Source: a virus
Taxonomy: Duplodnaviria; Heunggongvirae; Uroviricota; Caudoviricetes
Strand: one strand, 5' to 3'
DNA length: 64,000 bases
IMG/VR virus record: IMGVR_UViG_3300048904_000041
Location: 37,544 to 101,543 of that record
Part shown: positions 1 to 64,000 of the stretch, one piece after another
Position numbering within the stretch: position 1 is the stretch's first letter
Layout of the letters: each line of letters starts with the position of its first letter
Notes under the pieces: generated by a model
Databases searched by the model: none
What the model was told of the DNA's origin: nothing
The model's input: the letters and a program-made list of their open reading frames with translations, nothing else
Made by a program: the position numbers and the translations under genes

Positions 1-223
1 GTGTCAAGTCAGTTGGTGGCTGAGGTTGCTCACAACTAACAGTCAACGGACGACCAGTATAAGCGCAACGGGTGCGAGTGTAAATAGAGCGCATCTGTGC
101 AAAAGTTAGCGTAAACTCAATACCACGGGTTGCTGCATTGTCAACCTTGTGCTTATACTTGCGAGCCATCATCAGGTCAAACTTGACAGGGGTCATACCG
201 TGGATCAAAGACTGAGAGGACAT
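1..223 (-). CDS. hypothetical protein, 5'-partial in window (MSSQSLIHGMTPVKFDLMMARKYKHKVDNAATRGIEFTLTF...)
   Basis: Minus-strand ORF with ATG at ~221-223 preceded by AGGAAA RBS; runs off window start; not in ORF track because no stop in window. Confidence 0.45.
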   Translation of the reverse strand, partial: MSSQSLIHGMTPVKFDLMMARKYKHKVDNAATRGIEFTLTFAQMRSIYTRTRCAYTGRPLTVSCEQPQPPTDLT

Positions 224-317
224 TACTGCATTTCCTAAGCTATTCGTTAATGTGTAGGTATCATCCCATAAGGGGCTAAACTAGGTCAACCCCTTACAGC
301 GATAAATCTACATCCCA

Positions 318-1136
318 TTACACACGTTTAACTTTGTGTTGCTTAATCAAAGCTACGTCATGCGAAACAATCTCAACTTGCAGTTGATTGACCTGAGCTT
401 GCAGGGCTGCTATTTGCGCCTCAAGCTTATCTTTCTTGCTTTGAATCTTACCAACCTTCGACAGAATTGCCTTGACAGACATATTCCCGATGTTGTGTGC
501 ATGCATTACACGAAGTTTGCGTAAGTCGATAGAACGACGATCTACATCCTCCGAACCGTGTGGGACAAAGTATGGGTCTGAACTATCGTCGTCAGTGTGC
601 AAAACCCACAAAGTGTTATCTTCACGACGCTGACAGATTGTTTCACCCTTGACAATACCAACACGTTGAGCCGGTGTCATGTCGCTGGTCAGTTCATCCG
701 ACCAGTCGTTGAGACAGTGCTGAATCAATTCTTTCAACTGAGTCAGGCGGTTGGCACCGTATTCACCTTCCCATTTGTTAGTATTGCCGTTCCACGCTTC
801 CTCGGCCTTGATGGTTGCTTGGTCTGTATCCGTCATAAAGTCTGGGTGACGTACAGGAAAGTGATACGCACCAGAATACGATGGTAGACGACGAATCAGG
901 TTGTCTTTAACACGGGAGAACATGTTAATTTCAGAAGAACGCCAGTTACCACGACCGATGTTGTCACAGATACCGTAGTTCGGGTAGAAGTAATCCGAAT
1001 CGACATATTCACCTGCACGGTGCTTGATCGCATAACCTTCACACTCAAGCAAAGCCTTGATAGTGTGTTTGTGCTTATCGCTTTTGTATTCGTAGTCAGC
1101 AGGAACGACGGTGTTTTCGGTAAGAATCATAGACAT
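318..1136 (-). CDS. hypothetical protein with C-terminal coiled coil
   Basis: 272-aa ORF; C-terminal heptad-like LEAQIAALQAQVNQLQ; driven by promoter at 1195-1223. Confidence 0.6.
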   Translation of the reverse strand: MSMILTENTVVPADYEYKSDKHKHTIKALLECEGYAIKHRAGEYVDSDYFYPNYGICDNIGRGNWRSSEINMFSRVKDNLIRRLPSYSGAYHFPVRHPDFMTDTDQATIKAEEAWNGNTNKWEGEYGANRLTQLKELIQHCLNDWSDELTSDMTPAQRVGIVKGETICQRREDNTLWVLHTDDDSSDPYFVPHGSEDVDRRSIDLRKLRVMHAHNIGNMSVKAILSKVGKIQSKKDKLEAQIAALQAQVNQLQVEIVSHDVALIKQHKVKRV

Positions 1137-1194
1137 TGTTCTGAAGCCTTATCCTAATGGTTAGGAGAGATTTATTCCCTCCTTTGTGTGGTTG

Positions 1195-1223
1195 ATTTTA
1201 CAGCGTTGGTACAGCGTGTCAAC
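1195..1223 (-). promoter_or_regulatory. sigma70-type promoter (TTGACA-16-TAAAAT) with AT-rich UP element
   Basis: minus strand reads AAAAATAAATGTTGACAcgctgtaccaacgctgTAAAAT; member of repeated GTCAACATTTATTTT motif family. Confidence 0.6.
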
Positions 1224-1509
1224 ATTTATTTTTAAACTTTCGTACTTCTTCGTGGAATCTATTAGGAACCTTGTGTACTTCGACACCCCATGCGTTACAG
1301 AAATATTCAGGTAGTTCACCGTTTGCTTGAATGTAAGCCCATGAACGACCATTGTCATCATCACGAACGAGTACAATACTCATTTCAGGGCAATCACCCT
1401 TGAATAGGTATGATGCTTTATAACTTGTTTGAAACCAGTGTTCGACAACTTCAACTTCACCGTCAACAACTTCGGTTTCTTCTACATCCCACTCATAATA
1501 AACAGCCAT
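1219..1509 (-). CDS. hypothetical protein (start trimmed to internal ATG MAVYYEWD...)
   Basis: ORF 1219..1599, but first ATG lies inside the promoter -35; internal ATG follows the -10. Confidence 0.45.
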   Translation of the reverse strand: MAVYYEWDVEETEVVDGEVEVVEHWFQTSYKASYLFKGDCPEMSIVLVRDDDNGRSWAYIQANGELPEYFCNAWGVEVHKVPNRFHEEVRKFKNKC

Positions 1510-1558
1510 TTCAATTACTCGATTTTGATTGAGGCTTTTCCTCTCTCTCTTTCCGCCC

Positions 1559-1586
1559 ATCATACCCGATTGATTTACCGCGTCAA
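1559..1586 (-). promoter_or_regulatory. sigma70-type promoter (TTGACG-16-TATGAT)
   Basis: minus strand TTGACGcggtaaatcaatcgggTATGAT preceded by AT-rich tract. Confidence 0.5.
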
Positions 1587-1952
1587 CATCTATTTTCAAA
1601 TTCTTTTAGAGAAGTACGCATATAGATGACCGCGTGCGTGCGCGAATACCACAAAAGAAAATGAAATGCAAGACTTGTGCTTTGCTTTGTTTGCTGTATA
1701 GTGAGGGTATGAGGTGGCGGGGTAGTAAACCCGGAGACAAACAGGGAGCGTGGACGCTATTTAGGTTTGGCACAGGAATTGCTTGTAAATAAAGATGTTG
1801 CAATCCTGAGATTATAGGTGTAGGCTTTAAAAACGTCGTCGAGCAATCGAGGGCGGAAGTGTGCTTAACACAAATTCGGCTTTAGAGAAGTCGGTGTGTT
1901 AATGAGAATGATACGCTCTATCGAATGCGAATGAGTTTCATTCAACCGGGTA

Positions 1953-2003
1953 AATGAGAATGACTCTCAATCCGGGTTCCAAATGGGTATCATTCTCATT
2001 TGG
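1953..2003. repeat. inverted repeat AAATGAGAATGA...TCATTCTCATTT within long non-coding region
   Basis: seen directly; additional AATGAGAATGA / AATGAGTTTCATT copies at 1898-1940. Confidence 0.6.
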
Positions 2004-2019
2004 GTGTGGAATTTTTCGG

Positions 2020-2140
2020 GGTAGGGTGCCCTAGCTACATCTACGCAGTAGGGCGGCTTAGCTACATCTACGGTCATCAAAACCCAATGAAATTTTTTTG
2101 GGAGTAGGGCGGGCTTAGCCACACCGGTGTCATCAAAATT
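2020..2140. repeat. three imperfect direct repeats (GGGTAGGGTGCCCTAGCTACATCTACG / AGTAGGGCGGCTTAGCTACATCTACGG / AGTAGGGCGGGCTTAGCCACACCGG) each followed by TCATCAAAA
   Basis: seen directly; iteron-like arrangement ~55-bp periodicity; no ORF. Confidence 0.6.
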
Positions 2141-2195
2141 TCTTCACTCATTATTCCTCATCAAATTTCAAAAGTCAATTCTATTTTCGATAGAC

Positions 2196-2228
2196 AAAAG
2201 AAAACCCGCCGAAGCGGGTCTCTATCTT
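2196..2228 (-). terminator. rho-independent terminator hairpin ACCCGC-CGAA-GCGGGT + T-run (minus strand)
   Basis: AAAAGAAAACCCGCCGAAGCGGGTCTC; reverse complement gives GCGGGTTTTCTTTTG. Confidence 0.65.
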
Positions 2229-2231
2229 TTA

Positions 2232-2471
2232 TTACTTAAGCCATCCTAACTTAACAGCTTTATCCAATGCCTTAATCAGATCGCGGGCCATTTCAGCGTC
2301 ACGAATCAGAAGGTAGTCACTTGTCTTATCCATGATTTCAACAGTACCGGGGTATGAAGAGCTTTCAATTAGTACACTGGCGTAAATATTACCTGTTTTA
2401 GTATCATCATCGTCAGCAAATCGGATGATATCAACTACTGCTTGTGCCGTTTGGCGTACATCAATTTCCAT
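2232..2471 (-). CDS. hypothetical protein
   Basis: 79-aa ORF, followed by terminator. Confidence 0.5.
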   Translation of the reverse strand: MEIDVRQTAQAVVDIIRFADDDDTKTGNIYASVLIESSSYPGTVEIMDKTSDYLLIRDAEMARDLIKALDKAVKLGWLK

Positions 2472-2626
2472 TATTCAACATCCTCTTCTTGATACGCTTT
2501 AAGGTCACGACTTGCCTTACGTTGTTCACGACGTGTAGCACCTTTCTTCTTACCTTGACGCAATTCTTCCTCTTGCTTCCAGTCCAGTTTACGTTTGGTG
2601 ACTTCGAACTTAACTACTGCGGACAT
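2471..2626 (-). CDS. small basic hypothetical protein (51 aa, MSAVVKFEVTKRKLDWKQEEELRQGKKKGATRREQRK...)
   Basis: ORF below track cutoff; TAATG overlap with downstream gene start. Confidence 0.35.
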   Translation of the reverse strand: MSAVVKFEVTKRKLDWKQEEELRQGKKKGATRREQRKASRDLKAYQEEDVE

Positions 2627-2635
2627 CTTATTTCC

Positions 2636-2890
2636 TTACTTAACGTATTGATTGATTGCTTTGTTGTGACGCTCGATTGTACTCATTACATCATAGTCGG
2701 ATAGATTGTTGACCCAACCGTCAAACATTTCACAACAATCGCTAAAATCCTCAGAAATCTGAATGTAATGCTCATATGCACTATAGTGTCGGATATAGAA
2801 AAATCCGTCAGGATATTTAACCAGTGTGAATCCGTTATCTTTAAGATACTTATCACTTAGAACGTTAGACAATTTTAAACCCTCTTTCAT
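2636..2890 (-). CDS. hypothetical protein
   Basis: 84-aa ORF in tightly packed minus-strand series. Confidence 0.5.
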   Translation of the reverse strand: MKEGLKLSNVLSDKYLKDNGFTLVKYPDGFFYIRHYSAYEHYIQISEDFSDCCEMFDGWVNNLSDYDVMSTIERHNKAINQYVK

Positions 2891-3131
2891 TTGCTGTCAA
2901 TACAAAATCAGCTACGGCATCGTATTCAGCAGTACCATCTACACCCTTCTCAAGACGATCTTTCACATGAGCAAGAGCTTGATCAGAGTACACCAGAATG
3001 GATAAGACATCAAGCTCACATGCGTAATCCAGCAGGTAATAGAACCGCTCGTGTACCGAATATTCATCAGGTGTGGGTTGAAGACTGTCAATGATGTCAA
3101 GCAACTTTTCTTTACTCATTTTTCGATCCAC
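2865..3131 (-). CDS. hypothetical protein
   Basis: 88-aa ORF. Confidence 0.5.
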   Translation of the reverse strand: MDRKMSKEKLLDIIDSLQPTPDEYSVHERFYYLLDYACELDVLSILVYSDQALAHVKDRLEKGVDGTAEYDAVADFVLTANERGFKIV

Positions 3132-3258
3132 TCATAACCAAGGATTTTTACCAAACTACCACTACGATAGTACAGGTTGAATCCGAATAAGTCAAGACGT
3201 TCCACATATCCAATTCGACTATATTCAAGCCAAAGGAACGCCCACCTGTGTTCGCGTT

Positions 3259-3657
3259 TCACACCACACTCCTTACTCCAACCAGACGAACAACACCACC
3301 GAAGTCAATGAAACCTTTACCAATCCCGATGATCCCACCTACCTCTACATCATCTTGCTCAAGAACACGGATTGCACCTGTCGCTGTGCACTCAAACTTC
3401 GCACCTGCATAACTCAGACCTCTGTGACGATTGATTAGACGTTGACACCATGTGTGGTATCGGCTGTCACGGTCGAACTTCCAGAGGTCTTGTAGCTGGA
3501 ACTCAAGCTCACGCAGGTATGCGAGACGCATGGGAAGGTCATGTACAGCCAGTGTATTGTCAATGATAACTTCCATATGCTCATGTAGAAGATCGATCAG
3601 ACGAACATCGTCATCCGAAATACCACGTTGTGAAGCGAGTTGACGGTTTGCAGCCAT
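3259..3657 (-). CDS. hypothetical protein
   Basis: 132-aa ORF, start overlaps upstream stop. Confidence 0.5.
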   Translation of the reverse strand: MAANRQLASQRGISDDDVRLIDLLHEHMEVIIDNTLAVHDLPMRLAYLRELEFQLQDLWKFDRDSRYHTWCQRLINRHRGLSYAGAKFECTATGAIRVLEQDDVEVGGIIGIGKGFIDFGGVVRLVGVRSVV

Positions 3658-4091
3658 TACCTTTTACTCCATTTGAATTTGTCAACAATCATAGACCAGA
3701 TGGTGCGAGATTGCAAGCGTTTGATTTCATCTTTCAGCGACCAGATTTCATCCATCGCCAAACGTCTTCCGACAATAACACCTTGATCATGTGCTTCGTC
3801 TTTGAACATCGTCACAATCTTTTCAAGGTCACGATCCATGGCAATGAACCGCTCATCTTTCAGATACAGGTGGTCATTACCTTCTTGACCCGGTTGACCG
3901 ATGAACGTTGTGTTGCTAACTCGATGAACCCGAGCATTGTGCTGGATACCTGCCTGTTTTTCAAGAAAGACGTCATCACTATTTACACAGCGATGGGGTG
4001 ATTCGAAGTACATCATTGGAAGAATGTCACCATACGCAATCACGTTAGCTTTGGTGACCTTAAATAGCGTTACATTACGACTTGCTACCAT
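3657..4091 (-). CDS. hypothetical protein
   Basis: 146-aa ORF (track start is TTG; ATG 2 codons in). Confidence 0.5.
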   Translation of the reverse strand: MVASRNVTLFKVTKANVIAYGDILPMMYFESPHRCVNSDDVFLEKQAGIQHNARVHRVSNTTFIGQPGQEGNDHLYLKDERFIAMDRDLEKIVTMFKDEAHDQGVIVGRRLAMDEIWSLKDEIKRLQSRTIWSMIVDKFKWSKR

Positions 4092-4267
4092 TACCAAACC
4101 CCTAGAGCTTTACCCTGTTCACGTAGAATGTCACCTAGCGCACGACCTTCAGTGACGATCATGTCACCCTCACGCATCTGCCAAGGGCGAGCATTGTCAT
4201 CCACTTTAACGAACGAGTAACCAGCTTTTTCAAGAGTAGCTTTTACAACAGATGCGAGACCAAACAT
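4091..4267 (-). CDS. small hypothetical protein (58 aa, MFGLASVVKATLEKAGYSFVKVDDNARPWQMREGDMIVTEGRALGDILREQGKALGVW)
   Basis: ORF below track cutoff, TAATG-coupled to downstream gene. Confidence 0.35.
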   Translation of the reverse strand: MFGLASVVKATLEKAGYSFVKVDDNARPWQMREGDMIVTEGRALGDILREQGKALGVW

Positions 4268-4276
4268 ATCTAATCC

Positions 4277-4714
4277 TTAATCAGTCAGTTTAACCAGTGT
4301 GCAGATACCGTCTACTTTATCAGCGTATGCTTGTTTAATCAAGCTAGCTTTCTCTTCAGCAGATGGTTGACGGTCACGAATAATTGTGACAATGAACAAT
4401 ATCAGTACGGCTGATGTAATTCCCCAACCGGCAGCGCCGAAAGCATATGCAAACGCAGCCCAAGTACCTTTCTCAAACACCACACCCATAATCAATTGGA
4501 TCGGTGCTGCAATCATACTCACAACAGTACCAACAATGAACGCGATAAATACAAGCATAATTGCACTAAACCAAAGAGCAGCAATCAACGACCATGTAAC
4601 TGCACGGATGTACGTGCATGTGGTGTGACAGCCAAGATCAAACTTGTTCTTCGCAGTGCGTGTTCCGAAACGATCAACTGCTTTGTAGTGCCAAGAGTTT
4701 TTAGAAATGTTCAT
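4277..4714 (-). CDS. integral membrane protein (3-4 predicted TM helices)
   Basis: long hydrophobic stretches LIAALWFSAIMLVFIAFIVGTVVSMIAAPIQLIMGVVF / AGWGITSAVLILFIVTII; ATGA-coupled to upstream ORF. Confidence 0.55.
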   Translation of the reverse strand: MNISKNSWHYKAVDRFGTRTAKNKFDLGCHTTCTYIRAVTWSLIAALWFSAIMLVFIAFIVGTVVSMIAAPIQLIMGVVFEKGTWAAFAYAFGAAGWGITSAVLILFIVTIIRDRQPSAEEKASLIKQAYADKVDGICTLVKLTD

Positions 4715-5031
4715 ACTACACCATATTCCTTTTTCAGAGTATCGAGTTGAAGTTGACGATTGTCAATCGAAATTTGAAGCAGTTCGAGTTTATTACGCAT
4801 GTCTTCAAGATCTTTATCGATTATTACAATCTCATGAATAACATCCATAGTCATCTTCTTCGGTTCGATATACAGCTGGAAGCATTTATCATCATAAGTA
4901 CCTTCATGACCTTCAAGGGAAATACCTGTAGGTACTTGATGAGTAACCGTATAAATACCACCTTTATACGTATTCATGTAATTACCACTAATACGAATTA
5001 CTTTGCTACCGGGTTCAAAAATCTGAGTCAT
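4711..5031 (-). CDS. hypothetical protein
   Basis: 106-aa ORF, start overlaps NTase stop (ATGA). Confidence 0.5.
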   Translation of the reverse strand: MTQIFEPGSKVIRISGNYMNTYKGGIYTVTHQVPTGISLEGHEGTYDDKCFQLYIEPKKMTMDVIHEIVIIDKDLEDMRNKLELLQISIDNRQLQLDTLKKEYGVV

Positions 5032-5975
5032 TTAATTTCCCCTTCAAATGGTTTCAGTAGGTGAGCGTTTTTGATGAATCGCTCTGTGTAATCATTCTCG
5101 CCCATCTGCTTGTACAGGTCAAGCACTTTATCGTAATTTTCCCATGCATATTCACGGAACCAGCCACTGGTGATACTTGTGCACACCTTCTCCAGCGCCT
5201 TCATAAAGCTCTCACGTGGTGTTGGGCCACATTCCTTACCCAAGGTGAAAGGAATCTGAGAACGCTCCAGAGCAAGCACACAGGTCTCTTCGTACACACC
5301 ATACAAGCGGATGTGTTCGTGAACACCCATAAACTTCTCTTTAGAAGTCATAACTTCAGAACCATCCTTCATATAGAAGGTGTAAGCAGGTCTGGTAGTA
5401 TGATAGTACCCTCCGTCAACCTCATACGACTCGGTTTTCAACGCTACAGTAAGGTGAATACTGTCGTGGTCGTACACATACGGAACCCCATCACCGTCAA
5501 AGAACTCCTGTTTGCTGACATCCAGCTTAGGGTGCTTGTATGTGTAGGTTTCACGCTCACGCTGTTTGAACCACTCACTCTCAATAATCAACTGAGCATC
5601 TGGCGAAACATGCTCGCGAAGTAGCTTAATATCACGCATAGTCTTCGCAAAGTGTGTACTGTTCCGTAGGTAGCGGTGACTCATCTTCAAGGCGTAGAGC
5701 CAGTCTACAGAGGCTACACCTTCACCACCGTAAACGTCAAGCAATGCACGTGCTGCTGTACCTTCCCAAGCGATTTCGAATTCATTGTTCCATCCGTCTT
5801 TGGTGACCACGTGGAACTTGGTGTCCGACAGTGGTGTACAATGCTTAATAACAGCCTTGTTCTCACGTGTCCATTTCTGGAACTGTTCAAAGGTGCAGAT
5901 GCGGTCAGTGTCAGCCGGTGTACGATCAATGAGTAGACCGTGGTACTCAAGTGCAGCAGATCCAATTACAAGCAT
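5028..5975 (-). CDS. Pol-beta-superfamily nucleotidyltransferase-fold protein
   Basis: N-terminal hG[GS]x(9-13)DhD signature: VIGSAALEYHGLLIDRTPADTDRI; 315 aa. Confidence 0.5.
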   Translation of the reverse strand: MLVIGSAALEYHGLLIDRTPADTDRICTFEQFQKWTRENKAVIKHCTPLSDTKFHVVTKDGWNNEFEIAWEGTAARALLDVYGGEGVASVDWLYALKMSHRYLRNSTHFAKTMRDIKLLREHVSPDAQLIIESEWFKQRERETYTYKHPKLDVSKQEFFDGDGVPYVYDHDSIHLTVALKTESYEVDGGYYHTTRPAYTFYMKDGSEVMTSKEKFMGVHEHIRLYGVYEETCVLALERSQIPFTLGKECGPTPRESFMKALEKVCTSITSGWFREYAWENYDKVLDLYKQMGENDYTERFIKNAHLLKPFEGEIK

Positions 5976-5984
5976 TTCAGTGTC

Positions 5985-6122
5985 CTATGGTAGCAATGGT
6001 TTACTGTGACGTTGTGTCATCAGTTTCGAATACAGAGATGGTAAATCAGGTGTGACACGTTTGTCAATCCATCCCCGTAGAATATACTTACGCTTGAGCA
6101 TCTGAATGTTGTCCATGTACAT
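5985..6122 (-). CDS. small hypothetical protein (MYMDNIQMLKRKYILRGWIDKRV...)
   Basis: AAGGAC RBS before ATG; the longer track ORF 5985..6299 has S/T-rich low-complexity N-part likely spurious. Confidence 0.3.
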   Translation of the reverse strand: MYMDNIQMLKRKYILRGWIDKRVTPDLPSLYSKLMTQRHSKPLLP

Positions 6123-6132
6123 ATGTGTGTCC

Positions 6133-6531
6133 TTAGCAAGAGTGGTCGGAGTGCATCCATTTGACTGCTGATTCCAATGGGTCAGTTGATTCCAAGATCG
6201 GGTCAACACTCCAAGTGTCCCATGGGCACCAGTCGAGCATGTTGTCGATGTCATTGTTCTTTGCGAACTCACGGATTGAATCAGCATCAATGGAGACACG
6301 CTCTTTGAATGCTTCGATCATTTCAGCTAGTTTACCGAGAGCTTCACGCTTTGACAACACTTCGTTTACTTGCTTAGCTTCACGCTTCTGTGCTGCTAGC
6401 AATTCACGTGGTCGGTTTTCTTCCCAAGTGCTTCCGGGAACCCATGGTTGGGAAGGTGTATCAAGAATGGTCTGACGGGCAACACGGTTCACTGGAAGAT
6501 CAAGGTTGTCAAGAATTTCATTAACGTTCAT
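6133..6531 (-). CDS. hypothetical acidic protein (start at MNVNEILDN...)
   Basis: AGGAGATGTACA-ATG RBS; earlier in-frame ATG lies within promoter -35. Confidence 0.5.
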   Translation of the reverse strand: MNVNEILDNLDLPVNRVARQTILDTPSQPWVPGSTWEENRPRELLAAQKREAKQVNEVLSKREALGKLAEMIEAFKERVSIDADSIREFAKNNDIDNMLDWCPWDTWSVDPILESTDPLESAVKWMHSDHSC

Positions 6532-6557
6532 TGTACATCTCCTGTTTAGATGCGACC

Positions 6558-6586
6558 AGTGTACCACCTTGAACACCAGTGTCAAC
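6558..6586 (-). promoter_or_regulatory. sigma70-type promoter (UP + TTGACA-16-TACACT)
   Basis: GTCAACATTTATTTTAG motif copy. Confidence 0.5.
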
Positions 6587-6603
6587 ATTTATTTTAGACA
6601 AAA

Positions 6604-6628
6604 GAAAACCCGCCGAAGCGGGTCTCTT
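6604..6628 (-). terminator. rho-independent terminator (ACCCGC-CGAA-GCGGGT)
   Basis: identical hairpin to 2204-2219. Confidence 0.65.
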
Positions 6629-6630
6629 GT

Positions 6631-6900
6631 TTAGCAGTGTGCCGAGCTGGAAGACCAGTTGTCAGCATCAGCCCAACTGAATTCCTCATAACCCGAACTG
6701 TAGTAGAACTTCAGGTCTACGGACTCAGCAAGCTTTTCAGCTTCAGATACAAGGGTGTTCAACTGAGCCTTGATTTCACGAAGCTTTAGGATTACTTCTT
6801 GACGACTATCGCGAATAGTATTCTTGTACTCAAGCTCAGCCTTAGCCATTTCTTCTCGCATGATTTCAAGCTGACGACGTGTCATACCTGCGTGACTCAT
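6631..6900 (-). CDS. hypothetical coiled-coil protein (start at MSHAGMTRRQLEIMREE...)
   Basis: AGGAGAAAGATA-ATG RBS; avoids overlap with upstream gene. Confidence 0.5.
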   Translation of the reverse strand: MSHAGMTRRQLEIMREEMAKAELEYKNTIRDSRQEVILKLREIKAQLNTLVSEAEKLAESVDLKFYYSSGYEEFSWADADNWSSSSAHC

Positions 6901-6913
6901 TATCTTTCTCCTA

Positions 6914-7381
6914 TTAGCAGCGGGACGATGCCCAATCCGAGTTCTCATCAAGGTCTGCAACACCAGCAGGCATACTGCAAGTGTAAGGCAAACCAGCTTC
7001 GTGGGACAGAGTCATTGCTTGTTCAACTGCGTTGTAAGCGACCTTATTCAACTCAGCAATCTTACCCATGTTCTCTTTACGCTTCTCTTCGATTTCAGCT
7101 ACGAAGTTTGGACGCTCAGCAATGAATGCAAAGAACTCTTCACGGGTAACCTCTTCACCTTCATCGTATTCGTCAAGATATGGAAGTTCACCATCCACTT
7201 CAAAGCCTACGTCATATTGTCGAGTACCACCACCATAAGGACTGGTGTAGTCGTATTTCCAACCTTCGAACACCACTTCACTGTTGTTTTCGTGTCGAGC
7301 TACAACACCTTCAGGCCAGTCGTTGTAATCGTGTTCAGTTTGGTTTGCAAATTCCAGTACCAGAAATTCTACCAAGTTCAT
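6914..7381 (-). CDS. highly acidic hypothetical protein (D/E-rich, aromatic-rich)
   Basis: 155 aa with runs such as YLDEYDEGEEVTREEF, VADLDENSDW. Confidence 0.55.
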   Translation of the reverse strand: MNLVEFLVLEFANQTEHDYNDWPEGVVARHENNSEVVFEGWKYDYTSPYGGGTRQYDVGFEVDGELPYLDEYDEGEEVTREEFFAFIAERPNFVAEIEEKRKENMGKIAELNKVAYNAVEQAMTLSHEAGLPYTCSMPAGVADLDENSDWASSRC

Positions 7382-7668
7382 GCTTTTTCTCCTTCAGGTT
7401 GTTTTACATTTGTTTGTTCAAGTACATCATCATTAAGCGGTGGAATAGGCATAAGGTAACGGGTGATGATCCGACGCTGACGTTTATCCTCACTAAAGCT
7501 AATCCATGTATATGATTCATGTGGACTTGTCGATTTAAGCTCACCCGGTTTTAGGATGGTATCAACCATCGCACAGCGACCTAAGAATTCAGAATTCTCA
7601 GAAAATTCGACATTTATGATAATCGCAGGTTGACCCTCAACAATGTTATTCGGGTTGAACGGTTGCAT
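7378..7668 (-). CDS. hypothetical protein
   Basis: 96-aa ORF, ATGA overlap. Confidence 0.5.
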   Translation of the reverse strand: MQPFNPNNIVEGQPAIIINVEFSENSEFLGRCAMVDTILKPGELKSTSPHESYTWISFSEDKRQRRIITRYLMPIPPLNDDVLEQTNVKQPEGEKA

Positions 7669-8077
7669 CTTCTTTCTCCACGAATTTGTAAACGTTGTAA
7701 CGAACAGTAGTCATACCACCTTCACGACTAATGCTGTTTTGACTACCGAGATACATACTAGCCGACCAACCATTTGGTGCATCTTGCTCAGCATGGATCT
7801 TACCGATTTCCTTACGGATGACATCTTTGTCATAGCTATCGCATTTGATCGTTTGTACACGTGGTTCCGTCACCTTGACTTTACCGACGTTTTGAAGACC
7901 GCGAACTTCAATAGGTACTTCAGTCGTGTACAAACCAGTAATACACTCACCGAACTGCTGAGCTGTAAGCTTGATTTCTGCAAAATGAATGTTGCTATCA
8001 CGGTCTTCGATCTTGATATAGACATTGCCGTCAGACGAACGAGCAATGCAGATGTTACCGTTGATTACCTGAGTCAT
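7646..8077 (-). CDS. hypothetical protein
   Basis: 143-aa ORF. Confidence 0.5.
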   Translation of the reverse strand: MTQVINGNICIARSSDGNVYIKIEDRDSNIHFAEIKLTAQQFGECITGLYTTEVPIEVRGLQNVGKVKVTEPRVQTIKCDSYDKDVIRKEIGKIHAEQDAPNGWSASMYLGSQNSISREGGMTTVRYNVYKFVEKEDATVQPE

Positions 8078-8283
8078 TATTCTTTACCCCATTTACTTAC
8101 AGAACGGTCAGTTGTCAGGAATGTTTTGGATCGATACTCAGTCGAGTCAAGGATAGATTGTGACTCTTCCTTTGTCAATACAATACCTTCTTTATAACGA
8201 AAAACCATACCAATCAGGATAAGCTCCATCAAAATGAGGATCATACCATTACTGTTCAGGAATTCGATTACTTGAGTAGACAT
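8077..8283 (-). CDS. small membrane protein
   Basis: hydrophobic MILILMELILIGMVF. Confidence 0.4.
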   Translation of the reverse strand: MSTQVIEFLNSNGMILILMELILIGMVFRYKEGIVLTKEESQSILDSTEYRSKTFLTTDRSVSKWGKE

Positions 8284-8474
8284 TCTTCTGTTCCTAGTTT
8301 TAAATGAATTTCGCGGATCGCCGCTTGATATTGAACATCCTCAAGATACTCGATTGGGATATCACTGTCAAGCCAATGAGCAAAATGTTCTTCAAGACAG
8401 GTCATCCCGAGGGACAGTCCGTACTTGCAATCGGCTACAGCCATTTCATGATCGATATTCATTCTTCTCTCCAT
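8268..8474 (-). CDS. hypothetical protein
   Basis: 68-aa ORF. Confidence 0.4.
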   Translation of the reverse strand: MERRMNIDHEMAVADCKYGLSLGMTCLEEHFAHWLDSDIPIEYLEDVQYQAAIREIHLKLGTEECLLK

Positions 8475-8719
8475 CTAAGGATTGCTGCATCGAGAGCATT
8501 GCACCAGTTAGTACCGGTTGCATATATATCGGCTGTTTCCATATCCCATACAAATGAATGTTGAGGCATTACCCGTGTATGGATAGTAAACCGACCATCA
8601 AGTGTACAAAGAAACTCAATCCGATGTCTATCGTCGATCATCATTGTCATCCCACTCTTCGTCAAGTTCAGGCTCATATTGTCGCTCACGTTCAGCGATG
8701 TCGTCAAGGTATTTATCAC
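8459..8719 (-). CDS. hypothetical protein
   Basis: 86-aa ORF. Confidence 0.4.
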   Translation of the reverse strand: MINTLTTSLNVSDNMSLNLTKSGMTMMIDDRHRIEFLCTLDGRFTIHTRVMPQHSFVWDMETADIYATGTNWCNALDAAILRWREE

Positions 8720-8775
8720 GCTTGTCTGGCACTACTGACGGACGGTTGTAGTTGTGCATGTTCTTAGCTACCCAA

Positions 8776-8967
8776 TTACCCTTCATGATATTCCCCTAAA
8801 TTGTATTCTTTCTTTACAGAATCCCAAAGCTCACGTTTGTTATCTAAACTACCTTGAGCAATAACCGTGCTGCACCCACCGTCACAACCTTGTGTTTCGC
8901 TAACTTTTGTGTGATTCAGAAGTAATGCTAGATCACCATTCTTGAAAATCACCCAACTGGTGGTCAT
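8776..8967 (-). CDS. hypothetical protein
   Basis: 63-aa ORF. Confidence 0.35.
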   Translation of the reverse strand: MTTSWVIFKNGDLALLLNHTKVSETQGCDGGCSTVIAQGSLDNKRELWDSVKKEYNLGEYHEG

Positions 8968-8997
8968 TTGTGCTTCTCCACAAGTTCAAGCATTTCA

Positions 8998-9354
8998 TCA
9001 AGCAGCATCAAATACTTCTCCTTCTTCAAGTTCAAGTTGAAGCTTACGAGACGCAATCTCACCAGCTTGGAGTCGATTGAATTCGACCATATGGTGACGC
9101 ATCTTTTGTAGTTCGTCAATCCATTTATCGAGTTTTTGCAACCGCTTTTCGAAATCACCTTTCTTCCGGCAGTCGAAGTCAATGACTGCACTGTCATGGC
9201 AGTCAGAAATCTTGACACTGGCGGTCATCATATCACTACCTTTCTTAATCTGATACGCATAGATATCATCCGGGTGTGGTGTTTCAACAGTAACCACAAT
9301 GTTACCGGTTTCATGTGCGTGTTCGGTGAAGAATTGCTTGCTTACATAACGCAT
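8998..9354 (-). CDS. hypothetical protein
   Basis: 118-aa ORF (preferred over overlapping 8964..9218 frame). Confidence 0.45.
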   Translation of the reverse strand: MRYVSKQFFTEHAHETGNIVVTVETPHPDDIYAYQIKKGSDMMTASVKISDCHDSAVIDFDCRKKGDFEKRLQKLDKWIDELQKMRHHMVEFNRLQAGEIASRKLQLELEEGEVFDAA

Positions 9355-9500
9355 TTGTTAAGCTCCAAGTTGTTCAATAATAGAAAATACCATGATACTA
9401 GTCAATATGATTTCTGCCAACCCAATCATCATTGATCCGACATATACATCTTGGTCGATCTTACCAGTGTAACGCAGAAAGGTACTGCTCAGCAAGGTAA

Positions 9501-9698
9501 TCATTTCTCTTCTCCCGGTTGAATCCCATCACGTTCGTATTGACGTAGATTTCTCAGGAATCCCTCGGCATTGTATTTGAGGTGGCTTGAGTAGAGGTAC
9601 TTACCTACACTCCCATCGATATCTTTCATGTCCTCAACGTACCAGCAGGGCTTCCCTTTGCGACCTCGATTGGTCATCTGATAGCGACTCTTGTTCAC
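9501..9698 (-). CDS. hypothetical protein
   Basis: 65-aa ORF with GGAG RBS, downstream of promoter at 9731-9757. Confidence 0.45.
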   Translation of the reverse strand: MNKSRYQMTNRGRKGKPCWYVEDMKDIDGSVGKYLYSSHLKYNAEGFLRNLRQYERDGIQPGEEK

Positions 9699-9730
9699 GG
9701 TGTGGCTCCTGTGTTTGATGTGGTAATGAT

Positions 9731-9757
9731 ACCAGCTTTTGGCAGGGTGTCAACATT
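9731..9757 (-). promoter_or_regulatory. sigma70-type promoter (TTGACA-16-TATCAT)
   Basis: GTCAACATTTATTTTAGG motif copy. Confidence 0.45.
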
Positions 9758-9771
9758 TATTTTAGGCAAAA

Positions 9772-9794
9772 GAAAACCCCGCCGAAGCGGGGTT
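9772..9794 (-). terminator. rho-independent terminator (CCCCGC-CGAA-GCGGGG)
   Basis: hairpin followed by T-run on minus strand. Confidence 0.6.
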
Positions 9795-9799
9795 GTGGG

Positions 9800-11086
9800 T
9801 TACCGAAGCTCATACCATCGTGTGAGTGTACGAGTACCAAGAGAAGAACCTTTCAAGCGATACTCCCAACCTTGCGGAACGGTCACGTTACAAACGGTTG
9901 AAACAGTAGGGCCATTGGTTGTGCTACTTACAGTCGTTCCAAAAAATGAAAAGATTGTACCTGATGAGTTTTGACGGGCTTCAATCAAGACATATGCACC
10001 ACTGTTCTCAGCGCTTGTCGCGATATAAATATCAGTCTCTACATCTGATGGTGTCGCATACCAAACATCCTTAACATTGGTAGCTAATAGGTCGTGCCAA
10101 GTTCTTTGTCTGCGTGGTAGGAACGTTGGTAGATTGGCTACAGGTACTCTAGAACTTGAGTCTAAAGGTGCAACACCATTAGCCGCATTCTTTTGGTTGA
10201 GTGGAATAAAGGTTGAGTCAGCATACGTCTTGGCTGCTGCCTGTGCAGCTGTAGCCTTCGTCTGAGAACCCGTGGTTGTTTCCTTAGCGTCCCATGTTGA
10301 AATCTGCGTTGGAGTCAACCATTTACGGTTTGTACCTTCCGTAACCAAATCAGCAGTATAATCACCCAATGCTGGGGAAACAGCACCAGATCGTCCGTTG
10401 AATGACGTGATTTTGGTGGCACTTGCCGCTGTAGTCCATTGTGTGATTTGATCGGATGTGACAAATCGTTTATCTAAAATCTCAGTAATCTGACCAGTAT
10501 TGTAATCACCAGACATAGGCCCAATATTACCAGTTCGACCGTTAAACGATGCTACACCAATACCTTGAGCATTACCAAGCTTAGACCAATTGTTGCTGAT
10601 TGCTGGGTCTGCATTAGCATCCAGTCCCCAAGCATCACCTGTGTCACTCTGATAGGCGATTGTGAGGTCAGCATAGACAGGGAGGGCAAACCGTGAGGCT
10701 TGGTTGGCTACGTTCACCTTGCGACCTACAGGGAACTGAGGTAGCTGTTCATACGGGACTTTACCATTGACCAACCCAGCCTTGGTCAACAGCGAAGCTT
10801 CTGCTGCTGTAATCCGACCATCTTGAGCTGTATCTGTTGCTTTCAATTCTGAAATCTGTGTAGAATAGTCTACCGTATCTTTGTTCTCAAGTGTTACAAC
10901 CCGCTGGTCAATTTGAACAATGGTTGAATCCTGAGATGCGTCCTTGGCCTGTAGCTCCTGAATTTGAGAGCTATAGTCAGTTCCACCGGGTGGCAATAGA
11001 ACGTTGTCGAACATTCCAGATTCAACAGTTCCCAAAAGGCCAACTGTACGGAGTGCTGCTGTTAGTTCGGATCTTGTAATATCCAT
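9800..11086 (-). CDS. tail-fibre-repeat protein (SFNGRTG / Phage_fiber_2-like repeats) located in early region
   Basis: repeats ASFNGRTGNIGPMSGDY, TSFNGRSGAVSPALGDY; start moved to MDITRSEL (AAGGAAAT RBS). Confidence 0.6.
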   Translation of the reverse strand: MDITRSELTAALRTVGLLGTVESGMFDNVLLPPGGTDYSSQIQELQAKDASQDSTIVQIDQRVVTLENKDTVDYSTQISELKATDTAQDGRITAAEASLLTKAGLVNGKVPYEQLPQFPVGRKVNVANQASRFALPVYADLTIAYQSDTGDAWGLDANADPAISNNWSKLGNAQGIGVASFNGRTGNIGPMSGDYNTGQITEILDKRFVTSDQITQWTTAASATKITSFNGRSGAVSPALGDYTADLVTEGTNRKWLTPTQISTWDAKETTTGSQTKATAAQAAAKTYADSTFIPLNQKNAANGVAPLDSSSRVPVANLPTFLPRRQRTWHDLLATNVKDVWYATPSDVETDIYIATSAENSGAYVLIEARQNSSGTIFSFFGTTVSSTTNGPTVSTVCNVTVPQGWEYRLKGSSLGTRTLTRWYELR

Positions 11087-11164
11087 GATATTTCCTTTTA
11101 TTAGACATGATTCGAATCTAAAGTATAGCACCATTTGTCGAAAATGTAAATAGAAGTGAAAAGA

Positions 11165-11184
11165 AAACCCGCCGAAGCGGGTTT
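11165..11184 (-). terminator. rho-independent terminator (ACCCGC-CGAA-GCGGGT)
   Basis: same hairpin family. Confidence 0.6.
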
Positions 11185-11195
11185 CTGTGGTGCGA

Positions 11196-11474
11196 TTACA
11201 GCGTCTGTGAAAGCTCCCATAGGCGATTGCCTATCTGGTCACCGTAAACGTCTTCAATCTCATCGTAGAGGTTGTGAGGTAAGAAATACCATCGTTCATC
11301 AACCAACACTCGACAGTAAACAACCTGCCATTCGATGTCGGTAAAATCACCACCCAGTGTGAGACCTTTAACCGCGAGAGTGGATGTGTTTTCCACTCCC
11401 ACGATAAGGTCAAACTCAGAGGGTAAGAAGCTGGCCTTGATATTGTTAAGCTCCACTTCATACGACTCGTTCAT
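11196..11474 (-). CDS. hypothetical protein
   Basis: 92-aa ORF. Confidence 0.45.
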   Translation of the reverse strand: MNESYEVELNNIKASFLPSEFDLIVGVENTSTLAVKGLTLGGDFTDIEWQVVYCRVLVDERWYFLPHNLYDEIEDVYGDQIGNRLWELSQTL

Positions 11475-11483
11475 TTGGCTCTC

Positions 11484-11690
11484 CTAGTTTACTCTACGAA
11501 TAGTCCGGTACGCCTCAGTCAGAGTTGATTTAACTCGCTCTTTGCCATCGGCACGCAGGACACGGTATTTCCCACGACCTGCTTTGATGATGATCCCGAG
11601 CGATGTTTCACCGTCCTGTGTGTAGACATGACGAATGTCACTACCTACGTTTTCACTCAGACGTACAAGCACTTTGTTGGATTTGCTCAT
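11484..11690 (-). CDS. small hypothetical protein, possibly S1/IF1-like OB fold
   Basis: 68 aa; weak resemblance to IF1 pattern. Confidence 0.35.
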   Translation of the reverse strand: MSKSNKVLVRLSENVGSDIRHVYTQDGETSLGIIIKAGRGKYRVLRADGKERVKSTLTEAYRTIRRVN

Positions 11691-11811
11691 TTTACACCAC
11701 CAGATTCGAATTTAAGAAATTTCGCTTACGCTGGCTTCTTGCCTTCCCCCATCCAGTGAGATGAATACTAGACCCAACCCTTCCTGCTGTCCACTACCGT
11801 TCATCAGATGT

Positions 11812-11838
11812 GAAAAAGCCCCACCGTAAGGTAGGGCT
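11812..11838 (-). terminator. rho-independent terminator after nrdA (AGCCCTACC-TTAC-GGTGGGGCT + TTTTT)
   Basis: seen on minus strand. Confidence 0.6.
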
Positions 11839-11843
11839 CATTA

Positions 11844-13535
11844 TCACTGACAAGCTGCGCATTCACCATTTGAAGCTTGAACACCTGCTTGACCGTACGT
11901 GTAGTAGCAGCCGTGCATGTTTTCGTCTTCAACGATCATCCACATCACATCACTGATGTATTCCTCACCTAGGTCTGAGGACAGGAATAGGTTGAACGAC
12001 TGCCACTGACACAGCTCAGGCCCACGTTGTGACGCTTGACGAATTTGAGCGTATGGGTCAATCTCAAATCCAGTCTTGAACACTGCCTTGGCTTCGTCAG
12101 ACAACCAGTTAACACGCTGACAGCTACCCATTGCTTCACGAACCTCACGGATACGAGCTTTAGAGTAAAGACCTTCGCGTTTCAAGTATTCAAGGAACTC
12201 AGGGTTCACACGATCCACTTCACCAGCAGCAGTCCGTTGCGTTTTAACCAATCCGTCTTCGGTGTTGATACCTTCAGTGACACCTCCCATGATAAGTGCT
12301 GTAGACTTCGTTGGGGCAACGCTCAGTCGGTGTGTGTTGGCATAACCATAACCTTTACACCACTCAGGCTCACCATAAACGGAAGCAATCCACTGACTAG
12401 CACGCAACGATTCAGCATTCAAGTGCTTAAAGATTTCGACATTCAGGAATGTCGCCTGCAAGCTTTCAAAAGGAAGCATCTCACTCATGTACAAGGAATG
12501 CAGACCACACAGACCCAAACCAAGGGCACGACTCTTCTTTGTGAAACGTACAGCCTTCTCAAGACCTTTGATATTCTTTGCACGCTCAATGAATTCCTGA
12601 GCAACACAGTCGAGGAATACTGTTGCGATAAACACCGCATCGGTATGTTGCCACTCACGATACTTACGACCGTTCATCGAAGCAAGCACACAAGTATAAG
12701 TGTGTTCGATATCATTGAACAAGCTAATTTCGTTGCACAGTTGAGCAGCTTTGACATACAGACCATGATCCACATAGGTCTCAGGACGTGCACGATTCAC
12801 TTTATCAGGGAAGTACATGTAACCCTTACCTGTGACCATGCGAGTCTTGTTCAATTTCTGCCACCGGAAATCAGTTTCGACATCACCATCATTCACAAGC
12901 TGAGTGTCGCTATCATGCCAGTTCCAACCAATGTTCACACCATCATCGTGAGCAATCAGGTAGTCAACAACCTCATGGAAGTCACCGTGACTAACAGGAA
13001 GGTAAGCTGCAAATGCACCACGTCGGGTTGTGCCTTGGGCAACGTAGGTCATATCTGATTCCATACCTTCGATTACAGGAAGGACACCAGAAGACTTGCC
13101 ACCAATGGAAATCTTAGCACCACGTGGTCGAATATCACCGAGATAACCGGCTGTACCGAAACCATGCTTTGTCAACAGTGCCACTTCTCGCTTGGCTGCA
13201 TAAATCTCATCAATCGAGTCAGGGAAGTACACACCAGCACAGCTTACAGGAAGTCCACGTGTAGTACCGGTGTTGGACAGAATTGGTGTCGATGGTGACA
13301 ACCATCCTTTCCACATAATGTCAAAGAATTTCTCACACCATACAGCAGGATCAGGGGTGTGTGCTGAAAGTGTACGAGCAATTCGCATGTACTGCTCACG
13401 TGGTGTTGCTGCTTGATACAGATACTTCTCTTTAAACAACTGCCAAGAACCTGTAGACCAATGGGCAGGCATTTCGCCCGTCTCCTGCATCTGCTTGCGT
13501 TCTTTACTAAGGGTTTCGTAAGTTACTGCTGTCAT
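11844..13535 (-). CDS. nrdA: ribonucleotide reductase large (catalytic) subunit
   Basis: motifs SPSTPILSNTGT, VSCAGVY, QLCNEISLF (catalytic Cys-x-Glu). Confidence 0.8.
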   Translation of the reverse strand: MTAVTYETLSKERKQMQETGEMPAHWSTGSWQLFKEKYLYQAATPREQYMRIARTLSAHTPDPAVWCEKFFDIMWKGWLSPSTPILSNTGTTRGLPVSCAGVYFPDSIDEIYAAKREVALLTKHGFGTAGYLGDIRPRGAKISIGGKSSGVLPVIEGMESDMTYVAQGTTRRGAFAAYLPVSHGDFHEVVDYLIAHDDGVNIGWNWHDSDTQLVNDGDVETDFRWQKLNKTRMVTGKGYMYFPDKVNRARPETYVDHGLYVKAAQLCNEISLFNDIEHTYTCVLASMNGRKYREWQHTDAVFIATVFLDCVAQEFIERAKNIKGLEKAVRFTKKSRALGLGLCGLHSLYMSEMLPFESLQATFLNVEIFKHLNAESLRASQWIASVYGEPEWCKGYGYANTHRLSVAPTKSTALIMGGVTEGINTEDGLVKTQRTAAGEVDRVNPEFLEYLKREGLYSKARIREVREAMGSCQRVNWLSDEAKAVFKTGFEIDPYAQIRQASQRGPELCQWQSFNLFLSSDLGEEYISDVMWMIVEDENMHGCYYTYGQAGVQASNGECAACQ

Positions 13536-14545
13536 TCCGTTACCTCTTTATTACGTTTGATACGGCTGAAACCTTCAAGATTCCAATCACGTGAATATTG
13601 GTTACCCTTACTGTTAAAGAAGTCCTGCGAGCTATATCCAGTGATACCCTTATAGAACCATTCTTCAACAACTGTGTTCTTAACTTCAAACAATGGATCG
13701 TAACCCATGTTAGTCAAACACAAGTTGATACGATGCTTTGCAAACTCTTCAAGTTGATGTGATGTAATACCATCAATGGTACCTTTCTCAAAAATCTTAC
13801 CGATAATTACACGCTCATGTTCTAAAACCTTCTGTGCAGCGGCATAGATGTCGAGTTGTAATTTATCTTCATCTTCTTGCGTCCAAAAACCCGCTTCAAT
13901 CTTCTCTTTTTTCAGTGTACGAAACAACCATGCGGCTGCAATGCTATGAAGATGCTCATCACGTGCACTAAAATTGATACCCGATACTACGTTCACAAGC
14001 TTATTCTTTCCGCTTGACTGAAAGTGCTTCAAGTAAGCAAAGCTGGTGTACAGAATTGCACCTTCACCAAATGTGAATCCACCAAGGGCACGAAGGTCAT
14101 CAGCTTCATCAAGAGTATTAGTTAGGAAGTCAATCCGTGCCTTCAACTCAGGATCGTTAATGTACGCATTATAGAACTCAAAGGTTGCAAGACCCAGCAC
14201 TTCATTGAGCTTCTTGTAGAAGAACTGATGGATACCCAGTTCTACACCACCAAAGGTTGCTGCCATCGGTTGGATGTCAGCAGCACGTGGGAACTTCTTC
14301 ATTACGAAGTTGATCCAGAACTCGTTACCGATGATCCACTCATACTTGGTGAACAGACGGAGCGTGGTGATAACACCATGACGCTCCTGCTCAGTCAAGT
14401 TGACCATGAAATCTTGTTTATCCTTTTCAACCTTGACCTCGAAATGAGGCCAATAGATTGTTTGTTGCTGATTCATAAACTCAATGGCTTCAGGGTAATC
14501 AGAAATAAACCCTTCATCAACTGTTTGGATACGTGTCAAAGTCAT
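13532..14545 (-). CDS. nrdB: ribonucleotide reductase small subunit (R2, di-iron/tyrosyl radical)
   Basis: paired E..H motifs (VELGIHQFFY, ARDEHLHSIAAAW); ATGA-coupled upstream of nrdA. Confidence 0.75.
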   Translation of the reverse strand: MTLTRIQTVDEGFISDYPEAIEFMNQQQTIYWPHFEVKVEKDKQDFMVNLTEQERHGVITTLRLFTKYEWIIGNEFWINFVMKKFPRAADIQPMAATFGGVELGIHQFFYKKLNEVLGLATFEFYNAYINDPELKARIDFLTNTLDEADDLRALGGFTFGEGAILYTSFAYLKHFQSSGKNKLVNVVSGINFSARDEHLHSIAAAWLFRTLKKEKIEAGFWTQEDEDKLQLDIYAAAQKVLEHERVIIGKIFEKGTIDGITSHQLEEFAKHRINLCLTNMGYDPLFEVKNTVVEEWFYKGITGYSSQDFFNSKGNQYSRDWNLEGFSRIKRNKEVTE

Positions 14546-14778
14546 TAGATACCCACCGCATTACGAATCCATTGAATTTCACGTGGGGAACTACCAACAA
14601 TAACGTTGGCACCAACAATGGTAGTAGGAACTCCACGAATACCATGCTTCTGTGCTTCTGCCATATGGTCTGGGTTCATCACATCCATCTCAGTAAAAGA
14701 GATACCATTTTGTTTCAAGAGAGTTTTAACAGTTACGCAACCTGCGCAATTTTCCATACCAAATACAATAACACTCAT
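14545..14778 (-). CDS. glutaredoxin/NrdH-like redoxin
   Basis: 77 aa, CAGC active-site CxxC near N-terminus, adjacent to nrdB. Confidence 0.65.
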   Translation of the reverse strand: MSVIVFGMENCAGCVTVKTLLKQNGISFTEMDVMNPDHMAEAQKHGIRGVPTTIVGANVIVGSSPREIQWIRNAVGI

Positions 14779-15290
14779 ACCTTACCCTCATCAACCATAA
14801 TTACTGGGACTTCAAAGAAGCCTTGCTGTTCTGCTGCATTAATCATTACATCGAGCAATGGGCTATCTTCATTCAAACTTTCACGCATACCTGTAGCTCT
14901 GATACTACCTTCATTCTCGCTGACATTCCGAACGATATCAGATACAGCCATCATGTTGTTCATCCACCACTTGTCAGTACGTTCCTTAAAGTGTACATAC
15001 AGACCATAGTTCACATCGTTGTTAGTGCGATTTCGATGCATGACTACACGCGATGTGTAGCCATAGTTCAAGTCAGCACCCATCGATGTCAGCAGCTTCT
15101 CAAACTGCTTTTGATCCGGATGACCCATAAGGAACGGTTCATGCTCCGAATGTGGCTCAGACAACCACTCATTCTTCCAGAGAGGGTGAAGTTTCAAATC
15201 ACCCTGACCTAGATATTGATCGTGTTGACCAATCTTGTTCTTACTTTCTTCACGGGTATGAGTGGTCATCGAATAGCCTCCATTGCACAA
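14775..15290 (-). CDS. hypothetical protein
   Basis: 171-aa ORF coupled to glutaredoxin gene. Confidence 0.5.
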   Translation of the reverse strand: MCNGGYSMTTHTREESKNKIGQHDQYLGQGDLKLHPLWKNEWLSEPHSEHEPFLMGHPDQKQFEKLLTSMGADLNYGYTSRVVMHRNRTNNDVNYGLYVHFKERTDKWWMNNMMAVSDIVRNVSENEGSIRATGMRESLNEDSPLLDVMINAAEQQGFFEVPVIMVDEGKV

Positions 15291-15438
15291 TCATCAACAT
15301 CATTATAAACATCTTTCATGTCGAGTTGTTTTTCAAATTTACTAACTTGTTCTTTTGTGAATCCTGAAACTTCAAGTGAATCGTAAAATGCAAACCACGC
15401 TTCCTCAACTGCTTCTGTAACTTCTTTGTATCCCATGA

Positions 15439-16482
15439 TTAACCCCTTTTAACGTGGTTTGGAACCAGTTGACGATGTTGAATCCAACCCTTCAAGTTAC
15501 CCGAGCAAAGTTTACTATCTCGATCCATATGAGTAATACCTTCTTCCCAAGTGTATGGTTCCACGCAATTGATCTTTACAATCGCTGGTTTATCATCTTC
15601 AAGTGTTGTTTCCTGCATGTACCATTGTGCTTCCTGAATAGGTGTTGCTTGATGCTCCAGTGGACTTGCATGTACAGGTTGATCTGGTTCTTCACCTTGA
15701 AGATTCAAACGAGCTACAACACCACGCGCTTTCTCAATCGTGTCGTCAAGCTTACGGTAAGACACTTGTGCACAGCAACTTGCTGAGATGACCAGAGCGT
15801 GTTCAAGACTGTGACCGAACGAATCAACAGATACCCAAGTTTCAAGATCAGAAGATTCTTTACGAGACGGCTTCCAGTAACCGCTATTGTAGTAAGGAAC
15901 GTGCCATTCACCCGGCTGCAATACCGTTGGTTCACTTGCCTCATAAGCTTTCTTGATTACACGCGCAAGAGCAGCAATAGTTGGGTCAGCAGCATCATGG
16001 TCACGAAGCCAGAAGAAGTTGTTCAGCTCGGTAGCCGTCATTACAACTTTCATCATTTGCCATGGTTCAATCAGACGATTGCAAACTTGCTTGGCATAAC
16101 CTGCATTGTGGAATGCTTCAGCCATGTCGGCAGCAAGTAGTCCTGCCTTAGCCCACATTTCTTCAGCACTACCTGTTTCATGGTAAGTACCAAACTCGAA
16201 AGTGACGGGTTCACTATGTACACCCTTATCTTGCATACCAGAGTTTGCAGCACCGAAGCGAGCAAGGTAAGCAGGATTTTCACGAATCTGTTTCAACATC
16301 GTAGGAACCGGAATGGCTCGACTAGACGATGCGTTTTTGCTAAGTGCGTTGTGAGTATTGAATTCAGCCAAGATGGGCCGAGGAAATTCAAGTTCAAAGG
16401 TGACAATTTCTTTACGGTTTACAGACGAAATACTATGGGCGATTACTTTTGCACTTACGTGGAACATTTCCTCTCCTTTCAA
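15439..16482 (-). CDS. ThyX-like (flavin-dependent thymidylate synthase-like) protein, divergent
   Basis: FNTHNALSKNASSSRAIP resembles ThyX RHRxxSxNxxSxR signature but with substitutions; nucleotide-metabolism context. Confidence 0.35.
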   Translation of the reverse strand: MKGEEMFHVSAKVIAHSISSVNRKEIVTFELEFPRPILAEFNTHNALSKNASSSRAIPVPTMLKQIRENPAYLARFGAANSGMQDKGVHSEPVTFEFGTYHETGSAEEMWAKAGLLAADMAEAFHNAGYAKQVCNRLIEPWQMMKVVMTATELNNFFWLRDHDAADPTIAALARVIKKAYEASEPTVLQPGEWHVPYYNSGYWKPSRKESSDLETWVSVDSFGHSLEHALVISASCCAQVSYRKLDDTIEKARGVVARLNLQGEEPDQPVHASPLEHQATPIQEAQWYMQETTLEDDKPAIVKINCVEPYTWEEGITHMDRDSKLCSGNLKGWIQHRQLVPNHVKRG

Positions 16483-16525
16483 TAGTGTAGGGGAACATTA
16501 TAGCAGTGTTCCCCTTATTTGTCAA

Positions 16526-17113
16526 TCACTTACGAGACTTAATTTCTCGCAACATCTTCTCAAGTTGAGCCAGTACACCGAACGCCTCATGTGCCTTGTG
16601 AATCAACTTCGACTCTTCGTCGTTACAATCTTCAAACTCAAGACCTTCGACTTGCCGCTGAATAATCAGGTCTGTGCGGTGACGACTGGTCGCGGCTGCC
16701 AATTGTTGCTCCCAATTCGGGAGGTTCTGCCAGTCATGATCCTTGTAACCTTTCGCAGTCTGTGCCCATGTCATCACCTTAGCTACTTCACGCAGAGCCA
16801 ATGGGAACCCATCATCCACCAACTCAACACGAACTTTACCGACCTTACGGGTTTCAAGTTGAGGACGGAAAATACCTAGCTCACTAATTACTTCGGCTCT
16901 TGCTGAAACTTCTTCCGTAATCATGGTTACCTTCACGAAATCCGTAGGATGACGACGAATTGCTGTAATCTCGATTGTTAGTTCGTCATTGTTAACATAT
17001 CTAAAGCCATCTCGATCCTCAGTAACTTTGAGAATTGTGTCACTTGGCAGAGCCTCAAGCCAAATTTGTTTATCATTTACAACACGAACTGAATCACCAA
17101 CTTGAATTGCCAT
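16526..17113 (-). CDS. hypothetical protein
   Basis: 195-aa ORF. Confidence 0.5.
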   Translation of the reverse strand: MAIQVGDSVRVVNDKQIWLEALPSDTILKVTEDRDGFRYVNNDELTIEITAIRRHPTDFVKVTMITEEVSARAEVISELGIFRPQLETRKVGKVRVELVDDGFPLALREVAKVMTWAQTAKGYKDHDWQNLPNWEQQLAAATSRHRTDLIIQRQVEGLEFEDCNDEESKLIHKAHEAFGVLAQLEKMLREIKSRK

Positions 17114-17652
17114 TAACGCTTACCCCGCAGTGCTTTAGGAATGAATTGACGAAGATTTGGTTCACTGAATGTTAGCGGTTTCATGATCTTACCATCACTG
17201 GTACGTTTAAGGATGTACACACCCTTCTCACAGCTCTCCTGTACGACGATCTTGTCGTTTGTGCTGCGGCCTTTCACCTCAAGAGCTTCTGCACTTTTCT
17301 TCATCATTTCAAGGTCAGTGCTAAACTTGCTATTGTTCGAACGGCATACTTCAGCCCAAGCTGCATCAAGGTCAACACCGAGAGATTCAAGATAAACACC
17401 AATCTGGTCATTCACAAAACGGGTGTCAAGGAAGCCATCCAACATCTCTTGTACATCGCGAAGGATTGCACCATCTTGAATCTCTGTTGCCTCTTCAACT
17501 ACAAACTTTGATTGACGCTCAATGCGGTCGATAGTTCCTTCAACGTCACCTTTGATTGGTGCGTTCTGCATAATTTCGTTCCAACGCTTTACTTCAGGTG
17601 CGTACTTCTGGAAACCACGGATACCAATTACGATGTCTTGAATCTTAGCCAT
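17113..17652 (-). CDS. hypothetical protein, possibly MazG-like nucleotide pyrophosphohydrolase
   Basis: EEATEIQDG...EMLDGF resembles MazG EExxE motifs; weak. Confidence 0.3.
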   Translation of the reverse strand: MAKIQDIVIGIRGFQKYAPEVKRWNEIMQNAPIKGDVEGTIDRIERQSKFVVEEATEIQDGAILRDVQEMLDGFLDTRFVNDQIGVYLESLGVDLDAAWAEVCRSNNSKFSTDLEMMKKSAEALEVKGRSTNDKIVVQESCEKGVYILKRTSDGKIMKPLTFSEPNLRQFIPKALRGKR

Positions 17653-17663
17653 TTACTTTCTCC

Positions 17664-17927
17664 TTAAAACAATTCGATTTGACGCTCATTTACTTTCAGT
17701 CGTTTACCAAAGTTGGTATAAACGATCCACTCACAACCACTAAGACCATAAGGTTTAACAAGTTCACCACCTTCACCTTTTAAAGCGTGAACTGTGTAAC
17801 CGTCAACGATGTCATTTGTAAACTGAATACGTTGACCTGATCTTAGTTTTGTTGGTGCTTCATATGTCCGGCAGTATTCACAACACCAGTCATTCAAATA
17901 TTTGCAACCACTGCAACCTGCTCTCAT
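17664..17927 (-). CDS. Cys-rich small protein
   Basis: multiple CxxC (CSGCKYLNDWCCEYC); start trimmed so it is ATGA-coupled to upstream membrane ORF. Confidence 0.4.
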   Translation of the reverse strand: MRAGCSGCKYLNDWCCEYCRTYEAPTKLRSGQRIQFTNDIVDGYTVHALKGEGGELVKPYGLSGCEWIVYTNFGKRLKVNERQIELF

Positions 17928-18133
17928 GCTTTCACCTTTCGATTGTAGTAACGACGGATTGTGTAACCACGTGCAATGCTCCACACGGTGCACAGTATAG
18001 TCGTACTGGCAGCAATTGCAACCTCTTGTTCGAAAATCTTCAAGCAAATCATAGTGATAGCGAAGCTACCGAGCATTCCTGTGAAGGTGTTAGTCAACGT
18101 TTCCTTCAAGCTTTGTTTCTTACTTTGACTCAC
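17924..18133 (-). CDS. small membrane protein
   Basis: 69 aa, hydrophobic core. Confidence 0.4.
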   Translation of the reverse strand: MSQSKKQSLKETLTNTFTGMLGSFAITMICLKIFEQEVAIAASTTILCTVWSIARGYTIRRYYNRKVKA

Positions 18134-18177
18134 TTACTTTTCTCCAGATAAAAAGAAAGGGGCACAAGGCCCCGTAT

Positions 18178-19110
18178 TTAGATGTTAGCCAACAGTGATT
18201 GACGCTTCTCTTTGGACAATTCATTGACTCGGGATCGCCGCTGAACGCCAGTTTTGATGTTACGATAACGCTTGTACTTAGCAAGGTTGGTGTAGTGATA
18301 ACCATCTTCTACCCACTCACTCATATCCAACACTTCGTCAACATACACATCGAAGTTCGGAAGTTTGCTATCCCACGACGACAGCACATTGTACAACTCT
18401 TCAGTTGCCAACACATCGTCACGGTTGTATCGTTCCATCGCTTCCCAAGCAAGCGGGTTACCAGCCATGCACTCTACCCACATTTCATGACCGGGGAAGT
18501 CTTTGTGACCATCCTTAACATGATCAGGGCAGAGTCGCTTTGACATGTACTCAAGCTTGTTACTGGTGAAACCGAACTGCTCCTTAGCAATCACCATTGT
18601 GTCAATCTGACGGTATGTCGAAGGCTTAGGGAATCCGTTCAAGATGAAACGTGCGTTTACTTTCTTGGTGTCGAATCGCTTTACGTTCTGACCTACAACA
18701 ATATCAGCTTCATTCAAGAAGCTCCATAGCTTGGACAGGATATACGAATCGTCTTCCATGTTGACAGCATCACGTTGATCGTAGTAGAAGATTTCGTCTT
18801 CACCCAACCACTTACCACAAAATGACATCATATACCAGTCAGATTGGATCTGATTCAGGCCAACATTGTTATCCCACAGTTTCCAGACGTGGGCCAGAAT
18901 CGGTGCAGTTTCGATATCGTAGATAAAGATCCGAGGGCCAGCTTTAACAACTTCAATCTCTTGAAGATCTACCTCACCCAAATCGTATTTCTTAAAGAAG
19001 TCATTGACTGTACTTTTACCCACACCCAATGTAGATGCGATACGACGACTACCGAAACCATAACCACGAAGTTCAAGTGCCTGTTTATGCCACGATTTAT
19101 TTTGGATCAT
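18178..19110 (-). CDS. DEDDh-type 3'-5' exonuclease (DnaQ-like) with N-terminal HTH
   Basis: ExoI FIYDIETAP, ExoII VVGQNVKRFD, ExoIII H..YNRDD; N-terminal RRIASTLGVGKSTV. Confidence 0.65.
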   Translation of the reverse strand: MIQNKSWHKQALELRGYGFGSRRIASTLGVGKSTVNDFFKKYDLGEVDLQEIEVVKAGPRIFIYDIETAPILAHVWKLWDNNVGLNQIQSDWYMMSFCGKWLGEDEIFYYDQRDAVNMEDDSYILSKLWSFLNEADIVVGQNVKRFDTKKVNARFILNGFPKPSTYRQIDTMVIAKEQFGFTSNKLEYMSKRLCPDHVKDGHKDFPGHEMWVECMAGNPLAWEAMERYNRDDVLATEELYNVLSSWDSKLPNFDVYVDEVLDMSEWVEDGYHYTNLAKYKRYRNIKTGVQRRSRVNELSKEKRQSLLANI

Positions 19111-19373
19111 TGGTTCTCCTTTCTGATGTGTATTTTAACAAGATCTTCCAAGTCGGGAAATTCATCCCCGTCCTTACATGCGTATACTTTCAAAATCTCT
19201 TTAAACTGCACACCTGTATCAAGAAGGTCTTTAGTAAGTAGGTCGAAAGCACCAGACGGGGTTGATGCGGACACAAGATGAACGTATCCGTTCGATTCTG
19301 CGTAGATTGCGTAGCTCATTGCTCTCTCCTGAGAGTTAAAGGATGATTGCACACTGAATGAACAGTGACACAT
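19107..19373 (-). CDS. hypothetical protein
   Basis: 88-aa ORF. Confidence 0.45.
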   Translation of the reverse strand: MCHCSFSVQSSFNSQERAMSYAIYAESNGYVHLVSASTPSGAFDLLTKDLLDTGVQFKEILKVYACKDGDEFPDLEDLVKIHIRKENQ

Positions 19374-19629
19374 ATTTCATTGTGATGTATTGGTTAACCG
19401 TCATTCTTTCTCTCCAATTCAGCAATACGCTGCTCAAGTTCTGAAATCTTCTTCAGCAGCATTTTGTAAGTGGTTTCATCAATTTTCAACGATTTCACAC
19501 TCTTCAGGGTAAAAGAAGTATTCATGACCGGAATCATCAAATACCCAGATATCACCATCTGCATCGATACTCAATACGTCATATGTCTTACCGGGTGTGA
19601 AGGATGGATCTTCACATGTATCAACACAT

Positions 19630-20199
19630 TTAACCTTCATTGCTATTCTCCTGCTTGAAGTGTTCGACTAGCATCTGACGACGCTTGTCTTTTGAAGATG
19701 GCACATTATACCCTGCTTTGGTCAACATGTCAACCACTTTCTTAACGCCTTTCTTTTCAAATTCAATGGCTTGCTTAGTTGCCTTTGCATCTTCAAAACT
19801 AAGATCGTATCGCTCAGCATAAGTCTTAATACCGTGACAGGGTTTGCAGACCATGGCAAGATCTTCTTTACGAATAAACACAATGCCTTCGATAAAGCTC
19901 TGTACGTCGTTTAGGGAGCGAAGACTGTGTTCCCCTGTCTTGTGGTCGCATTCCATCTCAGTTCGTTTAAAAAGACCGTTACAGATCGTACAGCGACCAC
20001 CTGCAACCGTTGGGAATCGTTTCATGCTCCGAGGATTATCATTTGGAATCTGAACTGTGCTTTCTTTTTCGAATTCCAACTTCACAGGGTTCTTAGACCA
20101 GAGATATCGACGAATACCACCACGGACAAATGAGAGATAAGCACTCTCAGTCTTCCAGATGTGTGGATATTCAACCCAAGGTTGGTATGGGGCACTCAT
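19630..20199 (-). mobile_element. HNH endonuclease (putative homing endonuclease)
   Basis: CDHKTGEH...CKPCH HNH/zinc motif; free-standing between exonuclease genes. Confidence 0.6.
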
Positions 20200-20402
20200 C
20201 GTGCCACCAATTCAACAATACGATACTCTGTTTGATCTTTAAACTTAGTATCTTTGAATCTCTCAAAACCAGAAGGTGTCCAACGCTTCATTGCGTGTGT
20301 CCAACTATTTGAAGCTGCGTTCTTACTGTCATAAACTTTGCGACCAAGTGGCGCCAGATTACCTTCGGAGTCTACAACAGCATATCCATAAACCTTACTC
20401 AT
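20196..20402 (-). CDS. hypothetical protein
   Basis: 68-aa ORF. Confidence 0.4.
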   Translation of the reverse strand: MSKVYGYAVVDSEGNLAPLGRKVYDSKNAASNSWTHAMKRWTPSGFERFKDTKFKDQTEYRIVELVAR

Positions 20403-21442
20403 TAATATTCAATCCCCATTCTGTCTAGTGCTGCTTTAACATTTACACGTGGGTCAGTAAGTGTCCGCTGCATGTGAGCCATATCAAACATTTCTTGGAA
20501 CACATAGAGCCAATCAATCTTTATGTCATCACCACGCCAACCTTTAACAACTTTCTCTTCAGGGTAAAGATATTTGAACACTTCAACCATCTTTTGGAAG
20601 CATTCTTTGTCAGTCTTACAGTCAACCAATGATTTGAATCCGCTGACGCTACCCCACTCAATATCGCTGAAGCAGTTCGCTTTGTAGTTGTCAACATCGT
20701 CCTGAGTGATGATTTGATAATACAAGTGAATTCGCCCTTCACCACGAACGATCTTCTTGTCATCAAGGAACAAGTGACCAAGCTTATCACAATTCACGAT
20801 ACCACGATGTGTACGGTTGATGTCGTAGTAATTAACAGGGCTACCCCAATAGTCCTTATCCTCACCGATAACGAAGCGTGTAGGCTCCTTGTAGGCCCTG
20901 ATAACGCACATATCATCTGCTTCACGGTCAGTAATGATTTCAGCACTGTAACGACGTTCAAGGTAGTCACTCACAGCGTCAAGGTGATAAGGTTTTACCA
21001 AGTTATCACGATTACCTTTGTACTTCTGTAGGGTACTCCATTCTACTCGTTGACTGTCACCTTTCCCCATATACATTTCGTAGGTCTTTGCACCTGCTTG
21101 CTTGAGGATATCATCGACCATGACTTTTGCAGTGTGAAGTACGTTTTGGATAGGCTCAGGAGTGGATATGTCCTCGATGTCGAATTCGTCAGGTAGATAA
21201 GGTGACTCTCGGGTAGCGTTGTGTTCAGCAAGAATTCCTCCTGCACGCTTTTTCCAGTGACCCCAAAAGGCTGTGCGGCTCTTTGCTTCGAATGTGACAC
21301 TGGTATCTCCTTTCAGTGTTGCACGGATAGACTTCTTTTCACCGACATATGCGGCTGCGTATTTGAATGCGTCAAGATCGACAACAGCGTGCGTTGGCAC
21401 AATAATTTCGGTCATTACTTGTCTCCGTAAAGTCGCTTCCAT
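20402..21442 (-). CDS. 5'-3' exonuclease / flap endonuclease (FEN, T4 RNaseH/T5 D15-like)
   Basis: N-terminal AVVDLDAFKYAAAY (cf. LLVDG..L.YRA.HA) and EADDMCVIRA (cf. EADDVIATLA). Confidence 0.6.
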   Translation of the reverse strand: MEATLRRQVMTEIIVPTHAVVDLDAFKYAAAYVGEKKSIRATLKGDTSVTFEAKSRTAFWGHWKKRAGGILAEHNATRESPYLPDEFDIEDISTPEPIQNVLHTAKVMVDDILKQAGAKTYEMYMGKGDSQRVEWSTLQKYKGNRDNLVKPYHLDAVSDYLERRYSAEIITDREADDMCVIRAYKEPTRFVIGEDKDYWGSPVNYYDINRTHRGIVNCDKLGHLFLDDKKIVRGEGRIHLYYQIITQDDVDNYKANCFSDIEWGSVSGFKSLVDCKTDKECFQKMVEVFKYLYPEEKVVKGWRGDDIKIDWLYVFQEMFDMAHMQRTLTDPRVNVKAALDRMGIEY

Positions 21443-21696
21443 TTTGCCAACTTTATGTCAGCGATTTTAATCAACTCTTCTTCAGTGATGTCAGGATGTT
21501 GTGTGTAGATCAGGTCAACACAGCAAAGAATCACGTCGATTGCCTCACCAATGATCCCGTCCTTTCCATCACCCACGCCGTACACTTCGTCTTGAAGCTC
21601 GACAACTTCAGAAATAGTGTGGTTAAGAACACTGAATGTGTCTCGACTGTTCTTAATCTGACGTGCCATGTCGAGGATGTTTGTTACCAATGTCAT
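21415..21696 (-). CDS. hypothetical protein (start at MTLVTNILDMARQ...)
   Basis: GGAGAATAGA-ATG RBS immediately after terminator 21717-21740. Confidence 0.45.
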   Translation of the reverse strand: MTLVTNILDMARQIKNSRDTFSVLNHTISEVVELQDEVYGVGDGKDGIIGEAIDVILCCVDLIYTQHPDITEEELIKIADIKLAKWKRLYGDK

Positions 21697-21716
21697 TCTA
21701 TTCTCCAGAAATGACA

Positions 21717-21740
21717 AAGCCCGCACAAAGGCGGGCAATG
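21717..21740 (-). terminator. rho-independent terminator (GCCCGC-ACAAAG-GCGGGC)
   Basis: hairpin + TTTGTCATTT on minus strand. Confidence 0.55.
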
Positions 21741-21742
21741 TA

Positions 21743-22129
21743 TTAGTCGTTGTAGTTCGTGATGTCTTCGAACTGTGCAATGAAGGTAAGGAACTCACAC
21801 TTCTTCTCTTCGTAGTCACCTGCCGCATAGGTGGCTGCCGATTTCGCAATGTACTTCACACGCTCAGCATCATGACCTTCAGGGTTATCCTTCTTGTGGT
21901 ACTTACAGTCGATAATCAATTGCTTGATATCTTCTTTACGCTCGTTGATTTCCTTGTTCAAGGTTACCAGACGGGCAAACAGATCGTTCTCACTCAGCAG
22001 AGGTGGACGACCGGGGCCATGTTCTGCTTCAAACATATCTTCTTGATACTCACTCATTCTCATCTCCTTCATCATACATATCACTTTCAATTGAATAGCA
22101 TATACCCAAACTTTCGTATGTTGCATCAT
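21743..22129 (-). CDS. hypothetical protein
   Basis: 128-aa ORF. Confidence 0.5.
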   Translation of the reverse strand: MMQHTKVWVYAIQLKVICMMKEMRMSEYQEDMFEAEHGPGRPPLLSENDLFARLVTLNKEINERKEDIKQLIIDCKYHKKDNPEGHDAERVKYIAKSAATYAAGDYEEKKCEFLTFIAQFEDITNYND

Positions 22130-22283
22130 CTGGCACTAAGATTGATTCTTCATCAGACCAGTCGCCTTCAATATCACCAGAGTTGATGTCAGCATTAAAA
22201 CGCTCAGCCACATCCTTATTGAGTGTGTAATGAATATTGACGTATCCATCTGTACCACCTGCAAACATGTAAAGCTGTTTCAT
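22050..22283 (-). CDS. hypothetical acidic protein
   Basis: 77-aa ORF. Confidence 0.4.
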   Translation of the reverse strand: MKQLYMFAGGTDGYVNIHYTLNKDVAERFNADINSGDIEGDWSDEESILVPDDATYESLGICYSIESDMYDEGDENE

Positions 22284-22332
22284 TTCACTCTCCTGAAATA
22301 GAAGGGAGACCGAAGTCTCCCAATTGTGTCAC

Positions 22333-23370
22333 TTAGAACGGAATGTCATCATCAAAGTTTTCGAAGTTCAGCGGGTCAGGTTGTGGAGCTGCCTGCTTAG
22401 GTGCTGGACGACTTGCTTCTGGTTTGCTCGCTTGTGGCGTCTCACCATTGCCCGAAGTCAGATTACCTTCGTCTTCTTTGATCTTACCTGCTGCGATCAG
22501 TTGCTTACGCAGATCCGACTCAGCGAAGTTCGATGCTTGCTTGATAACATTGATACACGACTGACGCAGGTTTTTAACAGCGTTAGGATCGTTCTCACCT
22601 TTCATGTTGATCATGAACATGTGCTTTTCGTCCAGAACTGGAATCAGTGGAATCATTGCCTTTGGAACCGGGCCGTTGAAACCTACTTTCTCATTCAGGT
22701 ACTTCTTACCATCAGAACCTTCGTTCAGGGTTACGGTAACGTTACACAGGATCGCTTTACCGATCAGGTTACCGAGATACTGAGGCTTCATCTGTTTCTG
22801 TGCATCCAACGCACCTACAGCTTGACCGATTTTGTACAGGATGGTGTTGTTTTTGAAACCCCAATTACCTGCATCATCACGGTGTTCTTTCAGGTTGATT
22901 GCACGACCGGGAACCTTACCTACACCTTTCTGGAAGAATTCGTTGTTGAGCATCATGCGATATGGCAGATCTTCACCAACACCGTCTTCATCGAAGAACT
23001 TACCACGGTTGATAATGGTGGCAGGATCATCAACGAAGATTGCTACTTCACGAAGATCTTTTACAGGCCAGCGTTTGCACAGTGTCGGTACGTTGTTTTG
23101 ACCATGTGGAACAACTTCAAAGTATTCCTTGGTCTCACCTGCTGCTGCTTTGGCTTCGATTTCAGCACGTTGTGCATCAGAACCTGTCCATTCCATCTTA
23201 GCGTCTTCTTGCTTCTGAAATCCAAGGTCAACGATACCGGAGACGATCATAATACGAGCATCTGGCTCAGGTGCGTTAACGGTTTCGAAAACATACTGAC
23301 CAAGTTCGTCAAAGTTTACCGAAGGGCCGGTGGATACAGGGGTGTCAGTTTGGAATTGAAAACGAGACAT
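22333..23370 (-). CDS. ssb: single-stranded DNA-binding protein with bacterial SSB-type acidic C-terminal tip (…FDDDIPF)
   Basis: C-terminus PDPLNFENFDDDIPF identical in form to E. coli SSB tip; Gly/Pro/Gln-rich linker before it. Confidence 0.6.
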   Translation of the reverse strand: MSRFQFQTDTPVSTGPSVNFDELGQYVFETVNAPEPDARIMIVSGIVDLGFQKQEDAKMEWTGSDAQRAEIEAKAAAGETKEYFEVVPHGQNNVPTLCKRWPVKDLREVAIFVDDPATIINRGKFFDEDGVGEDLPYRMMLNNEFFQKGVGKVPGRAINLKEHRDDAGNWGFKNNTILYKIGQAVGALDAQKQMKPQYLGNLIGKAILCNVTVTLNEGSDGKKYLNEKVGFNGPVPKAMIPLIPVLDEKHMFMINMKGENDPNAVKNLRQSCINVIKQASNFAESDLRKQLIAAGKIKEDEGNLTSGNGETPQASKPEASRPAPKQAAPQPDPLNFENFDDDIPF

Positions 23371-23416
23371 TTATTTTCCTCTTTTGATTACCGCAAAGCG
23401 GTGGATGTTTTGGATA

Positions 23417-23475
23417 GACTAGACCTTTTCATCAATCTAGTCCGCCATTATACTACAGTTGAGACTGACTGTCAA
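23417..23475 (-). promoter_or_regulatory. promoter TTGACA-17-TATAAT followed by perfect 7-bp inverted repeat GACTAGA-N12-TCTAGTC (operator/5'-UTR hairpin) upstream of ssb
   Basis: seen directly on minus strand. Confidence 0.55.
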
Positions 23476-23483
23476 CAACTATT

Positions 23484-23699
23484 TCACATGAAAAGTGTGA
23501 TTATGTACCCTACGATGTACACCGCAATATTTGCACTGATACGAATCCAAACACCTTCCGAGAATGTTCGTGGATTTGTTTTCATATTCAATGGCTTAGT
23601 CACGAATGCGAGCAGGATGCTGAGACCGTAAATGTTAGCCAATCCGATAACAGGGGCACCAATTGGAACTAGGAACCAGTTATAGAACTCCCCGAGCAC
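23484..23699 (-). CDS. small membrane protein (2 TM)
   Basis: hydrophobic throughout. Confidence 0.45.
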   Translation of the reverse strand: MLGEFYNWFLVPIGAPVIGLANIYGLSILLAFVTKPLNMKTNPRTFSEGVWIRISANIAVYIVGYIITLFM

Positions 23700-23917
23700 G
23701 AATACATACGATACAATACTCAGGATGAACAGTAAAACCCAAGAACGATCTTCATTACCGAACTACTCGCTGGACGATCAGTTGCTGAACGATGCGTGGG
23801 CCATTAGTCAGACCACCATCAGGGGTAGGTTTGCGGAAAGTACGCTGAACTTGACGAGCGGCTTCACGGGTGTCGAGGATAATACCGTTGACGTTGTAAG
23901 AATATTGCTTTTTCATT

Positions 23918-24181
23918 TTACTCTCCCATTGGTAGAATGTATACAGCTTTGATTTCCTTCAAGTCATATGCATAAACATAATCAGGAAGGTTCCGATTAA
24001 TAACCTTGAGCTGACCATCATGTTTAGCGAAAGCAGCTACAGGGTTAATAAAATCTGGTTTGTATTTATTACCACCTTTCCAGTGGATAATAATTTCCAT
24101 CTTTTGATCTTCAGGAACAGCATGCATGAAATCATCACGCTTAAGATCAAGTTGCGGTGTCACTTGTTGCTTCTTAGCCAT
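23918..24181 (-). CDS. hypothetical protein
   Basis: 87-aa ORF. Confidence 0.45.
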   Translation of the reverse strand: MAKKQQVTPQLDLKRDDFMHAVPEDQKMEIIIHWKGGNKYKPDFINPVAAFAKHDGQLKVINRNLPDYVYAYDLKEIKAVYILPMGE

Positions 24182-24183
24182 TG

Positions 24184-24390
24184 TTAACCCTCGATGAAAT
24201 CAACTTGCTTGTGGTTGAAGTAGTGAAAGTCTTTCTTGTCACCCCTATCAAAAGTGAACATTGAACAGCGATCATCATCCATCCAGCTTTTCTTGCGGGT
24301 CAGAATTGTACCAGATTCGATACCAAGATGCACGCTATTTAGCACAACAACATCACCATCCTTAAGGTCTTTCATTTCATCCAGTGTCAT
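24184..24390 (-). CDS. hypothetical protein
   Basis: 68-aa ORF. Confidence 0.4.
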   Translation of the reverse strand: MTLDEMKDLKDGDVVVLNSVHLGIESGTILTRKKSWMDDDRCSMFTFDRGDKKDFHYFNHKQVDFIEG

Positions 24391-24662
24391 TCGGTGAGTG
24401 CCTTTACTCGGGCAAGAACACGACGCAGTTTGTCACCACTGTCTTTTGCTTCGTTCATGCGATTTTGAGCTTCAACAGCAGCCTGTGCATGTGCAGCAAT
24501 TTGACCATTGATTTGCTCAATTGCGGATTCCATTTTCTTTTCTGCTTTGGTGAACGCATCCAGTGCGTCTTCAACAAGCTCTGCGTGATTGTTGTTGATA
24601 ACAGTGCTGGTAGTGCTGATCAAACCAAACAGATTACCGAGGGTAGGTTCTTGTTTCATCAT
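24387..24662 (-). CDS. hypothetical helical protein
   Basis: 91-aa ORF. Confidence 0.45.
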   Translation of the reverse strand: MMKQEPTLGNLFGLISTTSTVINNNHAELVEDALDAFTKAEKKMESAIEQINGQIAAHAQAAVEAQNRMNEAKDSGDKLRRVLARVKALTE

Positions 24663-24712
24663 AATCTCCTAGTGATTTAGGGGGCGCATTATACACCCCT
24701 TTCAGTTGTGTG

Positions 24713-25045
24713 TCAAGCTACTTTTGAAAATCCTGAACACGCATCAAGGAACGATAGCGCTACAGGTCTTGCACCACCACCTCTTGGTGGGGTTGGGTCA
24801 ATATCAGGCCCATCTTCACGGATGTCAAGCTTCTTACCCAAGAGATTCTGATTGTTGTGTCGGTGAATCTCAGCACGGTAACGAATACGATCTTCCGCAC
24901 GCATTGGGTAGCTCAGACTGTAAAGTCGATTGGTCTGATTACCGAGCAAGGCGTATTGCTCAATCCCATGTTGAGAAAGGTAATAGTATGCATCATCACG
25001 TTCAATATCACGCAGAGTGATGATGTTTCCCTTGAACTCAATCAT
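24713..25045 (-). CDS. hypothetical protein
   Basis: 110-aa ORF. Confidence 0.45.
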   Translation of the reverse strand: MIEFKGNIITLRDIERDDAYYYLSQHGIEQYALLGNQTNRLYSLSYPMRAEDRIRYRAEIHRHNNQNLLGKKLDIREDGPDIDPTPPRGGGARPVALSFLDACSGFSKVA

Positions 25046-25046
25046 T

Positions 25047-25310
25047 TCAAATTTCCTTTACTTGACTTGTGAAAAAAGACCAACCATCTCGATCTTTGTC
25101 TTTGCAATTGTCCATGTTAACGATAACCAAACCAGAACTATATAATTCAACTACAGTCCCTTTTTGACCATTTGCCAAATATGGGCCTTCAACGATGTCA
25201 TAATCTGTGTTGGTGACCACTACGCGACTACCTACTTTCATTTGAGTCTCTCCTGTTGAACTGTTTTGGTATGGGTGCCATTCTACCAGACATGAACACC
25301 CTGTCAACAA
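25047..25310 (-). CDS. hypothetical protein
   Basis: 87-aa ORF; own promoter TTGACA-16-TAGAAT at ~25267-25306. Confidence 0.45.
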   Translation of the reverse strand: MLTGCSCLVEWHPYQNSSTGETQMKVGSRVVVTNTDYDIVEGPYLANGQKGTVVELYSSGLVIVNMDNCKDKDRDGWSFFTSQVKEI

Positions 25311-25316
25311 TTATTT

Positions 25317-27554
25317 TCAGTCTTCGCTGTCTTCCAGCTCGACATCACCTGTGATCGCCTGTACCAGCTTTGTAGCCTCTTCAATGTAGAAGTCGTAGTT
25401 CACACCCCAATTGAAGTCATCCATGTTGTTACACGGTGTCACGTTCCATTTGGTGTCAATCCCCAAACGACGTGGGCCTTCAGCTTCTTTGCCTGCCAAT
25501 GCAGGCATGATCTTAATCAGCTTACCACCTTCTACAGACGGATAGTATCGGCAAATATTCTGCAATGGTTTGTCAACACCATCTTCACCGACGATTACCA
25601 GACTTGAGCTTCGTGGAACCTTGGTACGCAGCATGAAATCGAACGGGTCTTTGTGACCACGAATGAAGTCTTCTACAGTTCCTTCACCCAACAGTTGGTG
25701 ACTTGCTGCCATCTTTACCACCAGTGCTGATTGGTTTTTATGCCAGTCAAGCTCAGTGTTTTTGTACATCCCATTCAAAGGCTTGTTCTCGCCAAATGCA
25801 TAAGCACCTTTACGCTTCACACCCTTACCATTTGCGTATACAGCAATGTAGTTGTTTACGTTGGCAACCAGCATCTGATCGTACATTACACCTTCCATTT
25901 CAAGACCGGTCAAAGTCTCCCATGCTTTAACGATTGTGTCAATCTTCTTACGAGTTTCAGGATCGTCATCAGCTACAAACTCAAAACCGTCAGTGTTGCA
26001 CATAATAACCTCAGCATTAACCTCACGCAACAGGTCTTCCATCAGCATGCACAGACTCAATTGACCGTTGATGGTGATCGACATCATGAACTGTGGGTCA
26101 TACATTGGACTAAATTCATCACCAGATGCACCATAAGTACCGTTAAGTGCCAGCTTCAATGCACCGTTGAACGGACTTGTCTTTGGATACGAACGACGTT
26201 CTGTAAACAAAGCTTGATACACAGCACAGAACAGTTTGTCCAAGTGAGCAGGGAAAATGTTGTTCTGAATACTCAAGTTCGGGTAGTAAGAAGCTACGTC
26301 AAGAGAGTAAATCCGCTTCCCATTACCTGAGATAGTAACACCTTTCTTTGCACCGTGAATACCACCAGTACCGAAGTCATACCGGAAACCGTCAATGGTA
26401 ACGTTCAACGTTTCACCGATGTTCCAGCAGAACCAGTAGGATGCAGCACCTTTTGGACTCTTAAGCTCGGCCATTTCAACCCAACCGCCGGGATGTTCTT
26501 TCATCATCTGGTCAATGTGTTCAGCGTCTGGAACATACCGCTTGTTCTTCGCACCGTTAACAGGACAGTTCATCTTCTTGAACTTCACACGCATGGTTGC
26601 ATACTTGGCAACGTCGCCCATACGGTGTTCAGGGAGGTCAGAGAACACTCCGTTTGTTTCGGTGATGGTCTGCTCCATAAACCACTTGTGTACAGCCTTA
26701 AACTCGGGTCGTTGAAACTTAATGTACGGCAAGACACACTCACGTAGATGGATCTTATCGCGTTTGGTCTGCTGCATCTTCTTGACCATCCGATTACCCT
26801 GCTTAACTTGCTTGTAGCAAATCCCCGGACGAGCTTCCTCAAGACGCTGTGTAAATAGCTCTTTACCGATCTTGGTGTCATTGTAGTTTGTGCAGTCAAA
26901 TCCAAACTTCTCAGTCAGTTGACTACGCATTTCAATAGCTGACATCGAGTGATAATAGAACTTCAACGTCTCACGAATGTCATGCTTGTTGTAAGTGATC
27001 AGAACGTCTTTCTCAGGGTCACTCAGCTTCTTACCAACAGGGAAAGGCAAGTCTTCAATGTTCTTCGACCGCATGTTGAACTCAAGGATCTTCAAGCTAG
27101 TAGCACGTGCCTTGTTGTCGAAGTGATGAATCTTGAACAAGTCAACCTGTGGGAGCATAACCTGATTCGAAGGTACGTTAACACCGAACGGACTTGTCTT
27201 AATCAGTTCAAAGTTGTCCTGCATCTTTTTAAAGATCATGGCTGGACTAATAATGAGCGGGCCTTTAGATTCTTTAGCCTTCTTAGCCAACCCAAGGACG
27301 TAGTGCAGCAACGGATAGTCAAATCCCACGTTGTTGAATCCAACCATTCGGTAACCACCACGTGCTACATTACGTAGGAAATCAAGCATCTCAGTGAGGT
27401 CGTTACGTCGATCAGAGATTTCGTAAACACGTTCACCCTGACCATTCGCAAAGATTGCACCCAATGTGAAAATATTTGGGTAAACCTCTAAGTCGTAAAT
27501 GATATCTTTCTTACCATACTTCGTTTTTCCATCTTGTAGATAACCAAGTTCCAT
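25317..27554 (-). CDS. family B DNA polymerase with 3'-5' proofreading exonuclease
   Basis: ExoI IYDLEVYP, ExoII FNNVGFDYPLL; pol motif A DVASYYPN, motif B KLALNGTYGASG, motif C MCNTDGFEF. Confidence 0.85.
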   Translation of the reverse strand: MELGYLQDGKTKYGKKDIIYDLEVYPNIFTLGAIFANGQGERVYEISDRRNDLTEMLDFLRNVARGGYRMVGFNNVGFDYPLLHYVLGLAKKAKESKGPLIISPAMIFKKMQDNFELIKTSPFGVNVPSNQVMLPQVDLFKIHHFDNKARATSLKILEFNMRSKNIEDLPFPVGKKLSDPEKDVLITYNKHDIRETLKFYYHSMSAIEMRSQLTEKFGFDCTNYNDTKIGKELFTQRLEEARPGICYKQVKQGNRMVKKMQQTKRDKIHLRECVLPYIKFQRPEFKAVHKWFMEQTITETNGVFSDLPEHRMGDVAKYATMRVKFKKMNCPVNGAKNKRYVPDAEHIDQMMKEHPGGWVEMAELKSPKGAASYWFCWNIGETLNVTIDGFRYDFGTGGIHGAKKGVTISGNGKRIYSLDVASYYPNLSIQNNIFPAHLDKLFCAVYQALFTERRSYPKTSPFNGALKLALNGTYGASGDEFSPMYDPQFMMSITINGQLSLCMLMEDLLREVNAEVIMCNTDGFEFVADDDPETRKKIDTIVKAWETLTGLEMEGVMYDQMLVANVNNYIAVYANGKGVKRKGAYAFGENKPLNGMYKNTELDWHKNQSALVVKMAASHQLLGEGTVEDFIRGHKDPFDFMLRTKVPRSSSLVIVGEDGVDKPLQNICRYYPSVEGGKLIKIMPALAGKEAEGPRRLGIDTKWNVTPCNNMDDFNWGVNYDFYIEEATKLVQAITGDVELEDSED

Positions 27555-27574
27555 ACTTCTCTCCTTGCAAATGA

Positions 27575-27632
27575 TCCGCTATTATACACGAATCCTTTTA
27601 TTTAGTCAATAAAAAAGGGCCACGAAGGCCCT
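27575..27632 (-). promoter_or_regulatory. terminator hairpin (GGGCC-ACGAA-GGCCC + T6) followed by promoter TTGACT-17-TATAAT for polymerase gene
   Basis: minus strand AAAGGGCCTTCGTGGCCCTTTTTTATTGACTAAATAAAAGGATTCGTGTATAAT. Confidence 0.6.
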
Positions 27633-27639
27633 TTAAGGT

Positions 27640-29793
27640 TTAGAACGGTACGTCATCATCATATGGGCCAACAACAGGCTCTACAACTACAGCTTGCTGC
27701 ACCACTGGTGCATCCTCTTCAAATTGAATATTTGATTGTTCAACCGGTGGTGCCTCTTCCAACATGTGTGCTGGCATCTTATCCCGTGCAGCAGCGGTTG
27801 CAGAAACAAATCCAAGTGGATAATCCTCTGGTGCTGGTGTACGTACATCTACGCGCTTAGGTGCCGGTTCAACAGGTTGTTGGACGTATCCGGTCTGTTT
27901 TGCAATCCAGTCGTCCATGTTCATCTGCTTACGAGTTTCTACGTCGTAGATCAGTTGCATGATTTCACCGGTCTCACCACCACGACACTTAGGCATGTCA
28001 ACGTGAGTAGTGTTCTTGATGATTGGGTCACTGTTCATCTTGTCACGGCTGATTACGATGTTGTATGCGGCAGACTGTACGAAAGTAGAGCTACCGAACG
28101 CATCATACTCAGATGCTTTACGCCACGATCCGTCAGAATTAACTGGTTTACGTGTGTGCAATACGTTGATGATTGTAACACCGGACTTAACAATTTGCTT
28201 CTGCCATTTCATGTGGTCTTCTTGAAGATCGCCACTAGTGCCACGCAGGATGTCAGTCAATACGTCAATTACAATGATACGGCAACCATGTTGGTGAATC
28301 AGTTTCTCAATCTGCTTCTCAAGCATCTTGATATCACCATCCCGCTCATCGAGAATCGAGAATCGAGGTTGACCAGTTTCGTCAGTGAGCAAATCATCGT
28401 ACAGCTCTTTTACTTTTGGTCGATCAAGGTATTCAAGGATATTACTACCCTCACCCAACCATAGCAAGTTCTTCTCAAGGTGTAAGCTGAGTTGGTCAAG
28501 TGTATATTGACCAGCAGTTGCCTCAAGAGATGCGATACCAACTTTCTCAGGTGCGTTGAACATCCAGAAGTAGTTCAGTCGGTTAACAATTGTCGATTTA
28601 CCAACAGACGTATCACCGATGATGTTTACGATAGAACCCTGACGGATACCACCTTTCATCGCATCTTGAACAGGTTTCCATTCTGGTGGGAGTGGAATAC
28701 GTGGACGTGTCAATTCCTCACGTACTGCATCCATCAAACCCGTGGACTCAGCAATACCAGATGCAATCAGTGGTTTGGCATTGTAAAAGTCGCGTGTGAA
28801 CTGACTTGCCTGATTATCTTCAAGCATTTTGTTAGGGTCTTTGTTCGTCCACAAAGCAATCTTAACTTTCTCTTTTGGGAGAACGGCTGCAATCGCTTCT
28901 GCTGCTTTTCGTCCTGCTTCGTCGTTGTCCATGCCGATGATGATCTGTTCATACATGTCACAGAAAGAGTAGTTAGCTGCAATCTGTTTCACTGCACTGT
29001 TTTCACCACAAGTCGGACTAACAACATGTACTTCAGCTACTTGAGGTTTACCTTTACGGTTATCTTCAAGCATCTGATAAGCTGCAACCTTGTCCTCTTC
29101 ACCACCAACGATCAACAGATATTTGCTGTAACCGCTATATACGGCCTGACCAGACAGTTGGTTCTTCCCACCAGTCTTACCGACATTCCCATAACTGAAG
29201 TCTTTCGGGTGATTGCGACACTTATAACCAGCCAGCTTACCTTTACTGTTCGTCTCAGGGTAGTGACGACTAATGACGTTACCTTGATCGTCCTTTTTAG
29301 TAATGTGACCGAACTTCTTCAGATACTCATCTTTGATACCTCGGTAACCTAAACCTTGATACCACGCAACCTTATTACCGTTAATTACTTTATTTGCACT
29401 ACCTACGAATGCTACAACTTCTTCACGTGGCATTTCTGGTAGGCAATCAGACGATACTACTTGTACTTCACTCACTTTCTCTTTCTCCACTTTGAACTCT
29501 TCATATGTCATACCGAGAATGGAACACGCTTCATCGCGGCATTCTACGAATTGACCCGGCTCCCAATCATTAGGGTTGTAACCCTTCTCATGCCCAACCC
29601 AATCAATGATTGAACTACCAGCACCACATCCAAAGCAGTAAAACGTATTCTGTTCTGCATAGATGTTGTTTGAAGCACTTCGTTCTTTGTGGAACGGACA
29701 TGCGATTTTTTCGCTACCGTCATAATCTTTATGGTAATGCTTTACAATCTTTTGAATCAAACTCAAATCATCCTCCTTAGTAAAGCAAATCAA
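27640..29793 (-). CDS. bifunctional DNA primase/helicase (T7 gp4-like), acidic C-terminal tip …DDDVPF
   Basis: zinc ribbon CPFH...CFGCG, TOPRIM region, DnaB-type Walker A IIGDTSVGKST; C-terminus PYDDDVPF. Confidence 0.8.
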   Translation of the reverse strand: MICFTKEDDLSLIQKIVKHYHKDYDGSEKIACPFHKERSASNNIYAEQNTFYCFGCGAGSSIIDWVGHEKGYNPNDWEPGQFVECRDEACSILGMTYEEFKVEKEKVSEVQVVSSDCLPEMPREEVVAFVGSANKVINGNKVAWYQGLGYRGIKDEYLKKFGHITKKDDQGNVISRHYPETNSKGKLAGYKCRNHPKDFSYGNVGKTGGKNQLSGQAVYSGYSKYLLIVGGEEDKVAAYQMLEDNRKGKPQVAEVHVVSPTCGENSAVKQIAANYSFCDMYEQIIIGMDNDEAGRKAAEAIAAVLPKEKVKIALWTNKDPNKMLEDNQASQFTRDFYNAKPLIASGIAESTGLMDAVREELTRPRIPLPPEWKPVQDAMKGGIRQGSIVNIIGDTSVGKSTIVNRLNYFWMFNAPEKVGIASLEATAGQYTLDQLSLHLEKNLLWLGEGSNILEYLDRPKVKELYDDLLTDETGQPRFSILDERDGDIKMLEKQIEKLIHQHGCRIIVIDVLTDILRGTSGDLQEDHMKWQKQIVKSGVTIINVLHTRKPVNSDGSWRKASEYDAFGSSTFVQSAAYNIVISRDKMNSDPIIKNTTHVDMPKCRGGETGEIMQLIYDVETRKQMNMDDWIAKQTGYVQQPVEPAPKRVDVRTPAPEDYPLGFVSATAAARDKMPAHMLEEAPPVEQSNIQFEEDAPVVQQAVVVEPVVGPYDDDVPF

Positions 29794-30028
29794 CTTTGAA
29801 AATATAACCCTCTTTGATCATCTCACCTTTCAATTTGATTACATCATTGAACCAATTATAAGATTTACGACACTCGGCGGTTAACAATCCTTGAATACCG
29901 TTCATGCAAAGATAACTATTAGTCACCCATGCTTTATTCTGGTTGTCAGCTTCGATCAACTGTTCACGTGTCGGTGGTACATCAAAAATAGCACTCATAC
30001 TCGTTTCTCCATAAGACCTACGTTGCAT
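29777..30028 (-). CDS. hypothetical protein
   Basis: 83-aa ORF. Confidence 0.45.
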   Translation of the reverse strand: MQRRSYGETSMSAIFDVPPTREQLIEADNQNKAWVTNSYLCMNGIQGLLTAECRKSYNWFNDVIKLKGEMIKEGYIFKVDLLY

Positions 30029-30351
30029 TCAGGTAAGCCATCAAGACTAGCATCAAAGTCATCCCAAGACAAGTAGCAAGCGATAGCTGAAAGCTTCTCA
30101 ACCTCAGACCAACCATCTTTCACATTACTCGACATCCAACCACGAAGCTTGCGATATCGTGCTGCATCCAAGCGGTCGTTGCTTACATCGAGAATCGCAT
30201 TGTTCCAATTCTCAGCAGCTTGCTCACGTGAATCACCCGCTGATCCTTCGGCATTACAGTCTTGACATTGGACGTAATAGCACTGCCAACCGTAACAAAC
30301 TTCAGTATCGTCAGATTTACAGAAAGGACATGCATTAACAACAAGTTCCAT
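29995..30351 (-). CDS. Lar-family-like zinc-ribbon protein (putative restriction alleviation)
   Basis: start at MELVVNACPFCKSDD...CQDC; CPFC + CxxC spacing typical of Lar-like proteins. Confidence 0.4.
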   Translation of the reverse strand: MELVVNACPFCKSDDTEVCYGWQCYYVQCQDCNAEGSAGDSREQAAENWNNAILDVSNDRLDAARYRKLRGWMSSNVKDGWSEVEKLSAIACYLSWDDFDASLDGLPECNVGLMEKRV

Positions 30352-30365
30352 TATTTGCTCTCCAA

Positions 30366-30515
30366 AGCTGCTTGCCATGCTTCCCACGATTGCCGGGCAT
30401 GATCTGAAATGTACTCACCATTGTGCTTTTGAAGGTGCTTACCAATCTTACCGCGTTGGCGACCACACTCCCATTCGTATTTCTTGTTGTACCACGCTTC
30501 GAACTTTTCCATGAC
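30366..30515 (-). CDS. small hypothetical protein (MEKFEAWYNKKYEWECGRQRGKIGKH...)
   Basis: ORF below track cutoff, GGAGAG RBS, downstream of strong promoter TTGACA-17-TATAAT at 30538-30568. Confidence 0.35.
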
Positions 30516-30571
30516 ACTCTCCTGTCGGTTATGTCACGATTATAGACCTGCTGTTTGAGTCTGTCAACCTA

Positions 30572-30871
30572 TTATTTGTTGCTCAGACAGATTTTTGACA
30601 CATGTTCCTTGAAGCTCTGCATGGCATGTCGTTTGTTGGTTGTCAGTGCTCGCTCATAAGCCATGTCAATGATAGCCAAGCTTTCCTGAGAACTCACAAC
30701 TGACTGGATGGTCTTCTTATCACCACCGTTTTGACGGAATCGCATGGTGTCGTAGGCAATGTCAGCCTGTACAGCACAGTATTCCTGTTTGAAATTGACA
30801 TGTACAGTGTTTTCTGAAGCATGAACAGAAAGAGCCAGAAGGCCAAGGGTTGCCGCTAACAGTAATTTCAT
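30572..30871 (-). CDS. secreted/periplasmic small protein with signal peptide
   Basis: MKLLLAATLGLLALSVHA|SEN; promoter TTGACA-17-TACAAT at 30898-30926 and AGGAG RBS. Confidence 0.55.
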   Translation of the reverse strand: MKLLLAATLGLLALSVHASENTVHVNFKQEYCAVQADIAYDTMRFRQNGGDKKTIQSVVSSQESLAIIDMAYERALTTNKRHAMQSFKEHVSKICLSNK

Positions 30872-30947
30872 TTCGTTCTCCTAGTGATTGAGCGCCCATT
30901 GTACATCTCAGATTTAGATATGTCAAGCTTTTTCGTAGACAAAAGAA

Positions 30948-30969
30948 AACCCCGCACGATGGCGGGGCT
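30948..30969 (-). terminator. rho-independent terminator (CCCCGC-ACGATG-GCGGGG)
   Basis: hairpin + T-run on minus strand. Confidence 0.55.
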
Positions 30970-31136
30970 TCTGATGTTACTGAGCGCCTTTTGCGAAGAG
31001 TGGTTTACCCAACGCTGCTGCACGCGATTTCGGCATCTGTTCTTTGGTTGCAGTGTGACCTGCCGCTTGACGAATACCGTTACCTACGGTGGTTGCTTGC
31101 TTTCTCGTAGTGAACTTTTGCTTTACCAGCCATGTC

Positions 31137-31502
31137 TTACTCCTTATCTTTGATTTCTTTGATTTGTTGACGAACTTCACCTAATCTAATTTGAGCATTT
31201 TTGTGAGCTTCTTCAATCTTAGTGCGAGCTTCTTCCATTTTCGCATCCCAAACTTCGACATCTACAGGTTTACGCAATCTTGATTCGCGTAGTTCTTTTA
31301 CAGCGTAGTCAAACACCACATCATTCTTACGCACTTCACCTTTCGGCATGTAGCTCGGTTGAACTTGGAAGTAAACCAACAGTGCTAGAACACCAATTAC
31401 ACCAATGATGATCTTACCAACTTTCGAAGGTACAAGATATCGGATAGTCAAACCGAATACAATCACGATCAGATAAGGCAGTGCATTGTACAGAAAAACC
31501 AT
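31137..31502 (-). CDS. small membrane protein (2 TM + charged coiled-coil tail), co-operonic partner of SPFH lipoprotein
   Basis: start at MVFLYNALPYLIVIVFGL (GGAGAT RBS); hydrophobic helices then KEIKDKE-rich tail. Confidence 0.5.
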   Translation of the reverse strand: MVFLYNALPYLIVIVFGLTIRYLVPSKVGKIIIGVIGVLALLVYFQVQPSYMPKGEVRKNDVVFDYAVKELRESRLRKPVDVEVWDAKMEEARTKIEEAHKNAQIRLGEVRQQIKEIKDKE

Positions 31503-31553
31503 TTGAATCTCCAGTGAGATGCCCCGCCGCATATAGTCAACGGGGCTTTTACA

Positions 31554-32444
31554 TTACTTGATGTTGAGCAACATACCCGGTGCGTTTGCACCCATCACAG
31601 TTTGAGGTACGGTACCGTTCCACTTCTCAGCTTTGATCTGTTCGATTTCCAGCTCACGCATACGCAGATATTGTGGAGTCAGCGATTCAGCTACAGCACG
31701 TTGTTCGATTGCCTTGGTCTCAGCTTTCTCTTTCTCAATCTGACGTTGCAGTTGTGCTTCTTTCAACTCACGCTGCTGACGCACAGTGGAGATTTTCATC
31801 TCAGCTTCTTCACGCTCAATCTGCTCACGACGCTCTGCTGCTTTCTCTTGTGCAGTTGTAATGATCGGTGGCAGGATTACGTTACTCACACCAGCATAAA
31901 TAACTTGGAATGGGGTGCGATCAGCCATAACCTTTTGCAGAATAGTAGTCAGGTCTTGGTTAACCTTGTCAATATTCGAAGCAATCTCGCCGATTGTCAA
32001 CTGAGTCAGGTAAGCACGAACCTCAGCTTCCAGAATCGTTTTGCCGTAGGTGTTGTACACTGAGCGGCTGGTAATCAGCGATTGTTGAGAGCTATCACCC
32101 GGAGTCTGTGGAAGCTGTGCAAACAACGAGTTTGCTTTCTTCGGATCGATACGCAGAGTTGCTTCAATGTTCAGGTCAATATTCAACTTGTCAGCCGGGA
32201 TGTAAATCTTCAGCGGCTCGCTGTAACGGTTGTCGGTGGTATCCAGAACAACCAACTTGTCACAGTAAGCGTTGCAGAAAGGCAGTCGGAACTTCGAAGT
32301 TGGGATCAGGGTTTCTTGATAACCGTCTTTGGTCATAAGCTTACCAACGTGACCCGGTGGAACTTCAACCTTCTCACCACAACCAACCATCAGTGCACCA
32401 GCCAGAGCGATTGCTGCGAATTTCATCATGTTACGAACTTTCAT
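31554..32444 (-). CDS. SPFH/band-7 (stomatin/prohibitin/HflK-like) domain lipoprotein
   Basis: lipobox LMVGC|G after signal peptide; E/K/Q-rich coiled-coil region characteristic of SPFH C-termini; AGGAGAG RBS. Confidence 0.55.
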   Translation of the reverse strand: MKVRNMMKFAAIALAGALMVGCGEKVEVPPGHVGKLMTKDGYQETLIPTSKFRLPFCNAYCDKLVVLDTTDNRYSEPLKIYIPADKLNIDLNIEATLRIDPKKANSLFAQLPQTPGDSSQQSLITSRSVYNTYGKTILEAEVRAYLTQLTIGEIASNIDKVNQDLTTILQKVMADRTPFQVIYAGVSNVILPPIITTAQEKAAERREQIEREEAEMKISTVRQQRELKEAQLQRQIEKEKAETKAIEQRAVAESLTPQYLRMRELEIEQIKAEKWNGTVPQTVMGANAPGMLLNIK

Positions 32445-32470
32445 TTATCTCTCCTAATGATTAAAGTGTC

Positions 32471-32553
32471 AAGTCAAGAGTGGGATTCGAACCCACACGC
32501 CGTTCTCAGGCTGCCCGTATTAGGAGCGTTGTCTACCAATTCCATCACCTTGT
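32471..32553 (-). tRNA. tRNA (class II, Leu-like D-loop GGAATTGGTAGAC; T-arm GTGGG-TTCGAAT-CCCAC); anticodon not resolved by eye
   Basis: acceptor GACAAGG/TCTTGAC (one A-A mismatch), long variable arm GCC-TGAGAAC-GGC, starts ~12 nt after promoter -10. Confidence 0.55.
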
Positions 32554-32565
32554 CTTGATATGTCG

Positions 32566-32594
32566 CATTATACATCAGTTTGTTTACCCTGTCA
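32566..32594 (-). promoter_or_regulatory. consensus sigma70 promoter TTGACA-17-TATAAT driving tRNA-SPFH operon
   Basis: minus strand TTGACAgggtaaacaaactgatgTATAAT with AT-rich UP tract. Confidence 0.6.
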
Positions 32595-32598
32595 ACAA

Positions 32599-32868
32599 TT
32601 ATTTTTCAAAAAGTCTGTCGAAGCTTGGGCCGATGTTGCGAGCGAACAACCATGCACCAACGAACAGTGTGATTGCAAGCAGTAGTTCTGGTCGAGTTAC
32701 AATGTAAACTAAACCTGTTGCCAATGATACGCCGATGTCAGCAAGTAGCAACCCAACTGCAAACAGAATAGTGAATCCTGCAAACAGTGTCAATACCTTA
32801 ATCAAATTTTCTTTCATTTCAGCTCTCCAGCTCTTCAATTTGACGCTCAAGTTGGTTGATTTTATCAA
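32599..32868 (-). CDS. small membrane protein
   Basis: 89 aa, two long hydrophobic segments. Confidence 0.45.
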   Translation of the reverse strand: MIKSTNLSVKLKSWRAEMKENLIKVLTLFAGFTILFAVGLLLADIGVSLATGLVYIVTRPELLLAITLFVGAWLFARNIGPSFDRLFEK

Positions 32869-33148
32869 TCAGGTCTGTCTTAGACCAGTCATCGTAAGGA
32901 CATTCTTCTTTTTCGAAGTCATCGAACGATTGACGATATCGGTAAATGCTACCAGAAAGGTCGTCATGTGCAACCATCAATTCATTTTCGCGGAAGGCCA
33001 AAGCATTTGAGCCGATTGCGACAGACACATGTGAACCTGACACATAAACAACCTCACCAAACATATTACGATAACAGTGATATGCGTGGTTGAACGGCAA
33101 TGCTTTAACCTTTACCTTGTCACCTTTTACAAGCGGTCTGTAAGCCAT
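32819..33148 (-). CDS. hypothetical protein
   Basis: 109-aa ORF. Confidence 0.45.
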   Translation of the reverse strand: MAYRPLVKGDKVKVKALPFNHAYHCYRNMFGEVVYVSGSHVSVAIGSNALAFRENELMVAHDDLSGSIYRYRQSFDDFEKEECPYDDWSKTDLIDKINQLERQIEELES

Positions 33149-33149
33149 T

Positions 33150-33344
33150 TTAAATCCCCTTCATTGCAAATTCAATCGTTGCTGTTGTGAATACACCAAG
33201 CATACTAAACGACGTGTATGTGCCGATTGCAAACCAGATGATTCCAAGAATCTTGCCAGTGTAAATCTTGTAGACCAGCATTACCGCTGAGAACAAGAGG
33301 CACGACAGCATCAAGACAGACATTAAAACACCAAGTGAAACCAC
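33150..33344 (-). CDS. small membrane protein
   Basis: 64 aa hydrophobic. Confidence 0.4.
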   Translation of the reverse strand: MVSLGVLMSVLMLSCLLFSAVMLVYKIYTGKILGIIWFAIGTYTSFSMLGVFTTATIEFAMKGI

Positions 33345-33356
33345 TTGTCAATCCTC

Positions 33357-33530
33357 TACTAAAATATTGTAGATCGAAAGTGCAATTGCTATGCATACAC
33401 CTACAGGCCAGAACACACCCATCAGCAAAACAACCCACAGTTTTTCTTCGTTTGTATAAACCACATCACTGCGATTTAAACAAAGCATCATGATAGCAAT
33501 TCCTGCCAAAACATAAAGGAACATCAGTTA
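33357..33530 (-). CDS. small membrane protein (MFLYVLAGIAIMMLCLN...)
   Basis: ORF below track cutoff. Confidence 0.3.
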
Positions 33531-33766
33531 TTTCTCCTGTAGTTCACGTTCCAAATATAATCAGACACACCGTCTAAATACTCCTGAGACTTTAAACCAA
33601 TACTCACATCGGTGTCAAGATCCATTTTCATGTGTGCGATTGCAAAAGCGTGAAGCTTGTCACCTGTCATATGCGGATTAGGTAGTAGTGTTTCGACATC
33701 TGTGTAGATTTGATACTCTTTCTCAGCGGCTGTCAAGCCTTTCATGTAATCAGTTTGCTTATTCAC
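33524..33766 (-). CDS. hypothetical protein
   Basis: 80-aa ORF. Confidence 0.45.
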   Translation of the reverse strand: MNKQTDYMKGLTAAEKEYQIYTDVETLLPNPHMTGDKLHAFAIAHMKMDLDTDVSIGLKSQEYLDGVSDYIWNVNYRRNN

Positions 33767-33977
33767 CTTGATGCCTCAGCTTTTTCATGTATTTCTCGGT
33801 GGCTACCTTGATTCGTACAGCCTCATGCAACTGAGCTTGTAGGTAATTCAGGTAATCGTTTGTGTCCCAAAATGATGACATCTGTTTCTTTTCTTCGTCA
33901 ATCTGTTTCTTCAACTGTTTACACCGTTGCTTGATCCAGACAAGCATGTCATGGACACCATCACTCTTCTTACTCAC
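33759..33977 (-). CDS. hypothetical protein
   Basis: 72-aa ORF; last minus-strand gene before divergent promoter region. Confidence 0.45.
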   Translation of the reverse strand: MSKKSDGVHDMLVWIKQRCKQLKKQIDEEKKQMSSFWDTNDYLNYLQAQLHEAVRIKVATEKYMKKLRHQGE

Positions 33978-34121
33978 TACTCTCTCCTATTGACTTACAC
34001 TGCTCTTTAATCATGCTCATTGTTGGAGTACAGATAGACTTCCCCTTAAGGGATCGTCAAATCCCAAAGGAGTCATCTTCATGCTCACCGTAGCTAGCAC
34101 CCTCATTCATGAGGCACATAC

Positions 34122-34152
34122 ATAGTATGCGAGATAGGATAAGGATGTCAAC
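34122..34152 (-). promoter_or_regulatory. putative minus-strand promoter (TTGACA-18-TACTAT) in divergent intergenic region
   Basis: seen directly. Confidence 0.35.
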
Positions 34153-34345
34153 ACCTTTCTCCCGTGGTGCACAAATGCCGTTGACGACACCCGCGACGCT
34201 GCACCAGAACGCTCTTAACGTCCACTTCCACGTCATGTTGGCCTGCTATCTTCTTGCCTTTAAAACTGAGCCGGTGAGTGACTTGGACATATCTCTCTCA
34301 GTTCGAATCGCCCATTCTACAGAAATAAATCTTTTCTGTCAAGGG

Positions 34346-34373
34346 TTGACACCTTACGTCAGTCGTGTAAACT
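34346..34373 (+). promoter_or_regulatory. plus-strand promoter TTGACA-16-TAAACT for plus-strand island
   Basis: seen directly. Confidence 0.5.
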
Positions 34374-34544
34374 GATCGACATCAAATCAACGAACGAGAG
34401 ACTAACACATGACACTCTACATTGTAACCGTTCAAGGTCGATTCATCGACGTCTTCACCGTGAAGAAAGAAGCTGAAGCCTGCAAGCATTCCTTGTACAT
34501 GGCTGGTAACGACGGAATTCTAATCCAACCAAAGGTGCTTTGAA

Positions 34545-34787
34545 ATGTATTACAGAGTACAGTTTACCGACAGCACAGGCAAGCCAATCGACGAAGACGA
34601 TGTTCTTCTTGAGGAATCCAGTATGAAAGAAGCACGCTGGTATGCTGAACATCGTGCAAGCGGGGCGTATGGCTACACTGATATCCGTGGTGTTCACAGT
34701 GTTAAACGAATCAGCCGTGCTGAAGCTATTCAGATGTTCAACTCTAACTGTATTGCATGGGTCAACAAAGACCCCGAGGATTATTAA
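34545..34787 (+). CDS. hypothetical protein
   Basis: 80 aa, AAAGGTG RBS; first sizable gene of plus-strand operon (a 44-aa ORF 34409..34543 precedes it). Confidence 0.5.
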   Translation: MYYRVQFTDSTGKPIDEDDVLLEESSMKEARWYAEHRASGAYGYTDIRGVHSVKRISRAEAIQMFNSNCIAWVNKDPEDY

Positions 34788-34788
34788 A

Positions 34789-34959
34789 ATGAACGTATCA
34801 ATTCCTGTACACGTAATGATGGTGTTGATGGGTCAACTCCCACAAAATGATCGTTGGATGAAACAAGCTGCTCGCGAATACTGTCATCGTGAAATTAAGA
34901 AGCTGTTCCCGGAAGCAGGGCCATGGGTTAGTAAGGGGAAGAACAATGAAGACCGATAG
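34789..34959 (+). CDS. hypothetical protein
   Basis: 56 aa, starts 2 nt after previous stop. Confidence 0.4.
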   Translation: MNVSIPVHVMMVLMGQLPQNDRWMKQAAREYCHREIKKLFPEAGPWVSKGKNNEDR

Positions 34960-35107
34960 AAGCAAGACGATTAAGAATGGTGCAGGTCATGCATACACTG
35001 CTGACATCCGTCACTACAACGCACCAATCAAGAGTAAGGTAAAGACGCTTCCAGACAACCTTCACCTGACATTCTTGCAACGATTGAAAAAATGGTTGAC
35101 GGAATGA
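34946..35107 (+). CDS. small basic hypothetical protein
   Basis: 53 aa, AAGGGGAAGAACA-ATG. Confidence 0.4.
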   Translation: MKTDRSKTIKNGAGHAYTADIRHYNAPIKSKVKTLPDNLHLTFLQRLKKWLTE

Positions 35108-35154
35108 CCTGTTCCTGTAAAATGACCATCTTCCAAACAAATTGAGAGAGAGCA

Positions 35155-36804
35155 ATGTTTAAAATTGTACCTACAGATGAGCAGAACAAAGTCATTGAAC
35201 TGTCTCAGCTTCACAAACACCTGAAAATCAGTGCTTATGCAGGCGCTGCCAAAACCTCTACATTGGTGATGGTGGCGGATGCTAACCCTGTCCCTAGCCT
35301 TATGCTGACTTTCAACAAATCGTTGGCTGATGAGGCTGTGGCACGCTTTCCTGAGCATGTTGAGTGTCGTACTACTCACAGCTTGGCTTATGCATCATTC
35401 GGTGCTCCACTTCAGCACAAACTGAAACGACCACAAGGTGCGTACAAAAACGTAGCAGGTACCGGTTCCGAGATTGCCAAGTTCTTCAAGACTGGTGACT
35501 TCGTTTACATGCTGACAGGTGAGCGCGAAACCCGTCGTATGAAAGCAGGTGGCGTTGGTGTTGCAATCAAGGAAACTGTTGCACGCTTTGAACAGTCTGC
35601 TGAACGTTCGATGACTTACGACCACGTGTCTACTAGTCCGTGTGACACTCACTTGCTTCGTGACAAGGCTGCAATGCGTAAGTTCAAGTATGTCGTTCTT
35701 GAACACGCACAGAAGCTATGGGAACTCCGTACTGACCTGCGTAGTCCTGTACTTGCAACACACGATACATACCTGAAGCTGTTCCAACTAAGCAATCCTG
35801 ACCTTAGTCAGCATCGTGTAAAAGGTGGTCAGCCTTGCCAGATCCTTTATCTCGACGAAGTGCAAGATGTGAACGATGTTGTTCTCGATATCTTTCTTCA
35901 GCAGATGGATCGCATGCGTCTGTACGCCGTTGGTGACCAGTATCAGAACATTTATGGCTGGCGTGGTGCTAAGAATGGCATGTTGGCTTTGGATTGGATT
36001 GAAGCTAGTCTGTCTAAGTCTTTCCGTTTCGGTCAAGAAGTTGGCGACCTTGCTGATGTGATTCTGGCTGATGACGGTCGTATTCAGACTTCGGTCAAGG
36101 GTTTCGAGAAGCTGAACACCAAGTGCATGAATTCATTTGACTTGCCTGACAGCTTCTTTGAGAATACGTACACGATGTTGTTCCGTACCAACGGAGCATT
36201 GATTCAAGAGGCTGTAAGGCTCCTTGCAGAAGGACGGCGTGTAAACCTAGAGATTGACGTGTCTGACTTCACAAAGCTGCTGGAATCGGCTATTGAGCTG
36301 TTTAACGGCAACATGGCTAAGGTTAAGCATGAGAAGCTTGTGCAGTTTGAGAACTGGAACGAGTACAAGATCGAAGCTGAAGTTGTACAGGGTGAGTTGA
36401 TTCGTGTACTGAAGTTGGTTGAGTCCGGTGCGGTCTACCGTGTACTTGAAGTGCTTCGTACTCATCGCAACTGTTCGAACCCTGAGATGACTCTGACCAC
36501 GGCTCACAAGTCGAAAGGTCGTGAGTGGGATTACGTCATCCTTGCTTCTGACTTCCCGTCCTGCTTTGACAAGGATGGTGTTTGGGTTGGTCTGCCAGAT
36601 GGTGAGCGAAACCTGTTGTACGTGGCTGCAACCCGTGTTAAAGTCATGCTTGGTTATAACGAGACTGTTGTGGAGCTGCTTAAACGCAGTTCCGCTTCAA
36701 CCCAATACGAAGATGATCTTGACATTGAATATCTTTTCGATGAACATGTCAGGAATCAGGTGCGTCAGCTTAACAATGACGTACGTAAATGCTTAGAGGA
36801 TTGA
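35155..36804 (+). CDS. SF1 (UvrD/Rep-like) DNA helicase
   Basis: Q-motif PTDEQ, Walker A AYAGAAKTST, Walker B LYLDEVQD, motif III GDQYQNIYGWRGA, motifs V/VI TAHKSKGREWDYV / LLYVAATRVK. Confidence 0.8.
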   Translation: MFKIVPTDEQNKVIELSQLHKHLKISAYAGAAKTSTLVMVADANPVPSLMLTFNKSLADEAVARFPEHVECRTTHSLAYASFGAPLQHKLKRPQGAYKNVAGTGSEIAKFFKTGDFVYMLTGERETRRMKAGGVGVAIKETVARFEQSAERSMTYDHVSTSPCDTHLLRDKAAMRKFKYVVLEHAQKLWELRTDLRSPVLATHDTYLKLFQLSNPDLSQHRVKGGQPCQILYLDEVQDVNDVVLDIFLQQMDRMRLYAVGDQYQNIYGWRGAKNGMLALDWIEASLSKSFRFGQEVGDLADVILADDGRIQTSVKGFEKLNTKCMNSFDLPDSFFENTYTMLFRTNGALIQEAVRLLAEGRRVNLEIDVSDFTKLLESAIELFNGNMAKVKHEKLVQFENWNEYKIEAEVVQGELIRVLKLVESGAVYRVLEVLRTHRNCSNPEMTLTTAHKSKGREWDYVILASDFPSCFDKDGVWVGLPDGERNLLYVAATRVKVMLGYNETVVELLKRSSASTQYEDDLDIEYLFDEHVRNQVRQLNNDVRKCLED

Positions 36805-36807
36805 CAA

Positions 36808-37098
36808 ATGACTGGTAAACGTGTGATGGTTGTTGGTGACATTGATAGAAACCCAAGGTTGAATGTCATGTGTGAAGCGCTGGCTGAAAAGGGATACATC
36901 GTCACACACGTTGCTGAAGACGTTGGCTTCAACGGTATGGACTTTGATTACATTTTCATGGATGAGTGCAAGCGGTTGAATGATGAGATTGTCGAAAAGT
37001 TTGTATCTCTATGTCCTGAAGTTGTTGTGCCTGACGTTATTGTGAAAGGAGGTGGTGTTCGTGGAACCCGAGAATACTGGCAAAGAGGTCGTCGGTGA
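36808..37098 (+). CDS. hypothetical protein (Rossmann-like N-terminus MVVGDIDRNP)
   Basis: 96 aa, 3 nt after helicase stop. Confidence 0.45.
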   Translation: MTGKRVMVVGDIDRNPRLNVMCEALAEKGYIVTHVAEDVGFNGMDFDYIFMDECKRLNDEIVEKFVSLCPEVVVPDVIVKGGGVRGTREYWQRGRR

Positions 37099-37108
37099 AA
37101 ATTGTGAA

Positions 37109-37243
37109 ATGTGGATCTTGACAGACTCCGGCTATCATCGGTTAACATTCACGACATATGCAGCAGCGTGGGATATGCGTAAACGAATTAAGGAGAAACA
37201 CACGTGGAAAGATTTGACATCAAATACCTTGGCTCCATTCTGA
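37109..37243 (+). CDS. small hypothetical protein
   Basis: 44 aa (MWILTDSGYHRL...). Confidence 0.3.
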   Translation: MWILTDSGYHRLTFTTYAAAWDMRKRIKEKHTWKDLTSNTLAPF

Positions 37244-37470
37244 CGATTGAGAATGTTGACGACTATCATATCAAAGGTACATATGATCCAAATGCGGCTT
37301 GTGATATCGAGTTCTTCGGCTATCGCGAAACGTCATTTGATATTGTGGCGGGGTCTTTTACACATAATGGTATTACGATCCAACTTGATGAACAACAGCT
37401 TGACTACTATCGTAAAGACTGCAACAATACGGTCACTTATATGGTACAGGGTTATCTGGATGAACTTTAA
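37204..37470 (+). CDS. hypothetical protein
   Basis: 88 aa. Confidence 0.45.
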   Translation: MERFDIKYLGSILTIENVDDYHIKGTYDPNAACDIEFFGYRETSFDIVAGSFTHNGITIQLDEQQLDYYRKDCNNTVTYMVQGYLDEL

Positions 37471-37675
37471 GATTGTTTTGTCAGCGTTGCTTGGTGTGTT
37501 GATGGGTATCGGTTTGATCGTTGTAACATTTGACACAGTTGAACCTGTAATCAGATCGACATCTAAATCTGTGGCTCAAGTTTTTGCAAAACCAGTTAAG
37601 AAACTTATTGACATGGAACCTAAACGTCAGTATCCTGTTGGTACTTTTGAACATGAGCATAAGAAGACGATATGA
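37460..37675 (+). CDS. small membrane protein
   Basis: MNFKIVLSALLGVLMGIGLIVV TM helix. Confidence 0.45.
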   Translation: MNFKIVLSALLGVLMGIGLIVVTFDTVEPVIRSTSKSVAQVFAKPVKKLIDMEPKRQYPVGTFEHEHKKTI

Positions 37676-37881
37676 AAAGTTTACGTGAATCAACTGTTGA
37701 AGATTTGAAAAACTGGAACATCTCGGATGTGTTCGGTGGCATCGAATACTTCGAAGAAGGATGTCTGTGCATTATCGATGGGAAACTTCCAGTGTTGATG
37801 GATGTTGGTGCACATACTCTGCTAACTCATTATCTGACTGGTTGTGTATGCAGCCGTCACCCGGAAGGAGAGAAGAAATGA
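37672..37881 (+). CDS. hypothetical protein
   Basis: 69 aa ATGA-coupled. Confidence 0.45.
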   Translation: MKSLRESTVEDLKNWNISDVFGGIEYFEEGCLCIIDGKLPVLMDVGAHTLLTHYLTGCVCSRHPEGEKK

Positions 37882-38090
37882 ATTGCCCCGGTTGCAATCT
37901 TCCAATGATTGATGGACAAATCTTCAATGGTCTGCTAAAGTGTCATTGGGATTGTCAAGATAAGGTTCGATCCCAAATGGGTGACCGAAACGCTGATGAC
38001 CTTATCCAATTCCGAATCAATAAACGCTTAGCAATGGATGGTATTACACCTGAGCACCATCTTTTTGAAAAACTAGGAGGGAAACTTTAA
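37878..38090 (+). CDS. zinc-ribbon small protein
   Basis: MNCPGCNLPM...CHWDC. Confidence 0.45.
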   Translation: MNCPGCNLPMIDGQIFNGLLKCHWDCQDKVRSQMGDRNADDLIQFRINKRLAMDGITPEHHLFEKLGGKL

Positions 38091-38491
38091 TGAAACTGCG
38101 TCTTGATACCGCTGGTCTGCGTGCACTTATCGCTGATAACCCTGAACTTGAAGTTGAAATCGGGCGTGAGGTGTTGAACAACATTCGTAAAGACATCACT
38201 GAAGCCAAAGTATCTCAAGCAATTGAACTTGCAGTAAAAGGGTTGACACAAACTGTAGGCCCGTGGAATAATAAACGTCATGAGATTCGTGACGAAAACT
38301 TCAAGCGTGCTGTCAATGGTCTTGTTAACGAATACGCTGGTGAGCGTGTGAAACAAGTGGTCGAGGATATTGTCACAGACCGAGTTCAGCAATTGGTTCA
38401 CAGTCACATCCGTGCAAATATCAAAGACATCCTTCGTGAAGTTGTTGATGCTAACATGGCTAAACAAATCATGTTGGAGAAGCTTCTGTAA
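38090..38491 (+). CDS. hypothetical helical protein
   Basis: 133 aa. Confidence 0.5.
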   Translation: MKLRLDTAGLRALIADNPELEVEIGREVLNNIRKDITEAKVSQAIELAVKGLTQTVGPWNNKRHEIRDENFKRAVNGLVNEYAGERVKQVVEDIVTDRVQQLVHSHIRANIKDILREVVDANMAKQIMLEKLL

Positions 38492-38709
38492 TGTTTTACT
38501 TCTACGCTACAATTTGGTATCTTATTGGGGTTGCCGGTTGCATCTTGCCGACGTGGCTTGAACTTAAGCAAGGTCAGGATTTCACTCTGGCTGATCTAAT
38601 TCTGATGATTATATTCTCAATAACAGGGCCTGTAATTGCTGTAGTTGGTGTTTGGTACTACTTCATAAAGGCTGAACCTCATGTATTAATTAAAGGTAAA
38701 AAGAAATGA
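38491..38709 (+). CDS. small membrane protein (2 TM)
   Basis: 72 aa. Confidence 0.45.
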   Translation: MFYFYATIWYLIGVAGCILPTWLELKQGQDFTLADLILMIIFSITGPVIAVVGVWYYFIKAEPHVLIKGKKK

Positions 38710-39113
38710 GTGACAATATCTGGTATAGTGTAGGTGGTGAAAGCTTCACAACTGATTGTGAGGATGAAATCAAGCGTGAGTGTATCGACTACGCCTTATC
38801 GTGGGATCATAGTTTCAAAGCCGGTGATCAGTTGACATACAGCAAAGGTGTTCGGTATGATCCAAAGCCTAGCGACTTCTGCAAAGATATCGCTTGGGAC
38901 ATCCTGAATCAGATTGAAGCTTCTGCTGATGACGAGATGGGTGAGTGGTCAGATGGTATTACAATCTGCTCAGATGAAGCTAGACAAGAGCTTAATCAAC
39001 TAGTGGCATCATGGGCGGATCAACATCTGTCGGTTGATTGCTTTACAGTTAAACAAGTTGAAGACGTTGAATTCGTCGTAACCCAAGAAATGATTGATGA
39101 GGTGTGTGCATGA
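38706..39113 (+). CDS. acidic hypothetical protein
   Basis: 135 aa D/E-rich. Confidence 0.5.
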   Translation: MSDNIWYSVGGESFTTDCEDEIKRECIDYALSWDHSFKAGDQLTYSKGVRYDPKPSDFCKDIAWDILNQIEASADDEMGEWSDGITICSDEARQELNQLVASWADQHLSVDCFTVKQVEDVEFVVTQEMIDEVCA

Positions 39114-39481
39114 GCTTTTTCGTATTGTGGTTGTTGATGGTACTACCGAACATCCAAGGTTGGTTGATCATAGTGTCCTTTATCACAGGATTGGGTGCTA
39201 TTATTTGGTCTATCGGTAATTTATCGGATCATGGTAAACTCAGTAGAACACCAAAATGGTTGATTGCTATCTGCATCACGGGTTCTCTCATTTCAACCGT
39301 CATCCCGAGTAAAAAAGAAATGGCGATGATTGCAGCAGGTGGTGTTACTTATAATGTTGTCACAAGTGAACCAGCCAAGGAACTTGGTAGTAAAGGGATT
39401 CAGCTTCTGAATAAAAAGATTGATGACCTGCTCAAAGATGAGCCTGAAGTGAAACAAGAAGTATCCGGCACCAAATTGTAA
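39104..39481 (+). CDS. membrane protein (3 TM)
   Basis: 125 aa. Confidence 0.5.
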   Translation: MCMSFFVLWLLMVLPNIQGWLIIVSFITGLGAIIWSIGNLSDHGKLSRTPKWLIAICITGSLISTVIPSKKEMAMIAAGGVTYNVVTSEPAKELGSKGIQLLNKKIDDLLKDEPEVKQEVSGTKL

Positions 39482-39491
39482 GCACAAAAAT

Positions 39492-39519
39492 GCCCCCGCA
39501 CTGTTATGGTGACGGGGGC
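39492..39519. terminator. bidirectional rho-independent terminator (GCCCCCG-N14-CGGGGGC flanked by T-runs on both strands)
   Basis: separates convergent plus-strand island and minus-strand lysis genes. Confidence 0.6.
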
Positions 39520-39526
39520 TTATTCG

Positions 39527-39856
39527 TTATTTAGCACGATCTTGATACGATCCCTTTACGTCAATGCGAAGGGCGTTAACCAAATCACGGATATCACTAC
39601 GCATTCCGGCAGTTTCACGAATCCACTGCTCTTGCACGGATTTGAACTCTTCACGACTAACCTTGCCTTCCTGCAACCTGCTGATGGCTCTCTGGTTGGC
39701 TGCAATGCTCTTGTTGACGTTTGAAAGCTCAGCTTGTGTATTTGCTCGGTCTTGCTGATACATGGCCCCAACAAGCGTTATAAGGGCTAATGCGGCCCAG
39801 CCACCAAACTTCTCAATAAGCTCTTGTAATTTACCCCCATCATTATTATTACTCAT
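39527..39856 (-). CDS. membrane protein with coiled coil (possible extra holin/antiholin or lysis accessory)
   Basis: one TM WAALALITLVGAMY then coiled coil; last gene of lysis cassette. Confidence 0.4.
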   Translation of the reverse strand: MSNNNDGGKLQELIEKFGGWAALALITLVGAMYQQDRANTQAELSNVNKSIAANQRAISRLQEGKVSREEFKSVQEQWIRETAGMRSDIRDLVNALRIDVKGSYQDRAK

Positions 39857-40128
39857 TTGACATCCTTTTCTGTGTAGTTCATGATAAGTCCATCAATGAG
39901 CCTCTTGTAAGCTCTAAGACAGCTTGTGTTGTTTGTCCAACTTGTAGCAAGTGAGCGTACGGTCTCACCAGCCTCAAGCTCAGTGCAGTCTACTTTAAGC
40001 ACACCCACTGGAATGTATTGCTTTTGATAAACAGTTTCGGTAACAACCTTTTGGTTACTTGAGCAACCTGATAAGGTCATCAGGGAGACGATCATCAATG
40101 TCAGCAGTATGCGCCTCATCGTTATCAA
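39853..40128 (-). CDS. o-spanin (Rz1-like outer-membrane lipoprotein)
   Basis: lipobox LSGC|S after signal peptide; overlaps 3' end of i-spanin gene. Confidence 0.65.
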   Translation of the reverse strand: MITMRRILLTLMIVSLMTLSGCSSNQKVVTETVYQKQYIPVGVLKVDCTELEAGETVRSLATSWTNNTSCLRAYKRLIDGLIMNYTEKDVK

Positions 40129-40429
40129 CCCTCTTAGTTGGTAGATTCTTTATCGATTCAACTTTTACAACACCATTACATATCTCCTTGTCAACTTGCT
40201 TGACAATTTCAATTTGCTTTTCAGGCATTGTCTTAATCTCATCAAGTAATTTAGTATTCTCAGAAATCAATCGTTGATTCAATTGAGTTTGTGTTAGAAG
40301 CTCATTACTTACTTTCACTAAAGTTGTTCGATCCATTTTACCTGAGACGTAACTAACGCTCAGGAGTACCACAAGAGAAACAATTATAATTGTAGTTAGT
40401 TTACCCTTTATGTACGTGATTATGTTCAC
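40055..40429 (-). CDS. i-spanin (Rz-like)
   Basis: N-terminal TM, coiled-coil periplasmic domain; o-spanin gene nested at its 3' end. Confidence 0.6.
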   Translation of the reverse strand: MNIITYIKGKLTTIIIVSLVVLLSVSYVSGKMDRTTLVKVSNELLTQTQLNQRLISENTKLLDEIKTMPEKQIEIVKQVDKEICNGVVKVESIKNLPTKRVDNDEAHTADIDDRLPDDLIRLLK

Positions 40430-40673
40430 AGGAATGCTCCTTTACTTTGCTCATGTCATCGATTTCCTGATTAAGCAGTTTACCGATAAAAAACATGGCT
40501 GCGAACATAATACCCCATCCAATCAACCATGCGACCGTCATTGTATCTGTTAGTATACCAAGTAGTGCCAAACCAGCCATTGAAAGTGCATTCAACATGT
40601 TGGCAATGAACGAATACAGATGGTAATGCTTACAAATGTGACTGTAAAACCTTTCACCCATTATTTGCTCCAT
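40401..40673 (-). CDS. holin (2 TM; pinholin-like given SAR endolysin)
   Basis: 90 aa, two hydrophobic helices, charged C-terminus. Confidence 0.55.
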   Translation of the reverse strand: MEQIMGERFYSHICKHYHLYSFIANMLNALSMAGLALLGILTDTMTVAWLIGWGIMFAAMFFIGKLLNQEIDDMSKVKEHSCEHNHVHKG

Positions 40674-41245
40674 TCTTCCATTGTTTGTTTATAACCCGCT
40701 GGAATCTCACCCATGCAATACTTATACTGCTTAGATGCCCTTACTTCCAACCCCTTCAGTTTGACCTTTTTACCATTAACAGTACCGTATACCCAATCAG
40801 TAAGGCGACGACATGTTCGGTCATAGTTACCATTATTAAGGTCTTTCAACATTGTACTGGAAGCAAAGTTACCAGCACCTTTATTGAATGTGAAATCAGT
40901 TAGCGCACCCTTCATCCATTCAGAACGAAATGGGACTTTCACATACCGGTCAACTGCATCTTCTGCTTCTTTCCAATCCTTTGCAAACTGAGCAATACAC
41001 TCATCAATAGTATAGTTCTGTTTGGCAACTTCATTCTTCTTAACCAAGTGACCAATGCATGTAGTAGGTTTACCAACAGGGTCGAGGTGAAGGTGTGTCA
41101 TAACACCCTCACTCGGCACAGTAAGTTGAGTTGCTACATAAGCAGAAGGCCCAGTTACACCAGCAGCGATTAGCGCAGCAAAGATTCGTCCTTTAAGGCT
41201 TTTTGTGATTTGTAATTTCATAAATAACTCCCTAATTAAAACCAT
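40661..41245 (-). CDS. SAR endolysin (GH24 lysozyme with N-terminal signal-anchor-release domain)
   Basis: N-terminal FAALIAAGVTGPSAYVATQL hydrophobic; TTCIGHLV (cf. T4 lysozyme TIGIGHLL) catalytic region. Confidence 0.7.
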   Translation of the reverse strand: MVLIRELFMKLQITKSLKGRIFAALIAAGVTGPSAYVATQLTVPSEGVMTHLHLDPVGKPTTCIGHLVKKNEVAKQNYTIDECIAQFAKDWKEAEDAVDRYVKVPFRSEWMKGALTDFTFNKGAGNFASSTMLKDLNNGNYDRTCRRLTDWVYGTVNGKKVKLKGLEVRASKQYKYCMGEIPAGYKQTMEEWSK

Positions 41246-41946
41246 CTACCGAAAGCAATGTATTCCATTGTGACGTCAGTGGCCCCACGACTGATAGGTG
41301 ACATAATGATAGTGCTTCCTGTTGTAGTAAGAGAAGGGTTGACTTGTTTACCATGCCATACACCACCACCGGCAACTGACGATTGCATAACTACGCTTGG
41401 TATTGCACCAACAAAGGTTTGTGGAAAAGTAAGAGTCGGGAAATCACCGTAAAAAAGAGAACCATATGGAATGTTTATGCTCAGATTACCTGAATATCGA
41501 TTAGTGCAAATCATCGTGCCGTCTGCATATTTAGTATAAGATCCTAAACCACCATTTGTACCACGTTCGATAACAGCACCTGTCGGCAATCCATTAGTCT
41601 GAGTAACGACTCCGACAAGAGCGTTGTTATCATATGTCTTATACCATGGTTGCCATGAACCTGCACTAACAGACCGACTAAAGGACTGAGGTGTTCCGTA
41701 TAATGTGGCGGTCTGTTTTAATCCATTTGGTGTATTTACTACTTCGACAACATAATTAATTGTTGTACCTGTAGTCACAGGTCTACTGGCACCAGATGCT
41801 GTTGGAATAAAGAATACACCTGATTTTATCAATGTGTCCCAATTTACATCTGATGCCAATGTTGATAATGTTCCATTATTACCTGTACCACCATTTTCAA
41901 CTTGAACAGGTGTCCGTAGTTTTGCCAAGTCTCTTGCAATACTCAT
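41236..41946 (-). CDS. short tail fibre / receptor-binding protein sharing C-terminal domain with the 947-aa fibre
   Basis: GVVTQTNGLPTGAVIERGTNGG..SYTKYADGTMIC...FGRWF vs GVVSQTGGVPTGAIIERGSNSQGSYVRYADGTQIC...IGRWY. Confidence 0.6.
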   Translation of the reverse strand: MSIARDLAKLRTPVQVENGGTGNNGTLSTLASDVNWDTLIKSGVFFIPTASGASRPVTTGTTINYVVEVVNTPNGLKQTATLYGTPQSFSRSVSAGSWQPWYKTYDNNALVGVVTQTNGLPTGAVIERGTNGGLGSYTKYADGTMICTNRYSGNLSINIPYGSLFYGDFPTLTFPQTFVGAIPSVVMQSSVAGGGVWHGKQVNPSLTTTGSTIIMSPISRGATDVTMEYIAFGRWF

Positions 41947-41985
41947 TTGAATCCTCCTTAAAATGTGCCCCGAAGGGCACTTATG

Positions 41986-44829
41986 TTAATACCAACGACC
42001 AATAGCCATTAAGCGAATATTTGCATATGCACCTGTTGCCACTGTAGTCAAGGCCAACCAACCACCCCATTGATTTAGAATTGGTTGTTCATATCCAACA
42101 GCCCATACAATACCTGTAGCTGAACCAAACAACGAAGCTGATGCCGTTACTGTAGGTACAGAACTAAAAGTAGCCGGATAAGCTAGTGGATAAATTGCTG
42201 GACTTCCATAAAGAACACCGTTAGCATGTGAGTTATTCAATGCTGCATTTGTTGAAACAGTAAGCCAACAAATCTGAGTACCGTCAGCATAACGAACATA
42301 GCTACCTTGCGAGTTGCTACCTCTTTCGATAATAGCACCTGTCGGTACACCACCTGTTTGTGATACAACACCTACAGCATTACTACGCTTATAAGCTGCG
42401 TTATCAAGGGTATTCAACTGCGAAGCAATCTGCGCAACATCCACATTACCAACATTGGATACACTACCGAACAGACGAAGAGTCCAAACACCAGCTACGT
42501 TAATTGGACGTGTTTCTAGAGATTCACGAACGCCAGTTCCCGTTAAAGGGCCTTCGGTGCCGTACTGCGAACTTGCACCTGAACCATAGGCAGCATTACC
42601 ATACGCTGTAGAACCCGTACTTGCTTTAATATTAATGGCGTGTTGGTGGCCTTGGAGTGTATCCCGTTGAATAGTCCCCGCTGCACCTGCGTAATAGCCA
42701 TCACCCCGAATAAATACAGCTTGGTAGCTACCCGAAGATTTACCGTTATAGTCAGGAACGCGGAAGGTTGTACTGCCATCCCCTTCGGTAAACGATCCAC
42801 GAGCTGTTAAGTCGCTATTCCACACAGCATCAGTCACTTTTGGAACTTTACCATCACGGATCAATGCCCAAGCATCAGGATAAGTTGTCCGACTATACAA
42901 ACCACCGTCCATTGGTACAGCACCTTGGGGAATCATGTCGCGAGAAGGAACCCACTTGACAGTAAGAACTGCTTCAGCAGATTGTGCTGCAACTCGTTGA
43001 AGTAGAACATCGGCTTCTGCTTTTGTGTAGTGGTCTGCAACAGCAAATGCACCAAACACAGTAACCAATACATCTGATTTTTCCTCAATCGCCTTAGCCA
43101 AGCTGATAGACTCACCTGTTGTGGCTGTGAAGTCTGTATCTTTAAGCAAAGAAAAACCGTTCAAGGATACAATTATCGCCGCACCCGGAACATAGCTTAA
43201 GTTCTTACCAGACAAATCCGCACCACTGATAATCAACTGACCCGGATTGAGACTATATGTATATTGAACAATGGTAGCGTTGTTAGCCTGAAGTTGTTCT
43301 TGAAGAAGTCTACCTGCATTTGCAGACAATGCCGCATCTGCACGGTTGCTATCTAGACCATCAACGATGTCTGTGAATGTACGCCACGACGCCCATGTTC
43401 CAGCCGACTGTGTACGGATGAACGGCATAGTATTCTCAGTAACACTATATGCAACTTGTTTGGCATATCCTGCAGCTTGATTGGTTGTATGCTTCACATA
43501 GTAGCTACCTGAAGTAGGTAGGTTCAAACCACCATTTGTGAATACATAAGTACCTTGAACATTGATCAGGTTTGCATCATCAGTTGATGCCTTAAGAATT
43601 GGATTACCACCATTCTCACCGAAACCACCAACTGTCACAACACGACCTGCTGTTGTATCAGTTTTGTTAGCGATTGGTTTACGAATGTCCAACTCAGCCT
43701 GTACCGCTGTACTAATAGGCTTCTCAAGGTCGTTAGTGTTATCAACACGACCAAGACCGACATCACTCTTATCAAGTTGGACAACACCAGTTTTACCGGC
43801 TACAGATGTGACCGACTCTGTGTTATCAATCTTGTAGAACTTTTCAAGTGGTTTGGAGAAACGGAGAACGTCACCGGCACCATACTCAATTGTTTCACCA
43901 TCAGCCGTTACTGTACCACCTACACTGACATACCAGAACGAAGATACAACAGGTCGTGCAGGATAAACGCCGGAAGACAAATCAACAAGACCTAAGTCTT
44001 GAACTTGACCAGTGTTTGCATTTGCAGCAGCTTGGGCATCGTCTCTAGCCTTTTCAGCAAGTCGAAGAGCTTCTAGTGCATCAAGACGTGCCTGAGTGGA
44101 TGTAGCAGCGTCTGTGTTCGCAGTAGAGGCGTCTTCGGCTGCACTTGTCTCAGATACCTTGGCATTTGTTTCAGATTGCTTAGCTTTGCTCTCAGAGGTC
44201 GCAGCGTTGAGTTCAGATTGAGCAGCAGCAAGTGCGGATAGTCGAGCAGCTTCAGCAGAGTCACCCGCAGCAGCTTGAGAATCAGCAGAGTTAGTTTCTG
44301 AAAGTGCAGCGTTAGTTTCACTCTTCTTTGCATTAATCTCAGAAAGGGATGCTGCCTGCTGAGCTTGACTTGCATTACTTTCACTTTGAGCAGCACCTTG
44401 TGCAGCAGCTTGAGCCGCAAGCGAATCTGCGTGTACTGTATCCTCACTTGCTTTTGCCTTTACAGCAGATGCCTCAGCAGCAATTTCGGCAACTTTAGCA
44501 GCTTCAGCAGATTCGCGTGCGGCAGTTACATCTTCAGAGAAGTCACGAATGTTGTCAGTGATGTAACGAAGACGGTCTGCTGTCTCTTTGTTATAACCTT
44601 GAAGTGGTGCGATTACCCAATCAGCGGAATCAGCCTCAGTTGCACCTTGATATGCTGGATAAATACCAAGTACGAATTCGGAAGCGATGTTTGTAATCTC
44701 ATACCACAAACCATCAGGTGCACGGAAGCCATCGCCTACACGTGCATTTGTTGCAAACTTTGTACCTTTAGCAGATACTGAAGTGGCACCGTTAGTTACG
44801 GTAACCAATCCTACTTTATACCATGCCAT
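41986..44829 (-). CDS. long tail fibre protein with Ala/Ser/Glu-rich coiled-coil repeats
   Basis: 947 aa; N-terminal fibre-attachment-like region MAWYKVGLVTVTNG; long AxxAxxS repeats; C-terminal domain shared with 41236..41946. Confidence 0.7.
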   Translation of the reverse strand: MAWYKVGLVTVTNGATSVSAKGTKFATNARVGDGFRAPDGLWYEITNIASEFVLGIYPAYQGATEADSADWVIAPLQGYNKETADRLRYITDNIRDFSEDVTAARESAEAAKVAEIAAEASAVKAKASEDTVHADSLAAQAAAQGAAQSESNASQAQQAASLSEINAKKSETNAALSETNSADSQAAAGDSAEAARLSALAAAQSELNAATSESKAKQSETNAKVSETSAAEDASTANTDAATSTQARLDALEALRLAEKARDDAQAAANANTGQVQDLGLVDLSSGVYPARPVVSSFWYVSVGGTVTADGETIEYGAGDVLRFSKPLEKFYKIDNTESVTSVAGKTGVVQLDKSDVGLGRVDNTNDLEKPISTAVQAELDIRKPIANKTDTTAGRVVTVGGFGENGGNPILKASTDDANLINVQGTYVFTNGGLNLPTSGSYYVKHTTNQAAGYAKQVAYSVTENTMPFIRTQSAGTWASWRTFTDIVDGLDSNRADAALSANAGRLLQEQLQANNATIVQYTYSLNPGQLIISGADLSGKNLSYVPGAAIIVSLNGFSLLKDTDFTATTGESISLAKAIEEKSDVLVTVFGAFAVADHYTKAEADVLLQRVAAQSAEAVLTVKWVPSRDMIPQGAVPMDGGLYSRTTYPDAWALIRDGKVPKVTDAVWNSDLTARGSFTEGDGSTTFRVPDYNGKSSGSYQAVFIRGDGYYAGAAGTIQRDTLQGHQHAINIKASTGSTAYGNAAYGSGASSQYGTEGPLTGTGVRESLETRPINVAGVWTLRLFGSVSNVGNVDVAQIASQLNTLDNAAYKRSNAVGVVSQTGGVPTGAIIERGSNSQGSYVRYADGTQICWLTVSTNAALNNSHANGVLYGSPAIYPLAYPATFSSVPTVTASASLFGSATGIVWAVGYEQPILNQWGGWLALTTVATGAYANIRLMAIGRWY

Positions 44830-44841
44830 TTATATCTCCTA

Positions 44842-45732
44842 TTAATTATACGGGAATGGGTAACTAGCTGTGTTAATTAATAATGCAATTGGATATCTAT
44901 CTGTCGGAATATTAATAAATGAACAAGGTAATGCTTGTCCTGCTGTAAATAACCTACTATGACTTGTACCAGCCGAAGGCCCAAACATAAATGATATACC
45001 ACCGAATCGACCATATGCACCTTCTTGCATACTATATTGAGTCGAGCTATCAATACCATTAAATGTGAACAAATCATTGATTGTACATGATCTACTAAAC
45101 GGTAAGTTAACAGCATACTCGATTTGACTTAGCTGTATATCAACTATTGAATAAGCCCTTGGTCTTCGGTATGGAGAAGCCGGGCCTAGCTCTGCTTGTT
45201 TTGCATTATAACCACCACTGTACGTCGTTGTGTATCTACCAAACCTATCAAGTGCCCCCGGCCCCGGTGCTTGAATTGCACCTATGATATTTATTGGTGG
45301 TTGAAGTGAATTGAATGTGATTCGACCATCTGTGTTGTATGTTTTAAGATATGGTGAACCAGCAACATTATTTGCCATAAGATCAAAACAATAATACTTC
45401 GTCGCAGTGCCGGCATTTGAATAATAAAACGTGATTGAATTTCCGGAAACAGATGTACCATTTAAAGTACCAGTACCTGTTATGAAAACAATTGGTGATA
45501 TTTGGTTGTATAATGTGAATGACCATAATCCGTCTGTATAGCTTGGGTCGCTCAAGATTAAACTCGGTGAATAGTTAGCACCATTGTTAGGGTCTAAGTT
45601 TTCTGATCTTATTTCACGACGTGTCCAAGATTGTGAATATTGCAAATACCCACTTTTAACCAAACCATACGAAATATAGTTTGTATCGAACAATAGTGTA
45701 CCATCTGGTTTATATGCTCTTAATTGTGCCAT
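44842..45732 (-). CDS. hypothetical tail-associated protein
   Basis: 296 aa, Gly/Ser/Thr/Tyr-rich, between tip protein and fibres. Confidence 0.45.
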   Translation of the reverse strand: MAQLRAYKPDGTLLFDTNYISYGLVKSGYLQYSQSWTRREIRSENLDPNNGANYSPSLILSDPSYTDGLWSFTLYNQISPIVFITGTGTLNGTSVSGNSITFYYSNAGTATKYYCFDLMANNVAGSPYLKTYNTDGRITFNSLQPPINIIGAIQAPGPGALDRFGRYTTTYSGGYNAKQAELGPASPYRRPRAYSIVDIQLSQIEYAVNLPFSRSCTINDLFTFNGIDSSTQYSMQEGAYGRFGGISFMFGPSAGTSHSRLFTAGQALPCSFINIPTDRYPIALLINTASYPFPYN

Positions 45733-46034
45733 TAATAATACCCATAAAATATCCTACAATTAGCTGCGAAATATCCCCAACCATTTGTTGAAAACGAATA
45801 ACTCCAAGATAACCCACCGTTAACAATACTAACGCCCGGCCTCTTACCTTTTTCTGCTTGCAAGTCAACAATTGGAACGACAATATAAAATGGTGTTTTA
45901 CCACCCGGAACGCCGGGAATGGCGATGTTGCCATTCCCGCCACCGGTATCAACCCAACCTTGAAGCTGGCTGATATTTGACGTCATGTCCAAAGTTACTC
46001 GACCTGCTGCATCACGAATAACTAAACCTGTCAT
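45732..46034 (-). CDS. hypothetical small tail-associated protein
   Basis: 100 aa Gly-rich, ATGA-coupled to J-like gene. Confidence 0.4.
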   Translation of the reverse strand: MTGLVIRDAAGRVTLDMTSNISQLQGWVDTGGGNGNIAIPGVPGGKTPFYIVVPIVDLQAEKGKRPGVSIVNGGLSWSYSFSTNGWGYFAANCRIFYGYY

Positions 46035-49000
46035 AAGCTTAAATCAATCCCCAATACGCCGTTAGGATGGAAGAATCGCAAATAGGAGTTGGTGAGGTTC
46101 ATTCTACCGTTCCCATTGACGCCGTTCATTTCGAAGTAACCATCTTTGCCAATATACCAACCAGAATAGCCCGAGACAAAGTTGTTAGACTGAATCACGT
46201 TACCGATCATTGCGTTGGTAATCCAACCAGTACCAATTAGTGCCTGACTAATAAACACTTGACCACCTTGTACAACAAATGGTGCAGTTTTTGTGGTTGT
46301 ACTACCATCAACAACAGCAAATCTGTCTGCTCTTACAAGGAATTGACTTTGTAGACCAGCAGGGCCGTTCTCAATACCCAATCCAATACCAGCGGCGACA
46401 TATTGACCGTTCTGTTGAGCTTCAATCTTCAGAGTATATGCAGCACTTACCTTGCCGTTGATACCAGCAATTGTTGTAGCCTGCTGCTGAATGGTTGCAC
46501 TATTCTGACCAGACTGAGCCGATACTGTATCGATACGTTGACTTAAAGCACCATCAGCGTTAGCCCGTGCTTCACTCTCGGACTGGATAAGTCCTTTAAC
46601 AGTTACCAACTCTTCGTCGATAACTTGGTTGAATTGAGCCTCAAGAGTTGTTACACTGCGAGCCAATGATTCGTCAGCCGTCGCACGTGCAGTCGCCTCT
46701 TCTCTGATGGCTGCTGTAATGTCATCATTGATCTTTGCATCGAGTGCATTGAGACGTGTTGTCACAGCTTCATCGTTGTTCGCTACAGTTGTTGTAAGCT
46801 CTGTCAACTTGGCATTGGTATCACCTAGCTTGGACTCTTGAACAAACAATCTTTGAGTGAAAGCTTCATCAGCGGTTGCACGAACCGTACGTTCTTCAAT
46901 AATCTGAGCACGGGAGTTCCAACCAGCGATTGCGTCATTCTGATCCCCAACACCATCGTCATCTCTGAATCCAGCAACAAGGCTGTCAAGCGATGAGGCT
47001 GTAGCTTCTAAACGACCGTCGATTATTTCAATGTTGGTTGTGTTAAGCTCAACTTGACCAGCGAGTGCATTAGCCTCTTCCAAAATAGTACCGATGTCTT
47101 TCCAGTACAAATCATTAGGAGGTGCTGTATCAAGTGGTACAGGAGCAATTGCTTGATACAATCGGTTACCCTGACGAACAGTCTCACCTACTGCATATTC
47201 TCTAGTTGGATCATATACGAAAGAATCATAAACATTATCTATCTGTTCCTGCAAATCTGAAACTGCATTTTCCAGCCTTTCGTTAACACTACCGGGGCCG
47301 TTTCCATCAATCAAGTCTATACGATCATATAGCTGTTTGTCAAGAGCTGTTTCAGAAATAAGACCAGCAAAGTAATCATTGTACTGACCATTGTCGTTAA
47401 TTGCAGAGCTACCCTGTACACCGGTCATAGACTCATTAGGGAACCATGGGCCGATATTACCGGTACGGTCTACCAAACGACACCAGAACCAGAATCGCTT
47501 ACCAGCACTCAAACCATGAAGTTCATGGGATGTCTGAGGGTATGCGAAATCACCAAGCTTGATGGCTTGCTCAAAGTTCTGATTCTCACTGTACATAATC
47601 TCTGTACGAAGTGTATCTTCAGCACCTTCTGGTAAGTACCAGTCGAGACGAATACCAAAAAGCAGAGGACTAGCAATCAGATCTGTTACAGCAGGTGGGT
47701 TTCCTTGCTTACCAACAAGAGTTGTCAGCATACTTGAACGCCATACAGACTTGATGCCTAATGCATTGATTGCTCTAACTCGTACAATGTAGTCACCAGC
47801 GTAGATACCCTTAACGTCAATCTCATTCGCACCAATGATACCAAGATTAACCCAATCAGCATTACCTCTACGCCATTGAACTTCGTAGCTAACAGCATTT
47901 GGAACTTGATCCCAACTTGCTGTCATTGTTGTAATTGCCATGGTCTGTTCAACGAATGTGGAACTAGTGACATTTACAGCATTAGGTGCTGCTTGTGCTT
48001 TTGGTGGTGTAACACTAACAGGTCTCGGTTCAAGTCGTGCACCATTGTCAATCGCAGGGTATTTACTTTCGTTATACTCGATACCTTGGATTTCAAAGAT
48101 ACCTGTACTAGGTTCAGAAACCTTAATTACACGATACAGTTGACTCTTCAACAAAGCAGATTCAAGATACCAAACAGCATTTGGTAAAGGTTGCTCAGTG
48201 AAAGGAACACTAACAGTGATAATGTTACCAGTTGCCTGAGTTACTGTACGCCCCTCTGTGATACCGTTAGACCTTGTGACATACAGAATATCACCCGGAG
48301 CAGCATCGACGCTTCTGTCGAGTGTCAGAACCCTTCCTGTCGATATTACGAGTCTACCTGTAAAAGGTTTACCACCAATCAACGGGTCAGTAACATGGAT
48401 GATCTTACCGGGGAAAACATCATCGTTCATACCCTGAAGACCAGTGCTGAATGTAACCTTTCGGTCATACAGGTTTGTAATCAGTGTATATTTACCACGA
48501 CGCTGAGCTTCACCACGGTTTGTACAACCAATTGCACTAATCTCAACCTGACGGTCAGAACCAAAGCGAAGAATTTCACTTGTTTCAAATGTCGCTTCAA
48601 CCTTTGTGTTATAATGATCTTCTGGATCATCAAAACTAATCAGGGCAGATGTGTAGATACTCTTATCGTCAGCAGAGTCATATTCAAACTTACCATTGAT
48701 TACGTTCGATCTGCTGAATATTGGAATGTTTGTGATAGGCTCTTGTTTGTCAGCTACTGCTTTAAACTGAGTACCATTCCAGTAAGTCATACCGTTGAAG
48801 ATACTTGCAAAGTCTCGCAACACCTTCCACGCATCGGCTTTCTCTTGAACATAGATATTACAGGTATGACGTGGTTGCATTTTACCAGTGCCAGTACCAT
48901 CATCAACCATCACGTCACAGTATTGAGCAATCTCGTACAGTGCAAACTTGTCAACCATGTTAGGTGTTACTTTGTTACCTAGACCGAATCTATCTTGAGT

Positions 49001-49870
49001 TAGGATGTCAAAGTAAACCCAAGCAGGGTTATCAGTCCAAGCAAACTTAAAATCACCAGCCCAAATACCCGAATATGTTCTTGTCTCAGGGTCGTAGTTC
49101 GATGGAACTCTTACGATTCGACCTTTCGTCTTTACAGAGATTCTTGGGATTGCACTACCACCAAACAACCTGCTGTCGAACTGAACAAACAACAAAGCAG
49201 TATTTGGGTATCTCTGTTTGAAGTCTGCAACTTCAGAATAACTTTTAATGTTCATTGTGTCTTGAATTGCAGCAGCGGTGCTATCTTGTGTATCCTTGAT
49301 TACCCGGATAGTCCAACCAGTTGAACTTTTAGGAAGGTTTACACGGTGTGTACGCTCATAACCAGAGTTTGTTTTACCAGAAACCTGATAGGTTGAATAG
49401 TCAACAAAAGGGCCACCAGCAGTTGACAGTTGGATTCGATAGTTGATCGTATAACCAACGGTATCACCATTCTGTTTCTGTTCGTACAGTGCAGGCCATT
49501 GAACTGTGACACGTACAGCGTCAAGCTCAGACTTTGTTACAGCCCTAGTCCAAGGTGTGTTACTTTTTAGTTCGACGTTTACGTTATATTCGGTGGCAAT
49601 CTCAGGAAGACCTTGAATGTAAGTCTGGTCTACAGTACCAGATCGCCAGTCCCAAGTAACACCACCGAAGTTCTTACTACCATCAGCGTTAGCCAGTGGT
49701 GTGCCGTCTAAGAAGATATCTTGATCGGTAGGAACACCAGCAAGCTCACCTTCAGCAACAGCGACCAATACCTTAGCATAAGCTACAGACAAAAGGTTGT
49801 TTGGCGTTTCTACAGGGGTATGTGGTTTTTCTGAACCACCTTTACCACCTTCAATTTCATACTCGATCAT
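46031..49870 (-). CDS. tail tip/central fibre protein (lambda gpJ-like) with fibronectin-III-like repeats
   Basis: KQRYPNTALLFVQFDS, SGIWAGDFKFAWTDNPAWVYFDILT match gpJ conserved blocks; 1279 aa. Confidence 0.85.
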   Translation of the reverse strand: MIEYEIEGGKGGSEKPHTPVETPNNLLSVAYAKVLVAVAEGELAGVPTDQDIFLDGTPLANADGSKNFGGVTWDWRSGTVDQTYIQGLPEIATEYNVNVELKSNTPWTRAVTKSELDAVRVTVQWPALYEQKQNGDTVGYTINYRIQLSTAGGPFVDYSTYQVSGKTNSGYERTHRVNLPKSSTGWTIRVIKDTQDSTAAAIQDTMNIKSYSEVADFKQRYPNTALLFVQFDSRLFGGSAIPRISVKTKGRIVRVPSNYDPETRTYSGIWAGDFKFAWTDNPAWVYFDILTQDRFGLGNKVTPNMVDKFALYEIAQYCDVMVDDGTGTGKMQPRHTCNIYVQEKADAWKVLRDFASIFNGMTYWNGTQFKAVADKQEPITNIPIFSRSNVINGKFEYDSADDKSIYTSALISFDDPEDHYNTKVEATFETSEILRFGSDRQVEISAIGCTNRGEAQRRGKYTLITNLYDRKVTFSTGLQGMNDDVFPGKIIHVTDPLIGGKPFTGRLVISTGRVLTLDRSVDAAPGDILYVTRSNGITEGRTVTQATGNIITVSVPFTEQPLPNAVWYLESALLKSQLYRVIKVSEPSTGIFEIQGIEYNESKYPAIDNGARLEPRPVSVTPPKAQAAPNAVNVTSSTFVEQTMAITTMTASWDQVPNAVSYEVQWRRGNADWVNLGIIGANEIDVKGIYAGDYIVRVRAINALGIKSVWRSSMLTTLVGKQGNPPAVTDLIASPLLFGIRLDWYLPEGAEDTLRTEIMYSENQNFEQAIKLGDFAYPQTSHELHGLSAGKRFWFWCRLVDRTGNIGPWFPNESMTGVQGSSAINDNGQYNDYFAGLISETALDKQLYDRIDLIDGNGPGSVNERLENAVSDLQEQIDNVYDSFVYDPTREYAVGETVRQGNRLYQAIAPVPLDTAPPNDLYWKDIGTILEEANALAGQVELNTTNIEIIDGRLEATASSLDSLVAGFRDDDGVGDQNDAIAGWNSRAQIIEERTVRATADEAFTQRLFVQESKLGDTNAKLTELTTTVANNDEAVTTRLNALDAKINDDITAAIREEATARATADESLARSVTTLEAQFNQVIDEELVTVKGLIQSESEARANADGALSQRIDTVSAQSGQNSATIQQQATTIAGINGKVSAAYTLKIEAQQNGQYVAAGIGLGIENGPAGLQSQFLVRADRFAVVDGSTTTKTAPFVVQGGQVFISQALIGTGWITNAMIGNVIQSNNFVSGYSGWYIGKDGYFEMNGVNGNGRMNLTNSYLRFFHPNGVLGIDLSL

Positions 49871-49889
49871 TTATATCTCCATATTTATA

Positions 49890-50474
49890 TCATTGTTGAT
49901 CTTCTGCTGTGATACTTGCCGATACTACAGCACCACCAACTTCACGCTCACCATAGAAAACAGGAACAGGTACACCTTGTGCTGCGGTATTCACAGGGCC
50001 ACCAAATGCATAAGATGCTTTGTTCTCAACATCTGTAGTTGTTGATAATCCCGGTGGGGCAGGTGTGAGAAGTTGTACAATACCACCAACAGCCAAACTC
50101 ACAGCAATAGATGTTGCGGGAGCAGCAAATGCAGCACCTACACCACCTGTATAAACTGTTGCAAGAATAATTACAGCAGCCGCTAGGAACCCAAGACCTG
50201 AGTTCTTAGCACCACCATATTTAGGAACCAGTCTTACTACTTTTGGTTTACCCATTTTTAGATGCTCTATATCTGTAATTTGACGCTTATCTGTTCTTAC
50301 ACTGAATAGAGCACCACGTTTGGCAGCAGCCCTGAATGCTTTATCAAACTCAGGAACTTGCATCATCATTGCTTTAATTGCTTCAGCCGGTGAACTCACG
50401 AAGAATTTGTGGTTACCATATTTCTTAAGATAACCACCCGGTTGAACCTCGATCCATGTATCAGACATTTTCAA
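49890..50474 (-). CDS. tail assembly protein (lambda gpI-like)
   Basis: position between K-like and J-like; Gly/Ala-rich hydrophobic C-terminus. Confidence 0.6.
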   Translation of the reverse strand: MKMSDTWIEVQPGGYLKKYGNHKFFVSSPAEAIKAMMMQVPEFDKAFRAAAKRGALFSVRTDKRQITDIEHLKMGKPKVVRLVPKYGGAKNSGLGFLAAAVIILATVYTGGVGAAFAAPATSIAVSLAVGGIVQLLTPAPPGLSTTTDVENKASYAFGGPVNTAAQGVPVPVFYGEREVGGAVVSASITAEDQQ

Positions 50475-51279
50475 TCTCCTTATGTCTAAGAATCATTCTA
50501 GTTCTTTGTTGCCACTGACCACCGTAAACGATTACATCACTTTCCTTATCGTACATGTGATGAAGCATCAGCGTTTTACCAAACAAACTTCTACCTTCAA
50601 ATTCAGAAACATCACCAAGGTAAATACCAGCATGGTTAGGATGATAGCTCCTACCAATTTGCATGATAATCATGTCACCCTTCTCAGGTGTGTCAACCTG
50701 ATAGAATCCAGCTTCTTTGTAGAAGTCTTCATATAGTGATTTTGCTTCTTTATTTTCCCACCACTTGTCTTCTCTTGTGTATTTAGGGAATGACAGACCG
50801 TGGTATTTGTTGTAGTATGCTTCACATGTTGACCAGCAATCCCAATAACCATGAACGAATGGTCTTCCAAGTAAGGTGATTTCATCTTGCGGTACAACCT
50901 GCCTGTAATCGCCTTCAGGCCACGATACGATGTGCCAAGGGATAGCCTTAGACTCAGGGTCTACAACCAACTCAACCTCACGGTGCTTCTGCATAACAGC
51001 TATGTCATAAGCGCTAGGTCGAGTGGTTGCGTCTGGATGACTATGAACAATACCTATAACAGTTCCAATATCCTCGGCATCAGCAAATGAGTCAGGGCAC
51101 ATCTTGAACTCTTCAGTCGGATCATTGCTAATGTTCAAACACCTCACATACTTCTCTGTTTTACCATTCAATACGACAACACCACAAATCTCTTTAGGGT
51201 AGCCGTCTTCAGCATGTTTCATGATGTCTTTGATTGTCTTTGCTTTCAGTTTCTTAGGGATCATATCAACCTCTCGCAA
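50461..51279 (-). CDS. tail tip assembly protein (lambda gpK-like; JAMM/MPN + NlpC/P60)
   Basis: HSHP...S..D JAMM motif (GIVHSHPDATTRPSAYD). Confidence 0.7.
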   Translation of the reverse strand: MREVDMIPKKLKAKTIKDIMKHAEDGYPKEICGVVVLNGKTEKYVRCLNISNDPTEEFKMCPDSFADAEDIGTVIGIVHSHPDATTRPSAYDIAVMQKHREVELVVDPESKAIPWHIVSWPEGDYRQVVPQDEITLLGRPFVHGYWDCWSTCEAYYNKYHGLSFPKYTREDKWWENKEAKSLYEDFYKEAGFYQVDTPEKGDMIIMQIGRSYHPNHAGIYLGDVSEFEGRSLFGKTLMLHHMYDKESDVIVYGGQWQQRTRMILRHKEIENV

Positions 51280-52009
51280 TTAAGCTACTAGCAATGAATC
51301 CACCGAATGGCAATGGGTTCTCTTTACCAAATCGTAGTTGACAATCCAAGCAAAGTCCCCCACACTGGTCTTTCGAAGGGTCATCTGTTGGAATACCCTT
51401 TTCAGTGAAATAATTTGTACCAGTATAACCACAATCAGGGCCACGGTATTGACCATTCATTGCCCAATGACAAAGTGCATAGATTTGACGGCGTGGTAAC
51501 TGTTGACCTGTGAAGTCAGCCGGGGAGCTTAGTTCGAATGTTACAGATGTTTGGTTCTCACCACTTTTACGTGTTACAAACCACTGTTGAAGCATTTCCA
51601 TGCTATCATCAGGATCATCACCGTCAGGTAGATACTGCCTGAATGTTGTATGCTCAGTAACTTTTGCACCATACAGGTTACGAAGAATCAGGCACAAGGC
51701 ACTAATGCTTCCGTCAATGTTTGCAACCTGAAGTGTAGGCTGTGGACTTTTACCAGTACCGTCCAACTCAACACCTGTCATTTCATAAGGCCAACCTACA
51801 TATGATTCACCTTGCCAGATGATAGGCTTAGGTGGGATATCAGCACCTGATTCCTGAAAGGTTTTCAATTCCTCTTCAGTGTAATCAACATTATAATTGT
51901 GGAAGCGAAGAATATCACCACCAAAAGCAGTACAGTCAACCTCAATTAGTTTAACCTTTGCTCCCGGTTCCAGCTTTTGGATTGTCTGTTTAAAACTTGT
52001 GGTAGCCAT
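51266..52009 (-). CDS. minor tail protein (lambda gpL-like) with C-terminal Cys cluster
   Basis: C-terminal CGYTG...CGGLCLDCQ; position. Confidence 0.65.
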   Translation of the reverse strand: MATTSFKQTIQKLEPGAKVKLIEVDCTAFGGDILRFHNYNVDYTEEELKTFQESGADIPPKPIIWQGESYVGWPYEMTGVELDGTGKSPQPTLQVANIDGSISALCLILRNLYGAKVTEHTTFRQYLPDGDDPDDSMEMLQQWFVTRKSGENQTSVTFELSSPADFTGQQLPRRQIYALCHWAMNGQYRGPDCGYTGTNYFTEKGIPTDDPSKDQCGGLCLDCQLRFGKENPLPFGGFIASSLIARG

Positions 52010-52018
52010 TATTACTCC

Positions 52019-52363
52019 TTATGATGCCAATGATGCATAACTTTTAACAAATGTTGCAGTGAAAACATAAAGACCACCACCTTGATCTTTTGGTTTCGCG
52101 TCTGTACATGTGTACAATCCGATTGTTCCAAGCGGTGGAGTCCAAAAGAAACTCTTCCAACCTTGGTGTCTATCGAAGAAATCCTTAATTAGTTTTGCTT
52201 CTGATTCATACGCATGTACCTTAATCGCGTATTGTTCATCCTTGTTATTGATCCCATCCGCAGATGTTTGTTTATAACCATCACCGAACTGTGCAGTGAT
52301 TACACGGTAATCAATTGTTGGGTCAAGATCCCTTTCAACTCTCCAAGTAAATGTCTCAGCCAT
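52019..52363 (-). CDS. minor tail protein (lambda gpM-like)
   Basis: FGDGY.Q....G.N / GWKSFFWTPP match gpM; start at MAETFTW with GGAGAAAAAT RBS. Confidence 0.75.
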   Translation of the reverse strand: MAETFTWRVERDLDPTIDYRVITAQFGDGYKQTSADGINNKDEQYAIKVHAYESEAKLIKDFFDRHQGWKSFFWTPPLGTIGLYTCTDAKPKDQGGGLYVFTATFVKSYASLAS

Positions 52364-52445
52364 ATTTTTCTCCAAAAGAAATGGGGACAATCAAGTCCCC
52401 TTTAGTTAAAGCATTCTATCATCTAGGATGTTATTTTGTCAATAG

Positions 52446-55400
52446 TTACCTAGCCAAGCTACCGCCAGATCGACTCTCTTTGTTAATGATCTTGTAAACA
52501 CGTTGATCTACAAATGCACCAATCTCAGAACCGAATGAATCGTATGCACCATTACCGCCAGTTGTTGTTGATGTCGTTCCATCGTTAGTCACATAGACAT
52601 TGACCTGTACACCACCAGTTCGTTGAGTGCCACCTGACAAAGAATCACCACTACCACCAACAGCACGTACACCTAATGATCCATCTGCTGCACGTTGAAG
52701 TGGAAGAATTGCTTCAGGGCCAGCTTCACCCATCTCACCAAGTTGGTCACCAAAACGGAACCGGGTAGGTGTGGATACGATAGAGTTAGTGAAGTCACCA
52801 CCTTTTGCAAAGCGTTGAACACCACCTTCAAAACCACCACCATTCTTGAAATACTGCGAACTGTAACCAGCCTGACTTGCACCAAGCGAGCTAGATGTAG
52901 CGGCTGCACTACCAGACGAGAATCCATTCGCACCGCCACCGAAGTAACTAGATGCGGCAGAACCTGCAATACCAAGAATACCAGACAATGCACCAGATGC
53001 AGCTTGTTGGCTAGCGATACGAGCAAAGTCAGCAAGGATGCTAACTGTGAAGCTTCTGAAGTTCAATTTACCAGTGGTAACGAACTCAGCAAGAGCATCA
53101 CCAGCACTACGGAATGCACCAGTAAGTGCACTATTCACAGAGCCAGCAAAGTTAACACCAACATCACGTGCTTCCTCAACTGCTGCTGTGAAACCGTTAG
53201 TCCAGTCTTCGTTAGCTGCTTGAATCTGAGCATCATTCTTGAGGATTTGATCTTTCATCTCAGTATGAGCATCACCAAGCAATTTCAACTTCTCAGCATA
53301 CTCAGTTGGGTCAATTTGACTTGCACCCAATGCAGCAGCTAGATCACGTTGTTGTTTTGCAAAGCTACGATCATTATCACCAAGGGCGTTGTTCAAAGCT
53401 GCTTGTCTGGAACCACGACCTACACCTTCCGCACGTCTTGCACCATCATCCTCAAGGTTCTGTCTTTGAGCCTCAAGAGCAGCAGCATACGCACTGATGT
53501 TAGCAGTACGTCTATCGATACGCCCCTTCTCTTTAGCTTCCAGAGAATCCAACTTAGCTTGAACCTTCTCTTCAGCAACTACACGGTCAGCCTGAGCCTT
53601 GGTGAGTTGATTGTCGAGTGCAATGTTTTGAGCATTGGTGTTCTTCTTATTGTCTCGGAGGTTCTTGATGGCATTAATCTGTGCATCATACGACTGTGAA
53701 ACAGCGTCAGCTTGCGCTTGAAGGATTGCACGTTGAGATGCATATGTAGCCTCAGCCGAAACAAGATTGGCGTCCCCAAGAGCTGTCACGCGCTTGTAGT
53801 AACCATCATACTCAGCCTCAATCACTTTAAGATCGGATCTAACCTCTTGCACACTCGTTGTATTGAGTGCTTCAGGCTTGTTCGCTTTCTTAGCAGCCTT
53901 CTCTCTTTCCTCAGCCAGATTCTTTACAGCACGGGCTTCGTTCTCAAGAGCAAGCTTTCGGTTAGCATCACTAACACCTTCTGGTGCAGCAAGGATTTTA
54001 GCATTCTCAAGACGAACTTGGCGCAACTCTTCCTCGGCCTTAGCCACATCCTTAAGACCAGAAACTCGACGACGTTCAGCAGATGCTGTTGCAGAAACAG
54101 ATTCACGACGTGCGCGTTCTGTCTTAGCCGCATTCTCAGCACCGAGGTTTTCGTAATTGATACGTTCCTTGATCGCTGCAATTTCTCTATCAATCTCAGC
54201 TACACGGGTTTTATTACCATCTTGACCTAGACCACGCAATCCAAGGGAAGCGTTTGTGTCAATACTGTCTTGAAGGTTCTTACGCTGTCTAAGAAGTTCA
54301 TTGATACGGTCAGCACTAGTATCAGTACGACCAATACTCAATACTGCGTCAACAGCTTCTTTAACTACATCTCGTACACCACGCCATGCTCGCTCAATAG
54401 TACCAGCACTTTCCAGCATTGCGGTTGCGGCAGTTGCAGCAGAATCAGCAAGTTGATCTTGAAGCAATCGTACAGCTTCTTGCTCATTACCCTGTCTAAC
54501 CAATGCATCAGCTTGGGACAATACAGTTGCAGTAAGGAATCGATATTTCTCATCCAGACGTACAGCAGCATTTACTGGATCTTTACCAATGGCAGCAAAG
54601 TCTTCAACTGTCTTTTCAATTGCCTGCCCCGTTGCTTTCTCAAACAGGATAGCAGATTCAGCAATCTTAAGGAATTGATCACCTGCAACTTGACCACTAG
54701 CTTCAAGTGCGGTAAGTGCTTGAGCAGCTTTGGCAGCAGTACCAACCGTGTTATCAAGAGTATCCCTGAATTGGGAGAACTGAGAAGCTGACACACCAGC
54801 AGCACCATTTGTGCTGACAAGCGCTTTATTGAACTCACTAAGCTCTTGACCACCTTGATATGCACCGAATGCAACACCAGCAAGCACAGTGCCGAGAACA
54901 GTTACAGGAGTAATCAGACCAGCGATATAAGTAGCCATTGCTTTAAGTGCTGCACCTACACCACCAAATTGGTCTTTAATCTGACCACCTTGTTGCAGCA
55001 GTACAGTCAGCGGTGCTTGACCACCTTGCAAAGATACAACGATGTCAGTAAACTGAGCAGGAAGACCACGGGTTGCAAATGCCAATTCCTTAGCAGACTT
55101 ACCTGTGTTTTGCAGACCTTCACTGTACCGCTTCTGTTGAGCAATGTTAGTCTCAAGTACACGGTTGAGTGTCTGGTATTGGGTTGGGTCAATTCGACCA
55201 TCTTTCTGTGCTTGGTTCAACTCACGTTGAAGTGCTTCAAGTTCACGGATACGACGAATTGCAGGGTTGATTGCAGCAGTCAGGTCATCAACAGAACGAG
55301 CTTGAGCAGCGTTAGCCGATACAGCTTCCTGTGTTGCTTTTGTAGCTTCACGACGAGCGTTAAACTCTTCCAGTGCAGCTTTAGCTCTTGCATTGGATGC

Positions 55401-55952
55401 AGCTACAGCACCGGAGCTTACGAGACCTTGTTCAGCCTCACTTGCACCTTTAATTGCACTTGTCAGGTTCTGTTGTGCTAGTGCTTGTTCAACACTTGCG
55501 TTTGCGATAGCCTTAAGGCGCTCAGGAACACCTTCAGTGGATTGTGCCAGTTGACGCTGGGCGCTACTAACACCGATAATCTTATCAAGAGATTCTTGAA
55601 GTTTTGCATTGTATGAATCAAATGCAGCAGTTGACAAACTATCCTTATTGGCGAACAGCAAAGCTTCTTGTTTTGCAAGATCATTCAGTTTCTTGGTTAC
55701 TGGATCGATTTTAGCAAGAAGCTTTTCAAATTCACGGGACTGGTTTGCTGCTGCTTTTGCGGAATCATCCGCACCTGATGCAACGGTCTTTGTTGCGTTT
55801 GCAAGTGCGGTATCCGCTTTTTGTTTGTTAGAAGCTGCTGTACTTGCTTTGTTTGCAGCATCAGCAAAAGAACCTAACTCACGTGTTGCTTCCGAAAGAG
55901 GTCTGGAGTCAACATTGATTTGTAACTCAGCTATCGTTGGCATCTTTTTCAT
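52446..55952 (-). CDS. tail tape measure protein
   Basis: 1168 aa, Ala/Gln-rich helical, after G/GT chaperone genes. Confidence 0.85.
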   Translation of the reverse strand: MKKMPTIAELQINVDSRPLSEATRELGSFADAANKASTAASNKQKADTALANATKTVASGADDSAKAAANQSREFEKLLAKIDPVTKKLNDLAKQEALLFANKDSLSTAAFDSYNAKLQESLDKIIGVSSAQRQLAQSTEGVPERLKAIANASVEQALAQQNLTSAIKGASEAEQGLVSSGAVAASNARAKAALEEFNARREATKATQEAVSANAAQARSVDDLTAAINPAIRRIRELEALQRELNQAQKDGRIDPTQYQTLNRVLETNIAQQKRYSEGLQNTGKSAKELAFATRGLPAQFTDIVVSLQGGQAPLTVLLQQGGQIKDQFGGVGAALKAMATYIAGLITPVTVLGTVLAGVAFGAYQGGQELSEFNKALVSTNGAAGVSASQFSQFRDTLDNTVGTAAKAAQALTALEASGQVAGDQFLKIAESAILFEKATGQAIEKTVEDFAAIGKDPVNAAVRLDEKYRFLTATVLSQADALVRQGNEQEAVRLLQDQLADSAATAATAMLESAGTIERAWRGVRDVVKEAVDAVLSIGRTDTSADRINELLRQRKNLQDSIDTNASLGLRGLGQDGNKTRVAEIDREIAAIKERINYENLGAENAAKTERARRESVSATASAERRRVSGLKDVAKAEEELRQVRLENAKILAAPEGVSDANRKLALENEARAVKNLAEEREKAAKKANKPEALNTTSVQEVRSDLKVIEAEYDGYYKRVTALGDANLVSAEATYASQRAILQAQADAVSQSYDAQINAIKNLRDNKKNTNAQNIALDNQLTKAQADRVVAEEKVQAKLDSLEAKEKGRIDRRTANISAYAAALEAQRQNLEDDGARRAEGVGRGSRQAALNNALGDNDRSFAKQQRDLAAALGASQIDPTEYAEKLKLLGDAHTEMKDQILKNDAQIQAANEDWTNGFTAAVEEARDVGVNFAGSVNSALTGAFRSAGDALAEFVTTGKLNFRSFTVSILADFARIASQQAASGALSGILGIAGSAASSYFGGGANGFSSGSAAATSSSLGASQAGYSSQYFKNGGGFEGGVQRFAKGGDFTNSIVSTPTRFRFGDQLGEMGEAGPEAILPLQRAADGSLGVRAVGGSGDSLSGGTQRTGGVQVNVYVTNDGTTSTTTGGNGAYDSFGSEIGAFVDQRVYKIINKESRSGGSLAR

Positions 55953-56265
55953 TCTCCCGCATAGTGATGAGTGCTTCGTTCTCCATCACTTGTAGGTCAG
56001 GGAACATTTCATTTATTTCCTTATTCTTGAGGCCGAGCATCTTACCAACATCTCGGATTACTCCATAATCAATACCGATAGCACCGCCCATGCCCACTCG
56101 CCATTGTGTACGAAGTGCATCAAACATTCGGAAGGTATTGTAGTTCATGTCCCATATCGGAATTATCTCATCCGGTAATTCTTCAAGGGACAATCCGAAC
56201 AATCCAGCAGAGTGCTTAGTGGCACCTTGATCGTACATTGCATGAGCGATGCAGATTAGTTTCCC
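55927..56265 (-). CDS. tail assembly chaperone -1 frameshift extension (gpT-like; expressed as G-T fusion)
   Basis: slippery heptamer G_GGA_AAC (plus-strand 56259-56265) immediately before G stop; -1 frame open into T ORF. Confidence 0.65.
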   Translation of the reverse strand, partial: GKLICIAHAMYDQGATKHSAGLFGLSLEELPDEIIPIWDMNYNTFRMFDALRTQWRVGMGGAIGIDYGVIRDVGKMLGLKNKEINEMFPDLQVMENEALITMRENEKDANDS

Positions 56266-56657
56266 GAGCGTGCCCGAACGTAACCTTCGTTGTATTGATC
56301 AAGAATAGCACCAGTCACAGATACGGAACTTGCAACCAACTCTTCAATGTTCTCATCGTTGAATTCATCAGAGAAGCCCCAACCAACAACGATGTCCTTA
56401 ACCTGTTTAGCTTGCAGAGCAATTTCAAGGTCAGCCCATTCTTCAAGAGTAAATGGATTACCCTCAGCATCACGCTTGGTAGAAGCTTCGTGCAGTTCGA
56501 TATGCTCTTTCTTCCAAGAGTCAAATACCTTAGCCAGACCACGACGATCAAATGCCTTGAACGTGAACGATACGGAAAGAGGGTCACCACCAATTCGTGG
56601 GATGCTCACAGTGGATTTGAAGGTTGGGTTCTTTTCAAGTTTAAACGACTTAGCCAT
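56256..56657 (-). CDS. tail assembly chaperone (lambda gpG-like)
   Basis: 133 aa acidic, between major tail and tape measure, ends at slippery site. Confidence 0.7.
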   Translation of the reverse strand: MAKSFKLEKNPTFKSTVSIPRIGGDPLSVSFTFKAFDRRGLAKVFDSWKKEHIELHEASTKRDAEGNPFTLEEWADLEIALQAKQVKDIVVGWGFSDEFNDENIEELVASSVSVTGAILDQYNEGYVRARSGN

Positions 56658-56688
56658 TTTGTATCTCCTATTAATTAGTTTATAAACA

Positions 56689-56716
56689 AAAAGACCCCCT
56701 CACGTGGAGAGGGTCT
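56689..56716 (-). terminator. rho-independent terminator after major tail protein gene
   Basis: GACCCTCTC-CACGT-GAGGGGGTC + TTTTTGTT on minus strand. Confidence 0.6.
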
Positions 56717-56765
56717 TCAAGTATTTTACCAAACTATTTGCGATTAAGCAATAGTCAGTCGGTGA

Positions 56766-57417
56766 TTAAGCACCTTTGTAGCGAGTAATACGACCCTGTT
56801 GTGCCAGAGTAATAGTACGAACCATCAGTTGGTTACGAGTCAGCGAAGGGGTGTTGGAAATCGATGCAATCGAGTTGTACAGTACGATGTCACCGTTAAC
56901 CAGATTCAGACGCTGAATACGCTCTTCTTTCAGTTCGTCAGCAGCTTCAACTACTGGTACGAAAGGTTGGTCAGGGTCATCAGCTACAGTCAGGGTCAGG
57001 GTAGACGGCGACTTGGTAGTTGGAATCTGACGGTCTTCGTCTTCTTCAAGGAAACCGAACTGGTAGAACTGTTGCTCACCACCGGACGAAGCTACTTCAG
57101 TGATTTGCGGGATGTTAACCCAAGTAGCAACTTTCTTAACAGTACCAGCCGAAGTACCCAGCGGATAACGTTGCAGCGAAGTGGTATCAACACCAAGCAG
57201 TTCAAAAGTGTCAGCAGTTACTTCACCAACTTTAAAAGCACGACCGGTCAGCTTTACCCAACCAGAAGTGAGGTGAACGATATCGCCTTCTACAAAGTTG
57301 TGACCAGCAGCGGTAGCAACAGCAGGACTAGCATTGCTGATAGCAGTTACAACAACTGGTGCAGTGTAGGTTGCAGCGAAGTCAAAGGTAGAACCGTTAG
57401 GCAAACGAAAAGCCATG
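56766..57417 (-). CDS. major tail protein
   Basis: start at MAFRLPNG with AGAGGA RBS; followed by strong terminator; position. Confidence 0.65.
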
Positions 57418-57435
57418 TTTAAATCCTCTTGTGAG

Positions 57436-57852
57436 TTAATTGATTGTGTCAGCACGGTACGTGAAGTAGCTAGGAACTACCAACTGCGCACCTACTTGTT
57501 TACCCTCGGGGGTAAAGATTGGGGATACAACTTGTACTGCGAATCCATTACCGTCTTCAAATCGTTTATTCAACTTGAACACTTCCTGCAACTCACGAAT
57601 GTACTCTTCAGAATCAAGCATACCCACACCATATTTTGTAATCACCTTCAGTTGAAAGATACCCGTGTAAGTCAGGATATCCCCACCAAGTGTGTCACTG
57701 TACGAGTCAGAAGGAATAATGTGCGATTGAACATGGTTTTGATTCATGTCGAATGTATTCACAACGTTGTCGTATGAAACAGGGATGTTCTTATCAGCAG
57801 CCCATTCAGCAAGAGCAGCCGAAAAGAGCTTGCGAACTCTTGCGTGGCTCAT
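57436..57852 (-). CDS. tail terminator-like protein (putative)
   Basis: 138 aa immediately upstream of major tail protein. Confidence 0.4.
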   Translation of the reverse strand: MSHARVRKLFSAALAEWAADKNIPVSYDNVVNTFDMNQNHVQSHIIPSDSYSDTLGGDILTYTGIFQLKVITKYGVGMLDSEEYIRELQEVFKLNKRFEDGNGFAVQVVSPIFTPEGKQVGAQLVVPSYFTYRADTIN

Positions 57853-57861
57853 GTCATCTCC

Positions 57862-58299
57862 TTATTTGTTTAAAGCAACTGCTTCGTTTACAATTCGTAA
57901 GAATCGTTCTTCGGTAATACGAACCACACCGGCAGGAGCTTGTCGGCTAAAGCCCTCTTCAGTAACTTTAGGAGTAGGGCCATTGTAAGTACCGTACTCA
58001 ATATCATGACCGTAGAGAACATGGTTTTGCAAGTAAGCAATTTGACCAGCAGTGAAGTTCCTTACAATTGCTGCGATTTCACTAAGTGTGTTATCACCAG
58101 TCAAATCTTGACGTGTAAGCGAAGATGATGTTGTCGAATCAATCGACAATTGCCAGTTACCCCTGAATCGTCCAGTGTCAACAGGAGAAAGCCTTACAAC
58201 ATTCTCACCAATCTTCAATACGATTGTCTGGAGAATGTCATCCATTTTAACTTCGGTTTCTTCAACCCACTGATTAATTACATCCATGAAATTAGCCAT
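57862..58299 (-). CDS. HK97 gp10-like tail completion protein
   Basis: SPVDTGRFRGNW motif; start at MANFMDV. Confidence 0.55.
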   Translation of the reverse strand: MANFMDVINQWVEETEVKMDDILQTIVLKIGENVVRLSPVDTGRFRGNWQLSIDSTTSSSLTRQDLTGDNTLSEIAAIVRNFTAGQIAYLQNHVLYGHDIEYGTYNGPTPKVTEEGFSRQAPAGVVRITEERFLRIVNEAVALNK

Positions 58300-58696
58300 A
58301 ACGCACCTGCAACTTCCAACCGCAATTGGCAGCGTTATCATTAAATGGTTGAACGTTGATTACACGAACAATCTTGTCGATGAACATAAACTCATCACCC
58401 ACTGTAGGTCGGGGCATTTCGTTACCGTCAACCTGAACAGGGGATAGATAAATTTGAAAATCACCAGCCTCAATTGAAGTGTTCTTGTAGGCATACTCCG
58501 AATAGTTGACCCGTACACCACTTCCGTTGTAGGTGTTAGTAACTGCTGGGCTAACCCCACCTGTCACTGGATCAAAAATACCCGGAATAATTTGTTGAAA
58601 TGTGATGGGAACTCCCTGTTTCTTCGTAGAAAGCTGACGGATAACCATCGCTCTCAACCTGTCATGCATGCCAGCCATCAGCAAGTACCTCCACAC
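58292..58696 (-). CDS. head-tail adaptor-like protein (putative)
   Basis: 134 aa in connector gene block. Confidence 0.4.
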   Translation of the reverse strand: MWRYLLMAGMHDRLRAMVIRQLSTKKQGVPITFQQIIPGIFDPVTGGVSPAVTNTYNGSGVRVNYSEYAYKNTSIEAGDFQIYLSPVQVDGNEMPRPTVGDEFMFIDKIVRVINVQPFNDNAANCGWKLQVRYG

Positions 58697-59085
58697 GGAT
58701 TACCTGTTCGATACCATCCGTCTTTATCACAACGTTCAAAATCGAGAAGCTTGTTAGTGTCACATTTGTCAGCACCTGCAAACCACGGCATCAAGTTAGG
58801 TGGTGGAACCCTGCCAGAGTTACCGATAAGGTAATCAAGCAGTTTCAAATAGTTGCTGCTAGTAGAACTAGATACAGACAACTCACCAATAACTTCCCGT
58901 GAACTCTCACCGGATACATAGTAACCAGCAGAGATTGCAGCGTAGACAGCCGCACGGTTAACATCACCTCGACCTAGAACTAGAAATTGCTTATACTGCT
59001 CAGGTGTAAACATCGGGTAGTATGGGCCACCTTCAATGTCACTGAGCATAAGAGCAATGAGCGCAATCTTTTCATCATCGGTCAT
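58678..59085 (-). CDS. head-tail connector/head completion protein (putative)
   Basis: 135 aa directly after major capsid gene and terminator. Confidence 0.4.
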   Translation of the reverse strand: MTDDEKIALIALMLSDIEGGPYYPMFTPEQYKQFLVLGRGDVNRAAVYAAISAGYYVSGESSREVIGELSVSSSTSSNYLKLLDYLIGNSGRVPPPNLMPWFAGADKCDTNKLLDFERCDKDGWYRTGNPCGGTC

Positions 59086-59106
59086 TTCTCATCTCCTTGA
59101 AACAAG

Positions 59107-59130
59107 AAAGGGCCAGCCGAAGCCAGCCCT
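59107..59130 (-). terminator. hairpin terminator after major capsid gene
   Basis: AAGGGC-N13-GCCCTT on both strands. Confidence 0.45.
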
Positions 59131-59140
59131 TTGGCACATC

Positions 59141-60238
59141 TTAGCTAAAGGTGATGTCCATAACAGCACCCGGATACAGCAGACCGTTCATGAAGTTCGA
59201 ACCAACCTTCATTTGGATCAGGTCATCTTCGTCGTTCAGACGTTCGAAGTAGTACATGCCCTGTGCAGTCTTGTTAACAGCACTGAAGGTGTTAGCTGGA
59301 GCGTAGTAGCGCTTGAACATACCACGAACGCCGGTAGGCAGAGCCACACCTTTGTTAGCTTCGATCCAAGGCTGGAACACGCCATCAGCGTCTTCGTAAC
59401 CACCGGTACCAGCGTCGATGAACACAACGCCCCACAGGGAAACGGTACGGAAGTTAGCGTTCAGACCCGGAGCTTGGTCAGGAGTCTTCAGCAACAGCTT
59501 GTTCAGATCCTGTTGGAAGTATTTGATCGCTTCGGTGACGAATGGGTTCATGTAAACCGCGTCAAACAGATCAGTACCGCACAGAATCAGCAGGTTGGTG
59601 TAGTTACCACCGTTGGCATGACGCAGAGCTTCACGCATTGCACGTACCAGATCAGCAACCGACTTACGTGGGTCAGCAGCACCAACCAGTTTCAGGTCGT
59701 GAGTCTGACGGGTAACGCCCATCTCTTGGTAGTAGTCAATGGTATCGCCATAAGCGGTAGCCAGTGCACCCGACGGAGCATATACAGTACCTTTGGTCAG
59801 GAGCTGCATGTTAGCCACATCCTTGGTCAGGTCGAATGCGTTGTTCAGGTTAGCCAGCTTCTCCAGACGAACGTTCATCACGGTTTCGAGCAGAGCAGCT
59901 TCCTGAATCGAACTAACTTGTGCAACACCGTCAACGTCCTGTGGCTTGATTGCGTCTTGCAGTTCGAAGTTAGGGATCGACAGTTGGATGAAGCCACGCT
60001 TAGGTTTGTTAACCAGAGTGTCAGCTTTCGCTTCCCAGTTCTTGTCTTTGATCAGTTGGTTGCTGTACTGAGTACGTTGAATCTCGATTTTCTTCTGAGT
60101 TACAAATACTTCTTCAAACAGGCCAAGTTGGTCGATGATGGAAATATTACGCGGCAGTTCAAGCAGGATGTCGGTCAGTTCAACATATTTACCCTGCGAC
60201 AGGCGATCAATATTTTTGTCCAGAATCAATTGAGTCAT
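59141..60238 (-). CDS. major capsid protein
   Basis: 365 aa, after protease/decoration genes, flanked by hairpins; AAGGAAC RBS. Confidence 0.7.
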   Translation of the reverse strand: MTQLILDKNIDRLSQGKYVELTDILLELPRNISIIDQLGLFEEVFVTQKKIEIQRTQYSNQLIKDKNWEAKADTLVNKPKRGFIQLSIPNFELQDAIKPQDVDGVAQVSSIQEAALLETVMNVRLEKLANLNNAFDLTKDVANMQLLTKGTVYAPSGALATAYGDTIDYYQEMGVTRQTHDLKLVGAADPRKSVADLVRAMREALRHANGGNYTNLLILCGTDLFDAVYMNPFVTEAIKYFQQDLNKLLLKTPDQAPGLNANFRTVSLWGVVFIDAGTGGYEDADGVFQPWIEANKGVALPTGVRGMFKRYYAPANTFSAVNKTAQGMYYFERLNDEDDLIQMKVGSNFMNGLLYPGAVMDITFS

Positions 60239-60261
60239 TTGATAGTTCCTTATGGTAGGTG

Positions 60262-60278
60262 AAGGGGACTCTCCGTCC
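60262..60278 (-). promoter_or_regulatory. stem-loop GGGGAC-TCTCC-GTCCCC in capsid 5' leader (no U-tract on minus strand)
   Basis: same stem sequence recurs at 52383-52400. Confidence 0.4.
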
Positions 60279-60299
60279 CCTGTAATTGTTTAAAGTTGA

Positions 60300-60746
60300 T
60301 TAGGCGACTTTAAAGTCAGAAACGTCTTCCAGAACCAGCAAGCCTTGGTTTGCCATATTCTGAATCAGTTGATCGTACTTAGCAGCGGTCAGAGTAGCTT
60401 TCAGATTCGCTTTGATGTAGAACTCTTTGAAAGCAGCATCACGACGAACTACAACAGCGTTCCACTTACCGGCAGCAATTGCACGTGGAATGAAGTCATA
60501 TTTGAATGCGTAGTGGTCACCAAAGACAACAGCCAGTTCATCACCGTCAACTACGTCAGCATCAGCGGCAATAACTTTCCAAGCATCACGTGGAGCCGAG
60601 TTAACCGGACGGGTAACTACAGTACCAAGTGGCAGCGGAGTAGCCAGTGGGGTAATATTTGCGTTGTCGTTGCTGAAGTGGAAGCTCTTGTGAGCAATAA
60701 CCAGATCAGAAGCGTATTTGGTAAGAGTAATTTCTTTAAAAGCCAT
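60300..60746 (-). CDS. head decoration protein (lambda gpD-like, putative)
   Basis: 148 aa between protease and capsid genes. Confidence 0.5.
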   Translation of the reverse strand: MAFKEITLTKYASDLVIAHKSFHFSNDNANITPLATPLPLGTVVTRPVNSAPRDAWKVIAADADVVDGDELAVVFGDHYAFKYDFIPRAIAAGKWNAVVVRRDAAFKEFYIKANLKATLTAAKYDQLIQNMANQGLLVLEDVSDFKVA

Positions 60747-60772
60747 GTTGTGTATCCTCTATTAAATTGTGA

Positions 60773-62116
60773 TTAACGGCGTGCTTTAGCAGCGGCTACA
60801 CCTGCGGCCAACAGTTTCTCTTGGTCAGTTGGTTCAGCTACTTCTTGCTCAACACCTTCTTGACCTACAGGTTTGAAACTCTCAGCACGGGCTTCCTTAG
60901 CCGATGCCAGTTCACCTACCATAAAGGCAAACGTATCGTCATCCAGAGCAGCATAAGCAGCCAGCTTGGTATCGACTTGATCTACCGGCATAACCTCAGC
61001 CAGAGAGGCTTTACGGGATGCCAGCTTAGCTTCAGCAGCAGCTTTCTCTGCGGCAGCTTGCATTTCTTTAAATTGTTCCAGTTGACCAGTCAGACTAGCT
61101 ACCAGACCACGTTGTTCTGCCAGTTCGGTAAGAGCAGAAGTAAGTTCAGTCTTACTTGTACTCAGTTGCGATTGCAGTTCTTCAAGTTGTGCCATTTCAG
61201 CCTCATCCTCATTAAGTTTACCAAATTTAAGTACATCAGATAGCGTACCCATATCTTGTCCCTCTAAGTTGTTCTGAGCAGTATCCGCCAGATATTCATA
61301 AAACTCTTCAGCAGTCATAACCTTGTCAGCAAGACCAAGTGTCAGTGCCTCATTAGACATGAACACATTCGCCTCAGTGTCTTTAACGGCCTGAATGTCC
61401 ATAGAGCGGTGTTTAGCAACATGACCAGTGAAACCTTCGTAAAGGGTATCAACCTGCTCTTGCAGTCGCTGTTTGAACTCATCAGTAAAGCTACCGTCTT
61501 CAGCGAAAGGAACTTTGTCCTTACCAGCCGTGATGAAAGTACGTTCAATACCATTCATCTTCAGTTGCTCACTGTTGTTCATAAGCTGAATGAGAACGCC
61601 GATAGAACCGACTTGACTGTCAGCAGTCATTACGATTTCATCAGCAATGGTCAGCATACCGTAACCTGCCGAAGCAGCCATACCGTCTACAAAACCAACG
61701 ATCTTAATGTCATTCTCATCAGCAAGTTTGCGGATGTAGTTAGCACTGTCCATCATTCCATGTGCTTCACCACCGCCAGAGTCAACCAGCATTGCAACAG
61801 TCTTTGCACCCTTGGATACAAAGTATTCCATTTGACTCTTAAGCATCTCATACGATGTACCACCGCAAAGTGCTTCCCAACCGGTTGTACGGTAAGTTAG
61901 TGGGCCTTGGACATGCATAACACCAGTTTTAGTGTCTGGTACATAACGACCGGGGCCATTATCTACTTCAGCCTTAACTTTTGGATCTACTTCGAAGTTG
62001 CTTGCTGCAATCCGACCATTTACATAGTCCATAATACTTGCAAAGCTTTCTTGTTCAATCAGGTGTGGCTTGTTAACCATATCCCGTTTAATTCGTACCA
62101 AACTATGAGCCATCAT
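60773..62116 (-). CDS. prohead protease (S49/ClpP-like) fused to coiled-coil scaffolding domain
   Basis: VDSGGGEAHG and GMAASAGYGML serine protease signatures; C-terminal QLEELQSQL... coiled coil. Confidence 0.8.
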   Translation of the reverse strand: MMAHSLVRIKRDMVNKPHLIEQESFASIMDYVNGRIAASNFEVDPKVKAEVDNGPGRYVPDTKTGVMHVQGPLTYRTTGWEALCGGTSYEMLKSQMEYFVSKGAKTVAMLVDSGGGEAHGMMDSANYIRKLADENDIKIVGFVDGMAASAGYGMLTIADEIVMTADSQVGSIGVLIQLMNNSEQLKMNGIERTFITAGKDKVPFAEDGSFTDEFKQRLQEQVDTLYEGFTGHVAKHRSMDIQAVKDTEANVFMSNEALTLGLADKVMTAEEFYEYLADTAQNNLEGQDMGTLSDVLKFGKLNEDEAEMAQLEELQSQLSTSKTELTSALTELAEQRGLVASLTGQLEQFKEMQAAAEKAAAEAKLASRKASLAEVMPVDQVDTKLAAYAALDDDTFAFMVGELASAKEARAESFKPVGQEGVEQEVAEPTDQEKLLAAGVAAAKARR

Positions 62117-62125
62117 TGTCTCCCG

Positions 62126-63670
62126 TTAAGTGTTTTCGTTATTGGAAACCGAATTGTCTCCATTACCACCAGTACCGCTACCATTGCTGTTAGACAGACC
62201 AGATTTCATACCACCACCACTCTCACTTTGCATTTGCTCACCGACTGGCGACAATAGCTTCATAAGGTCTTCAGTGGACATATCGTCTGGAACTTGGTAA
62301 TCAACACCAGCGTCCGAAAGAACTTGGTTAATAACTTGAGGGACAATAGGGATAAGGCCAACCGCTTTAACACGCTGCCAGTATTTACCCTTGTTATCAA
62401 GTGTCTCACTATTCGGCAAATCAAAATCAAAGTAAGGAACGATATCAGTATCCCAACCATTCTGTTCGAACAGGGTCTTGACTAGCTTGTGATTAAGCTG
62501 GTCTTTGATTTCGTTCAAGCGGCTCTTGACCGCCATTTCAATAATGCTTACTTTAGATTCAGCGAGAGAGTAGCTACCACCACTACCACCACCGAGCGAG
62601 AGAACGTCAGCGAACAATGCCACTTGAATCTCACGTGTATATCGGTTGATAATAGCGTTTACATCATAACTCTTCGTACCAGAGATGTTCTTAATCTCAA
62701 AATCGAACATGCGCTTACCATCTTGGTCAGTAAGCATCGGCAGAATGAATCCGCTTTGCTTAGCCTGATGTGCACGTTCCATCATTCGCTTATACATTTC
62801 GAACGATGCTTTGCGATCTTCATCAGCATCTTCTACAAGATATTCTGGTGGAAGAAACAAAATCTTAAATGCGTTGTTATCCTGAGCAACACCAATAGCC
62901 TCAGAGTTCTCATAAGCTTTCTTAAGCTTCCAAGGTTCCCATGCCGAAACCAGCGGGGATGTACCTGTTGGACTATCGTTCTGAGGATTGTGTCGGAACA
63001 GCAAGCATTTCTTTAGAGGAATATACTTAGTCGCAACTGCTTGTTCAGCATCAAGACGAACAACGTTCCAACCATCGTGAACAGCAACTGCTGAACCATT
63101 ATCTACAGGATAAATAACTCGTTGGTCAAAACCTGCAATCTCACGACCTTTGTCATTCCAATACCAACGCTGGATAGTTCCTTGAGAGCGTGGGGATAGC
63201 GAACCAATACCTACACGACCATCATTGAATCGACTACCGTATTTAGTGTTACGATAGCGAAAGACCATTTCCAGAACAGAGAATCCATAACGGTTGAAAG
63301 TAGCGGCATTCTTGATACCGGATACCCAACTGTGATCCATGTCATCCATAACTTCAGACAGAAACTTCTGTTGAGCTTGAAGCTTTGGTAGTCGATCCTT
63401 TGGAGCATCTTTAGGGATCTTGACCTTCCACATGGCTTCTGCTACCTTACCCTCTACAAACTCAAGGGCTGGTGCAATAGTAACGTCTGTGGACATCTGA
63501 CGGAACGTCTTGTAGGCTCTAGGCCAACGTAGATCCTTTTGACAGTCATCGAACACTTGACCGCCTAGCGTGACCAAACCGGTAAAGCCTGTTTCACCGT
63601 ATGCCATAGCGGGAATCTTGTTCGTCCCCTTCTCTAAGGAGGCTGTCTTTTCCTTCTGTTTTGCAGCCAT
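62126..63670 (-). CDS. portal protein
   Basis: 514 aa, immediately downstream of terminase and upstream of protease; Gly/Ser-rich C-tail. Confidence 0.7.
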   Translation of the reverse strand: MAAKQKEKTASLEKGTNKIPAMAYGETGFTGLVTLGGQVFDDCQKDLRWPRAYKTFRQMSTDVTIAPALEFVEGKVAEAMWKVKIPKDAPKDRLPKLQAQQKFLSEVMDDMDHSWVSGIKNAATFNRYGFSVLEMVFRYRNTKYGSRFNDGRVGIGSLSPRSQGTIQRWYWNDKGREIAGFDQRVIYPVDNGSAVAVHDGWNVVRLDAEQAVATKYIPLKKCLLFRHNPQNDSPTGTSPLVSAWEPWKLKKAYENSEAIGVAQDNNAFKILFLPPEYLVEDADEDRKASFEMYKRMMERAHQAKQSGFILPMLTDQDGKRMFDFEIKNISGTKSYDVNAIINRYTREIQVALFADVLSLGGGSGGSYSLAESKVSIIEMAVKSRLNEIKDQLNHKLVKTLFEQNGWDTDIVPYFDFDLPNSETLDNKGKYWQRVKAVGLIPIVPQVINQVLSDAGVDYQVPDDMSTEDLMKLLSPVGEQMQSESGGGMKSGLSNSNGSGTGGNGDNSVSNNENT

Positions 63671-63691
63671 TAGGCAACTCCTGAGTGAAGG

Positions 63692-64000
63692 TTAATTTGA
63701 TAAGTTGACAGAACCCAAGGCTGCTGCCATCTTAGGAATGTGAACACGTTGAGCAAGGATTGTGGTAGCATCAGAGATGGCGTCAACGCAGTCATCGTGA
63801 CCTGTTTCACCACTACGACGTTTACCAGTGAATGCCTCAAGCTCTTTGTACACAAAGTTGTTATTGCAATGAATGTTGTTCTCAAGATCAGTACCTGCAC
63901 CTTTAAGGAACTTGACATGACCATTGTGAGCAAGAGAAGAGAAAGGTCTAAACCGATCAAGCTTGGATTGACTTGTCTTGACTGTGCGAACCCTGTATCC
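63692..64000 (-). CDS. terminase large subunit, 3' end (C-terminal nuclease domain), 5'-partial in window
   Basis: minus-strand translation ...RRSGETGHDDCVDAISDATTILAQRVHIPKMAAALGSVNLSN*; hDDxxDA nuclease motif; not in ORF track because start lies outside window. Confidence 0.7.
   Translation of the reverse strand, partial: GYRVRTVKTSQSKLDRFRPFSSLAHNGHVKFLKGAGTDLENNIHCNNNFVYKELEAFTGKRRSGETGHDDCVDAISDATTILAQRVHIPKMAAALGSVNLSN

Follow-up and report, generated by a model that had tools for sequence, protein, structure and literature searches.

Small-RNA genes that depend on sigma54 and carry paired sigma70 and sigma54 promoters include GlmY/GlmZ and, in Pseudomonas, CrcZ, while phage replication origins that are activated by transcription include those of T7 (promoters phi1.1A/B followed by an AT-rich region), T4 (oriF/oriG) and lambda (ori iterons and an AT-rich region). 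In phage T5, Repeat Region 3 and the signal that stops injection have been described (Heusterspreute 1987; Wang 2005; Davison, bioRxiv 10.1101/866236), and the preprint among these sources makes no mention of the host iron regulator Fur. The motif AATGAGAATCATTCTCATT is the published Fur box of Xanthomonas, and AAATGAGAATGA occurs within a predicted Fur site of A. baumannii (PMC1790865, PMC3055841). The closest annotated counterpart of the locus studied here is found in phage PAK_P4, whose RNA-seq-annotated GenBank record (KC862300) lists the ncRNA as16 (55650–55850, minus strand) together with its ‘putative promoter_03’ (55784–55811, minus strand; Blasdel et al. 2017, PMC5563952). In this phage, 15 of the 17 antisense RNAs lie in structural genes, and a PAK_P4-specific induction of the host iron regulon has been reported (PMC5563952).

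We analysed 64,000 nt of a viral genome (the window; record IMGVR_UViG_3300048904_000041, record positions 37,544–101,543), and all coordinates below are positions in this window unless another genome is named. Sequence comparison identified a gap between its genes as the window phage’s copy of a non-coding module that is common to many virulent Pseudomonas phages. A first-pass annotation of the same DNA had pointed to a gene-free stretch of about 600 bp, which was borne out: the CDS-free gap spans 1513–2231 (719 bp) and is flanked by minus-strand genes at 1219–1512 and 2232–2471, so that it sits between two leftward early operons. The DNA polymerase of the window phage shares 74% identity with its counterpart in Pseudomonas phage vB_PpS_SYP (SYP below) and 58% with the one in phiPMW, and the 79-aa gene to the right of the gap has its sole homologue in SYP, where a 669-bp gap adjoins it. 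None of the genes neighbouring the gap carries a replication annotation. The five small ORFs within the gap reach at most 65 aa and gave only short, frame-inconsistent matches to the homologous regions by tblastn (E >= 2.5e-4, with the neighbouring 79-aa gene at E = 3.5e-12 as a yardstick); a protein-coding reading was rejected because no frame is conserved. Scans of the window and six homologous loci for tRNA/tmRNA genes and against Rfam 15 yielded no match at the gathering score, so that the covariance search assigned the locus to no known family, and the best sub-threshold Rfam matches in the window corresponded only to the terminator hairpin described below.

The left half of the module (1559–1860) is homologous to non-coding gaps in SYP, phiPMW, the Pakpunavirus phages JG004 and PAK_P4, the Nankokuvirus phage PAK_P3 and about 15 uncultured phages. 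Homologues were retrieved by scanning IMG/VR and metagenome contigs (~84–112 kb) with the 16-mer GGAGACAAACAGGGAG and a two-part pattern, and the locus was inspected directly in JG004, phiPMW, PAK_P3 and PAK_P4. Aligning the window gap to the SYP gap gave an 18-nt identical block, and a BLAST search with the SYP gap returned 145 Pseudomonas phage records with the module core, which is unannotated in almost all of them. The order of the elements is fixed: the promoter of the next operon is followed by an alternating GC tract, promoter P1, in most lineages a hairpin with GGA in its loop, the GGAGACAAACAGGGAG-type motif C(C/T)GGAGACAAACA(G/C)GGAG, a TGGCAC-N5-TTGC box, promoter P2 (missing from the PAK_P3 module) and a second structured stretch. 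The unit from the GC tract through the second hairpin is oriented opposite to the flanking genes.

At the left edge of the module lies the sigma70-type promoter of the next leftward early operon (TTGACG-16-TATGAT, 1559–1586, minus strand), with 10 of 12 hexamer matches. Its GTCAACA block is kept in all homologues, and its counterpart in PAK_P3 is promoter P035, for which a start site at 51049 was mapped by ONT-cappable-seq. The 14-nt alternating purine/pyrimidine GC tract (CGCGTGCGTGCGCG) that had been noted at 1627–1640 is present, but 4 nt further right (1631–1644). A tract of 9–16 nt and variable sequence occurs at the same position in every homologue; in SYP, phiPMW, PAK_P3 and the contig L013 it directly follows an opposite-strand TGGCAC-N5-TTGC box, which is degenerate in the window.

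Promoter P1 (TTGTGC-16-TATAGT, 1675–1702, plus strand) is directed against the flanking genes. None of the 18 sequences in alignment A2 departs from the A, A and T of the -10 element, and the hexamers are near-consensus in the relatives; the window’s P1 is weaker than theirs and fell under the threshold of the promoter scan, the window’s P1 and P2 hexamers having only about 7–8 of 12 consensus matches. The RNA1 core segment (1707–1765, plus strand) holds the near-invariant, purine-rich 16-mer GGAGACAAACAGGGAG at 1733–1748, which 14 of the 18 aligned sequences share unchanged; GGAGACAAACA does not vary in any of the 18, and PAK_P4, outside the alignment, has GGAGATAAACA. Covariance model R1 detected one copy per genome in the window, PAK_P3 and PAK_P4. 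The window’s score of 49.9 bits is a match by construction, as the model was trained on 18 rows that include the window, while PAK_P3 (35 bits) and PAK_P4 (63 bits) are independent matches. Bacterial genomes scanned with the 16-mer gave mostly chance matches, and the RNA1 model was weak in that search (best L062, 21.9 bits, partial).

The 5′ hairpin of RNA1, with GGA in its loop, covaries in the relatives: 90.7% of cells were paired, compared to 15–38% in slid controls, 26 cells showed double changes and none of 500 shuffles reached the observed value. The window and the contig L004 carry a variant 5′ part without the covarying hairpin of most relatives. Single-sequence RNA1 folds were not unusually stable (z between -1.4 and +0.4), and no closing stem or terminator was found consistently across lineages. 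RNA1 was not detected in PAK_P3 because its ONT-cappable-seq data list no minus-strand start site between 48439 and 51049, and the RNA-seq-based annotation of PAK_P4 covers RNA2 (see below) but not RNA1.

Next to the RNA1 core lies a sigma54-type -24/-12 box (TGGCACAGGAATTGC, 1768–1782, plus strand), which satisfies the sigma54 promoter pattern GG-N10-GC with TGGCAC-N5-TTGC and is the sole match in the 64-kb window. Of the 14 homologues examined, 10 have the same box, placed at +34/+35 relative to the 16-mer. Relatives carry further sigma54-type boxes: some form face-to-face pairs, one adjoins the alternating GC tract on the opposite strand, and the terminal repeat of phage K8, which is 1188 bp long, holds four. 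No activator-binding site for the box was recognisable in the window, and the alternating GC tract ~135 bp upstream is a candidate activator site only. The assignment to sigma54 is putative, and the box could instead be a site for a phage protein.

Promoter P2 (TTGCAA-17-TAGGCT, 1798–1826, plus strand) is likewise directed against the flanking genes, and a TTGACA-type promoter stands at its position in 13 of the 15 P2-bearing lineages. The predicted RNA2 (1833–2016, plus strand) opens with a hairpin at 1835–1854 and would end near GGAATTTTT (2008–2016), a 3′ end placed there because GGAATTTTT likewise precedes the repeats in PAK_P4. Covariation of RNA2 was tested for this first hairpin only, on ungapped segments: 95% of cells were paired, compared to 24–55% in slid controls, and 3 pairs changed on both sides, in a set of only 6 sequences. 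The 186-nt RNA2 stretch had a fold z of -4.5, and no consensus structure for RNA2 emerged when RNAalifold was applied to a MAFFT alignment, the lengths being too different. The ‘putative promoter_03’ of PAK_P4 proved to be, base for base, the homologue of P2 (TTGACA-17-TAGAAT), with the 200-nt transcript beside it. By the coordinates of the record, as16 is one of two antisense RNAs outside structural genes, the other (as17) lying over the terminal-repeat region. The suggestion of the first-pass annotation that the locus might encode an untranslated RNA is therefore supported by two antisense-oriented sigma70-type promoters conserved across phage genera, by a hairpin with covarying stems after each promoter and by the annotated PAK_P4 promoter on the P2 homologue.

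Downstream of P2, in the DNA that would encode RNA2, four Fur-box-like 19-mers start at 1901, 1924, 1953 and 1982 (array 1901–2000, spacing 23, 29 and 29 bp). They fit AATGAGAATCATTCTCATT at 15–17 of 19 positions and the E. coli Fur consensus at only 13–14 of 19, and these 19-bp units show the 9-1-9 dyad arrangement with partial dyad symmetry. Sites matching AATGAGAATCATTCTCATT at 15 or more of 19 positions occur at 4 loci in the 64-kb window, all within 1901–2000, compared to 0.5 per window in shuffles. The inverted repeat AAATGAGAATGA/TCATTCTCATTT, previously placed at 1953–2003, is indeed perfect, but its 12-nt arms lie at 1952–1963 and 1990–2001 and are part of this array; a longer perfect inverted pair of 14 nt is formed by 1901–1914 and 1987–2000. 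The contig L006 and SYP have an array of the same geometry, as do Erwinia phage KEY, Pantoea phage AAS21 and Repeat Region 3 of T5, with a 29-bp phasing of the boxes common to the window, L006, SYP and KEY. The terminal 1.4 kb of SYP is also packed with Fur-like boxes, and the array is absent from Pakpunavirus-type relatives. As with the sigma54-type box, the boxes could be sites for a phage protein instead of Fur. Titration of Fur by phage boxes is unsupported as a cause of the iron-regulon induction by PAK_P4, which has one Fur-like site, PAK_P3 having none.

Compared with its relatives, the right half of the module is lineage-specific. It begins with three private direct repeats (GTAGGG-N-CTTAGCTACATCTACG, 2021–2128), each with internal dyad symmetry. 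Three repeats of ~27 bp, each followed by the same short sequence, had been described at 2020–2140; the repeats exist, but as two full 25-nt copies (2021–2045 and 2048–2072, 88% identical) and a partial third (~2103–2128, differing by a 1-nt indel and diverging towards its 3′ end), and GTCATCAAAA follows copies 2 and 3 (2073–2082, 2129–2138) but not copy 1. No other copy of the private repeat was found in the window and none in the 185 loci fetched, and a scan of IMG/VR with a 14-mer from the repeats gave single chance matches only. Absence of the repeats from relatives had been named as an outcome that would speak against a functional locus, and it was found for one part only: the private repeats are absent, whereas the rest of the architecture is conserved. 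At the position of the private repeats, the relatives carry other repeat families: Pakpunavirus-type relatives have TTAGC-N-GCTAA palindromes together with AAAAnCTGTCCAGTCCC, an A-tract direct repeat of 19–20 bp in three or four copies, and in the contig L023 a ParA-type ATPase gene comes after the repeats. An AT-rich tract with TCATCAAA repeats (2130–2197, 73.5% AT compared to 56% in the window) contains a promoter-like site, TTGACT-17-AATAAT (2178–2150, minus strand). The right edge of the module is a bidirectional intrinsic terminator (GACCCGC-TTCG-GCGGGT, 2201–2222), identical in phiPMW and SYP, and it is exactly here that an assembly contig of the window phage from Logan has its break.

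The position of the module within the genome was derived from relatives with mapped or predicted ends. The SYP record has a 341-bp direct terminal repeat, and its module lies 11.7 kb from that end. The termini of K8 were mapped experimentally (PMC4773840), and its terminal repeat has no similarity to the module; it corresponds to ~67.4–68.6 kb of PAK_P4, roughly 12 kb from the PAK_P4 module, and the predicted terminus of PAK_P3 (gp113) likewise lies ~12 kb from the PAK_P3 module. The homologous module is thus ~12 kb away from the mapped or inferred termini and therefore internal. For the window phage itself, the Logan contig (13.7 kb) is identical to window positions 1–2220, starts in the terminator and runs 11.5 kb further through small genes. 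The module separates the early region from a terminal block of ~12 kb.

Overall, we read the gap as a conserved, host-factor-gated non-coding unit of transcription and control rather than as a packaging site, and we hold this reading with about even confidence. It builds on the conservation, the fixed order, the covariation, the motif arrays, the lack of a coding signal and the relative’s annotated transcript, all of which are established, and its RNA component is supported by the conservation, the covariation and that transcript. Gating of the unit by host Fur and sigma54 is probable, judging from the motifs. In the mechanism that we infer, which includes firing of the window’s promoters, binding of Fur and sigma54 and a role for the RNAs, the host sigma70-type promoters P1 and P2, with the sigma54-type box between them, would fire rightward against both leftward early operons. 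Behind each promoter lies a short stretch of RNA that is under selection, RNA1 with its 16-mer and RNA2 with its opening hairpin, and transcription would then cross ~400 bp of protein-binding repeats and end at the bidirectional terminator. One or two small non-coding RNAs would be made early in infection, and their synthesis or extension would be gated by host DNA-binding factors, namely Fur in the window lineage and sigma54 holoenzyme in the window lineage and the Pakpunavirus-type lineages. Such gating would make the early-operon switch, and perhaps also the onset of replication, depend on the physiology of the host. At least 145 sequenced Pseudomonas phages carry the module, nearly all of them unannotated at this locus and including members of Pakpunavirus and Nankokuvirus, genera that have been studied as therapy candidates. 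It offers a candidate for a new phage RNA motif, one without a counterpart in Rfam, and a fixed landmark ~12 kb from the genome end that splits the early region, and the Fur-type and sigma54-type site arrays, as sequence evidence from virulent phages, suggest that the early programme may read the iron or sigma54 status of the host.

An alternative explanation, which we regard as possible but doubtful, is that the module is an origin at which transcription activates or primes replication: transcripts from P1 and P2 would enter repeats occupied by a phage initiator and open the AT-rich tract, and the purine-rich RNA1 motif could stabilise an R-loop. As in the T7, T4 and lambda origins, tandem promoters stand upstream of repeats and an AT-rich tract, all at the edge of an early gene block. 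Classic-looking A-tract direct repeats occupy the same position in relatives (AAAAnCTGTCCAGTCCC, 3–4 copies), the L023 module stands directly before the ParA-type ATPase gene in a plasmid-like ori/par layout, and lineage-specific repeats are what co-evolution with an initiator would be expected to produce. Unlike those origins, however, the module has no initiator gene nearby and no skew signal, the sense-strand GC skew running through the module without an inflection in the window phage, SYP, PAK_P4 and PAK_P3. There is also a single 8/9 match to a DnaA box (TTAGCCACA, within repeat 3) and no IHF site, and the repeats are few (two full and one partial) and irregularly spaced (27 and 56 bp). 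The layout of promoters, repeats and AT-rich tract and the ParA neighbour in L023 are compatible with an origin, and no positive signal for one was found.

It is unlikely that RNA1 acts as a sponge for the host translational repressors RsmA/RsmE of the CsrA family, which would bind GGA in the hairpin loop and in the single-stranded ACAGGGAGG. The latter is conserved and fits the consensus (A/U)CANGGANG(U/A), every hairpin-bearing relative has GGA in the loop despite differing stems, and ACGGAGU is expanded to three copies in L013. GGA is also more frequent than in shuffles (63 in 18 RNA1 sequences versus 41.8 ± 5.0, a statistic inflated by kinship), but there are only 3–5 GGA per RNA and the window’s own RNA1 copy lacks the hairpin. 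No Rfam Rsm/Csr family matched RNA1, a weak RsmY match (15.2 bits) covering the terminator hairpin only (2200–2223), and RNA1 has neither a terminator that would define the RNA nor an abundant transcript seen in PAK_P3 or PAK_P4.

A third explanation, drawn by analogy with T5 and in our view very unlikely, is that the module is a DNA-entry checkpoint or nucleoprotein boundary, at which arrays of host-protein sites pause entry or insulate the terminal early block. A BLAST search of the window gap against 50,697 phage records matched only the T5-like phages KEY and AAS21, in a 1.6-kb untranslated repeat region that carries the same boxes 29 bp apart and also holds DnaA boxes. T5 Repeat Region 3 itself contains five AAATGAGAATCATT boxes (T5 positions 9473–9612), which are its ‘direct repeat C’ copies and palindromes E–I and lie at the first-step shear point (9618) and immediately to its left, and to the left of the 7.9% nick; that these palindromes fit the Fur-box consensus was not found described in the searchable literature. 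The idea of a T5-like checkpoint derives only from the shared box array and the position. Similar to T5, a virulent phage with direct terminal repeats carries a large untranslated, repeat-dense region ~10–12 kb from the genome end, with an array of AAATGAGAAT(C/G)A palindromic boxes, and the 29-bp phasing of KEY recurs in the window. The module’s distance of ~12 kb from the terminal repeat (SYP, PAK_P4/K8) and from the predicted PAK_P3 terminus, the outward extension of the 13.7-kb contig from the module and the dense Fur-like boxes in the SYP terminal 1.4 kb would also be in keeping with a checkpoint. In contrast to T5, the window has no paired DnaA boxes (IRD′/IRC′) and no DRD-type repeats, no homologues of the A1, A2 or dmp genes were found, and the P1–RNA1–sigma54–P2 unit is absent from T5. 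The module also lies outside the terminal repeat (341 bp and 1188 bp in relatives, compared to 10 kb in T5), Pakpunavirus-type relatives lack any Fur-like array, and two-step injection is unreported for these phages. Identity with the T5 injection stop was therefore rejected: its defining traits are missing, and the Fur-like box array is the only one shared.

We consider it quite unlikely, too, that unrelated virulent phages with direct terminal repeats place phased arrays of host-protein sites at their ends and ~10–12 kb inside as an entry checkpoint or as the boundary of the first-expressed block. The arrays concerned consist of Fur-like boxes in T5, KEY, SYP and the window phage and are of the sigma54 type in Pakpunavirus. 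If it were true, the injection stop of T5 would depend in part on Fur, and genome delivery in two steps would extend beyond the T5-like phages. The fit of the T5 ‘direct repeat C’ palindromes beside the injection-stop point to the Fur-box consensus in itself makes an old question accessible to simple binding and infection experiments. Finally, a packaging (pac/cos) site or physical genome terminus, the former also put forward in the first-pass annotation, is extremely improbable: the region is repeat-rich and non-coding and the ends of several metagenomic contigs lie no more than ~1 kb from the module, but the mapped K8 repeat is unrelated to it, the SYP terminal repeat lies 11.7 kb off, and repeated sequences account for the contig breaks, that of the Logan contig lying in the recurrent terminator.

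Returning to the non-coding control unit as the preferred reading, its parts can be set beside the systems that they most resemble. Compared to bacterial Fur boxes (E. coli GATAATGATAATCATTATC; Xanthomonas AATGAgAATcATTctCATT; A. baumannii, e.g. ATAAATGAGAATGATTTTAATTAAT), the window’s putative sites differ in being located on a virulent phage and downstream of promoters rather than over them, and agree in being arrayed 19-bp units with 15–17 of 19 matches. Relative to GlmY/GlmZ and CrcZ, no activator site was identified in the module, and the boxes of relatives also occur face-to-face and in a terminal repeat, which is unusual for promoters; similar to these genes, the module’s TGGCAC-N5-TTGC box adjoins a sigma70 promoter upstream of a predicted small non-coding RNA. 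The PAK_P4 locus differs from the window in its extra sigma54-type boxes and in having TTAGC-N-GCTAA and CTGTCCAG repeats in place of the Fur-like array and the private repeats, and as16 was entered only as a putative antisense RNA, no account being given of its structure, conservation or function. It nevertheless shares with the window a homologous non-coding gap between early genes, a transcript antisense to the flanking genes and, just upstream, the RNA1 core at 63 bits.

At the right edge of the conserved non-coding module, a promoter-like site (TTGACT-17-AATAAT, 10 of 12 matches) was found on the minus strand of the window at 2150-2178. It lies just inside the terminator and is directed leftward, toward the repeats, and its transcription, if the site is active, would be convergent with that from the predicted sigma70-type promoters P1 and P2. 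The terminator core, AAAACCCGCCGAAGCGGGT, is recurrent, occurring at 2201-2222 in the window, at 4948-4969 and 10491-10518 in the comparison locus L003 and at 3120-3140 in L018, and is repeated both within and between these phages. In a Logan assembly of the window phage, a contig break falls exactly inside this core.

On a 46.8-kb uncultured contig (L023, 4700-6360), a gene for a ParA-type ATPase (255 aa) and an ORF of 98 aa come directly after the RNA1 module and repeats; together the two form a partition-like cassette and hint at a plasmid-like lifestyle of this relative. In L015, a contig of one relative, the end (1-210) is a tandem array of the 28-bp unit GGCCTTGCCAGGTAGGCTGAACTCCCCT, directly to the left of the module. 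A partial match to the RNA1 covariance model (21.9 bits, E = 3e-5) was also obtained at 1157-1191 of L062, a 3-kb contig from an uncultured Gammaproteobacteria MAG; though binned as bacterial, this contig is possibly a mis-binned phage fragment.

Phage SYP (OQ183418) carries a direct terminal repeat of 341 bp (L181 1-1400, L182 14835-15174), and its terminal 1.4 kb is non-coding. Fur-like boxes (at least five) and a single sigma54-type box lie in this stretch, and the SYP genome end thus has these motif types in common with the internal module. The 1188-bp terminal repeat of K8 (KT736033; L020 1-1188) holds four TGGCA(C/T)-N5-TTGC boxes, two per strand, against an expected number of about 0.01 by chance. 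The PAK_P4 antisense RNA as17 spans the region homologous to this repeat.

The host Fur regulon is reportedly induced strongly by PAK_P4 but not by PAK_P3 (PMC5563952). Titration of Fur by phage sites does not account for this difference, because just one Fur-like site was found in PAK_P4 DNA (loci compared: L184/L185, L179/L180).

In the injection-stop region of T5 (AY587007; L183, 9468-9637), the 'direct repeat C' copies and palindromes E-I have the sequence AAATGAGAATCATT. The preprint analysing this region makes no mention of Fur. The repeat C copies and palindromes fit Fur-box consensus sequences at five sites, with 15 or more of 19 positions matching at each.

What the first reader, a model, noticed from the sequence alone, without database searches (positions are those of the whole stretch)
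4277..5975. Translationally coupled triad: Pol-beta nucleotidyltransferase, 106-aa protein, multi-TM protein
The 315-aa protein carries the minimal NTase signature hG[GS]-x9-13-DhD (GSAALEYHGLLIDRTPADTD). That fold is shared by cGAS/DncV-like nucleotidyltransferases (CD-NTases), MNT-type toxin/antitoxin enzymes and antibiotic NTases. The two downstream genes, one a 3-4 TM membrane protein, are ATGA-coupled to it. Its position among early genes, away from the replication module, suggests an accessory function.
Basis: partly seen in the sequence, partly recalled or inferred. Interest (0 to 1): 0.6.

Follow-up and report, generated by a model that had tools for sequence, protein, structure and literature searches.

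The report
Phage nucleotidyltransferase with tailed acidic partner proteins
The 315-aa protein is a real nucleotidyltransferase of a widespread, uncharacterised phage-only family, but its conserved partners are not the two downstream genes: they are small acidic proteins encoded just upstream that all end in the same Trp-x-Ser-Ser-Ser-x-x-Cys tail, which I infer the enzyme modifies.

Summary

The "triad" is not a module. Among 85 homologous loci the membrane protein recurs in one and the 106-aa protein in four. ATGA overlaps are common in this window (11 of 79 junctions).

The conserved partner lies upstream. One to five tandem genes encode small acidic proteins ending in W-x-S-S-S-x-x-C-stop.
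- 76 of 82 oriented loci carry at least one.
- The motif occurs in 213/1548 upstream ORFs, against 5/1353 downstream and 4/3144 on the opposite strand.
- Eight of 9 independent MAG contigs have it.
- In the reverse search, all 25 loci with enough flank carry the enzyme downstream.
- In the 64-kb window only three ORFs have the tail, and all three sit directly upstream (6133-7381).

Best reading, inferred and untested: the enzyme nucleotidylylates Ser hydroxyls in these tails. I found no paper describing this module.

The parts
5028..5975 (-). 315-aa nucleotidyltransferase: Pol-beta NTase core plus helical lobe plus a novel C-terminal domain
5904..5963 (-). Codons for G5-S6...D22-x-D24, the NTase metal and nucleotide motif. 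The third carboxylate E65 is encoded at 5781..5783.
   Evidence: G5, S6, D22, D24, E65 and E67 are invariant in A1. D22 and D24 are invariant, and G5, S6 and E65 at least 90% conserved, in A2. The model has strand 2-4, helix 5-11, strand 22-27 and strand 63-68.
5085..5699 (-). DUF7275 region (residues 93-297). The first ~55 residues form the helical lobe seen in MenT-type NTases. The rest is a mostly helical domain with a beta-hairpin and no real PDB neighbour. Invariant polar residues: K97, H100, K111, R139, H170, D171, H174, E229, E230, E237, R238, S270, R274.
6914..7381 (-). Tail protein 1 (155 aa), ending ...ENSDWASSRC-stop (short form of the tail; tail codons 6917..6934)
   Evidence: One of only 3 of 470 six-frame ORFs in the window with the C-terminal motif. 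Homologues in L004, L005 and L001 end in DW(A/Q)SSRC.
6631..6963 (-). Tail protein 2 (110 aa from GTG; more likely 89 aa from the ATG at 6900), ending ...DNWSSSSAHC-stop (tail codons 6634..6657)
   Evidence: phrog_899, E 3e-6. The 89-aa homologue in L005 ends in DQWNSSSAHC.
6133..6588 (-). Tail protein 3 (151 aa as the longest ORF; more likely 132 aa from the ATG at 6531), ending ...KWMHSDHSC-stop (variant tail; codons 6136..6159). It is the last gene before the NTase, with a 157-nt gap.
   Evidence: The 132- and 131-aa genes called at the same place in L004 and L005 end in KWMHSDHSC and KWMYSDHSC.
6605..6626 (-). Terminator-like hairpin directly after tail protein 2
   Evidence: 9-bp stem with 5 GC pairs, followed by a T run. 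A consensus match only.
6558..6585 (-). Sigma-70-like promoter (TTGACA, 16 nt, TACACT, with TG) ahead of tail protein 3 and the NTase
   Evidence: 10 of 12 consensus matches. A consensus match only.
4711..5031 (-). 106-aa protein, ATGA-coupled to the NTase: an accessory neighbour, not a core partner
   Evidence: No Pfam or PHROG family. tblastn finds relatives in 4 of 85 loci, three downstream and one upstream.
4277..4714 (-). 145-aa protein with about 3 TM helices: a moron-type membrane protein, not a conserved partner
   Evidence: phrog_944 E 2e-13 and phrog_19964 E 1e-10, 'membrane protein'. Hydropathy. Present next to the NTase only in L004.

Best explanation
SHOWN.
- The 315-aa protein is an apparently active Pol-beta-superfamily nucleotidyltransferase. 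Its family is large, phage-restricted and uncharacterised (Pfam DUF7277 + DUF7275).
- The catalytic half resembles the MenT/AbiEii-type and ANT(2'')/Lnu-type NTases. The C-terminal ~170 residues form a confidently modelled domain with no real PDB neighbour and many invariant His/Asp/Glu/Arg residues.
- Its only strongly conserved genomic partner is an array of 1-5 small, very acidic proteins encoded immediately upstream on the same strand. Their bodies diverge beyond recognition, but their extreme C-termini keep the motif (G)-W-x-S-S-S-x-x-C-COOH, or a shorter form W-x-x-S-S-C.
- In the window these are the ORFs at 6914..7381, 6631..6963 and 6133..6588.
- The downstream 106-aa and 145-aa genes are variable accessory neighbours.

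INFERRED.
- The tails are what the enzyme works on. The NTase uses an NTP to nucleotidylylate a Ser hydroxyl of the tail. This is the same chemistry, O-nucleotidylylation of a hydroxyl, that ANT(2''), LnuA, GlnD and MntA carry out.
- The novel C-terminal domain recognises the Trp and the free terminal Cys, and may add a second step (removal, elimination or cyclisation).
- The result would be a covalent mark or cap on a set of early phage effector proteins.
For: Fold and active site:
- D22 and D24 are invariant, and G5, S6 and E65 at least 90% conserved.
- Three of 62 members weakly hit Pfam DUF6036, 'nucleotidyltransferase'.

Family size and phage restriction:
- 2472 homologues, 1394 clusters at 50% identity and 725 of 50,697 phage records.
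- Only 9 loci in 185,579 species genomes, all MAG contigs.

Linkage with the tail proteins:
- Window-wide, only 3 of 470 ORFs carry the tail, and all three lie directly upstream of the NTase.
- In 82 oriented loci the motif occurs in 213/1548 upstream same-strand ORFs, against 5/1353 downstream and 4/3144 on the opposite strand. 76 of 82 loci have 1-5 copies, and 98% of copies lie within 2.5 kb.
- No other neighbour family is near the NTase in more than 16 loci.
- Independent set: 8 of 9 MAG contigs, with NTase 33-42% identical to the query, have a tail ORF upstream; in six it ends within ~30 nt of the NTase start.
- Reverse direction: a scan with a tail-protein pattern gave 27 loci. 25 have the NTase within 2 kb downstream and the other 2 are contig ends. 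Three of three divergent tblastn hits are followed by the NTase.
- T4, over the 59 kb examined, has neither component.

Substrate-like features:
- Multiple paralogues per locus.
- 10 BLAST clusters share only the tail.
- W, S, S and C are the only invariant columns of a 29-member alignment.
- Distant homologues that lack tail genes keep the catalytic and most DUF7275 residues but replace the KVCTSITSGWFRE segment.

Precedent (established knowledge): Pol-beta NTases nucleotidylylate hydroxyls of partner proteins (GlnD-PII, MntA-HepT) and of small molecules (ANT, Lnu).
Against: - No biochemical evidence exists. The acceptor atom, the nucleotide and even the direction of the relationship are inferred from gene linkage alone.
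- The closest structural relatives with a known substrate, the MenT toxins, act on tRNA 3' ends, not on proteins.
- Full-length distant homologues (27-31% identity) exist without tail genes, so the tails are not needed by the whole superfamily.
- About a quarter of loci have RNA-repair genes within 5 kb: RNA ligase in 8, PNK in 10 and metallophosphoesterase in 17 of 103.
- Six of 82 loci show no tail ORF. Two of these are truncated upstream.
- Many loci come from related phage groups, so the counts are not independent events.
- I could not model the complex.
Confidence: 0.45

Rival explanations
1. RNA 3'-end nucleotidyltransferase. Like MenT toxins or CCA-adding/RlaP repair enzymes, the protein adds nucleotides to tRNA or other RNA ends, either to repair phage or host tRNAs damaged by defence nucleases or to manipulate host translation. 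The acidic tail proteins would be functionally separate, or would only tune the enzyme.
For: - The best structural matches are tRNA-extending MenT1, MenT3 and MenT4. MenT enzymes extend tRNA acceptor ends (PMC7450476, PMC10435456).
- RNA ligase, PNK or metallophosphoesterase genes lie within 5 kb in 8, 10 and 17 of 103 loci.
- The tail-less homologue in DSS3_VP1 lies 1.2 kb from RNA ligase 2 and a metallophosphoesterase.
- Jumbo phages are known to pair NTases with RNA ligases (RlaP; PMC7824862).
- The helical lobe, residues 88-150, is basic (+4).
Against: - tRNA genes lie within 5 kb in only 8 of 60 loci, and there are none in the 64-kb window.
- No Pfam RlaP, CCA-adding or DUF1814 hit.
- The protein is acidic overall: net charge -9 for the query, family pI median 6.3.
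- The linkage to RNA-repair genes (about 25% of loci) is far weaker than the linkage to tail proteins (about 93%).
Confidence: 0.25
2. Toxin-antitoxin-like pair. The NTase is a MenT-like growth inhibitor or host-takeover enzyme, and the upstream acidic proteins are its inhibitors or regulators. Their tails would plug the active site, as the small upstream-encoded MenA1 blocks MenT1.
For: - Same gene order as MenA1-MenT1: a short upstream ORF followed by a bi-lobed NTase. MenA1 blocks the MenT1 active site (PMC10435456).
- MenT1 is the top structural hit.
- The partners are acidic (median net charge -9) and could cover a basic cleft.
Against: - One to five paralogues with unrelated bodies and one shared 8-residue tail suit many substrates better than one inhibitor.
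- An invariant Ser-Ser and an invariant terminal Cys suggest chemistry rather than mere binding.
- No PADLOC or TA-family hits for either component.
- The family is confined to virulent-type phage genomes.
Confidence: 0.12
3. Small-molecule nucleotidyltransferase. Like ANT(2'') or LnuA, it inactivates an aminoglycoside- or lincosamide-like anti-phage metabolite, or makes a nucleotide-linked metabolite. The tail proteins would be unrelated neighbours.
Against: - No NCBIfam resistance-family hit.
- It does not explain the bidirectional linkage to tail proteins or the extra 170-residue domain.
Confidence: 0.06
4. A three-gene accessory module in which a CD-NTase- or MNT-like enzyme signals to, or is paired with, the 106-aa protein and the multi-TM protein as effector (toxicity or phage exclusion).
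For: - The ATGA overlaps and the TM protein are real.
- The closest relative, L004, keeps all three genes.
- A TM protein of some family lies within two genes downstream in 28 of 81 loci.
Against: - The 145-aa protein occurs in 1 of 85 loci and the 106-aa protein in 4 of 85.
- A relative with a 73%-identical NTase (L005) already lacks the 145-aa membrane gene and has no detectable 106-aa homologue.
- ATGA overlaps are common in this genome.
- The TM frequency downstream is close to the 16% background.
Confidence: 0.03

Closest known systems
MenT1/MenT3/MenT4 and AbiEii (DUF1814 nucleotidyltransferase toxins)
   Same: - Bi-lobed build: an NTase beta-sheet domain followed by a helical lobe.
- The GS...DxD motif.
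- A small protein gene directly upstream, as with MenA1.
   Different: - No sequence-level match to DUF1814 or to any PDB chain.
- An extra ~170-residue domain with no real PDB neighbour.
- Phage-encoded and acidic overall.
- The partner is a multi-copy family defined by a C-terminal W-x-SSS-x-x-C tail, not a MazE-like or kinase antitoxin.
- tRNA activity has not been tested.
ANT(2'')-Ia and LnuA (antibiotic O-nucleotidyltransferases)
   Different: They are 160-180 aa single-domain enzymes acting on small molecules. There is no NCBIfam hit. They have no partner proteins.
MntA-HepT (type VII toxin-antitoxin) and GlnD-PII
   Same: The logic is the same (from established knowledge): a Pol-beta NTase covalently nucleotidylylates a hydroxyl of a partner protein, which in MntA-HepT is encoded next to it. 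GlnD also couples the NTase to a second, removing domain.
   Different: They are not among the top structural matches. The partners here are not HEPN or PII proteins. The presumed acceptor is Ser in a C-terminal tail rather than Tyr. None of this has been shown experimentally.
CD-NTases (cGAS/DncV-like, CBASS)
   Same: Membership of the Pol-beta NTase superfamily only.
RlaP and CCA-adding enzymes (phage RNA-repair NTases)
   Same: Phage-borne Pol-beta NTases. Some loci have RNA ligase, PNK or phosphoesterase genes nearby (PMC7824862).
RiPP and lanthipeptide-type clusters (tandem precursor genes next to a modifying enzyme; Ser plus Cys motifs)
   Same: Tandem, diversified small ORFs directly upstream of an enzyme. 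A Ser-Ser...Cys motif at the very C-terminus recalls lanthionine- and AviCys-forming cores (a resemblance from memory, a lead only).
   Different: Here the conserved part is the C-terminal 8 residues and the bodies vary, the opposite of leader and core. The proteins are 50-170 aa. No LanB/LanM/LanC/LanD-type enzyme is present. No modification has been shown.

Membership tests
Pol-beta nucleotidyltransferase superfamily | hG[GS]-x(9-13)-D-h-[DE] motif on strand-helix-strand | tested here: met
   G5-S6 and D22-x-D24 are conserved across the family and lie on strand 2-4, helix 5-11 and strand 22-27 of the model. The spacer is 15 residues, slightly longer than the textbook range.
Pol-beta nucleotidyltransferase superfamily | Third catalytic carboxylate on a later beta-strand | tested here: met
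   E65 is at least 90% conserved and lies on strand 63-68. Its spatial proximity to D22 and D24 was not inspected, because no coordinates were available.
Pol-beta nucleotidyltransferase superfamily | Alpha/beta NTase fold | tested here: met
   [not shown]
DUF1814 / MenT / AbiEii toxins | Sequence membership (Pfam DUF1814/AbiEii model) | tested here: not met
   No such hit at E up to 1 for the query or at E up to 0.1 for 62 family members. The profile search of PDB sequences finds nothing.
DUF1814 / MenT / AbiEii toxins | Four motifs, including C-terminal motifs III (Lys) and IV (Asp) (PMC7450476) | tested here: inconclusive
   Motifs I and II are present. K97 and D115 in the helical lobe are candidates for III and IV: their spacing is 18 residues, against 15 between K137 and D152 of MenT1. 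No residue-level structural alignment was available.
DUF1814 / MenT / AbiEii toxins | Nucleotide addition to tRNA 3' ends; toxicity neutralised by a cognate antitoxin | not testable with these tools
   Needs biochemistry and toxicity assays.
CD-NTase / CBASS | cGAS/DncV-like fold and CD-NTase HMM match | tested here: not met
   [not shown]
CD-NTase / CBASS | Conserved adjacent effector | tested here: not met
   The 145-aa TM protein is present in 1 of 85 loci. TM proteins downstream are near the background frequency.
MNT of HEPN-MNT systems | Minimal (~100-150 aa) NTase paired with a HEPN protein | tested here: not met
   The protein is 315 aa with an extra domain. No HEPN Pfam hit in the two downstream proteins or in 10 other neighbours tested, which include all three tail-protein ORFs.
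Antibiotic nucleotidyltransferases (ANT/Lnu) | Match to curated resistance-family models | tested here: not met
   No NCBIfam hit at E up to 1. The similarity is structural only.
RlaP / CCA-adding RNA-repair NTases | Pfam family match and consistent linkage to RNA ligase | tested here: not met
   No Pfam hit. RNA ligase lies within 5 kb in 8 of 103 loci.
Pfam DUF7277 + DUF7275 (phrog_2141) | Both domains above the gathering score, in this order | tested here: met
   46.2 and 232.3 bits, against a cut-off of 27. All 62 representatives carry both domains.
NTase plus tail-protein module (defined here) | At least one same-strand ORF within 2.5 kb upstream that ends in W-x(1-3)-S-x(0-3)-C-stop | tested here: met
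   Three such ORFs at 6133..7381, and none elsewhere in the 64 kb. The same arrangement is found in 76 of 82 loci and 8 of 9 MAG contigs.

The most novel reading that the evidence does not exclude
The module is a phage-encoded protein-tail maturation system. The NTase adenylylates (or otherwise nucleotidylylates) a Ser of the W-x-S-S-S-x-x-C tail. The novel DUF7275 domain then eliminates the nucleotide to give dehydroalanine and lets the terminal Cys add to it. This would leave a lanthionine- or AviCys-like thioether cap on the C-termini of a family of acidic early effector proteins. It would be a new route to Ser activation (via O-AMP rather than phosphate or glutamate) and the first RiPP-like chemistry applied to whole phage proteins.
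Probability: 0.1. Interest if true: 0.9.

Novelty: new variant of a known kind. Interest (0 to 1): 0.62.

Why it matters
This enzyme family occurs in about 1.4% of sequenced phage genomes: T4-like, rV5-like and jumbo phages, and the ~95-100-kb Pseudomonas phages. It has thousands of metagenomic relatives and no known function. Showing that it is locked to a second, equally uncharacterised family, defined only by an 8-residue C-terminal tail, turns two sets of hypothetical proteins into a testable enzyme-substrate hypothesis. A single co-expression and mass-spectrometry experiment would test it. If the tails are covalently modified, this would be a new kind of post-translational modification made by phages on their own early proteins. 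Strongly acidic early phage proteins are often anti-defence effectors or DNA mimics, so these may be too. The result also warns against reading ATGA overlaps as evidence of functional linkage in tightly packed phage early regions.

Tried and rejected
- Sequence searches of the NTase against PADLOC, NCBIfam and PDB sequences, as a single protein and as a 62-member profile, found nothing meaningful.
- Apparent C-terminal-domain-only versions in some T4-like phages (tblastn matches covering only residues 88-311) are not shorter genes. In the one case checked, phage dhaeg, the annotated CDS is full length (319 aa) and only the N-terminal part has diverged.
- A link to tRNA genes was tested and is weak: 8 of 60 loci, none in the window.
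- A link to RNA ligase, PNK or phosphoesterase genes was tested. It is real but a minority pattern, so I kept it as a rival.
- The tail family has no Pfam, PADLOC or PDB relative. Only coiled-coil-like compositional matches appeared.
- A scan with the 29-member tail alignment failed because no stretch was conserved enough. I repeated it with a narrower 14-member alignment.
- Literature searches for DUF7275, phage RiPP plus NTase, phage NTase anti-defence, and MenT-like/DUF1814 found nothing on this family.
- T4 was checked over 59 kb only. The rest of the genome was not fetched.
Full report
**1. What is at the coordinates**

On the minus strand there are ORFs at 5028..5975 (315 aa), 4711..5031 (106 aa) and 4277..4714 (145 aa). 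Both junctions are 4-nt ATGA overlaps. The 145-aa protein has hydrophobic stretches at residues 36-82 and 88-114, about three TM helices. It matches PHROG families annotated 'membrane protein; moron/host takeover'. The 106-aa protein has no family match.

The string GSAALEYHGLLIDRTPADTD is present. The GS-to-DxD spacer is 15 residues, not 9-13.

The overlaps are not special here. In a simple greedy gene set of the window, 11 of 79 same-strand junctions are 4-nt overlaps and 36 of 79 overlap in some way. The genes from about 3116 to 7668 form one tightly packed minus-strand run.

The window is a phage genome piece with only patchy DNA similarity to ~95-107-kb Pseudomonas phages. It contains no tRNA gene.

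**2. The 315-aa protein is a real nucleotidyltransferase of an uncharacterised phage family**

- It carries Pfam DUF7277 (residues 1-80) and DUF7275 (93-297), and matches phrog_2141.
- It has no PADLOC or NCBIfam hit and no meaningful match to any PDB sequence. A 62-member profile also found nothing in the PDB.
- The family is large: 2472 homologues in the 90%-clustered database, 1394 clusters at 50% identity, and 725 of 50,697 phage records. The records include T4-like Straboviridae, phages of rV5-like size, jumbo phages and ~95-100-kb Pseudomonas phages.
- A scan of one genome from each of 185,579 bacterial and archaeal species found only 9 loci, all on MAG contigs. The family is therefore essentially phage-only.
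- Across 62 representatives D22, D24, K97, H100, K111, R139, H170, D171, H174, E229, E230, E237, R238, S270, G271 and R274 are invariant. G5, S6 and E65 are at least 90% conserved.
- Three of 62 members weakly hit Pfam DUF6036, 'nucleotidyltransferase'.

The CD-NTase suggestion is not supported. The closest structural class is the MenT/AbiEii plus ANT/Lnu group, without sequence-level membership in DUF1814.

**3. The C-terminal half is new**

**4. The triad is not a module**

I collected 85 loci that encode a homologue: 80 viral contigs, 2 metagenome contigs and 3 GenBank phages.
- tblastn finds the 145-aa protein only in L004, whose NTase is 87% identical.
- It finds the 106-aa protein in 4 loci, one of them upstream of the NTase.
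- In L005 (NTase 73% identical) the 145-aa membrane gene is absent, the gene directly downstream is not detectably related to the 106-aa protein, and the homologue of the window's 58-aa gene comes second.
- In vB_PseuGesM_254 and Boevelstad the downstream neighbourhood holds an HNH endonuclease.
- A membrane protein of any family occurs at positions +1/+2/+3 in 18/28/20% of loci, against a 16% background. Many of those loci are close relatives, so I treat this as weak.

**5. The conserved partner is upstream**

Clustering all neighbours showed one outstanding family, placed at positions -4 to -1. Its members, and several families unrelated by BLAST at the same place, all end in W-x-S-S-S-x-x-C-stop or a shorter W-x-x-S-S-C-stop.

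Quantified on 82 loci oriented with the NTase on the plus strand, using every six-frame ORF of at least 40 aa:
- The motif W.{1,3}S.{0,3}C$ occurs in 213 of 1548 upstream same-strand ORFs, 5 of 1353 downstream same-strand ORFs and 4 of 3144 opposite-strand ORFs.
- 76 of 82 loci have 1-5 copies. Two of the six without a copy are truncated upstream.
- 98% of copies lie within 2.5 kb. The median distance from their stop codon to the NTase start is 802 nt.
- The proteins have a median length of 90 aa and a median net charge of -9, and 97% are acidic.

The 193 distinct proteins fall into 10 BLAST clusters, the largest with 152 members. That cluster corresponds to phrog_899; another is phrog_4882. 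None has a Pfam hit. In a 29-member alignment the only invariant columns are W, S, S and the terminal C. The main cluster also shares an N-terminal helix (AExIADEhGLxF) and a YGMGGTYY stretch.

In the 64-kb window only 3 of 470 ORFs carry the tail: 6914..7381 (...DWASSRC), 6631..6963 (...NWSSSSAHC) and 6133..6588 (...KWMHSDHSC). All three are on the minus strand directly upstream of the NTase.

**6. Independent and reverse tests**

- The 9 MAG contigs come from bins labelled Saccharibacteria, Bacteriovoracales, Thermosynechococcus, Flavobacteriaceae, Flavobacterium and Chitinophagales, plus one unclassified, with NTase 33-42% identical to the query. Eight of them have a tail ORF upstream; in six it ends within ~30 nt of the NTase start.
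- Starting from the tail side, a tail protein of phage dhaeg hits 371 phage records with a host spectrum like that of the NTase.
- Three divergent hits all have the NTase right after the tail ORFs: Aeromonas phages CC2 and AhFM11, and Erwinia jumbo phage Hallingskeid.
- A scan of viral contigs with the tail-body pattern YGMGG[TS]YY gave 27 loci. 25 have an NTase HMM hit within 2 kb downstream on the same strand, and the other two are contig ends.
- T4, over 59 kb that include the syntenic e-to-tRNA region, has neither component.
- Distant full-length homologues (27-31% identity: DSS3_VP1, Alteromonas PT11-V22, Gordonia BrutonGaster, Vibrio ValKK3) have no tail ORF within 5 kb. They keep D24, K97, H100, K111, H170, D171, H174, E229, E230, E237 and R238. 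They replace the otherwise near-invariant KVCTSITSGWFRE segment by KTITxLTKGW-like sequence. This hints that the segment goes with the tails.

**7. How it most likely works**

Shown: an apparently active Pol-beta NTase with a novel extra domain, and a tight, bidirectional, cross-family gene linkage to proteins that share only an 8-residue C-terminal tail.

Inferred: the tails are the enzyme's substrates. The reasons are as follows.
- There are several paralogues per locus, with diversified bodies and one invariant tail. This is a pattern of many substrates and one enzyme.
- The invariant positions are two Ser hydroxyls, a Trp and a Cys that must be the last residue. This suggests recognition of a free C-terminus together with chemistry on Ser or Cys.
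- The nearest structural relatives include enzymes that transfer NMP to hydroxyl groups (ANT(2''), LnuA).
- From established knowledge, other Pol-beta NTases nucleotidylylate partner proteins (GlnD-PII, MntA-HepT).

The novel domain would bind the tail and might carry a second activity. I put this at 0.45.

**8. Rivals**

- (a) An RNA 3'-end NTase, for tRNA repair or manipulation, at 0.25. It is supported by the MenT similarity and by RNA ligase, PNK or metallophosphoesterase genes within 5 kb in 8, 10 and 17 of 103 loci (RlaP precedent in PMC7824862). It is weakened by the scarcity of tRNA genes nearby, by the acidic enzyme (net -9, family pI median 6.3), and because it does not explain the tails.
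- (b) A TA-like pair with the tail proteins as inhibitors, by analogy with MenA1-MenT1 (PMC10435456), at 0.12.
- (c) A small-molecule NTase, at 0.06.

**9. Comparison and novelty**

The enzyme belongs to Pfam DUF7277/DUF7275, so the family is catalogued but uncharacterised. No paper in the searched library mentions DUF7275. Targeted searches found nothing on this module.

It works like a member of the MenT/ANT structural class but fails the sequence test for DUF1814. It also fails the tests for CD-NTase, MNT-HEPN, ANT/Lnu and RlaP membership.

I rate it a new variant of a known kind: a Pol-beta NTase with a new domain and a new partner family. There is a small chance that the chemistry is of a new kind.

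**10. Verdict**

The finding as written is only partly right. The NTase is real; the triad and the CD-NTase reading are not supported.

What is really there is more interesting: a widespread phage two-component module of unknown function. The hypothesis about it can be tested with one co-expression and mass-spectrometry experiment. Interest 0.62.

Noticed in passing
window 6133..7381 (minus strand): Three tandem acidic ORFs ending in W-x-(S)-S-S-x-x-C-stop. They are the only three of 470 ORFs in the window with this ending. This became the main result.
   Followed up: yes
window 6558..6626 (minus strand): A terminator-like hairpin (6626..6605) lies right after tail protein 2. A sigma-70-like promoter with an extended -10 (6585..6558) follows. 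This suggests a separate transcription start for tail protein 3, the NTase and the downstream genes.
   Followed up: no
window 5976..6132: A 157-nt gap without a convincing gene lies between tail protein 3 and the NTase. A gap of the same size (159 nt) is present in the relative L004. It contains a promoter-like site (6067..6038). It was not examined for RNA structure.
   Followed up: no
tail proteins in related loci, e.g. L009, L095, L099: Some tail proteins carry a second, internal copy of the motif just before the terminal one (e.g. ...WNDSGCSDGEWESSGC, ...WYGSSNCEWESSSNNC). Half of the proteins have 2 or more Cys. The strict regex found a tandem copy in 3 of 193.
   Followed up: partly
L001 5340..5753, L003 4472..4891, L103 5489..6121: An HNH homing-endonuclease gene lies directly or almost directly downstream of the NTase in several unrelated phages (a neighbour cluster found in 15 loci). 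The position may be an insertion hot spot.
   Followed up: no
L088 (DSS3_VP1) 2265..5891; jumbo-phage loci L027, L030-L035, L072, L074: The tail-less distant homologue lies 1.2 kb from RNA ligase 2 and a metallophosphoesterase. Jumbo-phage loci combine the NTase with PNK and a calcineurin-like phosphoesterase. This is a minority RNA-repair context.
   Followed up: partly
alignment A4, query residues 263-275: The KVCTSITSGWFRE segment is near-invariant in the tail-associated subfamily and is replaced in homologues that lack tail genes. It is a candidate tail-binding site.
   Followed up: partly
window 9800..14545 (minus strand): Large ORFs here (444, 563 and 337 aa) lie within the window stretch (6572..14501) that is 76% identical at DNA level to the ribonucleotide-reductase region of Pseudomonas phage vB_PpS_SYP. 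The NTase module therefore sits about 4 kb from nucleotide-metabolism genes.
   Followed up: no
window 7378..7668 and 3116..4267 (minus strand): Further ATGA or 1-nt overlaps link neighbouring genes of unknown function (7378..7668 to 6914..7381; 3259..3657 to 3116..3262; 3657..4097 to 3259..3657). Overlap coupling is the rule in this gene run.
   Followed up: yes
L089 (Alteromonas phage PT11-V22) 5001..6152: This distant homologue has a C-terminal extension of about 90 residues that is rich in Tyr, Gly and acidic residues and is absent elsewhere.
   Followed up: no

Follow-up and report, generated by a model that had tools for sequence, protein, structure and literature searches.

An operon on the minus strand of the window (the whole 64-kb stretch of viral DNA analysed here) joins a gene for a 296-aa lipoprotein, identified by sequence profiles and a predicted structure as an SPFH protein, to a gene for a 121-aa membrane protein of an unnamed family, and this pair recurs in other phages and in bacterial chromosomes. 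The partner family and its conserved pairing with an SPFH gene are new, whereas phage SPFH genes were already known, having been listed as ORFs in 2006 (PMC1524935) and, for one such gene, called a class II AMG in 2020 (PMC7289586). The original prediction that the system had not been described in phages was in this respect too strong, as shown by these two reports, by the existing protein family phrog_200, and by 138 GenBank phage records harbouring the SPFH family, several of them annotated SPFH, band 7 or stomatin-like. No functional test of the pair and no description of the partner were found in the searchable literature, and the labels of the downstream gene in the records and papers examined ('hypothetical protein', 'predicted ORF', 'TMhelix containing protein') give it no functional name. 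With moderate confidence, we interpret the pair as a two-protein envelope module made early in infection, in which a periplasm-facing SPFH scaffold would act together with a dedicated membrane client or anchor.

The view has emerged that SPFH cages (HflK/C, prohibitin, stomatin, flotillin) are general devices that fence off membrane patches. The clients of bacterial SPFH proteins are largely an open question, for which the module offers a compact testable system consisting of one lipoprotein and one 121-aa putative client, and kept by many lineages of phages as well as a bacterial genus (Comamonas). Its strong early promoter in phages suggests a useful role in infection, and the definition of the partner family gives context to many 'hypothetical' phage and bacterial genes. 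The finding is unsurprising in kind, since phage SPFH genes had already been annotated.

Operon layout and the leader element

The features of the operon, in the order in which they are read, are as follows:

32567..32595, minus strand: sigma-70 promoter TTGACA-17-TATAAT, 12 of 12 consensus matches
32471..32555, minus strand: degenerate type-II (tRNA-Leu-like) element with nominal anticodon AAU, in the 5' leader of the SPFH operon
32449..32455, minus strand: ribosome-binding site (RBS) AGGAGAG of the SPFH gene, read off the sequence, 4 nt 5' of the ATG at 32444
31554..32444, minus strand: SPFH/Band-7 lipoprotein, 296 aa, with signal peptide and lipobox Cys22, SPFH domain, long coiled-coil helix and C-terminal W-x-G-x-x-P
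31521..31546, minus strand: conserved RNA hairpin in the gap from the SPFH gene to the partner gene, with no T-run after it
31137..31502, minus strand: partner, 121 aa, unnamed family, with two transmembrane helices, an extended QPSYMPKG...RKP linker and a long charged C-terminal helix
30977..31132, minus strand: small basic ORF, 50 aa when intact, between partner and terminator
30946..30971, minus strand: intrinsic terminator at the operon end, a 10-bp stem (6 G-C pairs) ahead of a T-run

The consensus promoter, the AGGAGAG site and the terminator that had been predicted are all present, at 32595-32567, 32455-32449 and 30971-30946, respectively. Near-consensus promoters number 17 in the window, against ~1.9 in shuffled sequences, and are located in its replication/early region. 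An equivalent promoter lies directly 5' of the SPFH gene in most relatives inspected (L001, L007, L010, L011, L013, L014, L015 and L022), none being evident in the more distant L003, and the RBS is kept as AGGAGA in relatives. Because the consensus promoter stands directly upstream both here and in most of these relatives, and is one of the 17 in the replication/early region, the operon is probably expressed early and driven by the host RNA polymerase. This forms part of the explanation that we hold with moderate confidence, together with the placement of the phage, ~102 kb (~100 kb) in size, in the phiPMW / vB_PpS_SYP group; its host is probably Pseudomonas. The operon adjoins replication genes, and several small membrane or secreted early ORFs surround the SPFH cassette.

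The intergenic stretch from the SPFH gene to the partner gene has a folding energy of -21.5 kcal/mol, and its hairpin comprises nine consensus pairs, five of them with compensatory changes across eight relatives. The window has a single copy of the loop motif TGACTATATGCGG, which L007 and L010 carry at the corresponding site; being unique to this intergenic site, the motif was rejected as a repeated regulatory motif of the window. Further downstream, the small basic ORF is broken by a frameshifting 4-nt GCAA tandem duplication common to the window and L009, while it is intact in L008, and homologues of 43-48 aa lie 3' of the partner in L001, L010, L011 and L014. Both the hairpin and this ORF had been overlooked previously.

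The leader element, which had been taken for a tRNA following the promoter, is probably a lineage-specific, degraded tRNA-Leu-type gene outside the conserved module. ARAGORN at default settings called no tRNA anywhere in the 64-kb window, the Rfam tRNA model (RF00005) gave the element 18.9 bits where its gathering score is 29, and an 85-nt type-II cloverleaf, labelled 'tRNA-Ile(aat)', was returned by ARAGORN only with a lowered threshold. The acceptor stem includes an A.A mismatch and one G.U pair, two pairs make up the D-stem, and a C.A mismatch lies in the anticodon stem; the discriminator is U, no CCA is encoded, and the minimum-energy structure does not exceed shuffled sequence in stability (z ~0). 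To our knowledge, the standard bacterial tRNA sets include no Leu-type body (long variable arm) with an AAU anticodon. The low scores, the two mismatches, the discriminator and missing CCA, the anticodon and the unremarkable fold make it unlikely that the element is a working tRNA carried on a promoter-tRNA-mRNA co-transcript, to be cut by RNase P into a decoder and the SPFH mRNA, even though the T-arm GTGGG-TTCGAAT-CCCAC and the D-loop GGAATTGGTAGA have the canonical form and U8 and U33 are present. A further argument for such a tRNA comes from a homologous element in the related phage contig L056, similarly placed between a consensus promoter and an ORF, which shares the D-arm and anticodon-stem features of the window element and has a perfectly paired, different acceptor stem; this homologue passes ARAGORN defaults and, at 29.9 bits, the Rfam threshold. 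Against it, upstream of the SPFH gene the element is absent in L022, L010 and every other phage of the clade that was compared, the close relatives having a short hairpin or plain sequence in its place, and the tRNA-SPFH synteny sought in other genomes was not found among these phages.

The element is ~75% identical to phage tRNA-Leu genes. An exact 21-mer from it has no match in IMG/VR, and scanning metagenomes with an 18-mer yielded 18 loci, of which most were chance hits within ORFs; those of relevance were L056, L057, L046 and a true tRNA-Leu, L042. The annotated tRNA-Ile and tRNA-Phe of phiPMW were considered as further elements of the same odd type and rejected, having no blastn similarity to it. 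Phage tRNA genes co-transcribed with ORFs (T4/T5-type regions, large-phage tRNA-Leu) likewise present a promoter, a short leader, a tRNA-shaped element and an ORF; the leader element differs from them in falling below detection thresholds and in its stem mismatches and non-standard anticodon.

The SPFH lipoprotein and its partner

The assignment of the 296-aa product (ORF 32444-31554) to the SPFH/band-7 proteins was borne out by Pfam PF01145 Band_7, matched at 49 bits against a cutoff of 23.6 (E=9.2e-13, residues 27-215), and the phrog_200 profile covers nearly the whole protein (residues 4-294, E=1.4e-48, 166.9 bits). The AF2 model (mean pLDDT 76.7) has strands at 25-99 and 179-190 and helices at 193-254 and 257-274, and over its full length matches prohibitin, HflK/C, stomatin, erlin and QmcA structures. 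In Foldseek, prohibitin was matched at E=2.5e-12, and HflK/C chains gave the best TM-scores in the PDB search (7vhq_E, TM 0.60/0.66). Sequence similarity to solved SPFH proteins is weak, the best being P. horikoshii stomatin (E=0.005), no sequence-level similarity to HflK or HflC was detected, and NCBIfam holds no model for either this protein or the partner. The predicted lipobox was also confirmed, reading [LMIT]xGC with G21-C22-G23 invariant in 38 homologues, and the N-terminal membrane attachment is accordingly predicted from sequence to be a lipid anchor rather than a helix. The residues at +2 to +4 are G-E/Q-K/R, from which sorting to the inner or outer membrane is not confidently readable. 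Besides G21-C22-G23, the residues C57, C61, W275, G277 and P280 are invariant, the C57/C61 pair being consistent with a periplasmic disulfide.

The likeness in fold and putative periplasm-facing orientation to the HflK/C structures 7vhq, 9cz2 and 7wi3 bears on a reading raised originally, in which the SPFH protein would mimic HflK/C and bind or cage the host FtsH or another membrane protease, altering the turnover of host or phage proteins. HflK/C is an established regulator of FtsH. We nevertheless regard such mimicry as very unlikely, given a single SPFH gene rather than a K/C heteropair, a lipid anchor instead of an N-terminal helix, a conserved non-protease partner of its own and the lack of sequence affinity to HflK or HflC; the link once drawn to FtsH and lambda CII stability finds nothing in the data to tie the protein to either.

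The original description of a two-helix membrane protein with a charged tail, ending at 31137, fits the AF2 model of the partner (mean pLDDT 90.8), in which helices 2-23 and 27-47 form a helical hairpin followed by the QPSYxPKG linker and one long helix (82-120), the model being all-helical apart from the extended linker. Its start was placed at the ATG at 31502, not 31532, because the homologues all begin M-x-x-L-x-N. The conserved motifs are QPSYxPKG, DRxxKP and EERD, with Y51 invariant and P49, S50, P53, K54 and G55 nearly so. A profile search delineated a family of 138 representative clusters, while tblastn with the partner against phages recovered one record only, since the shortness and divergence of the family defeat pairwise comparison and a profile is needed to detect it. 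No significant match was found in Pfam and none in PHROG or PADLOC, nor was there a relative by fold or sequence profile in the PDB. On average, the loop joining the two helices contains 3.1 K/R and 0.15 D/E; there are no charges at the N-terminus, and those of the tail cancel out. By the positive-inside rule, the one basis for this topology, the loop would be cytoplasmic, and the QPSYxPKG linker and C-terminal helix periplasmic.

Distribution and possible roles of the pair

Just downstream of the SPFH gene and on the same strand, the partner profile was detected at 34 of the 38 loci examined. The paired loci include jumbo phage XacN1, Alteromonas V22 and 16 Comamonadaceae chromosomes, where the copies lie in non-phage contexts next to GGDEF, KAS, NmrA and MCP genes; because of these chromosomal copies we consider the pair a self-contained module, independent of other phage proteins. 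The partner is not universal, since the most distant SPFH homologues, those of PAK_P3 and RisingSun, have no membrane protein downstream. Genes for tRNAs occur near the module in XacN1 and in four of the 16 Comamonadaceae loci, and this linkage was set aside, as by a rough estimate about two are expected by chance, given the size of the loci.

A search for near-identical DNA of the region among GenBank phages returned nothing, and the one match to a 24-kb query was phiPMW, at 73% across part of the replication region. The syntenic early region of phiPMW, the nearest named relative by DNA, contains no SPFH-sized ORF, from which it follows that the module is dispensable for this phage type. Its absence there, together with cellular orthologues of 52-54% identity, would suit a passenger gene pair recently captured from bacteria and having little or no phage-specific role. 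This reading is nonetheless improbable in view of 499 homologues at E<=1e-10, the top ones among the matches listed being mostly on phage-size contigs of ~90-112 kb, and of the consensus promoter and covarying intercistronic hairpin, both kept across relatives that are 55-90% identical. The retained promoter, the covarying hairpin and the many homologues argue for long-term retention under selection in phages.

An early-type promoter, an envelope location and a position among several small membrane or secreted early ORFs could also be those of a superinfection exclusion or receptor-masking system, in which the lipoprotein and the inner-membrane protein would block DNA entry or adsorption of competitors. 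Lipoprotein-based exclusion is established in other phages, with T5 Llp and T4 Imm/Sp as analogues. We judge this role unlikely for the present pair, which resides among housekeeping genes, outside prophages, in the 16 Comamonadaceae chromosomes, is carried by phages that differ widely in host and tail type, contrary to what a receptor-specific blocker would suggest, and has no PADLOC match. In a separate comparison with known anti-phage defence proteins, the SPFH protein gave a single negligible PADLOC match (MzaE, E=0.022, over 25 residues) and the partner nothing, and this identity was rejected.

The scaffold-and-client module introduced above would operate as follows. Once exported, the 296-aa protein would be anchored by a lipid on Cys22, with the SPFH domain and the long coiled coil on the periplasmic side, and, like other SPFH proteins, it most likely forms a ring or cage on the membrane surface. 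The 121-aa protein would sit as a helical hairpin in the inner membrane and serve the SPFH assembly as its dedicated client or anchor, in the place held by NfeD or FtsH in cells; we infer their physical interaction from gene adjacency, its sole basis. Expressed from a strong early promoter, the pair would probably organise or protect the host envelope during infection.

A bolder version, which we offer tentatively and hold to be rather doubtful, is that of a new kind of periplasmic SPFH cage with a dedicated QPSYxPKG client, neither NfeD nor protease, switched on within minutes of infection in many unrelated phages to fence off part of the inner membrane. In the same version, the tRNA-shaped leader may be one of a small family of type-II tRNA-like elements that are linked to promoters, bear A34 anticodons and move between early leaders in this phage group. 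If it is true, the fenced membrane might be used for resisting membrane-targeting abortive infection, sealing the DNA-entry lesion or excluding rival phages.

Comparison with known systems

The SPFH protein belongs to the same family as the phrog_200 'lipoprotein' and SPFH/band-7 proteins, e.g. vB_PpS_SYP gp107, Alteromonas phage V22 CDS-42 ('stomatin-like'), PAK_P3 gp041 and ORFs of the T4-like phages 44RR, Aeh1 and RB43, with 30-61% identity and a lipobox in all, and it is not materially different from them.

Two-component spanins (Rz/Rz1) likewise combine a lipoprotein with an inner-membrane protein bearing a helical periplasmic tail. A spanin identity was rejected, the lipoprotein here being an SPFH protein of 296 aa where a spanin pair would have a short, proline-rich o-spanin, the partner having two helices, the promoter being of early type and beside replication genes, and chromosomal non-phage copies existing.

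With HflK/HflC-FtsH the operon shares an SPFH domain facing the periplasm, an orientation inferred for the phage protein, and a coiled-coil wall. It differs in having a single SPFH gene (no second SPFH paralogue was found in the operon, and the neighbouring ORFs have no Band_7 match), a lipobox instead of an N-terminal helix and no protease in the operon.

In layout the operon resembles the SPFH-NfeD operons (E. coli QmcA-YbbJ and YqiK-YqiJ, P. horikoshii PH1511-PH1510), to which the pair had originally been likened. That part of the comparison stands, the gene for an SPFH protein with a long coiled coil having a gene for a small multi-helix membrane protein after it on the same strand, but the partner itself is not NfeD: it has no NfeD match in Pfam at E<=1, no OB-fold in the AF2 model, no protease domain and no relative among Pfam, PHROG or PDB entries. 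It carries its own QPSYxPKG, DRxxKP and EERD motifs, next to an SPFH protein predicted to be lipid-anchored and periplasm-facing, whereas the SPFH proteins of the NfeD type are anchored by a helix or hairpin.

The SPFH operon and its phage context

Reading of the sequence from 32800 to 30700, combined with the ORF list and a promoter/terminator scan, places the SPFH/Band-7 lipoprotein gene in a single minus-strand transcription unit, running from a promoter at 32595 to a terminator at 30946. This operon is real and well conserved.

Features of the SPFH operon (source in brackets)
32595-32567, minus: perfect promoter, TTGACA-17-TATAAT (promoter/terminator scan)
32555-32471, minus: tRNA-shaped stretch of ~85 nt, starting 12 nt past the promoter (sequence reading)
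32455-32449, minus: ribosome-binding site AGGAGAG of the SPFH gene (sequence reading)
32444-31554, minus: SPFH lipoprotein ORF, 296 aa (ORF list)
31546-31521, minus: G+C-rich intercistronic hairpin lacking a T-run (sequence reading)
31502-31137, minus: partner ORF, 121 aa, with its own GGAG (ORF list)
31132-30977, minus: short basic ORF (ORF list)
30971-30946, minus: strong intrinsic terminator (promoter/terminator scan)

Sites within one mismatch of the promoter consensus number 17 in the window versus ~1.9 in shuffled sequences, and the operon promoter is therefore not a chance match. Nearly all lie on the minus strand, clustered at 16.5-34.3 kb, the part of the window with the primase-helicase and polymerase genes, and a consensus promoter directly 5' of the SPFH unit is retained in most relatives inspected from the ~100-kb phage clade; it is an early-type sigma-70 promoter. 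The following unit has its own promoter (TTGACA-17-TACAAT at 30926), from which a 99-aa secreted protein with a signal peptide (phrog_2315; 30572-30871, minus strand) would be expressed. A highly divergent signal-peptide protein of similar size occupies the same position in five related loci (L001, L010, L011, L013 and L014). Just 5' of the SPFH promoter, the minus strand encodes three small hydrophobic ORFs (32599-32868, 89 aa; 33150-33344, 64 aa; 33348-33524, 58 aa), which would place the operon within a cluster of envelope-targeted early genes.

An identical SPFH protein is encoded on a 102,477-bp metagenomic contig (P0001) and on two Logan contigs (L008 and L009). The closest named DNA relative of the window is the Pseudomonas putida phage phiPMW, 73% identical across part of the replication region, with a 103-kb genome of 45% G+C reportedly driven largely by sigma-70 promoters (PMC5587285). 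The best relatives of the SPFH protein are found in the Pseudomonas phages vB_PpS_SYP, Boevelstad, Ep020 and vB_PseuGesM_254 (56-61% identity). On both grounds, the window derives from a phage of the ~100-kb phiPMW/vB_PpS_SYP-type group, probably a Pseudomonas phage.

The SPFH lipoprotein and its membrane partner

The original prediction of an SPFH lipoprotein followed by a membrane partner was borne out. The 296-aa protein matches Pfam Band_7 with 49 bits (cutoff 23.6) and phrog_200 'lipoprotein' with E=1.4e-48. Its AlphaFold2 model, built from 38 homologues (mean pLDDT 76.7), consists of a beta-rich N-terminal domain and the alpha/beta SPFH core, after which come two helices, the first of them 62 residues long. 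The top Foldseek matches in the PDB were all SPFH assemblies, including prohibitin (E=2.5e-12) and HflK/C (7vhq_E, TM 0.60/0.66), the latter followed by erlin, stomatin, QmcA-YbbJ and flotillin; by sequence only, the family is distantly similar to solved proteins, the best being Pyrococcus horikoshii stomatin (E=0.005). Residues G21-C22-G23 are invariant, the lipobox being [LMIT]xGC followed by G-E/Q-K/R, and the protein is predicted to be exported and lipid-anchored; a lipobox is also present in the more distant phage homologues inspected. C57 and C61, invariant in the subfamily, likely form a periplasmic disulfide.

The partner yielded no significant Pfam match, no PHROG or PADLOC match and no meaningful NCBIfam match, and constitutes a new, well-defined family. 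A search with a five-sequence profile recovered 138 representative clusters at E<=0.001, with lengths of 70-168 aa, mostly about 100-120 aa. An alignment of 61 sequences revealed an uncharged N-terminus (M-x-x-L-x-N, N6 invariant), two hydrophobic helices with a short basic loop between them, a conserved juxtamembrane motif QPSY[LMI]PKG (Y51 invariant; P49, S50, P53, K54 and G55 nearly so), DR-x-x-KP and EERD motifs and a charged tail. The AlphaFold2 model (mean pLDDT 90.8) comprises helices at 2-23, 27-47 and 82-120 and an extended linker. The partner is not an NfeD protein, and the proposed analogy went too far: the model has no OB-fold, and structure and profile searches of the PDB returned no match. 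The inter-helix loop averages 3.1 K/R against 0.15 D/E, the first six residues are uncharged and the tail is net neutral; following the positive-inside rule, the loop would be cytoplasmic and both termini periplasmic, so that the conserved linker and C-terminal helix would share a compartment with the SPFH domain.

Profile HMMs of both proteins were run against the translated ORFs of 39 loci (L001-L039), all of which have an SPFH gene except the phiPMW region. In 34 of these 38 SPFH loci, including those of Xanthomonas jumbo phage XacN1 and Alteromonas phage V22, the partner was detected directly 3' of the SPFH gene and in the same orientation. One additional gene separates the two in Boevelstad; in Aeromonas phage AhSzq-1 (T5-like) and a KVP40-like Vibrio phage, a two-helix protein of similar build, undetected by the profile, stands at the partner position, where no such protein was found in PAK_P3 and RisingSun, the most distant SPFH homologues. 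The pair also occurs in 16 Comamonadaceae genomes (Comamonas, Acidovorax and Lampropedia; 48-54% identity), and the neighbours in the three loci checked are ordinary cellular genes (GGDEF protein, beta-ketoacyl synthase, NmrA-like protein, 2-hydroxyacid dehydrogenase and MCP). In these chromosomes the two ORFs frequently abut or overlap. These comparisons reveal a pairing that, as judged from gene order, is strict across phages and one bacterial family, and its chromosomal setting argues that the module works independently of other phage proteins.

Leader and intercistronic elements

The leader between promoter and SPFH gene had been read as a tRNA, which overstates what it holds. ARAGORN at default settings called no tRNA in the whole window; the element scores 18.9 bits against the Rfam tRNA model (gathering score 29), and a type II cloverleaf with a long variable arm emerges only when the ARAGORN threshold is lowered. 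Its T-arm and D-loop are canonical, but the acceptor stem contains an A.A mismatch and a G.U pair, the D-stem has two pairs and the anticodon stem a C.A mismatch; the anticodon is AAU and the discriminator U, without CCA. Energy minimisation yields a fold other than the cloverleaf, with a stability that does not exceed that of shuffled sequences. In database comparison, the element comes closest to phage tRNA-Leu genes (~75% identity).

Nor is the tRNA-SPFH synteny shared by close relatives. In L022 (90% SPFH identity, same upstream gene), the element is replaced by a hairpin with an 8-nt loop, TCAAGA-CGACAAAC-TCTTGA. Its 3' arm equals the 3' acceptor strand of the window element, and its 5' arm overlaps with the beginning of the element's 5' acceptor strand. 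In the closest relative, L010 (2860-3000; SPFH gene 90% identical), two consensus promoters stand in tandem 5' of the SPFH gene, separated by a remnant, 5-bp version of this hairpin (TCAAG-22 nt-CTTGA), and more distant relatives have a plain leader of 20-30 nt. The element thus lies outside the conserved module.

A homologous element occurs in contig L056 (Ga0247826_10000014), which belongs to the same phage clade and whose polymerase and primase regions are 74-75% identical to those of the window in translated comparison. When L056:7684-7840 is compared with 32471-32595 of the window, both stretches including the promoter, the L056 copy has the same D-arm and anticodon stem as the window element, a different, perfectly paired acceptor stem and discriminator A. 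It is again flanked by a consensus promoter on one side and, on the other, by the ribosome-binding site of an unrelated 92-aa ORF; ARAGORN calls it 'tRNA-Phe(aaa)', and its Rfam score (29.9 bits) is just above the threshold. Contig L057 contains a third copy, extended by a 52-nt insert. Together these copies may represent a small family of Leu-type, promoter-linked tRNA-like elements that share A34 anticodons. In our reading, this phage group would carry odd Leu-type tRNA genes in early leaders, the window copy being a decayed or marginal member.

Among phages, tRNA genes were otherwise seen close to an SPFH gene only in XacN1 (L018:810-1722), where four annotated ones (Ser, Lys, Lys, Tyr) lie ~250 nt 5' of the Band 7 gene; we treat it as coincidence because this is a 385-kb jumbo phage with a genome that we take to be rich in tRNA genes. 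A tRNA gene lies within ~1.5 kb in 4 of the 16 Comamonadaceae loci, by rough estimate not clearly above chance.

The stem of the intercistronic hairpin (31521-31546) covaries: five of its nine pairs show compensatory changes among eight sequences of the ~100-kb clade. Its conserved loop, TGACTATATGCGG, is a motif that occurs nowhere else in the window. A second small stem, ATCTC/GAGAT (31507-31520, minus), overlaps the partner's GGAG, and together the two could adjust how strongly the partner is translated compared with SPFH. A very basic third ORF of 43-50 aa often follows the partner in this clade (43-48 aa in several relatives); in the window and the independent assembly L009, a tandem duplication of GCAA (4 nt) shifts the frame of the 50-aa version (30977-31132, minus), which is intact in L008.

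Possible role and relation to known SPFH systems

Phage SPFH genes are already known, and the novelty attached to the original prediction was overstated. SPFH/Band 7 ORFs were reported in three T4-like phages in 2006 (PMC1524935), the V22 homologue, termed 'stomatin-like', has been counted among class II auxiliary metabolic genes, under membrane-protein quality control (PMC7289586), and a Pasteurella multocida prophage island encodes an HflK/C-like SPFH protein that was investigated as a virulence factor (PMC9872710). Furthermore, homologues occur in 138 GenBank phage records, several labelled band 7, SPFH or lipoprotein, and proteins with this fold are frequent in the viral structure library. 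In the searchable literature we found no test of phage SPFH function during infection and no description of the partner family or of the conserved pairing.

The suggested link to FtsH was likewise overdrawn. Because cellular, non-phage orthologues exist, we favour a general envelope-organising or protective role, borrowed by phages early in infection, over receptor-specific exclusion and over an FtsH-directed function; this role is the weakest step of our interpretation. By analogy with the HflK/C-FtsH, QmcA-YbbJ, prohibitin and stomatin cages, the SPFH lipoprotein would form a ring or cage on the periplasmic face of a membrane. The partner, in line with established SPFH biology, would be the enclosed client or the anchor of the assembly, with the ratio of SPFH protein to partner perhaps set by the intercistronic hairpin.
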